From positions 1 to 24,000 of the forward strand of contig JAQTTT010000009.1 in assembly GCA_028710615.1 (NCBI GenBank): DNA of 24,000 nucleotides, in the 5' to 3' direction. The position numbers and the translations under genes were made by a program. Source of the stretch: Candidatus Nanoarchaeia archaeon. GTDB taxonomy: Archaea; Nanobdellota; Nanobdellia; Tiddalikarchaeales; Tiddalikarchaeaceae. Shown here in pieces: positions 1-24,000 of this stretch. Below the pieces are notes generated by a model. That model saw only the letters and a list, made by a program, of their open reading frames with translations. It ran no database searches and was not told the DNA's origin. Each line of letters starts with the position of its first letter. Within the stretch, counting starts at the first letter, position 1.

Positions 1-73
1 TTGGGGAAGAAGCAATAATGGGGAAAAAGAATTCTTCTTTGAGAGGGATTCATTGTGGGGGAAAAATTAAATT

Positions 74-871
74 ATGACTTTTAAAGTAAATCCTAAAACG
101 AATGGCAGCGGAATACTTGCTGCAATACCTCAAAAGGGCACGTGTCCTAATGAGTGTTCTGATTGCTTTTTTCAGAGTGGAAGAAGCTATCTTGAGCCTT
201 TGGATGAGAATCTTCCGAATCTTCCGACTTTGGAGCAAGTGGATGATTTCAGGATTGTTCGAGTGAATGATGGCAATGATTCTTTGGTAAAGAAAACTGA
301 AGTATTGAAAACAACCAAGAAGTATCCGAGAAGGTTTTATAACACCGCTATTCCAAGGGAATTGTCAAATCACAGAAAAGGTTTGCCTTTTGATGGTGAA
401 AAAACGGCAAAAGAGCTTGAATCTTTATTGGAGCCCGTTGTTGTAACAATTAATCCTGCTGAAATGACTGATACGGCATTCTATTTAATGAATCCTATTC
501 CAAAGAACTTAATGTTTGTAAGAATCAGGACAAATACTTGGAATCTTGAGAATGTTGTGGATAAGGCGATTGAGCATTACACTAAAAATGAAGTGCCAGT
601 GATTTTAACATTCATGGCTTATTATGGAGATTCTGTTCCAAAAGGCCATGAAGACAATTACATGTTCAGGAAAAGAACGCTTAATTCTTATTCTGCAATA
701 ACGACTGATGCATGGGAAAAAATAATGGATCGCCATAAATACAACATGTTTGTGTACAGTTGCGGAAAGATTGAGGGAGAAAAAGGAAAAACTTCTTGCT
801 CAAGATGCGGAAATTGCGCAAGGGAATATTTGAATACAAAAGAAAAGCTCAGCCCTTTGAAAGTGGAATAA
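74..871 (+). CDS. Cys-rich putative Fe-S protein with a radical-SAM-like CX3CX2C motif (function uncertain)
   Basis: 265-aa ORF. Residues 24-31 read C-P-N-E-C-S-D-C followed by FF, matching radical-SAM cluster spacing. A second cluster, C230-x11-C-x2-C-x2-C, lies at the C terminus. A hairpin and T-run follow the stop. The family assignment is motif-level only. Confidence 0.4.
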   Translation: MTFKVNPKTNGSGILAAIPQKGTCPNECSDCFFQSGRSYLEPLDENLPNLPTLEQVDDFRIVRVNDGNDSLVKKTEVLKTTKKYPRRFYNTAIPRELSNHRKGLPFDGEKTAKELESLLEPVVVTINPAEMTDTAFYLMNPIPKNLMFVRIRTNTWNLENVVDKAIEHYTKNEVPVILTFMAYYGDSVPKGHEDNYMFRKRTLNSYSAITTDAWEKIMDRHKYNMFVYSCGKIEGEKGKTSCSRCGNCAREYLNTKEKLSPLKVE

Positions 872-911
872 AGCTGAAAAAAACAGCTTTTTTTATTTTT
901 TTTATTTTTTT
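870..911 (+). terminator. Hairpin plus oligo-T terminator after the 74..871 CDS
   Basis: The inverted repeat AAAGCTG-aaaaaaa-CAGCTTT starts at the stop codon. It runs into a long T-rich tract (888-911), the archaeal oligo-T termination signal. Confidence 0.5.
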
Positions 912-917
912 AGAAAT

Positions 918-928
918 CTTTATATATA
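918..928 (+). promoter_or_regulatory. TATA box (CTTTATATATA) for the 953 gene
   Basis: The AT-rich TATA-like element is centred about 30 nt upstream of ATG 953. Confidence 0.5.
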
Positions 929-952
929 CAACTTTTTTAATAATTTAAAATC

Positions 953-1303
953 ATGAACAGTTTAAGATATAAGCTTTTTGGAAAAACTCCTCATAATGCG
1001 GATGATTTGGTTGATTATTGCTTGAAAAAGGAGGATTCAACCATTAGCGCAAGAGTTGATGTTAAGGCATACAAGAACAATGCTTTTGCGCCAATAACTG
1101 GCACAGAATATGTTTTTAGAGCAGAAATTAGCTGTGCAGAAAAAGGCAGAGAATTCAACATATCTGCATATTCGGGCTCGTCAAGCAGCAAAGAATTAAG
1201 CGAAGAAAGTGTTGCGAATTTGAAAAAAGAGATTAAAGCATTTGGTTTGGCAGGAGTTAAAATTGAATTTGCATCAAATGAATTGGAAAATTTGCTTAAA
1301 TAG
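953..1303 (+). CDS. Hypothetical protein, 116 aa
   Basis: Clean ORF with its own upstream TATA. There is no signal peptide and no motif I recognise. Confidence 0.55.
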   Translation: MNSLRYKLFGKTPHNADDLVDYCLKKEDSTISARVDVKAYKNNAFAPITGTEYVFRAEISCAEKGREFNISAYSGSSSSKELSEESVANLKKEIKAFGLAGVKIEFASNELENLLK

Positions 1304-1306
1304 CAC

Positions 1307-1318
1307 TTTTTTAAATAA
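1307..1318 (+). promoter_or_regulatory. TATA box (TTTTTTAAATAA) for the 1339 gene
   Basis: Centred about 26 nt upstream of ATG 1339. Confidence 0.5.
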
Positions 1319-1338
1319 TTAAATCCTTTAGTATAATT

Positions 1339-2004
1339 ATGAATTGCAAATCATTAATGCTTTTATTTTTTATTCCCCTGGCTTTTTCGCAGAATTATTA
1401 CGCAGATATTGTAATTAATGCTGAAGGTTCAGAATTATCAATAACCGGGATCACGAATCATCCGGAATTAATAAGCAATTACTCAAAATTCTTGGCATAT
1501 AATAACGGCTATTATTTGCTCAATATTTCATTGAGTGATAACTTTTCAAATTATGTCTATGAAATAATATTGCCTAAAGATGTAACGATTAATTACATCA
1601 AAACTCCTAAATTTATAAGCATGGCTTATGGGCAAAATTTGATAATTAAAGGATTGGGCTCAAATGAGGAATTTAAAGCAGTAATTCAATACAAATTAGC
1701 ACCACAAAACAATTTAACACATTATTTAATTGCGCTTATGGTTATTGTTGCCGGAGTAATTTTTTATTTTAAATTTTTCAAGAAAAAGAAAAAAACCGGA
1801 ATTAATTATTCTGCTTTGACTGACAGGCAGGCAAAGATAATGAAAATGATTATGAATAAAGGGGAGGTTGAGCAGAAATATTTGGAAAATTTTTTGGGCA
1901 TGCCGAAAGCAGCGGTCTCAAGAAATGTTAATTCATTAATTAGGAAAGGATTAATTAAAAAAGAAAAAAAAGGAGTTAGCAATCTGCTTATTTTAGCCAA
2001 ATAG
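1339..2004 (+). CDS. Membrane-anchored winged-helix (MarR/TrmB-like) transcriptional regulator with an extracellular N-terminal domain
   Basis: Signal peptide MNCKSLMLLFFIPLAFSQ, then a roughly 105-aa beta-rich ectodomain. A TM helix (HYLIALMVIVAGVIFYFKFF, aa 128-147) is followed by a KKKKK stop-transfer. The C-terminal HTH reads LTDRQAKIMKMIMNKGEVEQKYLENFLGMPKAAVSRNVNSLIRKGLIKKE. Confidence 0.65.
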   Translation: MNCKSLMLLFFIPLAFSQNYYADIVINAEGSELSITGITNHPELISNYSKFLAYNNGYYLLNISLSDNFSNYVYEIILPKDVTINYIKTPKFISMAYGQNLIIKGLGSNEEFKAVIQYKLAPQNNLTHYLIALMVIVAGVIFYFKFFKKKKKTGINYSALTDRQAKIMKMIMNKGEVEQKYLENFLGMPKAAVSRNVNSLIRKGLIKKEKKGVSNLLILAK

Positions 2005-2067
2005 TTTCGCTTTGTCTCGCTTTTTTTCGGGTTATTATTATATGTTGTTCCAGCGTAATAGTTTAGC

Positions 2068-2985
2068 ATGAATAAAATAGTTTTGGCATCAATGATGCTA
2101 TTATTAGTCTCAGCATCAGCGGTTTTTGCTGAGAATGAGACAACGAATGAAACAGAGTTATTCAATGACTCAATGCCTTTGAATGATTCCGAATTATTCG
2201 ACAATTCCACATTAATTAATGAAGATTTAATTAATGATTCAATCAGGGATTCTGAAATATTGTCAACCAACCCTGGAGTAATTTTAAGGTTCAGCCAATT
2301 ATATGGGCAGCTAAGCCTGAGGATTGAGCAAGCTGACTTGGTGATTGCTGAAATTAATGATTCAAGCATTGCTGAGCAATTAAGCTCAATAGTTGAAGCT
2401 TTGGAATCATTGAAAGCCGAAGCAGGCTATTACATGGATGAGGCAAAAGAATATGATTTAAGGCAAGCAGCGATTGACTTCGTTTACCTTAAAAAGAAAT
2501 CCATAGAATTAGTTTCAGAGTTCAGGGAAATCTCCCATGATTACTTTCAAGCAGGGCACATTAATGCTTTGAAAAATAAGCTAAGATTAGTGAATGAAAG
2601 CAACGGGGTAAGTGAAAAGATTTCAAGAATGATGAGCGCTCACAATGCTTTAAAAGTTAGGAATGTGGTGGGAAGCGTTGATAATGAAACAATTAATGGA
2701 ATAATGAACGGCTCAATCGCCAAAAACCAGATAAATAATGTAATTAGAAACATGTTTCAGAATTTGAATGAAAGCATAAGGAATGAGGTTATCATGCAGG
2801 TAAAAGAGAACTTGGTGAGAAATAATATCAATGCTTCAGCCAAGAATAATGAAGCTTTAGAGAATGCTGAGAATATTACTCAAAGAATAAGGCAAAACAT
2901 ACAAAACAGGATAGATGAGTATAAAGAAAGAAATCCTAATTCAAGCATTTCCAGCAGTGTAAGAAACAACGGAAGGGGAAGATAA
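2068..2985 (+). CDS. Secreted, N-glycosylation-sequon-rich, mostly helical protein (305 aa)
   Basis: Signal peptide MNKIVLASMMLLLVSASAVFA. I counted 14 N-x-S/T sequons by hand, six of them within aa 23-58 (NET, NET, NDS, NDS, NST, NDS). There is no C-terminal anchor. Confidence 0.6.
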   Translation: MNKIVLASMMLLLVSASAVFAENETTNETELFNDSMPLNDSELFDNSTLINEDLINDSIRDSEILSTNPGVILRFSQLYGQLSLRIEQADLVIAEINDSSIAEQLSSIVEALESLKAEAGYYMDEAKEYDLRQAAIDFVYLKKKSIELVSEFREISHDYFQAGHINALKNKLRLVNESNGVSEKISRMMSAHNALKVRNVVGSVDNETINGIMNGSIAKNQINNVIRNMFQNLNESIRNEVIMQVKENLVRNNINASAKNNEALENAENITQRIRQNIQNRIDEYKERNPNSSISSSVRNNGRGR

Positions 2986-2988
2986 GCA

Positions 2989-3165
2989 ATGAATTATTTG
3001 GCATTATCTTTAATCCTGCTGATAGTTTTAGTGAGCGGATGCGCAATTATTAATAATGGCTCAAGCAATTTAAGCGACGCATTAACTTCTGATGAAGTAT
3101 TAAGCGAATTGGATTCAGTTCTGGTTGATGAATCAGATGGTGTTGAAATAGGCTCAATAATATAA
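2989..3165 (+). CDS. 58-aa putative lipoprotein (lipobox LVSGC), below the ORF-track cutoff
   Basis: Manual translation gives MNYLALSLILLIVLVSGCAIINNGSSNLSDALTSDEVLSELDSVLVDESDGVEIGSII*. The ATG lies 4 nt after the stop of the preceding gene. The hydrophobic h-region ends in L-V-S-G-C, and the mature part is acidic. Confidence 0.45.
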   Translation: MNYLALSLILLIVLVSGCAIINNGSSNLSDALTSDEVLSELDSVLVDESDGVEIGSII

Positions 3166-3187
3166 ATTCTTTATTTTTTTTTTTATT

Positions 3188-3409
3188 TTATAAAAATCTT
3201 TTGTATGTTCCTCTTATTTCTTTCATTAAATAAGATATGTATTCTTGTGCAAAATCAGAATAATTTCCATTGTGCTTGTTCTTTAAATCTTCTTTTTTGA
3301 TTTTCAATTCCTCTAAGTCATGTTTATTATCATTCAATATTTTTTCAAGAATTTTTATTCTTTTGCTGTCTTCAACCAAAAAATCATCAACGCCCTTTTT
3401 TATATTCAC
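3188..3409 (-). CDS. Hypothetical small coiled-coil protein (73 aa, GTG start)
   Basis: ORF with a charged heptad-like sequence. A TATA-like element (AAATTTTATAAAAAAC on the minus strand, about 3430-3445) lies about 27 nt upstream of the GTG. Confidence 0.45.
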   Translation of the reverse strand: MNIKKGVDDFLVEDSKRIKILEKILNDNKHDLEELKIKKEDLKNKHNGNYSDFAQEYISYLMKEIRGTYKRFL

Positions 3410-3504
3410 AATAGAAAATTAAGCTGTTTTTTATAAAATTTTCTAACGCTTTTTTTTTAGTGAAAATCAAAGCATTAATAAGTTTTAACTGATTCATTTT
3501 ATGC

Positions 3505-3765
3505 ATGGTTAAGGTTATTAAAAAAAACAAATCAATGCAGCCTTATAAAGAATCAAAAGTTGTGAAATCTTGCTTTAAAGCAGGAACTCCTGAGCCAATC
3601 GCGAAAGCAATAGGCAAAATGGTTTCTTTGCAGCTTAAAGGGAAAAAAACTGTTAAATCTTCAGATATAAAGAAAAAAGTTTTAATAATTATGTCTAAGG
3701 TTGGAACAGCCTTAAAGAATTTTAAAAAAGGATTTAATAAAAAGAAAGCAGGAAAAAAAAAGTAA
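3505..3765 (+). CDS. Standalone ATP-cone domain protein with a Lys-rich tail
   Basis: VKVIKKNKSMQPYKESKVVKSCFKAG...IAKAIGKMV...KTVKSSDIKKKVLIIM fits the ATP-cone consensus (V-x-K-R-x-G-x-x-E-x-F-x-x-x-K...S-x-x-I-q-d-x-V). The C terminus is KKGFNKKKAGKKK. Confidence 0.5.
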   Translation: MVKVIKKNKSMQPYKESKVVKSCFKAGTPEPIAKAIGKMVSLQLKGKKTVKSSDIKKKVLIIMSKVGTALKNFKKGFNKKKAGKKK

Positions 3766-3769
3766 GGCA

Positions 3770-3789
3770 TTTTTTTTTTATTTTTTTTT
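3770..3789 (+). terminator. Oligo-T terminator (T10-A-T9)
   Basis: Two long T runs start 5 nt after the 3765 stop codon. Confidence 0.5.
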
Positions 3790-3802
3790 ATTTGAATAAA
3801 AA

Positions 3803-3814
3803 CATTTTTAAATA
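3803..3814 (+). promoter_or_regulatory. TATA box (CATTTTTAAATA) for the 3837 gene
   Basis: Centred about 28 nt upstream of ATG 3837. Confidence 0.5.
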
Positions 3815-3836
3815 GATTCTCATATATGTTCTTTTT

Positions 3837-4559
3837 ATGAATTGGGGAAAAAAAGTCGCTGCTCCTTTGGTTGCAATTCCTGCAAAAGGAGAGCTTATTG
3901 AAAAAATAGTGATTGGAGTAAATGTCATTGATTTAAACCTCAATAGTTTATTTTTTGATGTTGCTTATTTTTCAACGCCTGGAACTGGGCAAAGCCTTGA
4001 AACATGCAATTATTGCAATGCAAATTATGTTTTAAGGACAAATGTAAGCAAAAAAGGGGGTGAGGTTGTTAAAACATATTCAATCAATTGCCCAAATTGC
4101 GGAGCATCAGACAATAATCTGTCTGAAAAAGCCAATGAGCAATTGAATGGCCAAACTTTGGATGACAAGCTTGTTTCAATGATTAGTTCAGGGAGAATCC
4201 AATGTTCTCCAATCGCAACGCCGCTTAGAAAAAATATTTTATTTGCTGAACATGAAATAACTGATTTTAGCATTTCCAGTGCGAGAAGCATTGATTCTGA
4301 TTTAAAAAAAATAACATATGTTTTGATTAAAGACAGCAAGGGCGAAACAGGCAAATATTCTGCAGAGTTTAAAGTTGAGGATGTTTTTAGCCTTAAACGC
4401 AAAGAAATCATTAATAAACAGGATATTGAAGAAATAATTAAATTGGATGTTAATGAACTTCAAGAGTTAAAGGAAAAAGCCAATAAAAAAATTAAAGCTG
4501 TGAAAGAAGCTGAAACAGAGAAAAAAATTCCTTCAGTTTTTAGCAAGCTTGATGTTTAA
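3837..4559 (+). CDS. Hypothetical zinc-ribbon protein with a C-terminal coiled coil (240 aa)
   Basis: CNYC-x24-CPNC zinc-ribbon spacing in the N-terminal third. The tail is charged and helical (NELQELKEKANKKIKAVKEAETEKK). I recognise no family. Confidence 0.55.
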   Translation: MNWGKKVAAPLVAIPAKGELIEKIVIGVNVIDLNLNSLFFDVAYFSTPGTGQSLETCNYCNANYVLRTNVSKKGGEVVKTYSINCPNCGASDNNLSEKANEQLNGQTLDDKLVSMISSGRIQCSPIATPLRKNILFAEHEITDFSISSARSIDSDLKKITYVLIKDSKGETGKYSAEFKVEDVFSLKRKEIINKQDIEEIIKLDVNELQELKEKANKKIKAVKEAETEKKIPSVFSKLDV

Positions 4560-4605
4560 TTTTTTTATGATTTATTGATTTTTATTTAAACAAACAAATT
4601 AACAA

Positions 4606-4617
4606 TTTTTTTAAAAC
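4606..4617 (+). promoter_or_regulatory. TATA box (TTTTTTTAAAAC) for the 4640 gene
   Basis: Centred about 29 nt upstream of ATG 4640. Confidence 0.5.
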
Positions 4618-4639
4618 ATTGACGCGATCATTATAACTA

Positions 4640-6523
4640 ATGAAAAAACAATTAATTCTCGCAGCATCATTATTTTTATTTTCAGGAGTTTTTGCTTTCA
4701 GCATTAGCCAAGCAAGCCAATACGATTTTGACACTTTTAATTGCAATACTTTGGAGGAGGAATTAATTCCTCATTGCGAAAGCACTAAGAGTTTTATAAG
4801 GAATTGCTACACTAATCCGAATAATTGCGATTGCAGTTATTTTTCAGAGCCTGAAGCTCAAGCAGAGTGCAACAAATGGGTTGATGAAGGAATAAGATTA
4901 ATGGCTCAAAAATCCCAAGAATGCGTGGCGGATTTATATTCCTGCTCATGCAAGGATTTGCCCCATCCAAGATTAGTTGCTGTATGCGAGAGTGAAAAAA
5001 ACAAGTTTATGGGAAAATTAAGGGCAATGGAGCAGTCATGCTTTAGCGACCCAGCAACATGCGATTGCTCAATCTTTGAATCAGCTCAATACATTGCCAA
5101 ATGCGAGGAAGAGATGGGAAAAGCATCTCAAATAGCTGCATCTTGCATGGAAGATATAGGAAACTGCGATTGCTCAAGCATAGCTAATCCTGTGGCAAGA
5201 GAAAAATGCGAGGAAAACAAAGCCTTTTATATTGATTATGAAAATGATTTCAGGGCTAATTGTGAGGAAAACTTTGATGAGTGCGACTGCTCAACCATTC
5301 CAAGCATAAGCGGACAGCAGGCATGCGAGGCGCAAAAATCGAAGGTGCTTGAAAGCGCCCAATCCCAAGTTTATGCAATGATTTATGAATGCTTTAAAGA
5401 CATAAATAATTGCGACTGCTCAAAACTTCAAGAGCAAGGATACATTGATTATTGCGAAGAAACCAAGAATTACGGCTTTGCTTGCATGCAAACAGGAGGC
5501 ATGGGGTGTGAGCAATTGGATAATATAGTATTATACCCTCCGAGTTTGCCGGAATTTTTAAGGCCTTATTTTGCGCAGACATTCAAGAGTTTTATTGATG
5601 CCGAGAAACTGAAAGGCATGGCTGCCTCAGCAGAGATTGCAAGAACATGCGTGATTGACCCGCATAATTGCGACTGCTCAACCATACCAACTTATGCTCG
5701 AGAGTTTTGCCTGGATAAAAAAGATATGCAAATAGATTGCATTGAAGGAAATATTACTGCCTGTGAAGCATTGGATAACACTATTAATGTTGTTCCTCTG
5801 ACTGCGCCAAAATTTGTCAGGGATTTCTTGGACCCAATATTAAGGCCTTTAATGCTTATGCAAAAAGAGCAAATCAAGGGAAGGTATGCTGAAATGGTCA
5901 AAGAGCAAATGCTTGCGTGCGTTGAAAATGAAAGCAATTGCGACTGCGATTCAGTGCCTTTGCAGTATCAAAGTTTTTGCAGCAACAAAATTTCATTAAT
6001 CAGGGAGTGCAATGCGTTCAATTATAGTTCATGCTTTAGGTTAATGGATGAGCCAAATATCCCGGATGATTTGCCTGGCTTTATCAGAATCTTTGTTGAA
6101 GGAAGTGTTAACCGGCAAGTTGAGCAAAGAATAAATGCTGAATTAGGAAAAAATGTTGACAGCATTAAAGAGCCAATAATTAACTGCATAATTAATGAAA
6201 CTAATTGCGACTGCTCATCAGTTCCTGAAAAATACCAACTCTTTTGCGAAAACAAGATATTGTCAGTAAACAAATGCATGAATCAAGATTATGATGAGTG
6301 CTTTAAATTAATGGAAGAATCCCCTTTGCCTGAAGATTTGCCTGACAGGCTTAAAAATTTAATAAACGCCCCCGTGGAAAGGGAGTTTAACAACAGGATG
6401 AATGAAGCATTTTTAAAAATAAGGCCAAGTGTGTGCAATAACATGAATTTGGCGCAATGCATGAATTATTTTAACAATAATTGCCAAGGGTTAAGTCCCA
6501 ACGCTTGCTTGAAAAGGAATTAA
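4640..6523 (+). CDS. Secreted cysteine-rich modular repeat protein (627 aa, 50 Cys, NCDCS modules)
   Basis: Signal peptide MKKQLILAASLFLFSGVFAFSISQA, followed by nine periodic C-x6-C-x-C-x10/11-C modules. The last four modules are extended by C-x9-C-x7-C. Confidence 0.8.
   Translation: MKKQLILAASLFLFSGVFAFSISQASQYDFDTFNCNTLEEELIPHCESTKSFIRNCYTNPNNCDCSYFSEPEAQAECNKWVDEGIRLMAQKSQECVADLYSCSCKDLPHPRLVAVCESEKNKFMGKLRAMEQSCFSDPATCDCSIFESAQYIAKCEEEMGKASQIAASCMEDIGNCDCSSIANPVAREKCEENKAFYIDYENDFRANCEENFDECDCSTIPSISGQQACEAQKSKVLESAQSQVYAMIYECFKDINNCDCSKLQEQGYIDYCEETKNYGFACMQTGGMGCEQLDNIVLYPPSLPEFLRPYFAQTFKSFIDAEKLKGMAASAEIARTCVIDPHNCDCSTIPTYAREFCLDKKDMQIDCIEGNITACEALDNTINVVPLTAPKFVRDFLDPILRPLMLMQKEQIKGRYAEMVKEQMLACVENESNCDCDSVPLQYQSFCSNKISLIRECNAFNYSSCFRLMDEPNIPDDLPGFIRIFVEGSVNRQVEQRINAELGKNVDSIKEPIINCIINETNCDCSSVPEKYQLFCENKILSVNKCMNQDYDECFKLMEESPLPEDLPDRLKNLINAPVEREFNNRMNEAFLKIRPSVCNNMNLAQCMNYFNNNCQGLSPNACLKRN
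4805..6301 (+). repeat. Intragenic array of nine Cys modules (five short of about 38 aa, four long of about 88 aa)
   Basis: The DNA motif AATTGCGA(C/T)TGCTCA and variants recur near 4825, 5060, 5165, 5283, 5410, 5666, 5936 and 6205. The hand-indexed Cys positions are strictly periodic. Confidence 0.8.
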
Positions 6524-6894
6524 AAAAAAATTTTCTTGGCAGGCTTAAATTTTTTCTCGCCCATTTTATTGTCAAGATTGGGAATGATTTTTTCATTAAT
6601 CTCTTTAATTTCGCTGGTTTTGCTGGTGGTTAATTTCATCACGCCATTAAAAACAGTCATTCTCGCATTATTTGCTTGGTAAGTCTTGCCTTTTTTAACA
6701 AGATTAATATTATCATCCCATAAGTTGAACAAAATATTCGCAGTATTGTCAGCAATCAAGAAATCCTTAGTCTTATGGCTTGACCCGTCCTTGAAATTCA
6801 CGTTCTTTTCTTCAAGCTCATCAAGAACAATGAAATTAACAGTTATGCCCCAAACTCTGGGGTCAAACTTTTCAATAGGAGTAATCTTAACCAT
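6520..6894 (-). CDS. Single OB-fold ssDNA-binding protein (SSB/RPA-like)
   Basis: The 124-aa sequence aligns by eye along its length with the crenarchaeal SSB OB-fold. Matching segments are VNFIVLDELEEKNVNFKDGSSHKTKDFLIADNTANILFNLWDDNINLVKKGKTY..NARMTVFNGVMKLTTSKTSEIKE versus V.V.VL......i....G.....e..vgDeTG.v.ltLW........G..v.i.na....f.g...L..g..t.i. Confidence 0.6.
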   Translation of the reverse strand: MVKITPIEKFDPRVWGITVNFIVLDELEEKNVNFKDGSSHKTKDFLIADNTANILFNLWDDNINLVKKGKTYQANNARMTVFNGVMKLTTSKTSEIKEINEKIIPNLDNKMGEKKFKPAKKIFF

Positions 6895-7016
6895 TTTTTA
6901 AAAAAAGCTTCAAGCATTTAAATATGTTAATGAACCTGGCTCACGCAAGAAATTCTTAAATTAAAGAAATAAATAAAATAATAAATTGATTTTTTTTGCT
7001 TTTGAATTAAAATTGC

Positions 7017-7295
7017 TTAAAATTCCTCTTCATCTGATTCAATATCTTCTTCAACGCGTTCTTTCTTTGCTTTTGGCGCAGTTGATCCAGGATTTTCTTT
7101 TCTTTTCATGTAGCAATCTCTGCAGTAAACAGGCAACCCTTCTTTTGGTTTGAAAGGCACTTCAGCCTCTTTTCCGCATTCAGAGCACGTTGTTTTATAC
7201 ATTTGTCTTGGTCCGCCAAAATCTCTTCTTTGGCCCCCTCCGCCAAAGCGGTTTCCTCCTGAGAAATTCCTTTTATCTCTTCCTTGATAAGGCAT
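7017..7295 (-). CDS. CxxC-x17-CxxC zinc-ribbon protein with an RGG-rich N terminus and an acidic C terminus
   Basis: C-S-E-C, then exactly 17 residues (GKEAEVPFKPKEGLPVY), then C-R-D-C, which matches the CxxC-x17-CxxC domain family pattern. The N terminus is GGNRFGGGGQRRDFGGPR. The C terminus is EEDIESDEEEF. Confidence 0.7.
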   Translation of the reverse strand: MPYQGRDKRNFSGGNRFGGGGQRRDFGGPRQMYKTTCSECGKEAEVPFKPKEGLPVYCRDCYMKRKENPGSTAPKAKKERVEEDIESDEEEF

Positions 7296-7391
7296 AACTT
7301 ATTCTTACCTCCGTTTAAATATTAAATAAAAGACTTATGGTTTAAAAAACTTGGCTATTTATTAAAAATTATAACAATTCGCTAAAACAAT

Positions 7392-7401
7392 GTTTTTAAA
7401 A
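7392..7401 (+). promoter_or_regulatory. TATA box (GTTTTTAAAA) for cysS
   Basis: Centred about 28 nt upstream of ATG 7425. Confidence 0.5.
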
Positions 7402-7424
7402 TGCGGGAAAAATTATAATTATTC

Positions 7425-8825
7425 ATGGCTTTAATGATTTATAACACTCTGAACGGAAAAAAAGAGGAATTTAAGCCGATTAACGGCAAAAAAGTGGGAT
7501 TTTACATATGCGGTCCAACAGTCAATAATCATATTCATATTGGGCATGCAAGAAGCTACATTTTCTGGGATTTAATATCAAGATACCTGTCTTTTCAGGG
7601 ATTTGAGCCAAGAGTTGTATCAAACATCACGGATATAGCGATTGATGATAAGATTCTAAAGGAATTAAAGAAATTAAATAAAAGTTTTTTTGAATTAACA
7701 ACGCATTACATGCTTTCATACTTTTTTGACAGAAAATCATTGGGATTAAAAGAGCCTGACATTAATTGCCTGGCAACCCAGCACATAAATGAGATGATAG
7801 AATTAGTGCAGAAATTGCTTGACAAAAAATATGCCTATAAAGCGGATGATGGAATATATTTTGACATATCAAAATTCAAGGATTATGGAAAGCTTGCAAA
7901 AATAAAGCCCAAAGAATTAAAAGAAGGCGCAAGCAACAGAGTGAAAGCTGAAGAGTATGACAAGGATTCAGCAGCTGATTTCGTGTTATGGAAAAATTAT
8001 AAAGAAGGAGAGCCGTACTGGCACAGCCCATTTGGAAAAGGAAGGCCTGGATGGCATATTGAATGCTCAGCAATGAGCATGAAATACTTGGGAGAAAGCT
8101 TTGACATCCATGCAGGAGGGGAAGACAACATTTTCCCGCACCATGAGAATGAGATAGCGCAAAGCGAAGCAGCAACAGGAAAAACTTTTTCAAAATATTG
8201 GATTCACATGAAGCACGTATTAATGAACGGGGAAAAAATGTCTAAAAGCAAAGGAAATTTCATAACAGTGAAGGATGCAGTTAAAAAATACGGCGCTTTA
8301 TTGCTGAGATTCTTTTTCTTGACAACGCATTACAGAAAAAACATAGACTTCACTGAAAAAGAGCTTGAAAACGCGAAAGCAAAGCTGAAAAAAATAATTT
8401 TAGCATTTAAATTGCTTGAATCCGCCAAAGGAAGCAATGATTCAAAAGAATTGATGAAAAAATTCGAAGACTTAAAAAAAAGTTTTGAGTCAGCAATGAA
8501 TGATGATTTCAACACTTCATTAGCAATCACTCAATGGATAGGATTCTGCAAGGAAATTCAAAGCATAAAGGGATTGTCAAGGGCTTCAGCAAAAAAAATA
8601 TTAATTTATTTTGGCAGAATAAAAGATGTTTTTTTCGGGGATATTGAATTATTTGATGAAAAAAAAGGGGATGAATCAAAAAAATTCATAGAAATAGCGA
8701 TTGACATAAGAAACAAAGCAAGAAGCTTAAAAAACTTTGAATTAAGCGATTACGCAAGAAAAAAGCTTGAAGAAGAAGGCATAAAAATCAATGATTCAAA
8801 AGATTCCGCTTCATGGGAATACTGA
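7425..8825 (+). CDS. cysS: Cysteine--tRNA ligase (class I aaRS)
   Basis: HIGH motif ([17 protein letters not shown]), KMSKS motif ([10 protein letters not shown]) and GWHIECSAM, all typical of CysRS. The 466-aa length is appropriate. Confidence 0.96.
8795..8821. repeat. Direct repeat copy 1 (TTCAAAAGATTCCGCTTCATGGGAATA), the last codons of cysS
   Basis: The 27-nt sequence is perfectly identical to 9494..9520. Confidence 0.95.
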
Positions 8826-8830
8826 GTTAT

Positions 8831-9439
8831 TTACAGCCCTTTTGGAAACTTTTGCTGTCCATCTTCTGACCAAAAAACAAATTTTGATTCTTTTTTATCC
8901 TGCGGACAACTATCATAAAGCCATCGATAAGCAGTCCTAACTTTGTCATATTCCCATTCTTCATCACGGCCAGTAAGCATATTTATTCCTTTTGTAGTGC
9001 CAGACTCATTCTTAAATTTGGAATAACAAACATCAATTACTTCTCCATTATCACTGCGCTCTTTTAAAAAAACTTTTTCCACAATATCTCCAGTTTTTAA
9101 AGTAAAATTGTGCTCATCAAGCATTAAAAAATCAGGCGTATGAACTCCTCTGCCAATAACTCTTTTAACATCATCTTTGAAACATTGATAGTTTTCTTCA
9201 GTTTTTCCGCTTTCATCCCCCCTATAATGAAGGTTGTGGGATTCAGCTAATTCAAAAAAGGATAAAGTTTTTTCCAAACACCCGCAATTATTTTTCCCAG
9301 GAGAATCGCTTGCATTTTTTATCAAATAATTTTTAAGTTTTTCACAATGTCCCATCAGCATTTCATCTTTTAAAGACTGATTTGCTTGATATAGGGTAAT
9401 ATATTCTTTTAATAATTCATTCTTGTTTTTATCACTCAT
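8831..9439 (-). CDS. Hypothetical protein (202 aa) carried between the direct repeats
   Basis: Clean ORF. Its stop lies 5 nt from the cysS stop. The minus-strand TATA (GCTTTTAAAGAC) is centred about 27 nt upstream of the ATG. I recognise no family. Confidence 0.6.
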   Translation of the reverse strand: MSDKNKNELLKEYITLYQANQSLKDEMLMGHCEKLKNYLIKNASDSPGKNNCGCLEKTLSFFELAESHNLHYRGDESGKTEENYQCFKDDVKRVIGRGVHTPDFLMLDEHNFTLKTGDIVEKVFLKERSDNGEVIDVCYSKFKNESGTTKGINMLTGRDEEWEYDKVRTAYRWLYDSCPQDKKESKFVFWSEDGQQKFPKGL

Positions 9440-9461
9440 AAGTCGTAATTGAATAGTTTGT

Positions 9462-9470
9462 CTTTAAAAG
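9462..9470 (-). promoter_or_regulatory. TATA box for the 8831..9439 gene
   Basis: TTTTAAAG on the minus strand, centred about 27 nt upstream of ATG 9439. Confidence 0.45.
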
Positions 9471-9493
9471 CTTTTCTTTTTTTAAAGTTGTTT

Positions 9494-9520
9494 TTCAAAA
9501 GATTCCGCTTCATGGGAATA
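9494..9520. repeat. Direct repeat copy 2
   Basis: Identical to 8795..8821. Read in the cysS frame it gives KDSASWEYE-stop, a second potential cysS terminus. Confidence 0.95.
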
Positions 9521-9568
9521 TGAATAGGAAACAATATGTTTATAAAGAGATTTCTTTTTTTCCCAATC

Positions 9569-9958
9569 ATGGAAAGAACAGGCATAGTTGCGGGATTTTC
9601 AATATATTTTGAAGATTTGAAGAAAATGGTTCCTCAGCTTAAAACGTATAATTTTGTGAATAAAGCAGAAGTGCCGGGACAGATGAAGATTTATGTGATT
9701 GAAAAGGATGGAATAAAATATTACATGAAAGTTTTTCTTGAAGACTCGCTTCTTTCAAAAGCAATGATTGAAAATACTACAACAATGATTCCCACAGATT
9801 TTCCTGACATCGAATCTTACCATGAAAGCCTGATTTCAAAATTAAAAATGGAAAAACGAGAACCGGAAAAACGTTTTGCAGGAAACGGGGAAGAATCTTT
9901 CATTGATGATTTTAATGATTGGGATGTCCTTGAAAAATTGCTGGGATGGAAAAAATAA
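9569..9958 (+). CDS. Hypothetical protein (129 aa from M12; the track ORF starts at 9536)
   Basis: The TATA-like GTTTATAAAG (9539-9548) lies inside the long ORF version, about 26 nt upstream of ATG 9569. That favours the shorter start. A T-run follows the stop. Confidence 0.5.
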   Translation: MERTGIVAGFSIYFEDLKKMVPQLKTYNFVNKAEVPGQMKIYVIEKDGIKYYMKVFLEDSLLSKAMIENTTTMIPTDFPDIESYHESLISKLKMEKREPEKRFAGNGEESFIDDFNDWDVLEKLLGWKK

Positions 9959-10086
9959 TTTTTTATTTTTTTGAAATATTAATCTAAAAAAAAAGTTTTT
10001 AAATAAGCAGGATTAAATTATAGTATAACATTTTTATTAAAAAAAATAATGATGTTAAAAAAAACTCATGAGGAGGAAGTGTGGCC

Positions 10087-10158
10087 ATGGCAGCAAAAAA
10101 AGGAGCTAAGAAAAAAGCACCTGCAAAAAAGAAAGCACCTGCAAAAAAGAAAAAATAA
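10087..10158 (+). CDS. 23-aa highly basic micro-ORF (MAAKKGAKKKAPAKKKAPAKKKK)
   Basis: AGGAGG (10071-10076) lies 10 nt upstream of the ATG. The ORF contains a perfect 2x18-bp tandem repeat (10117..10152). It is too short for the ORF track. An alternative 13-aa ORF from ATG 10068 cannot be excluded. Confidence 0.3.
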   Translation: MAAKKGAKKKAPAKKKAPAKKKK

Positions 10159-10179
10159 AAAAGGGGTTTAAATAAAACT

Positions 10180-10317
10180 ATGAAAAAATATGAATTTAAA
10201 GCTGATGACGATGAAGACTTCGATGATGACGAAGCTGATGACGATGAAGACTTCGATGATGACGAAGCTGATGACGATGAAGACTTAAGCGACAATGACG
10301 CAGAATCAGATTATTAG
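10180..10317 (+). CDS. 45-aa highly acidic micro-protein (MKKYEFK + [ADDDEDFDDDE]x2.6 + LSDNDAESDY)
   Basis: The ATG ORF is encoded by perfect 33-bp tandem repeats. Its codon choice (gat/gac/gaa) is ordinary for this window. The antisense 98-aa ORF needs many TCG codons, which are rare elsewhere here. Confidence 0.4.
   Translation: MKKYEFKADDDEDFDDDEADDDEDFDDDEADDDEDLSDNDAESDY
10201..10286. repeat. Perfect 33-bp tandem repeat, 2.6 copies (GCTGATGACGATGAAGACTTCGATGATGACGAA)
   Basis: Copies at 10201-10233 and 10234-10266, plus a partial copy at 10267-10286, read directly from the sequence. Confidence 0.95.
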
Positions 10318-10414
10318 TTAACAGCTTAAATCCAAGAACATTTGATTATTTTTTTTATTATTTTTTTTATGAAAGTGCATCGCAAAGAGGGGAAACAAAA
10401 TTAAAAAAAAAGCA

Positions 10415-10597
10415 TTGAAAAAAACGAAGGCGTTGAAATGCGATATTTGCAAGAAAACGCACAAAGGGATGACGACTTGCCTTGAATGCGGTTCATTATT
10501 CTGCGCTAATTGCGGGGATGAGAAAATGGAAAGATGCGGAATATGCAGGCAATTCGAGCAGGACAAAGAAAACCAAGACAGCTCTTCAGATGATTGA
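10415..10597 (+). CDS. 60-aa four-CxxC zinc-finger mini-protein with an acidic tail (TTG start uncertain)
   Basis: C-x2-C-x9-C-x2-C-x4-C-x2-C-x7-C-x2-C, i.e. eight Cys and two predicted Zn sites. The tail is QDKENQDSSSDD. No in-frame ATG precedes the first CxxC. Confidence 0.45.
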   Translation: MKKTKALKCDICKKTHKGMTTCLECGSLFCANCGDEKMERCGICRQFEQDKENQDSSSDD

Positions 10598-10615
10598 TTA
10601 ATTCTTAATTGTTAA

Positions 10616-10626
10616 TTTTTTTAAAG
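10616..10626 (+). promoter_or_regulatory. TATA box (TTTTTTTAAAG) for the DUF362 gene
   Basis: Centred about 31 nt upstream of ATG 10652. Confidence 0.45.
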
Positions 10627-10651
10627 AAAGCAAAGCTAATATTCATTAATC

Positions 10652-11725
10652 ATGTTTTCAGTAAATGAATGCGAATCATATGATTTGCCTAAAGTCAGGA
10701 AAGCGCTTAAAAATTGCCTGAAGAATTTGGGGGGAATAGAAAAATTCATTAAAAAATCGGACACAGTGCTTATAAAGCCCAATTTATTAATGCCTGCGAA
10801 TCCGAATAAGTCAATAACCACTCATCCAGCAATAATAACTGGATTGTTGCGCGAGCTTAAAAAAACGGGTTGCAAAATAATAATCGCTGATTCTTCATCA
10901 GGGTGTTACTCAAAAGAATGCATGGATAAAGTTTATGCAGAATGCGGTTATTCGGGTTTTAAGGAGATTGACAGGGATTATTCTTCAAAAGAATACCACA
11001 ATGCAAAGGGATTTATTAAAAAATATGGCTTAATCTCGCAATTCTTCAAGGCAGACAAAATAATAAATGTGTGCAAAGCAAAAACCCATATGTTCACAAC
11101 CTTGACCTGCGCAACAAAGAATTTATTCGGATTGATTGCAGGAAAAGACAAGACTTATTTTCATTCAAGATTCAAGACTGTTGATGATTTTTCAAAAATG
11201 CTAATAGATTTGGCGTTAATCGCGAATCCATGCCTGAACATAGTTGACGGAGTATTGGGCATGGAGGGGGAAGGGCCGAGCAGGGGAAGGATAAAAAAGC
11301 TTGGAATCATTGCAGCAGGAACGAACTGCTTTGAAACAGATTACTTCATGTCAAAAATAATGGGCATTGATAGCAACAAAGTCCCCTATCTAAAAATTGC
11401 AAAAGAAAAAGGATTATTCAAAGAAAGCAAAAAGGATTGCGCAGAATTCAAAAAAGATTTTAAAATGCCGCACTCAGAATTAATATCAAAATTATTCAAG
11501 CTAATACCCTCGAATTTAAGAAGCCTATATAATGACTTTTTTATTAAAAAGCCGTTCATAAAAGACAATTGCATAGGGTGCGGGATGTGCGCAGAATCAT
11601 GCCCAGTAAAAGCAATAACAATAATTAAAGGCAAAGCAAAAATTAATTATTCCAAATGCGTCAGGTGCTACTGCTGCCACGAAATATGCAGATACGAGGC
11701 AGTGGGATTAAAAAAAGGATTCTGA
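10652..11725 (+). CDS. DUF362 domain protein with a C-terminal 2x[4Fe-4S] ferredoxin domain
   Basis: The N terminus (VNECESYDLPKVRKALKNCLKNLGG...DTVLIKPNLL) matches the typical DUF362 opening. The C terminus has CIGCGMCAESCP and CVRCYCCHEIC ferredoxin motifs. Confidence 0.75.
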   Translation: MFSVNECESYDLPKVRKALKNCLKNLGGIEKFIKKSDTVLIKPNLLMPANPNKSITTHPAIITGLLRELKKTGCKIIIADSSSGCYSKECMDKVYAECGYSGFKEIDRDYSSKEYHNAKGFIKKYGLISQFFKADKIINVCKAKTHMFTTLTCATKNLFGLIAGKDKTYFHSRFKTVDDFSKMLIDLALIANPCLNIVDGVLGMEGEGPSRGRIKKLGIIAAGTNCFETDYFMSKIMGIDSNKVPYLKIAKEKGLFKESKKDCAEFKKDFKMPHSELISKLFKLIPSNLRSLYNDFFIKKPFIKDNCIGCGMCAESCPVKAITIIKGKAKINYSKCVRCYCCHEICRYEAVGLKKGF

Positions 11726-11760
11726 AGTTTATTATAAACCAAAAACAAGCTTTTTAAAGC

Positions 11761-12177
11761 ATGAATTTTAAGATTACTATTATGAGTGATGATGAAATAA
11801 AGCCTGAAATTGAAGAGGATTTAAATGAGGAAGAAGAGGCTAAAATGGCTTTCGCGAACGCTGAAATAGTCAGGTTAATCAAGAATAATTTGCCTGAAGG
11901 CAGAATGATAAAGAAAAGAGTGAAAGTTGCAATGAACAAATTCTTGGAAGAAATTGCTACAGAAGTGTGCCAAAAATTAGCCAAAGAGCCCTACACATAC
12001 ATTGAGATTGACATGCTTGAAAGGGCAATGGAGCCATACAAGAACATTAAAAGCTTGGAAGTGGAAAAAAATAGAATCATAGCCAATCTAAACAAGATTA
12101 AGGCTGAATGCGATGTAATGATTGACGACATTAACAGGAAATTCTCAATGTTTGAGAGCGAAAAAGACGAATATTAA
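11761..12177 (+). CDS. Histone-fold-like protein with an acidic N-terminal tail and a C-terminal coiled-coil extension
   Basis: AEIVRLIKNNLPEGRMIKKRVKVAMNKFLEEIATEVCQKLAKEPYTYIEIDMLERAM aligns by eye with the archaeal histone pattern (A-P-I-x-R-I-I-K...R-V-S-x-x-A...L-E-E...A...A-x-H-A-G-R-K-T-I-x-x-x-D-I-x-L-A). The alternative start ATG 11782 also has a TATA at suitable distance. Confidence 0.45.
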   Translation: MNFKITIMSDDEIKPEIEEDLNEEEEAKMAFANAEIVRLIKNNLPEGRMIKKRVKVAMNKFLEEIATEVCQKLAKEPYTYIEIDMLERAMEPYKNIKSLEVEKNRIIANLNKIKAECDVMIDDINRKFSMFESEKDEY

Positions 12178-12197
12178 CCACGCACCAGTTAATAAAA

Positions 12198-12209
12198 TTT
12201 TTTTTAAAC
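12198..12209 (+). promoter_or_regulatory. TATA box (TTTTTTTTAAAC) for the ThyX-like gene
   Basis: Centred about 29 nt upstream of ATG 12233. Confidence 0.5.
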
Positions 12210-12232
12210 TATTGAACACTCCTTAATTATTC

Positions 12233-13384
12233 ATGGAGTGCTCAATCGTGCTTGTTCCAGGATTAATTCCTGAAAAAAATTTTAAAGATTTTAAAACTAA
12301 TGCCCTTGAATTGGGCTCAAAATTCGCCAATGTGTGCTATAGCGAGAAAAATTTTAAAGAAATAAATGGCGAAAGGGAGGAATTAACCCTTAATCGCATA
12401 AAAAGGACTTTAAGCGCAGGGCATCACAGCGTTTATGAGCACACTTATTTTGCCCTTGAAATTTCAGGGATTCCAAAATCTTTGGCAATGATTCTTAACA
12501 ATCAAAGCTCTTATGCCACGAGCGAGAAATCCGCAAGATACACAAAAATGAATGATGTTTCGCAAAAAGAAAAGCAATTATACAACAAATGGGCTGATGA
12601 ATTTAAAAGATTAATAAAATCAGAATACGGCAACAAAATCAATGATTCTGGAATTGAAAAGCTCAGCCAAGAAAATGCGAGGTATTTAACCAGTGTTCAC
12701 ACTCCCACAAAATTGATTCACACAATAAGCTTCAGGCATTTGAATTATTTAATAAGCATGCTTGAAGAATTCATGAATGAAGCAAACAATAATGAATACA
12801 ATAAAGCCCTTAAAAAATCAGTGAAAGAATTTGTTTCAATGGAGTGCATTAAATCCCTGAAAGCTGAGGGATTGAATTGCAAAAGCAAGGGAATGAAGCT
12901 GAATTGGCATTCATTGTTTGATTATGAAGAATATTTTGGAGCAACTTATTGCGCTAATTATTCATTGAGCTTTGCAGCGCTGGCTCAAGCGCAAAAGCAC
13001 AGGGGAATAAATTATCAAGTCAAAGATTTTGAAGAAATAACTGATTTTTTTGTTCCAAGAATTCTGCCCAAAGACTTAAGTAATGAGTGGCTGAGTGATT
13101 TAGAAAGCATTGCCGGCATTTGGCCTCAGGCAGGATTATTGAATGTTAGCGAAAGAGGAACGCTTGAACGCTTTGCAATGAAGGCAATTGAAAGGTTGTG
13201 CGGTTCAGCCCAATGGGAAATAATGAACAATGTCAAAGAAGTGAAAAATAAGTATTTGGCTAATTCTGCCAATGAAAAAATAAGGCAATATTTGGAAAGC
13301 AATGCAGTGAAAAAATGCGAAAAAAACCTATGCACTGCTCCCTGCAATTTCGGGCCAAAGCTTGCTCTTGAAAGAAGAATATAG
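12233..13384 (+). CDS. ThyX-family (flavin-dependent thymidylate synthase-like) protein, atypically long and motif-divergent
   Basis: GHHSVYEH...S-A-R-Y (aa 63-103), ENARYL...SFRHLNYLISML, then a second KHR (aa 255-257) and ..CGSAQWEI (aa 323-330). These resemble the ThyX blocks GHxxxxEH, RHR-x7-S-x-R-Y, ExARxxLP and AQxEI. The canonical RHR position in the first half reads NNQ. Confidence 0.55.
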   Translation: MECSIVLVPGLIPEKNFKDFKTNALELGSKFANVCYSEKNFKEINGEREELTLNRIKRTLSAGHHSVYEHTYFALEISGIPKSLAMILNNQSSYATSEKSARYTKMNDVSQKEKQLYNKWADEFKRLIKSEYGNKINDSGIEKLSQENARYLTSVHTPTKLIHTISFRHLNYLISMLEEFMNEANNNEYNKALKKSVKEFVSMECIKSLKAEGLNCKSKGMKLNWHSLFDYEEYFGATYCANYSLSFAALAQAQKHRGINYQVKDFEEITDFFVPRILPKDLSNEWLSDLESIAGIWPQAGLLNVSERGTLERFAMKAIERLCGSAQWEIMNNVKEVKNKYLANSANEKIRQYLESNAVKKCEKNLCTAPCNFGPKLALERRI

Positions 13385-13388
13385 ATAA

Positions 13389-14222
13389 TTATTTTTCTTT
13401 ATTCATTGAAAAAAATATTGCTGAACTTAAATGCATTCCAGCAAGGTTTGCAACAAACGAAAGCATTGAAGCAATAGCATAAGGCATTTGAGCTGAAGCA
13501 AACAATATAACCGCATTCGTTATTGGGGGAAGAAGGGATATTCCCACAGCAGCGCCAGTCAAAGCCTCGTATTTTCCGGTTATAAACGCGTTTGCTGAAA
13601 CAATTCCAACAACAACAGCTATCAAAAAAGAGTATATTAAATTTATGCTTGCAACGCTTTTTTCAAGCACTAATGAAGGGTTTGGAAAAAGGCTCATCAT
13701 CATTGATGCAATAATTATTAAAGCTATTCCAGCAATTTCAACCCGAAATCCGCGAATAATTAATTTTTTAATGGAATTTGCCAAGGCATAGGATGAAGCC
13801 ATTATTGGAGCCATTAAAGGGCATATAATCATTGCAGAAACCAATGCGATTATGCTATCCACTTGAAAGCCTATGCATGCAATTATCGCAGCGCAAACTG
13901 TGAATAAAACATAGTTTTTGTCAAAAACAGTGAAATTTTTCGCCCCTTTTAATATTAATTCCTCAACATCTTTTTTTTTGCTCTCTCCAGTAATATTCGG
14001 ATAAATTAAATTAGTTGAATCCATATTAATGAACCCGAAACCATTCATTAATTTCTTTAATTTTTCAATAATTTCAGAAGTTTTGTTTTCAGTTATTAAA
14101 AATTCATACTTCACATTATTTTTTCCCACAATTCTGAAAATTTTTTTAATATCCTCGTTTTTTAAAAAATCATCTATTTTTTTTGATTCAGATTTTTTTA
14201 TAATTACATTTATCTTATTCAT
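13389..14222 (-). CDS. DUF389-like integral membrane protein (TIGR00341-type)
   Basis: A soluble N-terminal domain of about 95 aa is followed by TM helices. These contain CPLMAPIMASSYAL and GAAVGISLLPPITNAVILF, resembling the DUF389 consensus (APLMxPI..., GVAIxxALxPPL). Confidence 0.6.
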   Translation of the reverse strand: MNKINVIIKKSESKKIDDFLKNEDIKKIFRIVGKNNVKYEFLITENKTSEIIEKLKKLMNGFGFINMDSTNLIYPNITGESKKKDVEELILKGAKNFTVFDKNYVLFTVCAAIIACIGFQVDSIIALVSAMIICPLMAPIMASSYALANSIKKLIIRGFRVEIAGIALIIIASMMMSLFPNPSLVLEKSVASINLIYSFLIAVVVGIVSANAFITGKYEALTGAAVGISLLPPITNAVILFASAQMPYAIASMLSFVANLAGMHLSSAIFFSMNKEK

Positions 14223-14243
14223 AAAAACATTAAATCTTTTGTG

Positions 14244-14255
14244 TTTTAAAAAATT
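14244..14255 (-). promoter_or_regulatory. TATA box for the DUF389-like gene
   Basis: AATTTTTTAAAAC on the minus strand, centred about 27 nt upstream of ATG 14222. Confidence 0.45.
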
Positions 14256-14435
14256 GCTTTTTCAAAGCAACTCAAACCCATTAAAAACAGTTTTTCGAAA
14301 CATTTTTAAAGCAATGAGATTTTTTTTAATGATTATGTTGAGCTCATCTTCTGCCATTATTTTAAGCGATAGATTTAAAAAATGATTATTCGTTATTTAT
14401 AATTTACAGTTAAAAAAAATGTTGGCTGAAAGAAC

Positions 14436-14509
14436 GGGCTCGTAGCTCAGCTTGGCAGAGCACTTGACTTTTAATCAAGGGGTCGTGGGTTCAAATCCCA
14501 TCGGGCTCA
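14436..14509 (+). tRNA. tRNA-Lys (anticodon UUU at 14470-14472)
   Basis: Hand-folded cloverleaf. Acceptor stem GGGCTCG/CGGGCTC has two G-U pairs. D stem is GCTC/GAGC, anticodon stem CTTGA/TCAAG, loop CTTTTAA. T stem is GTGGG/CCCAT with T loop TTCAAAT. Discriminator is A, and no CCA is encoded. Confidence 0.9.
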
Positions 14510-14558
14510 AAAGAATGAATGTTGGGCTGTTTTTTTTGCAGTAAAGGGGAGAAAAAAA

Positions 14559-14825
14559 TTGGTTGAAGAAAAAAAGGATGAATTAGAAGAGGATTTCGTG
14601 CTTTCCCATAATTATAACCCAAAGTTTGAACTATTAAATGCGGACGAAATCCAAAAATTATTTGAGCACTTAAAAATTTCTTCCGGATTGGAGCTTCCAA
14701 AAATTAATCTTAGCGACCCAGTTTGCAAAATTTTCAAAGCAAAGCCAAATGATATTTTTAAAATAACAAGAAAAAGCTACACTGCTGGGGAGAGCATTTT
14801 TTACAGGGTGGTAATTGATGAATAA
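14559..14825 (+). CDS. rpoH: DNA-directed RNA polymerase subunit H (Rpo5)
   Basis: ELPKINLSDPVCKIFKAKPNDIFKITRKSYTAGESIFYRVVI matches the RpoH C-terminal consensus (LPkI...DPv....ga..Gd..kI.R.S.taG....YR.V). It sits directly upstream of rpoB. The TTG start is preceded by GGGGAG at a 7-nt spacing, and GTG 14598 is an alternative. Confidence 0.85.
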   Translation: MVEEKKDELEEDFVLSHNYNPKFELLNADEIQKLFEHLKISSGLELPKINLSDPVCKIFKAKPNDIFKITRKSYTAGESIFYRVVIDE

Positions 14826-16314
14826 GGATTCCAGCAAATTATTGCTTGATGCGTATTTTGAGCAAAGGAAATTAACCAGCCATAATCTTGAAAGTTTTAA
14901 TGTTTTTGTTGAGAAAAGCCTTCAAAAAATCATTGATGAAAATAAATACATAGTGCCTGACATTCTTCCAAATGATGTCACTGAGCTTAAGATAAGGATG
15001 GGCAAGATTTGGATTGAAACTCCGAGCATAAAAGAGGCTGATGGCACTAAAAGAATGATTACTCCAACTGAGGCAAGGATAAGAAACATCACTTATGAGG
15101 CCCCGTTAATGCTTGAATTGACTGTTATAAAAGATGATGTTGAAGAAGAGTCAAAGCAGGTTTGCATTGGAGGGCTTCCAATAATGGTTAAGAGCAAGTA
15201 TTGCTGCTTGAATGGATTAACTGAGGATGAATTAATTAATGTTGGAGAAGACCCGCATGACCAAGGGGGTTATTTTATTATTAATGGCACTGAAAGGATA
15301 ATAATCGTTGTTGAAGATTTGGCTCCGAATAAAATACTTGTTGAGAAATCAACTGCAAAGAAAGGAATGATTGCAAAAGTTTTTAGCGATGACGGCCAAT
15401 ACAAAATTCTTCACAATGTTTACAGGGAAAAAGACGGAATCATTTCAATGAATTTTTCAAGGGTAAAAGAAGTTCCTGCGTTTGGAATGCTTAAAGCTCT
15501 TGGATTTTTTGAAGACCAGGATATTTTAAAGATTCTTGATTTGCCTGAAGAGTACATGGGTGAAATATATGTTAATTTGCTTAAGATTAGCGATTTAAAG
15601 AATGAGAATGATTCGTTTGATTTGGTTGGAAAGAAAATGGGGATAACATATAATTCAGCAATAAGGATTGAAAGGGCTGAGGAAATAATTGATAAAAGCT
15701 TGTTTCCCCATATAGGGCATTCAAAGGATTCAAGAATTCTTAAAGCATATTATTTGGCGAGCATGATAAGAAAGGTTATTTTAAGCGCTCATGGAAAATT
15801 ATCTTCTGATGACAAGGACCATTATAAAAACAAGAGATTAAAATTATGCAAGGAAATGATGGAGTCATTGTTTAGGTCTAATTTCAGGATGTTTATTGGT
15901 GATATGAAATATAATTTTGAAAGGCTTGTGAAAAAAGGAAAAATGCCTTTGATTAACAGCATTACTAGGGGAAAATTATTGACCAGCATGATTAAAAGAA
16001 GCTTGGCAACAGGGCAATGGGTTGGAGGAAGGCAGGGAGTTAGCCAGCACCTGGAAAGGAATAATTATTATGGAACATTAGCTCATTTAAGAAGAGTTGC
16101 GTCATTATTGACAAGCCAAAGGGAGAATTTTAAGGCAAGGGATTTGCATCCGAGCCATTATGGAAGATTATGCGTTAATGAAACTCCTGATGGTCCAAAT
16201 GTTGGATTAAGGAAGAATTTGGCAATAATGGCTGAGATTAGCATTGAGAACAGTGATGATGAAGAAATCATGAATAAAATGGTTGAATTTGGATTAAAGA
16301 GGTTTGAGCAATGA
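14818..16314 (+). CDS. rpoB2: DNA-directed RNA polymerase subunit B'' (N-terminal half of split Rpo2)
   Basis: About 498 aa with N-terminal RpoB/Rpb2 blocks (GGYFIINGTERIIIVVEDLAPNK, RDLHPSHYGRLCVNETPDGPNVGLRKNLA). Stop and start overlap with the next gene in ATGA. The track start TTG 14815 lies one codon upstream of the ATG used here. Confidence 0.96.
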   Translation: MNKDSSKLLLDAYFEQRKLTSHNLESFNVFVEKSLQKIIDENKYIVPDILPNDVTELKIRMGKIWIETPSIKEADGTKRMITPTEARIRNITYEAPLMLELTVIKDDVEEESKQVCIGGLPIMVKSKYCCLNGLTEDELINVGEDPHDQGGYFIINGTERIIIVVEDLAPNKILVEKSTAKKGMIAKVFSDDGQYKILHNVYREKDGIISMNFSRVKEVPAFGMLKALGFFEDQDILKILDLPEEYMGEIYVNLLKISDLKNENDSFDLVGKKMGITYNSAIRIERAEEIIDKSLFPHIGHSKDSRILKAYYLASMIRKVILSAHGKLSSDDKDHYKNKRLKLCKEMMESLFRSNFRMFIGDMKYNFERLVKKGKMPLINSITRGKLLTSMIKRSLATGQWVGGRQGVSQHLERNNYYGTLAHLRRVASLLTSQRENFKARDLHPSHYGRLCVNETPDGPNVGLRKNLAIMAEISIENSDDEEIMNKMVEFGLKRFEQ

Positions 16315-18119
16315 CTGAAGTTTGCTTTAATGGGGTAATAGTTGGAACAGTCAAGAATGCTGAAGAGTTCTCGAACAATCTTAAAAAATTAAGGAGGAAT
16401 AATCAATTAACCAATAAATTAAATGTTCATTATGATAAAAAAGCTGATTCTTTGCAAGTATTGACTGAAGCAGGAAGGGCGAGAAGGCCTTTGATTATTG
16501 TTGAAAACGGGAAATCAAAATTAAATGATGAACTTATTGAGAAGCTTAAAAGCAGGGCATTAAAGTGGAATGATCTGGTTAAATTAGGGGTTATTGAGTA
16601 CTTGGATGCTGAGGAAGAGGAAGATTCTTACATTGCTCTTAATGAAAAAGATTTAAATGAAAAGCACACTCATTTGGAAATAATTAATGCTGGAATACTT
16701 GGAAGCCAAGCAGGGCTTGCCCCATTCTCCAATCATAATTCAACAGGAAGGGTTATGCTTGCTGCGAAAATGATTACGCAAGGGCTTGGAATTTATACAA
16801 CTAATTTTAATTTAAGAATTGACAGCGATGTCAGCATAATGCATTATCCCCAAAAACCTGTTGTTGATACAATGATTTATAAAAATGTGAAGTATGACAG
16901 CCACCCAATAGGCCAAAATGTGGTTATTGCAATAATGACCAATGAAGGTTATAACATGGATGATGCAATAGTGCTTAACAAAGACAGCGTTGGTTTGGGA
17001 TTGTTCCGCTCAACATTTTTCAAGCCCTATATTTGCGAAGAATTAAGGTATTCTGGAGAAAAAGATGAGATTACCCGGCTTCCTGACCCTGATAAAGGAG
17101 TCAGCAGGCTAAGGGGAATGGAAGAAGATTACGCAAAATTAGAGGATGATGGAATAATTTATCCTGAAGCAAAGATTCATCCAAACAGCGTATTGGTTGG
17201 AAAAGTCAGCCCTCCAAGATTTTTAATGGGAACTGAAGAGTTCAGGATGGAAATGAGGGAGAAAAATGATTCAAGCATTGCTTGCGAGAGGGAAGATGGA
17301 AAAGTTGATTCAGTAATATTAACTGAAACAGAGGATGGAAATAAATTTGTGAATATAAGAATAAGGCAGGCAAGAATCCCTGAAATAGGCGACAAGTTTG
17401 CAACAAGGCATGGGCAAAAAGGAGTGATAGGAATGCTTGTTCCTAAAAAAGACATGCCTTTCACTTCAACAGGGGTTTATCCTGACATAATTTTCAGCCC
17501 GCACAGCATACCAAGCAGGATGACAGTGGGGCAATTGATTGAAATAATCGGAGGAAAAGTCGGAGCTCTTGGCGGAAGAAATGTGGATGGAACAATTTTC
17601 TCATCAGAATCTGAAAAAGATTTAAGAACTCAGCTTCATGAATTAGGTTTTAGGGAAAACGGCTCAGAAACATTGTATGACGGGAAAACCGGAAGAATGC
17701 TGAATGTCAGAATATTCATTGGAAACGTTTATTATATGAGATTAAAATACATGGTTTCAAACAAGTATCACATGAGAACAAGAGGGCCAGTCCAATTATT
17801 AACAAGGCAGCCAACTGAAGGAAGGTCAAAAGATGGAGGATTAAGGCTTGGAGAAATGGAAAAAGATGTATTAGTTGCCCATGGGGCCGCTCTATTGCTA
17901 AAAGAAAGATTTGATTCAGACAAAGAAATAATGCCGGTGTGCAGCAAATGCGGAATGATATCTTACATTAATTATTACAGGAACAAAGGAGTTTGCAGCA
18001 TATGCGGAGAAGACGCTCCAGTTACATTCATAGAAATGAGCTACGCGTTCAAGCTATTATTGGATGAATTGAAAAGCTTATGCATTTATCCAAAGTTAAA
18101 CATTAAATACAAGGACTAA
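16311..18119 (+). CDS. rpoB1: DNA-directed RNA polymerase subunit B' (C-terminal half of split Rpo2)
   Basis: GDKFATRHGQKGV, PDIIFSPHSIPSRMTVGQLIE, GNVYYMRLKYMVSNKYHMRTRGPVQLLTRQPTEGRSKDGGLRLGEMEKD, and the C-terminal Zn ribbon CSKCG...CSICG. Confidence 0.97.
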   Translation: MTEVCFNGVIVGTVKNAEEFSNNLKKLRRNNQLTNKLNVHYDKKADSLQVLTEAGRARRPLIIVENGKSKLNDELIEKLKSRALKWNDLVKLGVIEYLDAEEEEDSYIALNEKDLNEKHTHLEIINAGILGSQAGLAPFSNHNSTGRVMLAAKMITQGLGIYTTNFNLRIDSDVSIMHYPQKPVVDTMIYKNVKYDSHPIGQNVVIAIMTNEGYNMDDAIVLNKDSVGLGLFRSTFFKPYICEELRYSGEKDEITRLPDPDKGVSRLRGMEEDYAKLEDDGIIYPEAKIHPNSVLVGKVSPPRFLMGTEEFRMEMREKNDSSIACEREDGKVDSVILTETEDGNKFVNIRIRQARIPEIGDKFATRHGQKGVIGMLVPKKDMPFTSTGVYPDIIFSPHSIPSRMTVGQLIEIIGGKVGALGGRNVDGTIFSSESEKDLRTQLHELGFRENGSETLYDGKTGRMLNVRIFIGNVYYMRLKYMVSNKYHMRTRGPVQLLTRQPTEGRSKDGGLRLGEMEKDVLVAHGAALLLKERFDSDKEIMPVCSKCGMISYINYYRNKGVCSICGEDAPVTFIEMSYAFKLLLDELKSLCIYPKLNIKYKD

Positions 18120-18140
18120 AAAAAAGGGTGAAAAATAATC

Positions 18141-20732
18141 GTGATAAACGTGGTAAAAGAAAAAATAGGAAGCATTGAATTCAGGGTTTTAAGCCCTGAA
18201 CTTATAAAGAGAATGAGTGTTGTAAAGCTAATAACTTCTGAATTATACGATGCAGACGGCTACCCTATTGAAGGGGGATTAATGAATCTTAGAATGGGAG
18301 TGATAGAGCCAGGGCTTAGGTGCAGAACTTGCGGAGGAAGAGTAAAAGAATGCCCAGGACACTTTGGATACATTGAATTGGCTCGACCAGTCCTTCACAT
18401 AAAATATTTGGAATTCATATACAGCTCATTAAGAAGCACTTGCAGCCATTGCGGAAAAATATGCTTGGATGAAAAAACGCTTGAAAAGCTTCAATTAAAA
18501 ATGAACATAGTAAAAAAGCACCAAGGAGAGCTTAAATCATGGGATGTTTCAAAAGAAATAATCTCAAAAGCGAAAAATGCTTTAGCCTGCCCTTATTGCG
18601 GAGAAAAAAGAATAAAAATAAAATTAAAAAAGCCGTACTTTTTTTATGAGGACAAAACAAGAATAACTCCAATAGACATAAGGGAAAGGCTTGAAAAAAT
18701 ATCGGATTCTGACTGCGAATTATTGGGAGTGAATGCTGTGGGAGGAAGGCCTGAATGGATGGTTTTAATAAATTTCCCAGTTCCTCCAGTAACTGTAAGG
18801 CCGTCAATCACGCTTGAAAGCGGGCAAAAATCAGAGGATGATTTAACCCATAAATTGGCAGACATTGTGAGAGCAAACCAAAGGCTTGCAGAAAACCTTA
18901 ACGCAGGAGCTCCGGAAATAATAATAGAAGACTTATGGGATTTGCTCCAATACCACATAACAACATTTTTCTCAAATGAAAACAGCCAAATACCTCCAGC
19001 AAGGCATAAGAACGGAAGAGCGCTAAAAACTTTATCCGAAAGAATAAAGAGCAAAGAAGGAAGATTCAGAAAAAACTTGGCAGGAAAAAGGGTCAATTTC
19101 AGCGCAAGAAGCGTAATATCTCCGGATTCAAACATTAAAGCAAATGAAGTTGGAGTTCCCCAAGTAATGGCTGATGAATTAACAATACCTGAAAGAGTAA
19201 CGAGCTGGAATATTGAATGGCTTAAAAAAATGATAAAGAATTTTCCGCAATACCCATGCGCTTTATATGTGTTCTCGCCTGATGGAAGAAAAAGAAAAAT
19301 AACTGATGAAAGCAAGGAATTATTGCTTGAAGAATTATCCCAAGGATTCATTGTTGAAAGAACAATAATGGACGGAGACACAGTGCTTTTCAACAGGCAG
19401 CCAAGCCTTCACAGAATGAGCATAATGGCCCATAAAGTCAAGGTTTTGCCGGGAAACACTTTCAGAATCAACCCGTTAGTGACTGAGCCGTACAACGCAG
19501 ACTTTGACGGAGATGACATGAACCTGCACATACCCCAGACTGAAGAAGCAAGAGCTGAAGCAGATGAATTAATGGATGTTAACACGCAAATAATCAGCCC
19601 AAAATTTGGAATGCCAACAATTGCCTGCAAGCAAGACCACTTAAGCGGATTATTCATTTTAACAAGAAAAGGAGAAATGTTCAGCAAAGAAGAAGCATTT
19701 CAATTGCTTGCAAGAGCAGGGCTCAATGAAGCTGACTTAAAGTTTGACAAATCAGGAAATGTTAGCGGAAAAGAAATATTTTCATGCGTTCTTCCAAAAG
19801 ATTTTAATTATATTGGAAAAAGCGGATTAAAAGATGAAAAACACGAGGATTTAACAGTCAAAATAATCAACGGAAAATTAGTTTCAGGAGTAATAGATGA
19901 CAAAAGCATTGGCTCAAAAAAAGGATTAATGCTTGCAGAAATAGTTAAGAATTATGACAGGGAAGACGTTAATGTATACTTGCAAAGAATGTCATTGCTG
20001 GGAATAGCAGTGCTTGACATGAAAGGATTCACAGTGCTAAGCAGCGATTCAGATTTGCCTGAAAAAACAGTTTATGAAATAAAAGACGAACTAAAGCAGG
20101 CAATATCAAAAGTGAATAAAGACATTGAAAGCTTCAAGAAAAAAGAAATGATTGCGCTTCCAGGAAGAACTCTCAGGGAAACATTGGAGCAAAAAATAAT
20201 CAACTCGCTTAACAATGCAAGAAACAAGGTTGGATTGCTTGTTTTAAAAAACGCGTCAAGCGATAATTGCAGCATAATAATGTCCAGCAGCGGAGCAAAA
20301 GGAAACGTGCTTAACTTAGCCCAAATGGCAGGATGCGTAGGACAGCAAGTATTAAGAGGATTCAGGCTAAAAAGAGGATACGAATCAAGAGTGCTGCCTC
20401 ACTTCAGAAAAAAAGACTTAGGGGCATTGCCAAGAGGATTCATAAAGCACGGATACAAAGCAGGATTAAACCCAACAGAATTTTTCTTCCACGGAATAAC
20501 ATCAAGAGACTCTCAAATGGACACAAGCCTAAGAACTCCGACAAGCGGATACTTCCAAAGAAGGCTTATAAACGCTTTGCAAGACTTTAAAGTATATGAT
20601 GATTTAAGCGTAAGAACAAGCGATAACCACATTATTCAATTCAAAAGCGGAGAAGACGGAATAGATGTCTCAAAAAGCGATGCAGGAAAAATAGACATTG
20701 ATTTAATAATAAAAAAGGTGGAAAATAAATGA
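18141..20732 (+). CDS. rpoA1: DNA-directed RNA polymerase subunit A' (Rpo1N)
   Basis: Zn motif [16 protein letters not shown] and catalytic [12 protein letters not shown]. The GTG start is preceded by AGGGTGA at a 9-nt spacing. Length is 863 aa. Confidence 0.97.
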
Positions 20733-21865
20733 AAATTGAAGAATCAGAAAAACTATTGCCCAAAAGCGTATTTGATGAAATGAAAGCAAAAATAAAAGAA
20801 TACAAAATATCAAGCGACAAAACAATAAGCAAAATAACAGAAGAAACAATTAAAGCATACGAGAAATCATTAATATGCCCTGCTGAAAGCATTGGAATAA
20901 TATCTGCGCAAAGCATAGGCGAGCCAGGAACGCAAATGACACTAAACACCAAGCACTTCGCAGGAGTAAGCGAAATGAATGTCACCCAAGGGCTACCAAG
21001 AATCATTGAAATATTCGGAGCGCGAAAGCAAAGCTCCACTCCAAGCATGAAGATATACATTAAAGCCCCGCACAACAATAACGAGAAATTCATAAGGCAA
21101 TTCAGCGCAAACATACTTGAAACTTTGCTAAAAGACTTGTCAAAAGAAATAAATGTTGACTTAATAAACTTCAGGGTTGAAATCGTGCTTGACTTGAACG
21201 AAATGAGAAACATGAATGTTTCAATGGAAAAAATATTAAAGCAAATATCATTAAGCAAAATAAAAGCGGAAATAAAAGAAGAAGGGGACAAAATATATTT
21301 TGTTTCAAAAAACAATGAAGTAAATGATTTATTCAAGCTTAAAGTGCAGGCATCAGAAATATTTATCAGCGGAATAAAAAACATAACCCAAGTGCTTCCC
21401 CAAAAAAAAATATCCGAATTCGTAATATTAACAGCAGGAAGCAATCTGAAAAAAATACTAATCATTCCTGAAGTTGACATACAAAGAACAATAACGAACG
21501 ACATATTTGAAATCAGCAACGTATTGGGCATAGAAGCAGCAAGAACAGCAATAATTGAAGAAGGAATGAATGTATTCAATGAGCAAGGATTATCAATAGA
21601 TGTCAGGCACTTAATGCTAATGGCTGATGTAATGACTCATGACGGAATAGTTAAAGGAATCGGAAGATACGGAGTAAGCGGGCAAAAATCAAGCGTTTTG
21701 GCAAGAGCGAGCTTTGAAGTTGCGCTAAAGCATTTATTCTCAGCAGCAGTGCACAACGAAGTTGACGAATTAAAAGGGGTTGTTGAAAACATAATGATAA
21801 ATCAGCCAATACCTGTTGGAACAGGAGCTTACAAATTAAAATTAAAAGAGGTTAAAAAGAAATGA
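20729..21865 (+). CDS. rpoA2: DNA-directed RNA polymerase subunit A'' (Rpo1C)
   Basis: [19 protein letters not shown] trigger-loop region, then LARASFEV near the C terminus. ATGA overlaps link it to both neighbours. Confidence 0.96.
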
Positions 21866-22125
21866 ATGCAATTGAAAAAATAAAGAAAGCAATAAGCGAA
21901 GACAAGCTTCTAATCGGCGAAAACTCGACAAAAAGAGCATTGAAGTCAGGGAAAGCATTAATGGTTGTGATTTCAAACAATACTCCGCCAACAACGGCAA
22001 AAGAGCTTGAATCTTTATGCAAAATAGGAAAAGCTGAATTCGTTAAATCTGAAAAAGACAATGTGGAATTGGGAGTGACCTGCAGAAAGCCATTTAGCGT
22101 AAGCGTTCTGTCAATAAAAAAGTGA
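21862..22125 (+). CDS. rpl30e: 50S ribosomal protein L30e
   Basis: [26 protein letters not shown]...[17 protein letters not shown] matches archaeal L30e. It holds the conserved position after rpoA''. Confidence 0.9.
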
Positions 22126-22547
22126 AAAAAGAAATGACAAACGTGATGATAAAGCTTGATTCGGACACAATACAGAAATTAGCAATTTTTGAATCAATAA
22201 CGCGGACAAATCTTAAAGACTGCATTGAAGACGAGGATGAAATATACTTCATAGTCAACTCAAAAGATTTGGGAAAAGCAATAGGCAAATCAGCAATCAA
22301 CATTAAAGCCCTTGAAAAAAAATTCAGAAAAAAAATAATATTAATAGGCTTTGAGCAAGACCCCAAAGACTTTGCAATAAACCTGCTAAAACCAATGAAC
22401 GTAAAAAGCATGAGCATTGAAAACGAAGCACTCATAATAACCATATTTGCCTCATCAAAAAATTTTCCGAGCAAAAAAGTTAAAAAGGCTAAAATGCTTT
22501 TAACAAAATACTTCAATAACATAAAAAATGTGATAATAAAGGTGTAA
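22122..22547 (+). CDS. nusA: Archaeal NusA-like transcription termination/antitermination factor (two KH domains)
   Basis: IQKLAIFESITRTNLKDCIEDEDEIYFIV...LGKAIGKSAINIKALEKKF...DPKDFAINLLKP matches archaeal NusA. It holds the conserved operon position. The GTG start (GTGA overlap) has an alternative at ATG 22134. Confidence 0.85.
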   Translation: MKKEMTNVMIKLDSDTIQKLAIFESITRTNLKDCIEDEDEIYFIVNSKDLGKAIGKSAINIKALEKKFRKKIILIGFEQDPKDFAINLLKPMNVKSMSIENEALIITIFASSKNFPSKKVKKAKMLLTKYFNNIKNVIIKV

Positions 22548-22548
22548 A

Positions 22549-22986
22549 ATGAAAAAAACAAGAGGATTATTCGCAGGAAAACAGCTTCAAAAAAGAAGGG
22601 AGAAATTTAAATACGCCAGAAGAGGCTCAAAAGAGCAAGCCTACGGGGTTTGGAAAAAATTTGACCCATTGCACGGAGCGCCAGCAGCAAAGGGAATAGT
22701 TGTAAAAAAGAAAACAGTTGAAAAAAAACAGCCCCACAGCGGATTAATCAAATGCGTAAGCGTTCAATTAGTAAAAAACGGAAAAGTAGTGACAGCATTT
22801 GTCCCTGGAGATGGAGCAATAAAGCACATTGACGAGCACAATGAAGTGGTTATAGAGAGAATAGGAGCTCCAGAAAGAGGAGCAAAAGGAGACATTCCAG
22901 GAGTAAAATTCAAAGTAATAAAAGTGGGCAACAAAGCATTAACTGAACTGCGAAAAAAAGGAGCAAAAGAGGCAGCTAAGAAATGA
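22549..22986 (+). CDS. rps12: 30S ribosomal protein S12 (uS12)
   Basis: GAPAAKGIVVKKKTVEKKQPHSGLIKCVSVQLVKNGKVVTAFVPGDGAIKHIDEHNEVVIERIG...GDIPGVKFKVIKV matches archaeal S12. AAGGTG lies 5 nt upstream of the ATG. Confidence 0.96.
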   Translation: MKKTRGLFAGKQLQKRREKFKYARRGSKEQAYGVWKKFDPLHGAPAAKGIVVKKKTVEKKQPHSGLIKCVSVQLVKNGKVVTAFVPGDGAIKHIDEHNEVVIERIGAPERGAKGDIPGVKFKVIKVGNKALTELRKKGAKEAAKK

Positions 22987-23573
22987 AGCTATTTAACAAG
23001 TATGACACAACAGAAGTAAGAGTATCTGACCCAGGATTAGTAAGATATATTAACTTAAAGCAAACAATTGTTCCCAAAAGCCAGGGAAGAAACATAAAAA
23101 AAAGATTCTGGAAAAGCAAATCCCACATTGCAGAAAGATTAATGCTAAAAATGTTCGTAGCAGGGCACAAAGGAAAAAAGCACTGGAGAACAAGCGGAAG
23201 AAACACAGGCAAATACTCAGTGCAACACAAAAACTTAATGCAGGCATTTGAAATTATTGAATCAAAAACCAAAAAAAATCCGGTGCAAGTATTGGTTGAC
23301 GCAGTAGCAAACTCAAGCCCATGCGCAGAAATAACAGTCATAGAATACGGCGGAATGAAGCACCCCAAAGCAGTTGATGTAGCGCCCCAAAGAAGAATAG
23401 ACTTATCACTAAGATGGATAACCCAAGGAACATACCAAGCATGCGCAAACAAAAAAATAACATTCCCCCAAGCATTAGCCAACACACTGATGCAATCAGC
23501 AGAAAACGACCCAAAAAGCTTCTCAATAAGCAAGAAAAACGAAACAGAAAGGCAAGCAACAGCAAGCAGATAA
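22983..23573 (+). CDS. rps7: 30S ribosomal protein S7 (uS7)
   Basis: 196 aa in the conserved position after S12. The blocks IAERLMLKMFVAGHKGKK...AFEIIE..TKKNPVQVLVDAVANSSP...V.EYGG are typical of archaeal S7. Confidence 0.93.
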   Translation: MKLFNKYDTTEVRVSDPGLVRYINLKQTIVPKSQGRNIKKRFWKSKSHIAERLMLKMFVAGHKGKKHWRTSGRNTGKYSVQHKNLMQAFEIIESKTKKNPVQVLVDAVANSSPCAEITVIEYGGMKHPKAVDVAPQRRIDLSLRWITQGTYQACANKKITFPQALANTLMQSAENDPKSFSISKKNETERQATASR

Positions 23574-23592
23574 ATCACTGTCAAGCAGTAAT

Positions 23593-23605
23593 GTTTTTAA
23601 ATATA
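23593..23605 (+). promoter_or_regulatory. TATA box (GTTTTTAAATATA) for the 23626 gene
   Basis: Centred about 27 nt upstream of ATG 23626. Confidence 0.45.
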
Positions 23606-23625
23606 TTTTTGTCCATTAATATCCT

Positions 23626-24000
23626 ATGATTAGTCATGAAGTTTTAAAACAAGCCTTAAACCCTGAAGCTTTGGCTGAAATAATCAGCAAATATTCTGGC
23701 AGTGATTTAATTAAAACTTTAGTTAACAAGGAAAGCAGAGAAACTGCTCAATACTCAATGGTAAGGCCGAAAAGCATTAATGGGATTGAATATATTTTAT
23801 GCCCAGTTCTCAGCTTATTTGATGAGGAAAACAGTAATGAAGTTGGCTTTGCAATAAATGTTGACCAAGACCATTTTGATGTTTACGCTTATGAGCATAA
23901 CCATAATAATAATGAATCAAAGGTTTACAGCACATTGCCTCATTGCGTTCATAAAGCAGTAACTCTTGATGGAAGCGATTATTCACAAATCAGTGAAGAT
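23626..24000 (+). CDS. Hypothetical protein, 5' partial view (open to the window end, 125 codons seen)
   Basis: Manual translation from ATG 23626 gives MISHEVLKQALNPEALAEIISKYSGSDLIKTLVNKESRETAQYSMVRPKS... with no stop through 24000. It is not in the ORF track. It does not resemble EF-2, which usually follows S7. Confidence 0.5.
   Translation, partial: MISHEVLKQALNPEALAEIISKYSGSDLIKTLVNKESRETAQYSMVRPKSINGIEYILCPVLSLFDEENSNEVGFAINVDQDHFDVYAYEHNHNNNESKVYSTLPHCVHKAVTLDGSDYSQISED

What the first reader, a model, noticed from the sequence alone, without database searches (positions are those of the whole stretch)
4640..6523. Secreted 627-aa protein built from nine copies of an unrecognised C-x6-C-x-C-x10/11-C (NCDCS) module, 50 cysteines
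The ORF opens with a classical signal peptide (MKKQLILAASLFLFSGVFAFSISQA). A strictly periodic cysteine pattern follows, which I indexed by hand. Five 4-Cys modules have a period of 35-43 aa: C56/63/65/77, C94/102/104/116, C134/141/143/155, C169/176/178/190 and C208/215/217/229. Four 6-Cys modules have a period of 86-90 aa: C251/258/260/272/282/290, C337/344/346/357/367/375, C427/434/436/447/457/465 and C516/523/525/536/546/554. Each long module is followed by a P-x-x-L-P-x-F/L-x-R-like linker. A 4-Cys tail (C599/607/615/622) closes the protein. The core reads N-C-D-C-S-x3-P-x5-6-C-E and shows up in the DNA as recurring AATTGCGA(C/T)TGCTCA. There are 50 Cys in total, an even number, and no conserved His partners. 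Disulfide-knotted extracellular repeats are therefore more likely than metal sites. I cannot assign the module to any named domain. A large disulfide-rich surface protein in a small AT-rich archaeal genome is a candidate adhesin or host-contact factor.
Basis: partly seen in the sequence, partly recalled or inferred. Interest (0 to 1): 0.72.

Follow-up and report, generated by a model that had tools for sequence, protein, structure and literature searches.

The report
Secreted cysteine-stapled helical repeat protein
This gene from a tiny DPANN archaeon encodes an exported, very acidic protein built from nine copies of a previously undescribed all-helical module that is probably locked by disulfide bonds. 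The family is small, occurs only in DPANN archaea and a few CPR bacteria, and its function is still untested.

Summary
ORF 4640-6523 (+) encodes 627 aa with a signal-peptide-like N-terminus, 50 Cys and nine C-x6-C-x-C-x10/11-C cores (9 observed, 0.16 expected in shuffles).

No described family matches it:
- Pfam, NCBIfam, PHROGs, PADLOC and PDB sequence searches all give nothing.
- An AlphaFold model of one long module (pLDDT 92.5) has no Foldseek match in PDB.

The protein is all-alpha. Each Cys cluster sits at a turn between long helices.

The family is tiny: 47 representatives among 1.84 billion proteins. Members come from Nanoarchaeia, Woesearchaeota, Micrarchaeota and one Patescibacteria lineage. 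Distant members fuse a single long module to DUF5667 and to 2-Cys "PPEC" repeats.

Disulfides are favoured over Cys4 metal sites. After removal of the signal peptide, 45 of 46 family proteins have an even number of Cys, and about half have a count that is not a multiple of 4.

The gene is under purifying selection, has no conserved neighbour, and carries one lineage-specific extra long module.

Best reading: a Sec-exported, disulfide-stapled, non-enzymatic extracellular scaffold. A role as an adhesin is possible but unsupported. It is a new domain family of a familiar kind and of moderate interest.

The parts
4640..4714 (+). Signal-peptide-like N-terminus, residues 1-25 (MKKQLILAASLFLFSGVFAFSISQA). 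It has a KK n-region, a hydrophobic core and S-Q-A at -3/-1.
   Evidence: Read from the sequence. Almost all full-length family members have an equivalent N-terminal hydrophobic segment. No SignalP run was possible.
4715..4786 (+). N-terminal 2-Cys unit (C35, C46; C-x10-C).
   Evidence: In alignment A1 both Cys are present together or absent together.
4787..5371 (+). Five short 4-Cys modules S1-S5, residues 50-244. Each has C-x6-C-x-C-x11-C, with periods of 39, 39, 35, 39 and 43 aa.
   Evidence: All 20 Cys except C104 are invariant in alignment A1. The full-length AlphaFold model places one long helix per module, with the CxC in the inter-helix loop.
5372..5629 (+). Long 6-Cys module L1, residues 245-330, followed by the YPPSLPEFLRPYF linker.
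5630..5899 (+). Long 6-Cys module L2, residues 331-420. Residues 331-407 are the part modelled alone.
   Evidence: AlphaFold on the 79-module alignment A2 gives pLDDT 92.5 and pTM 0.78. Helices span residues 2-9, 21-38, 42-50 and 61-76 of the modelled fragment.
5900..6166 (+). Long 6-Cys module L3, residues 421-509. It is the orthologue of the last long module in relatives.
   Evidence: It is 65% identical to the corresponding module of P0002.
6128..6394 (+). Lineage-specific 89-aa insertion, residues 497-585. It creates the fourth long module L4 (Cys 516-554) and arose by tandem duplication of L3.
   Evidence: It is absent from all 11 close relatives in alignment A1. L4 is 40-43% identical to L3 and 47% identical to the P0002 module. 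DNA repeat D3 has a spacing of 267 nt, which equals 89 codons.
6416..6520 (+). C-terminal tail, residues 593-627, with two C-x7-C pairs (C599/C607 and C615/C623). It resembles the 'PPEC...EEC' 2-Cys repeats of distant relatives.
   Evidence: P0007-P0012 retain only the first pair. Profile hits in DUF5667-type relatives extend across this tail, for example P0032 profile positions 416-522.
4560..4639 (+). AT-rich upstream region with a TATA-like run (tttttttaaaac) about 23-30 nt before the ATG. This could be an archaeal promoter for a leaderless or short-leader mRNA.
   Evidence: Read from the sequence. This is inference only; the sigma-70 scan is not relevant to archaea.

Best explanation
The gene encodes a Sec-exported, strongly acidic, non-enzymatic extracellular protein (pI about 4.5).

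Proposed fold. After signal-peptide cleavage it folds into a chain of alpha-helical modules. In each module the C-terminal end of one long helix, a short C-x-C loop and the N-terminal end of the next helix are tied together by two disulfides. These use the four core Cys. Long modules add a helix-turn-helix closed by a third disulfide (C5-C6, C-x7-C) and a proline-rich extended linker.

Proposed role. The result is a rigid, denaturation- and protease-resistant scaffold or spacer outside the cell. It either stays in or on the envelope non-covalently or is released.

Evolution. Module number changes by tandem duplication, and this genome has one extra long module. The module defines an undescribed domain family confined to DPANN archaea, with one branch in CPR/Patescibacteria.

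What is shown and what is inferred:
- Shown: the repeat anatomy, homology between the module types, the all-alpha prediction, the absence from domain and structure libraries, the family distribution, and purifying selection.
- Inferred: export, disulfide formation and its connectivity, and the scaffold role.
For: Anatomy:
- Nine core motifs are present against 0.16 expected by chance.
- Short and long modules are homologous (hhalign probability 98.2%, E 4.9e-14).
- Of 210 module instances found in the family, 184 carry all four core Cys. All but one of the other 26 are alignment-truncated instances.

Structure:
- The full-length AlphaFold model is all-helical, with Cys clusters at the inter-helix loops (pLDDT 72).
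- The single-module model has pLDDT 92.5 and pTM 0.78.

No enzyme or known domain:
- Pfam, NCBIfam, PHROGs and PADLOC give 0 hits.
- PDB sequence and profile searches give nothing.
- Foldseek gives nothing.

Export: an N-terminal hydrophobic, signal-like segment is present in nearly all full-length members.

Disulfides:
- 45 of 46 mature family proteins have an even Cys count, and about half of them have a count with n mod 4 = 2.
- Stand-alone 2-Cys units are gained and lost as pairs. Examples are C5/C6, C35/C46, the tail pairs and the PPEC repeats.
- His makes up only 0.5% of residues.
- CPR bacteria, which host one branch of the family, commonly encode an MdbA-like thiol-disulfide oxidoreductase, often next to VKOR (PMC6744442).

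Real gene: synonymous sites are saturated (pS 0.66-0.90) while pN is 0.15-0.41 between orthologues.

Scaffold role:
- Distant relatives place one module between other extracellular parts. These are DUF5667, PPEC repeats, acidic tails, and in P0023 a weak CBM35-like domain.
- No conserved operon partner exists.
Against: - No experiment and no SignalP run supports export.
- Many DPANN and CPR habitats are anoxic, and no oxidative-folding enzyme was found in the 24-kb window.
- There is no membrane anchor, lipobox or known cell-wall or S-layer binding motif, so the protein's location is unknown.
- The full-length pTM is only 0.38, so the arrangement of modules relative to each other (rod or beads) is not established.
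- 'Scaffold' is a default reading for a domain with no catalytic or binding signature.
Confidence: 0.55

Rival explanations
1. Adhesin or host-contact factor. The helical Cys-rich array would be the binding surface, or the stalk of a binding surface, by which the episymbiotic archaeon attaches to its host. This is a more specific version of the best explanation rather than an exclusive alternative.
For: - The protein appears exported and belongs to a lineage (Nanoarchaeia/DPANN) whose known members live attached to hosts (general knowledge).
- The family is restricted to DPANN and one CPR lineage, both episymbiont-rich groups.
- Module number varies between lineages, and the extra module L4 has diverged quickly. 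It is 47% identical to the P0002 module against 65% for L3.
- Distant relative P0023 ends in a weak CBM35-like domain (E 0.0037, below cutoff). P0018 has a similar-looking beta-rich C-terminal domain without a CBM hit.
Against: - The window protein has no anchor and no recognised binding domain.
- It has no conserved neighbours such as pili, secretion systems or sortase/archaeosortase.
- Orthologues are under clear purifying selection rather than the diversifying pattern common in host-contact proteins.
- The CBM35 hit is sub-threshold and lies in another protein.
Confidence: 0.25
2. Metal-binding modules. The four core Cys of each module would form a Cys4 site for Zn, Fe or an Fe-S cluster that staples the helix-helix turn. 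This would make the protein an extracellular metal-stabilised or metal-sequestering array.
For: - The four strictly conserved Cys per core, with a CxC element, resemble structural metal sites.
- Many source habitats are anoxic, where disulfides are hard to keep oxidised (inference).
- The four core Cys are never lost in pairs, so connectivity cannot be read from natural variants.
Against: - The family also uses isolated Cys pairs that cannot form a Cys4 site on their own. These are C5/C6, the tail pairs and the PPEC repeats.
- Mature Cys counts are even in 45 of 46 proteins but are not a multiple of 4 in about half of them.
- There is no CxxC knuckle and almost no His.
- No zinc-finger, metallothionein or Fe-S Pfam model scores even at E<=10.
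- Exported proteins rarely carry Cys4 zinc sites (general knowledge).
Confidence: 0.12
3. A secreted effector or toxin, for example a membrane-active or inhibitor-like helical disulfide protein of the saposin, nsLTP or albumin kind, that acts on the host or on competitors.
For: - Small all-alpha domains with 3 disulfides are typical of lipid-binding and membrane-active proteins (general knowledge).
- The protein is exported and has no anchor.
Against: - Foldseek finds no PDB match for the high-confidence module model.
- The Cys spacing differs from the saposin and nsLTP patterns.
- The protein is strongly acidic, with net charge about -40.
- There is no neighbouring immunity-like or secretion gene.
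- There is no PADLOC hit.
Confidence: 0.05

Closest known systems
DUF5667-containing secreted proteins of Woesearchaeota and Nanoarchaeota (for example MBI2144117.1 = P0045 and MEW5896795.1 = P0035)
   Same: They are true homologues over one long 6-Cys module plus the following 2-Cys repeats (profile E 1e-14 to 1e-4). They share the signal peptide, the acidic composition and an even Cys count.
   Different: They carry an N-terminal Pfam DUF5667 domain, only one long module, no short modules, many 'PPEC...EEC' repeats and long acidic tails. The window protein has no DUF5667. These proteins are themselves uncharacterised, and no paper in the library mentions DUF5667.
Helicobacter cysteine-rich proteins (Hcp), built from Sel1-like repeats
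   Same: They work in a similar way: secreted proteins built from helical-hairpin repeats of about 36 aa, each stapled by a disulfide (from my own knowledge).
   Different: No Sel1/SLR Pfam match appears even at E<=10. Here each module has two disulfide-equivalents with a C-x-C element and a different consensus. Foldseek finds no similarity.
Serum albumin family, plant nsLTP/2S-albumin '8-Cys motif' proteins and saposin-like proteins
   Same: All are alpha-helical extracellular domains whose helices are cross-linked by closely spaced Cys. Albumin uses CC, nsLTP uses CxC, and saposins have 6 Cys in about 80 aa (from my own knowledge).
   Different: The Cys spacing differs. There is no Pfam hit. 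There is no significant Foldseek hit; equine albumin appears only at E 6.3 in the full-length search, and nothing appears for the module model.
De novo designed disulfide-stapled helical miniproteins (for example PDB 8utk)
   Same: This was the best, though non-significant, PDB profile hit (E 0.38). It aligns the C4-x9-C5-x7-C6 helix-turn-helix part of the module.
   Different: The hit is not significant, the protein is artificial, and the similarity reflects convergent use of Cys staples in short helices.

Membership tests
Any Pfam-A or NCBIfam cysteine-rich domain or repeat (EGF, furin-like, Sel1, antistasin, zinc fingers, metallothionein, Fer4 and others) | A profile-HMM match at or near the curated cutoff | tested here: not met
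   No family matches at E<=10 in Pfam-A or in NCBIfam for the whole protein. Close and distant relatives also show no hit over the module.
Pfam DUF5667 (PF18915) proteins | Presence of the DUF5667 helical domain of about 100 aa | tested here: not met
   The window protein has no hit. An HMM built from the N-terminal regions of 21 relatives finds no significant match in any window ORF (best E 0.049 against a search set of only the window's ORFs). Distant homologues do carry DUF5667, with E values from 1e-10 to 4e-16.
Saposin-like (SAPLIP), nsLTP and albumin helical disulfide folds | Fold similarity to solved members and the family-specific Cys spacing | tested here: not met
Sec-type secreted proteins | A tripartite signal peptide: basic n-region, hydrophobic h-region, and small residues at -3/-1 | tested here: met
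   The N-terminus is MKK + LILAASLFLFSGVFAF + SISQA|S. The feature is conserved in nearly all full-length family members. This is a heuristic judgement only; no SignalP run and no experiment.
Disulfide-bonded extracellular proteins | Cys used in pairs, giving an even count in the mature chain, with pairs gained and lost together | tested here: met
   45 of 46 mature family proteins have an even count. 2-Cys units are present or absent as pairs. The chemistry itself cannot be tested here.
Structural Cys4 metal sites | Cys in sets of four, usually with CxxC knuckles, and metal occupancy | tested here: inconclusive
   The core has four invariant Cys. However, the total count is not a multiple of 4 in about half of the members, and isolated pairs exist. 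Metal occupancy cannot be tested with these tools.
Anchored archaeal surface proteins (PGF-CTERM/archaeosortase substrates, lipoproteins, proteins with a C-terminal transmembrane segment) | A C-terminal hydrophobic anchor or sorting signal, or a lipobox Cys | tested here: not met
   The maximum 12-residue hydropathy in the last 40 residues is 0.32. The signal peptide contains no Cys.

The most novel reading that the evidence does not exclude
The module is a genuinely new disulfide-locked helical fold that serves as a shared envelope or attachment building block of ultra-small episymbionts. It would have originated in DPANN archaea and been transferred to CPR/Patescibacteria. Copy number and divergence, such as the fast-evolving extra module here, would tune host contact.
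Probability: 0.15. Interest if true: 0.7.

Novelty: new variant of a known kind. Interest (0 to 1): 0.45.

Why it matters
DPANN archaea and CPR bacteria depend on cell-surface contact with hosts, yet most of their exported proteins are unannotated. This finding offers four things:
- A clean, confidently modelled new domain (pLDDT 92.5) with no match in the sequence or structure libraries searched.
- A rare, well-delimited family of about 47 clusters among 1.84 billion proteins.
- Indirect evidence for extensive extracellular disulfide bonding in these organisms.
- A protein family shared across the archaea-bacteria divide between two episymbiont radiations.

It is a tractable target for recombinant expression and disulfide mapping. 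Its function is still unknown, and a new cysteine-rich repeat in metagenomic dark matter is not in itself surprising.

Tried and rejected
- The word-indexed protein search with the whole-protein alignment returned the same 12 proteins. With the module alignment it returned nothing.
- A conserved operon partner was looked for and rejected. The upstream ORF 3837-4559 is unrelated to the upstream genes of P0002 and P0007. Neighbourhoods differ between lineages apart from short-range synteny among close relatives, which share OB-Ssb, zf_Tbcl_2 and CysRS.
- A link to ECF sigma/anti-sigma signalling was considered, because the Patescibacteria homologue P0010 sits directly upstream of an ECF sigma gene. 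It was rejected as a family feature because it occurs in that lineage only, and the two small downstream ORFs have no Pfam hit.
- A split DUF5667 partner in the window was looked for and not found.
- A viral or defence origin was excluded: viral contigs 0, PHROGs 0, PADLOC 0.
- N-glycosylation sequons are not enriched, with 4 observed against 4.8 expected. Only N371-I-T is conserved in the archaeal clade.
- I tried to infer disulfide connectivity from natural pair-loss variants. No such variants exist: 184 of 210 module instances have all four core Cys, and the rest are truncated alignments except one.
- Literature searches for DUF5667 and for DPANN cysteine-rich or disulfide-bonded secreted proteins found nothing specific.
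Full report
**1. The observation**

The ORF at 4640..6523 (+) exists, starts with ATG and encodes 627 aa. It has 50 Cys (8.0%) and only 3 His.

The spacing between consecutive Cys repeats with the pattern 7, 2, 12 (or 11). This gives nine C-x6-C-x-C-x10/11-C cores, five of them 35-43 aa apart and four 86-90 aa apart. The four long units add C-x9-C-x7-C. The chain begins with a C-x10-C pair (C35/C46) and ends with two C-x7-C pairs.

C35 and C46 were counted in the total but not assigned to a unit.

In 5000 shuffles of the same composition the core regex occurs 0.16 times on average and never more than 3 times, against 9 observed.

At the DNA level AAYTGYGAYTGY occurs six times in frame. A 35-nt repeat family has seven copies in register with the motif. 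No other ORF in the window carries the motif.

**2. The genome**

The window encodes split RpoB and split RpoA subunits, ribosomal proteins S12 and S7, CysRS, ThyX and a protein with a weak, sub-threshold histone-fold hit. GC content is about 0.34. An identical protein is deposited as a hypothetical protein of a Candidatus Nanoarchaeia MAG (PHG04_01530).

**3. It is a real gene**

Orthologues at 41-73% identity exist on independent contigs. Between them synonymous sites are saturated (pS 0.66-0.90), while pN is only 0.15-0.41. This indicates purifying selection on the protein.

The region upstream is AT-rich and has a TATA-like run about 23-30 nt before the ATG. That fits an archaeal promoter and a short or absent leader, but this is inference only.

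**4. Known domains**

- Pfam-A and NCBIfam give no hit even at E<=10.
- PHROGs and PADLOC give none.
- phmmer against all PDB sequences gives none.
- A profile of 79 long modules against PDB gives nothing better than E 0.38.

**5. Structure**

AlphaFold on the 12-sequence family alignment gives an all-helical model (pLDDT 72, pTM 0.38). Helices of 20-40 residues are separated by loops of about 12 residues. The first Cys of a core lies at the end of one helix, the C-x-C lies in the loop, and the fourth Cys lies at the start of the next helix.

I then extracted 98 long modules from the family and aligned 79 of them (A2). Only the six Cys are invariant in A2.

AlphaFold on this alignment, with window residues 331-407 as target, gives pLDDT 92.5 and pTM 0.78. 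The model has four helices and an extended P-x-x-x-P-x-F segment.

Foldseek results:
- The module model against PDB gives no match at E<=10.
- The module model against BFVD gives nothing better than E 2.2.
- The full-length model against PDB gives only non-significant helical-repeat hits, the best at E 0.5.

**6. Module relationships**

Short and long modules are homologous over the 4-Cys core (hhalign probability 98.2%, E 4.9e-14). The long module is the short core plus a disulfide-type helix-turn-helix and a Pro-rich linker.

An HMM of the core finds 210 instances in the 60 family proteins. Of these, 184 have all four Cys, and all but one of the other 26 are alignment-truncated instances.

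The fourth long module is an 89-aa insertion (residues 497-585, window 6128-6394). It is absent from all 11 close relatives. It is 40-43% identical to L3 and 47% identical to the single corresponding module of P0002, whereas L3 is 65% identical to that module. It is thus a lineage-specific tandem duplication whose new copy diverged quickly but kept all six Cys.

**7. The family**

An exhaustive HMMER scan of 1.84 billion cluster representatives finds only 47 proteins at E<=1e-3, 14 of them at E<=1e-30.

Scans of the sequence collections gave:
- GTDB species genomes: 5 loci.
- JGI metagenomes: 12 loci, including one from Hainich groundwater.
- Viral contigs: none.

Named members come from Nanoarchaeia, Nanoarchaeota, Woesearchaeota and Micrarchaeota.

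One clade (P0009-P0012, P0014, P0015; about 30-33% identical) includes a protein on a 102-kb Parcubacteria/Patescibacteria contig. Its neighbours there are RecJ, RNase H, an ECF sigma-70 factor and a MacB-type ABC system, so this is a genuinely bacterial context. P0015 lies among bacterial-type genes (peptidase S41, RluA-like, DUF5671).

The family is therefore shared between DPANN archaea and CPR bacteria. The broader superfamily looks archaeal, which suggests archaea-to-CPR transfer, but I did not test this with a phylogeny.

**8. Distant relatives**

About 28 proteins of 450-950 aa share one architecture:
- a signal peptide;
- Pfam DUF5667;
- one long module, with a nearly fixed C-[VI]-x-D-P-R-[EQ]-C-D-C-S-x-I-P-V;
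- many 2-Cys 'PPEC...EEC' repeats;
- an acidic low-complexity tail;
- often a C-terminal 'TGxI[IV]K'-like motif.

The window protein's tail (R-P-S-V-C-x7-C-x7-C-x-G-L-S-x3-C) looks like the first two of those 2-Cys repeats.

Two members, P0018 and P0023, end in a beta-rich domain. In P0023 it has a weak, sub-threshold CBM35 hit (E 0.0037). DUF5667 itself is uncharacterised, and no paper in the library mentions it.

**9. Disulfides or metal**

Evidence favouring disulfides:
- After removal of the signal segment, 45 of 46 family proteins of at least 300 aa have an even Cys count. The count is not a multiple of four in about half of them. These proteins are related, so this is not a formal probability.
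- The family uses stand-alone Cys pairs (C5/C6, C35/C46, the tail pairs and the PPEC repeats). They appear and disappear as pairs.
- His is nearly absent, and there is no CxxC knuckle.
- CPR bacteria commonly encode an MdbA-like oxidoreductase, often next to VKOR (PMC6744442).

This favours disulfides: two per short module, three per long module and 25 in total.

Caveats:
- The connectivity within the 4-Cys core is unknown.
- A Cys4 metal staple at the core cannot be excluded.
- No oxidative-folding enzyme is visible in the window.
- Many source habitats are anoxic.

**10. Function**

- No conserved neighbour exists.
- There is no anchor. The C-terminal hydropathy maximum is 0.32, and the signal peptide has no lipobox Cys.
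- There is no catalytic signature.
- The mature protein has pI 4.5 and net charge about -40.
- Glycosylation sequons are not enriched.

The best-supported reading is a Sec-exported, disulfide-stapled, non-enzymatic helical scaffold of the envelope or milieu, whose module number evolves by duplication. An adhesin or host-contact role is compatible with this but rests only on the organism's lifestyle and one weak CBM-like hint in a distant relative.

**11. Verdict**

Novelty: this is an undescribed domain family, hence a new variant of the familiar kind 'secreted cysteine-stapled repeat protein'. Interest is moderate. The confident module fold with no library match and the DPANN-CPR distribution are the notable points. 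The lack of any functional handle is the limit.

Noticed in passing
L004 6001-8094 (P0010 locus; the same contig as L013 and L019): The Patescibacteria homologue lies immediately upstream of an ECF sigma-70 factor gene. Two small ORFs without Pfam hits follow, then an RND-adaptor and MacB ABC system. The family thus crosses the archaea-bacteria boundary, and in this one lineage it may be under ECF control.
   Followed up: partly
P0032-P0056 (distant relatives; no window coordinates): Many DUF5667-type relatives end in a conserved C-terminal motif after a long acidic tail, for example 'ITGQIIKALKWVGGK', 'VTGTIIKAIINPF...' and 'ITGEIVRWFWRK'. It could be an undescribed sorting or anchoring signal of DPANN surface proteins.
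   Followed up: no
window 2068-2985 (+): This is a second exported-looking protein (305 aa, signal peptide MNKIVLASMMLLLVSASAVFA). Its N-terminal part is packed with N-x-S/T sequons (NETTNETELFNDSMPLNDSELFDNST...). It has no Pfam hit and is not DUF5667-like.
   Followed up: partly
window 2989-3165 (+): A 58-aa ORF has a lipoprotein-like N-terminus (LIVLVSGC). It has no Pfam hit.
   Followed up: no
window 12233-13384 (+): The ThyX homologue is 383 aa long, but only residues 23-195 match the Thy1 profile. The roughly 190-aa C-terminal extension is unassigned.
   Followed up: no
window 7017-7295 (-): A 92-aa protein has an RGG-rich N-terminus and a treble-clef zinc finger (zf_Tbcl_2, E 6e-19). 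It stays syntenic with OB-Ssb and CysRS in related Nanoarchaeia contigs (L001, L009).
   Followed up: partly
window 11761-12177 (+): A 138-aa protein has only a weak histone-fold hit (CBFD_NFYB_HMF, E 7.7e-4, below cutoff). It is about twice the length of a typical archaeal histone.
   Followed up: no
P0018 residues about 545-690 and P0023 residues about 335-486: Two family members carry a C-terminal beta-rich domain. P0023 has a weak CBM_35 match (E 0.0037, 18 bits against a cutoff of 28). It may be a carbohydrate-binding head on the Cys-rich helical stalk.
   Followed up: partly
window 3505-3765 (+): An 86-aa lysine-rich ORF has a weak ATP-cone match (E 4e-4, below cutoff). It stands alone, with no adjacent ribonucleotide reductase or NrdR domain.
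   Followed up: no

Follow-up and report, generated by a model that had tools for sequence, protein, structure and literature searches.

A perfect 27-bp duplication of the cysS 3' end brackets an orphan gene in a Candidatus Nanoarchaeia archaeon: a possible att-like scar

In the 24-kb stretch of Candidatus Nanoarchaeia archaeon DNA analysed here (the window), the gene cysS ends in a 27-nt sequence that recurs downstream, and the two copies lie on either side of a single orphan gene, p202 (Table 1). cysS is a class I cysteinyl-tRNA synthetase (CysRS) gene; besides the family match given in the table, its product matches PF09190 (4e-6), shows HIGH and KMSKS motifs in the translation and is 100% identical to the NCBI protein 'cysteine--tRNA ligase [Ca. 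Nanoarchaeia archaeon]'.

Table 1. Features around the cysS 3' end, in window coordinates.
Feature	Position	Strand	Remarks
cysS, class I cysteinyl-tRNA synthetase, 466 aa, intact	7425..8825	+	PF01406 (1.4e-114) and DALR_2
Repeat copy 1 (attL-like)	8795..8821	+	codes the residues (D)SKDSASWE; its final two bases open the last CysRS Tyr codon
Unique interval, putative inserted DNA, 672 bp	8822..9493		between the repeats; GC content not distinguishable from the flanks
p202, orphan gene, 202 aa	8831..9439	-	convergent with cysS; sole ORF of the interval
TATA-like box TTTTAAAG	9462..9469	-	23-30 nt upstream of the p202 ATG (-30..-23)
Repeat copy 2 (attR-like)	9494..9520	+	non-coding; within the divergent p202/p129 promoter region
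TGAATAG	9521..9527	+	in cysS register completes Tyr, then Glu-stop
TATA-like box TTTATAAAG of p129	9539-9547	+	upstream of the 9569 ATG
p129, downstream orphan gene, 129 aa	9569..9958	+	outside the repeat bracket; 129-aa gene call in L002; 140 aa if translation starts at the ATG at 9536

The 27-mer, TTCAAAAGATTCCGCTTCATGGGAATA, occurs exactly twice, with a start-to-start distance of 699 bp, and has no third site in the window when up to three mismatches are allowed; a third, degenerate copy, which would be a sign of tandem accretion, was searched for and not found. None of 100 dinucleotide shuffles contained two 27-mer matches. Both copies complete CysRS in frame. The interval that follows copy 1 opens with C+TGA, which finishes the Tyr codon and gives the present stop (TGA, 8823-8825), and copy 2, read in the cysS register, yields WEYE followed by TAG at 9525-9527. 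Three related lineages (L006, L007 and L090) have a CysRS ending in WE[YF][EK], for example TGGGAATATGAGTAA (WEYE) in L006 and TGGGAATTTGAATAA (WEFE*) in L090, and TGAATAG is probably the displaced original end of cysS. The preliminary description of this DNA had claimed a perfect 27-bp direct repeat of the cysS 3' end, a 699-bp offset between the copies and the ability of either copy to finish the enzyme, all of which we found to be accurate. As a negative control only, we took about 85 other cysS loci from a GTDB profile scan (among the matches listed, all of at most 46% identity), in none of which was at least 16 nt of the gene's own 3' end directly duplicated. Inspection of the 27-mer shows only a weak dyad within it, ATTCC-8 nt-GGAAT, which is no convincing recombinase core. 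A likeness between 9450-9483 and 9521-9561, on either side of copy 2 and sharing TGAATAG, was unusual when compared to shuffles (score 32); it was not counted because that score lies within the range of unrelated promoter pairs in the window.

The earlier account of the interval as holding one opposite-strand ORF of 202 aa, whose stop lies 5 nt from that of cysS, was likewise correct. The same account gave this ORF its own TATA box; boxes of the TTTTTAAA type stand at the same position upstream of cysS, thyX, DUF362, DUF389 and other window genes, so position and form are borne out, and a promoter function of the p202 box is plausible. In synonymous codon usage p202 is the least host-like ORF in the window (0.075, against a reference of 0.317 +/- 0.059), and p129, just outside the repeats, is nearer the host (0.177). 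The SNPs that fall within p202 comprise three non-synonymous changes and one synonymous change.

No protein outside the species resembles p202 in the collections searched: a word-indexed search of 5.8 billion clusters, an HMMER scan of 1.84 billion representatives and, overall, a set of 15 billion proteins returned same-species copies only, and IMG/VR and tblastn against phage and plasmid sequences gave nothing outside the species. One extra match, P0122, was spurious, being a low-complexity repeat protein. The protein had been described as having no nameable motif, and this holds for Pfam (E<=10), NCBIfam, PADLOC, PHROG and PDB sequences, none of which contains a match; for an integrase in particular, nothing was found in Pfam even at E<=10 or in NCBIfam at E<=1. 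The further suggestion that a segment of p202 vaguely recalls a PD-(D/E)xK nuclease core gained no support from those same sources. Single-sequence AlphaFold models reach a pLDDT of just 40.5 at full length and 44.9 for the C-terminal half, and no fold search was performed because values of 40-45 would make matches meaningless. The secondary structure in these low-confidence models (H78-95, E117-127, E133-142, E148-156, H163-176, E185-190) is compatible with a PD-(D/E)xK topology, and a 'PD' is present at residues 102-103 with no clear (D/E)xK after it. Residues 15-58 resemble the N-terminus of DJ-1/PfpI (36% over 45 aa, pairwise E=6e-4), which is probably spurious, since many comparisons were made and Pfam detects nothing of DJ-1 in p202. 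The DJ-1/PfpI gene used in that comparison is carried by relatives in the same region and on the same strand.

Seven independent assemblies, three of them NCBI MAG contigs and four from Logan (SRR22315505-08), carry the structure; they are 99.7-100% identical, differ by SNPs and represent at least four haplotypes. Wherever a contig covers them, both repeat copies are perfect, as is copy 2 in all assemblies that include 9494-9520. Because assemblies with distinguishing SNPs carry the same arrangement, it is not an assembly artefact; the preliminary description had named such an artefact as something that would refute its claim. Every sampled strain of the species is filled, the insertion being fixed in the sampled haplotypes.

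No relative was seen to hold both copies and the gene in conserved synteny, which the preliminary description had named as the arrangement contrary to an insertion: six relatives (71-82% CysRS identity) lack both p202 and the duplication, with synteny conserved on both sides. They also lack p129 and have HD/HAD genes after cysS. Across the relatives, the region after cysS contains HD, HAD_2 and DJ-1 genes together with unnamed ORFs, and in this lineage two orphans; the segment is thus a gene-turnover hotspot, and p202 is lineage-specific. Remnants of the HD, HAD or other genes of the relatives were searched for under the p202/p129 region and none were found, and in the relatives nothing was seen to have integrated at the end of cysS.

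If one repeat and the 672-bp interval are deleted, an ordinary compact junction results, in which cysS (..WEYE*) is followed by a TATA box and the ATG of the next gene. The filled junctions read ..ATGA-27mer-CTGAGTTA.. and ..GTTGTTTT-27mer-TGAATAGG.., the reconstructed empty site ..ATGA-27mer-TGAATAGG.. (cysS-27mer-TGAATAG) and the predicted circle junction ..GTTGTTTT-27mer-CTGAGTTA.. An empty site had been proposed as a check, and none was found in JGI metagenome contigs, GTDB genomes or the six relatives; public data yielded no true empty site, as the relatives without p129 carry HD/HAD genes in its place, and at no more than 82% CysRS identity these nearest genomes are too divergent to serve as one. 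The predicted empty-site CysRS (467 aa) is missing from the protein collection. The exact 27-mer has no match in JGI metagenome contigs or GTDB genomes, its 20-mer core has none in IMG/VR, and no attP-bearing element or circular junction was found in these three collections. Looking for other copies of the 202-aa protein had also been proposed as a check; searches of the protein sets, of IMG/VR and of phage and plasmid sequences brought up no second copy of the cargo.

The preliminary description reported no integrase, transposase or terminal inverted repeats, and our searches agree: none of the window's ORFs matches an integrase, transposase or other recombinase domain in Pfam or NCBIfam, and no terminal inverted repeats join the two inner ends of the insert. 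Of the features expected from a site-specific integrative element that uses a tyrosine or serine recombinase, the locus has flanking repeats that regenerate the 3' end of the target gene; it has no integrase within the element, and the collections searched hold no free or circular attP form and no other user of the core. The state of a CIME, in which att sites are kept without recombination or transfer genes, is what is found, and no autonomous element using the same att site occurs in the window or in the relatives. A transposon, insertion sequence or casposon does not fit, there being no transposase or Cas1 domain, no inverted repeats and a repeat of 27 bp. Diversity-generating retroelements encode a reverse transcriptase, and their ~100-bp repeats show differences at adenine positions; the window has no reverse transcriptase, and its repeats are 27 bp long and 100% identical. 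Rfam identifies tRNA-Lys (14436-14509) as its only match in the window and has none at the repeat region. A second exact patch of 26-29 nt (400-428 and 21990-22018) is an in-frame piece of rpl30e; it lies 21.6 kb away in an orphan ORF that is likewise codon-atypical, and it brackets no element, which suggests that this genome is able to make short ectopic duplications by another route.

We consider the arrangement to be possibly an att-like scar, left by a non-autonomous, integrase-less insertion through which the end of cysS was regenerated, a tentative reading to which we assign a probability of about 0.45. The insert would comprise the 672 bp of unique DNA and one copy of the 27-bp core, carrying p202 with its promoter into the last codons of cysS. 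In the most likely route, the cysS 3' end would have recombined reciprocally with an identical 27-bp sequence of a circular donor (attP x attB), the recombinase being given in trans or by a larger element since deleted; donor, recombinase, direction and any residual mobility are all inferred. Copy 1, the attL-like one, would have been joined to the body of cysS, with the C+TGA of the insert giving a CysRS that ends ..WEY*, and copy 2, the attR-like one, would keep the displaced end (..WEYE*), now in front of the promoter of the next gene. By this mechanism the insertion would be tolerated because CysRS lost its terminal Glu only, and the perfect identity of the unconstrained copy 2 would imply a recent event. 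In the sampled population, what is left would be a fixed, non-autonomous remnant of integration of the 'cryptic' or CIME-like sort. In favour of a scar, the perfect direct repeats are far beyond chance and bracket precisely the ORF that is least host-like; against it stand the want of any mobile-element hallmark in the insert or the window and of any second occurrence of the 27-mer or p202 in JGI, GTDB, IMG/VR, the phage and plasmid sets and the 15 billion proteins. Of the att-type integration first proposed for this locus, the duplication, the regenerated gene end and the lineage-specific ORF stand, and the empty site, the attP element and the second cargo copy are missing.

Alternatively, one could envision a one-off, non-site-specific and immobile insertion of foreign or ectopic DNA into a variable region, with the 27-bp duplication as a by-product of homology-facilitated illegitimate recombination, of template switching (with re-entry 27 nt behind the departure point) or of staggered-break repair, the survivors being only those variants in which cysS stayed intact. 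Such an event fits the same anatomy about as well as att-type integration does, and we regard it as a serious possibility, if one we would not bet on. In its favour, no recombinase, inverted repeats or second copy of repeat or cargo was found, the region after cysS turns over genes, the rpl30e patch in a codon-atypical orphan ORF brackets nothing mobile, and the insertion is fixed in all sampled haplotypes. However, it is the last nine codons of a housekeeping gene that are duplicated, with frame and stop regenerated on both copies, which is a hallmark of att-type integration; random placement there would be a coincidence, though selection for an intact cysS filters the outcomes. Moreover, 27 bp is a typical att-core length, and the insert is a neat unit of promoter and ORF with hardly any spare sequence.

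It is unlikely that the locus holds an active minimal single-gene DPANN cassette that mimics the 27-bp cysS end. Under such a scheme p202 would be an unrecognised nuclease or recombinase that moves the unit, or a host or helper recombinase would act in trans, and the rpl30e patch at 400-428/21990-22018 would have arisen through the same gene-fragment-guided process. Target-site duplication by a transposase- or Cas1-like integrase, in which a 27-nt stagger is cut, a linear 672-bp element is joined and the gaps are filled in, seems very unlikely. The direct repeats do abut the insert exactly, and Cas1-family integrases duplicate long targets, CRISPR repeats being about 30 bp and casposon target-site duplications 14-15 bp. 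However, neither the insert nor the window encodes a transposase or Cas1, terminal inverted repeats are absent, 27 bp is far beyond the usual length of such duplications, and no other copies of an element were found. We think it highly improbable that copy 2 has been kept for a function, as a regulatory site in the divergent p202/p129 promoters or for RNA pairing with the cysS 3' end. It is perfect though non-coding, it stands upstream of both TATA-like boxes, ~20 nt from that of p129 and ~25 nt from that of p202, and transcription of p202 probably continues in antisense across copy 1 as far as the T5 run at 8783-8787; against this, Rfam has no match in the region and the relatives have no such duplicate, and the perfect conservation of copy 2 is uninformative because the assemblies are about 99.9% identical. 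Lastly, it is scarcely credible that the structure was created in assembly or binning, for instance by joining a small circle to the chromosome through a 27-mer common to both: all sequences are metagenome-derived and one Logan contig (L091) stops 5 nt beyond copy 1, but that end coincides with the polymorphic site 8792, the contigs that span both junctions, three from MAGs and three or four independent ones that Logan assembled from different runs, carry distinguishing SNPs, and, as Logan assemblies are built with k=31, which exceeds 27, recombinant junction k-mers must exist in the reads.

Among known systems, the closest likeness for an att-like scar is to the streptococcal CIMEs and microCIMEs, integrase-less and att-flanked units at the 3' ends of rpmG, rpsI, fda, rplL and tRNA-Lys that are decayed ICE/IME derivatives of 130-220 bp and 1.2-13 kb (PMC7563491). 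As in the cysS unit, short direct att repeats, one of which regenerates a housekeeping 3' end, flank a segment free of integrase and transfer genes with few or no cargo genes, and the known sizes bracket its 0.7 kb. In contrast to the cysS unit, which lies in a DPANN archaeon and has no known parent element, helper or second att user, CIMEs are bacterial, descend from a known ICE/IME with the same att site and usually lie in tandem with it. In archaea, 14 of 68 thaumarchaeal integrated elements lie in 3'-distal regions of protein genes and supply a new stop, and casposons are found inserted in such regions as well (PMC6563490). Archaeal elements at gene 3' ends share with the cysS unit the type of host, the use of the last codons of a protein gene, a displaced old stop, an element-supplied new one and att repeats, whose lengths span 8 bp up to a few tens of bp; they differ in being multigene, several kb or more in size and verified against empty sites in sister genomes, whereas the cysS unit consists of a single orphan gene, lacks an integrase and has yielded no empty site. 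Direct repeats flank transposon and casposon insertions as well, and casposons, too, land in gene 3' ends, but these elements depend on terminal inverted repeats as well as on a transposase or Cas1, and leave target-site duplications of 2-15 bp, none of which is present here. Displaced 3' gene ends also arise in the orphan modules of cdiA-CT and rhs, via recombination at a short conserved block. There, too, a new 3' end replaces the old, which is left downstream behind the short repeated block; those systems, however, swap functional toxin domains and immunity genes, whereas the cysS unit swaps one codon and a stop, and its intervening gene is on the opposite strand.

Under either of the two leading readings the practical value is modest, the cargo having no inferable function and the unit no sign of current mobility. 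If the insertion was a one-off event, the locus would be a clean case of an orphan gene entering a variable hotspot with the adjoining essential gene unharmed. If the att-like scar is true, it would be a very small integrase-less integrated unit in a reduced-genome archaeon, would offer a defined 27-bp site from which to search for the recombinase or helper element behind it, and would mean that DPANN genomes gain orphan genes by integration that regenerates gene ends, as larger archaea and bacteria do.

The 27-mer TTCAAAAGATTCCGCTTCATGGGAATA occurs exactly twice in the window, once at the end of cysS (copy 1) and once downstream (copy 2). No perfect direct repeat in the window is longer; allowing 3 mismatches brings up no third copy there, and two matches arose in 0 of 100 dinucleotide-preserving shuffles. 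Copy 1 encodes ..SKDSASWE plus the first two bases of the final Tyr of the cysteinyl-tRNA synthetase (CysRS), and the C and TGA that follow it complete the gene. Copy 2 is non-coding, and the cysS register read through it meets a TAG at 9525-9527. The 672 bp between the repeats hold a single ORF, the orphan gene p202. In these respects (the repeat, the cysS end, the stop after copy 2, the one opposite-strand ORF and the 5-nt gap), the coordinates and descriptive statements of the preliminary description were all correct. The sequences immediately to the left (9450-9483) and right (9521-9561) of copy 2 both begin TGAATAG, followed in each by a TATA-like box and then a T-run (TGTCTTTAAAAGCTTTTCTTTTTTT vs TGTTTATAAAGAGATTTCTTTTTTT). 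Their alignment score is unusual against shuffles (p about 0.002) but not exceptional among pairs of unrelated promoters in this genome.

Coordinates of the repeat copies and of genes around the cysS end and elsewhere in the window
Feature	Position	Strand	Description
Orphan ORF	74-871		265 aa; no Pfam match; codon-atypical; contains the 400-428 repeat copy
MarR/TrmB-like winged-helix protein	1339-2004		
ATP-cone	3505-3765		weak match
cysS	7425-8825	+	full-length class I cysteinyl-tRNA synthetase; PF01406 (1.4e-114), DALR_2 domain, visible HIGH and KMSKS motifs
27-mer, copy 1	8795-8821		attL-like, end of cysS
p202	8831-9439	-	202 aa; stop 5 nt away from cysS stop
27-mer, copy 2	9494-9520		attR-like
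p129	9569-9958	+	orphan
Tiny gene	10087-10158		Lys/Ala-rich 23-aa peptide (MAAKKGAKKKAPAKKKAPAKKKK)
Tiny gene	10182-10319		extremely acidic D/E-repeat peptide, from a 33-nt tandem repeat
Tiny gene	10415-10597		Cys-rich zinc-ribbon protein, ~54-60 aa
L30e/L7Ae-family ribosomal protein gene	21862-22125		contains the 21990-22018 repeat copy

When one repeat and the interval are deleted in silico, cysS ends ..WEYE-TAG, followed by 11 nt, the box TTTATAAAG (9539-9547), 21 nt and the ATG of p129; this reconstructed junction is normal and compact for this genome. CysRS termini in relatives are of two types, W[SN]Y-stop (L004, L005 and L089) versus WE[YF][EK]-stop (L006, L007/8 and L090), and the copy-2 reading WEYE-stop (TGGGAATATGAATAG) comes close to the termini of L006 (TGGGAATATGAGTAA) and L090 (TGGGAATTTGAATAA). 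Copy 2 and the sequence to its right thus have the look of a true gene end that was displaced. Codon usage is least host-like in p202 among all ORFs tested, with a synonymous-usage score of 0.075; same-size samples of reference genes gave 0.317 ± 0.059 and were as low in 0 of 5000 bootstraps (for comparison, p129 scores 0.177 and cysS 0.278). A 27-bp copy under no constraint has nonetheless stayed perfect, implying that the event was recent. Among the assemblies of the species, three non-synonymous SNPs (D3N, L16I, S22Y) and one synonymous SNP fall in p202, against two synonymous in the covered part of cysS and none in p129; these small numbers agree with a gene that is young or weakly constrained.

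The p202 gene is very probably expressed, given its ORF length (609 nt, far beyond chance at 33% GC), its annotated frame, which scores best of the six, and the TTTTAAAG box 23-30 nt upstream of its ATG, the position such boxes occupy in the window's other genes. Neither Pfam, with the cut-off relaxed to E<=10, nor PHROGs, PADLOC, NCBIfam or PDB sequences gave a family match. Two exhaustive protein searches, and those of IMG/VR, phages and plasmids, returned no homologue from beyond the species; the further copies that the preliminary description proposed to look for turned up in the same species only. Modelled by AlphaFold without an alignment, the full-length protein reached a pLDDT of 40.5 and its C-terminal half 44.9. 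Residues 78-190 have low-confidence predicted secondary structure in an element order compatible with PD-(D/E)xK, and 'PD' stands at residues 102-103 with no clear (D/E)xK after it. Residues 15-58 (9263-9394) are weakly similar to the N-terminus of a relative's DJ-1/PfpI protein (L007, 7915-8445; 36% over 45 aa, pairwise E=6e-4), whose gene lies on the same strand and in the same variable region; p202 gives no DJ-1 Pfam signal, and the similarity is probably chance.

The genes flanking the cysS region are ordinary archaeal housekeeping genes. Upstream lie an Ssb-like OB-fold protein and a treble-clef zinc-finger protein; downstream come the Lys-rich, acidic repeat and zinc-ribbon genes, DUF362-Fer4, a histone-like protein, ThyX, DUF389 and tRNA-Lys, and then RNA polymerase subunits H, B'', B', A' and A'', L30e, NusA, S12 and S7. 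Gene order on both sides is kept in six relatives (CysRS identity 71-82%), and all relatives also have the acidic peptide and zinc-ribbon protein directly before DUF362-Fer4. In the segment that runs from cysS to the acidic peptide, these six (L005-L008, L089, L090) have HD, HAD_2 and DJ-1/PfpI genes as well as unnamed ORFs; none encodes p202 or p129, and none duplicates its own cysS end. This lineage has only the two orphan genes there, with synteny conserved on either side. Because the relatives carry other genes at this place and p129 is also an orphan, the stretch from 8826 to ~10080 is a lineage-specific replacement within a gene-turnover hotspot, of which the repeats bracket the left half only. 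Elsewhere, a 627-aa ORF (4640-6523) with at least five internal repeats bearing a CDCS motif (..AATTGCGACTGCTCAA..) matches no Pfam or NCBIfam family and is 70-77% identical in relatives, in the same position beside the Ssb-like gene. A run of family-less ORFs (265, 116, 305 and 240 aa) occupies 1-4600 and may mark a further variable region, since most have no counterpart in the retrieved flanks of relatives. Positions 2356-2373, in the 2068-2985 ORF region, and 17265-17282, in the RNA polymerase B' gene, share the 18-nt exact direct repeat AATGATTCAAGCATTGCT; in an AT-rich window of 24 kb, its significance is borderline.

The repeat anatomy is the classical signature of att-type integration: one copy regenerates the 3' end of a housekeeping gene, here cysS, and the end that was displaced is found on the other. 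Of 68 integrated elements in Thaumarchaeota, 14 lie in the 3'-distal region of protein genes, the element supplying a new stop, and archaeal att repeats measure 8 to 69 bp (PMC6563490). Streptococcal cis-mobilizable elements (CIMEs, 1.2-13 kb) and microCIMEs (130-220 bp) are integrase-less, keep both att sites and are located at the 3' ends of fda, rpmG, rpsI and rplL (PMC7563491). On this anatomy and these precedents we place first, at a probability of about 0.45, a non-autonomous att-flanked remnant at the cysS end. Against it count the lack of any recombinase in the window, of inverted repeats joining the insert ends and of a third, degenerate repeat copy; the absence of the 27-mer from the other sequence collections searched; the disuse of the cysS end as an integration site in relatives and ~85 unrelated cysS loci; and the fixation of the insertion in every sampled strain. 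The interpretation in the preliminary description holds in part: the insertion of a single gene is real and recent, and it regenerated the cysS end. The empty site was looked for and not found, either in relatives or, as its predicted CysRS (..WEYE, 467 aa), among 15 billion proteins, and a true one is beyond the reach of public genomes, none of which has a CysRS identity between 82% and 100%.

The main rival, a single insertion that was not site-specific, is a serious if less probable contender. Haplotypes carrying different genes downstream of cysS could have undergone homology-facilitated illegitimate recombination, or a replication template switch could have re-entered 27 nt behind its departure point. 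A second near-perfect direct repeat, 400-428 versus 21990-22018 (28/29 nt, 26-nt exact core AACGGCAAAAGAGCTTGAATCTTTAT, sharp boundaries), has both copies in frame, encoding TAKELESL, and resembles the cysS 27-mer in pattern, as if a ~27-nt housekeeping-gene fragment had been copied into an orphan region. This discrete patch, shared by the L30e gene and an orphan ORF and bracketing nothing mobile, lends the rival some weight. A 27-bp target-site duplication left by a transposase or Cas1-like enzyme is unlikely beside these two leading readings, and a functional role for copy 2 is a little less likely again. Least credible is an assembly artefact, which the preliminary description had named as fatal to its proposal and which is countered by independent assemblies with SNPs that keep both copies. 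The arrangement recurs in two more NCBI contigs of metagenome-assembled genomes (MAGs; GCA_028687195.1, GCA_028716185.1) and in four independent Logan assemblies (runs SRR22315505-08), 99.7-100% identical to the window, with SNPs defining at least four haplotypes and both repeats present and perfect in every contig spanning them. Logan contigs are built at k=31, more than the 27-bp length of the repeat, and the reads must therefore contain the recombinant junctions.

The CysRS match places the organism among the DPANN archaea, as a 'Candidatus Nanoarchaeia archaeon' MAG. The putative att-flanked remnant is of modest interest, and is best filed as a very small integrase-less example, in a DPANN archaeon, of a known kind of scar.
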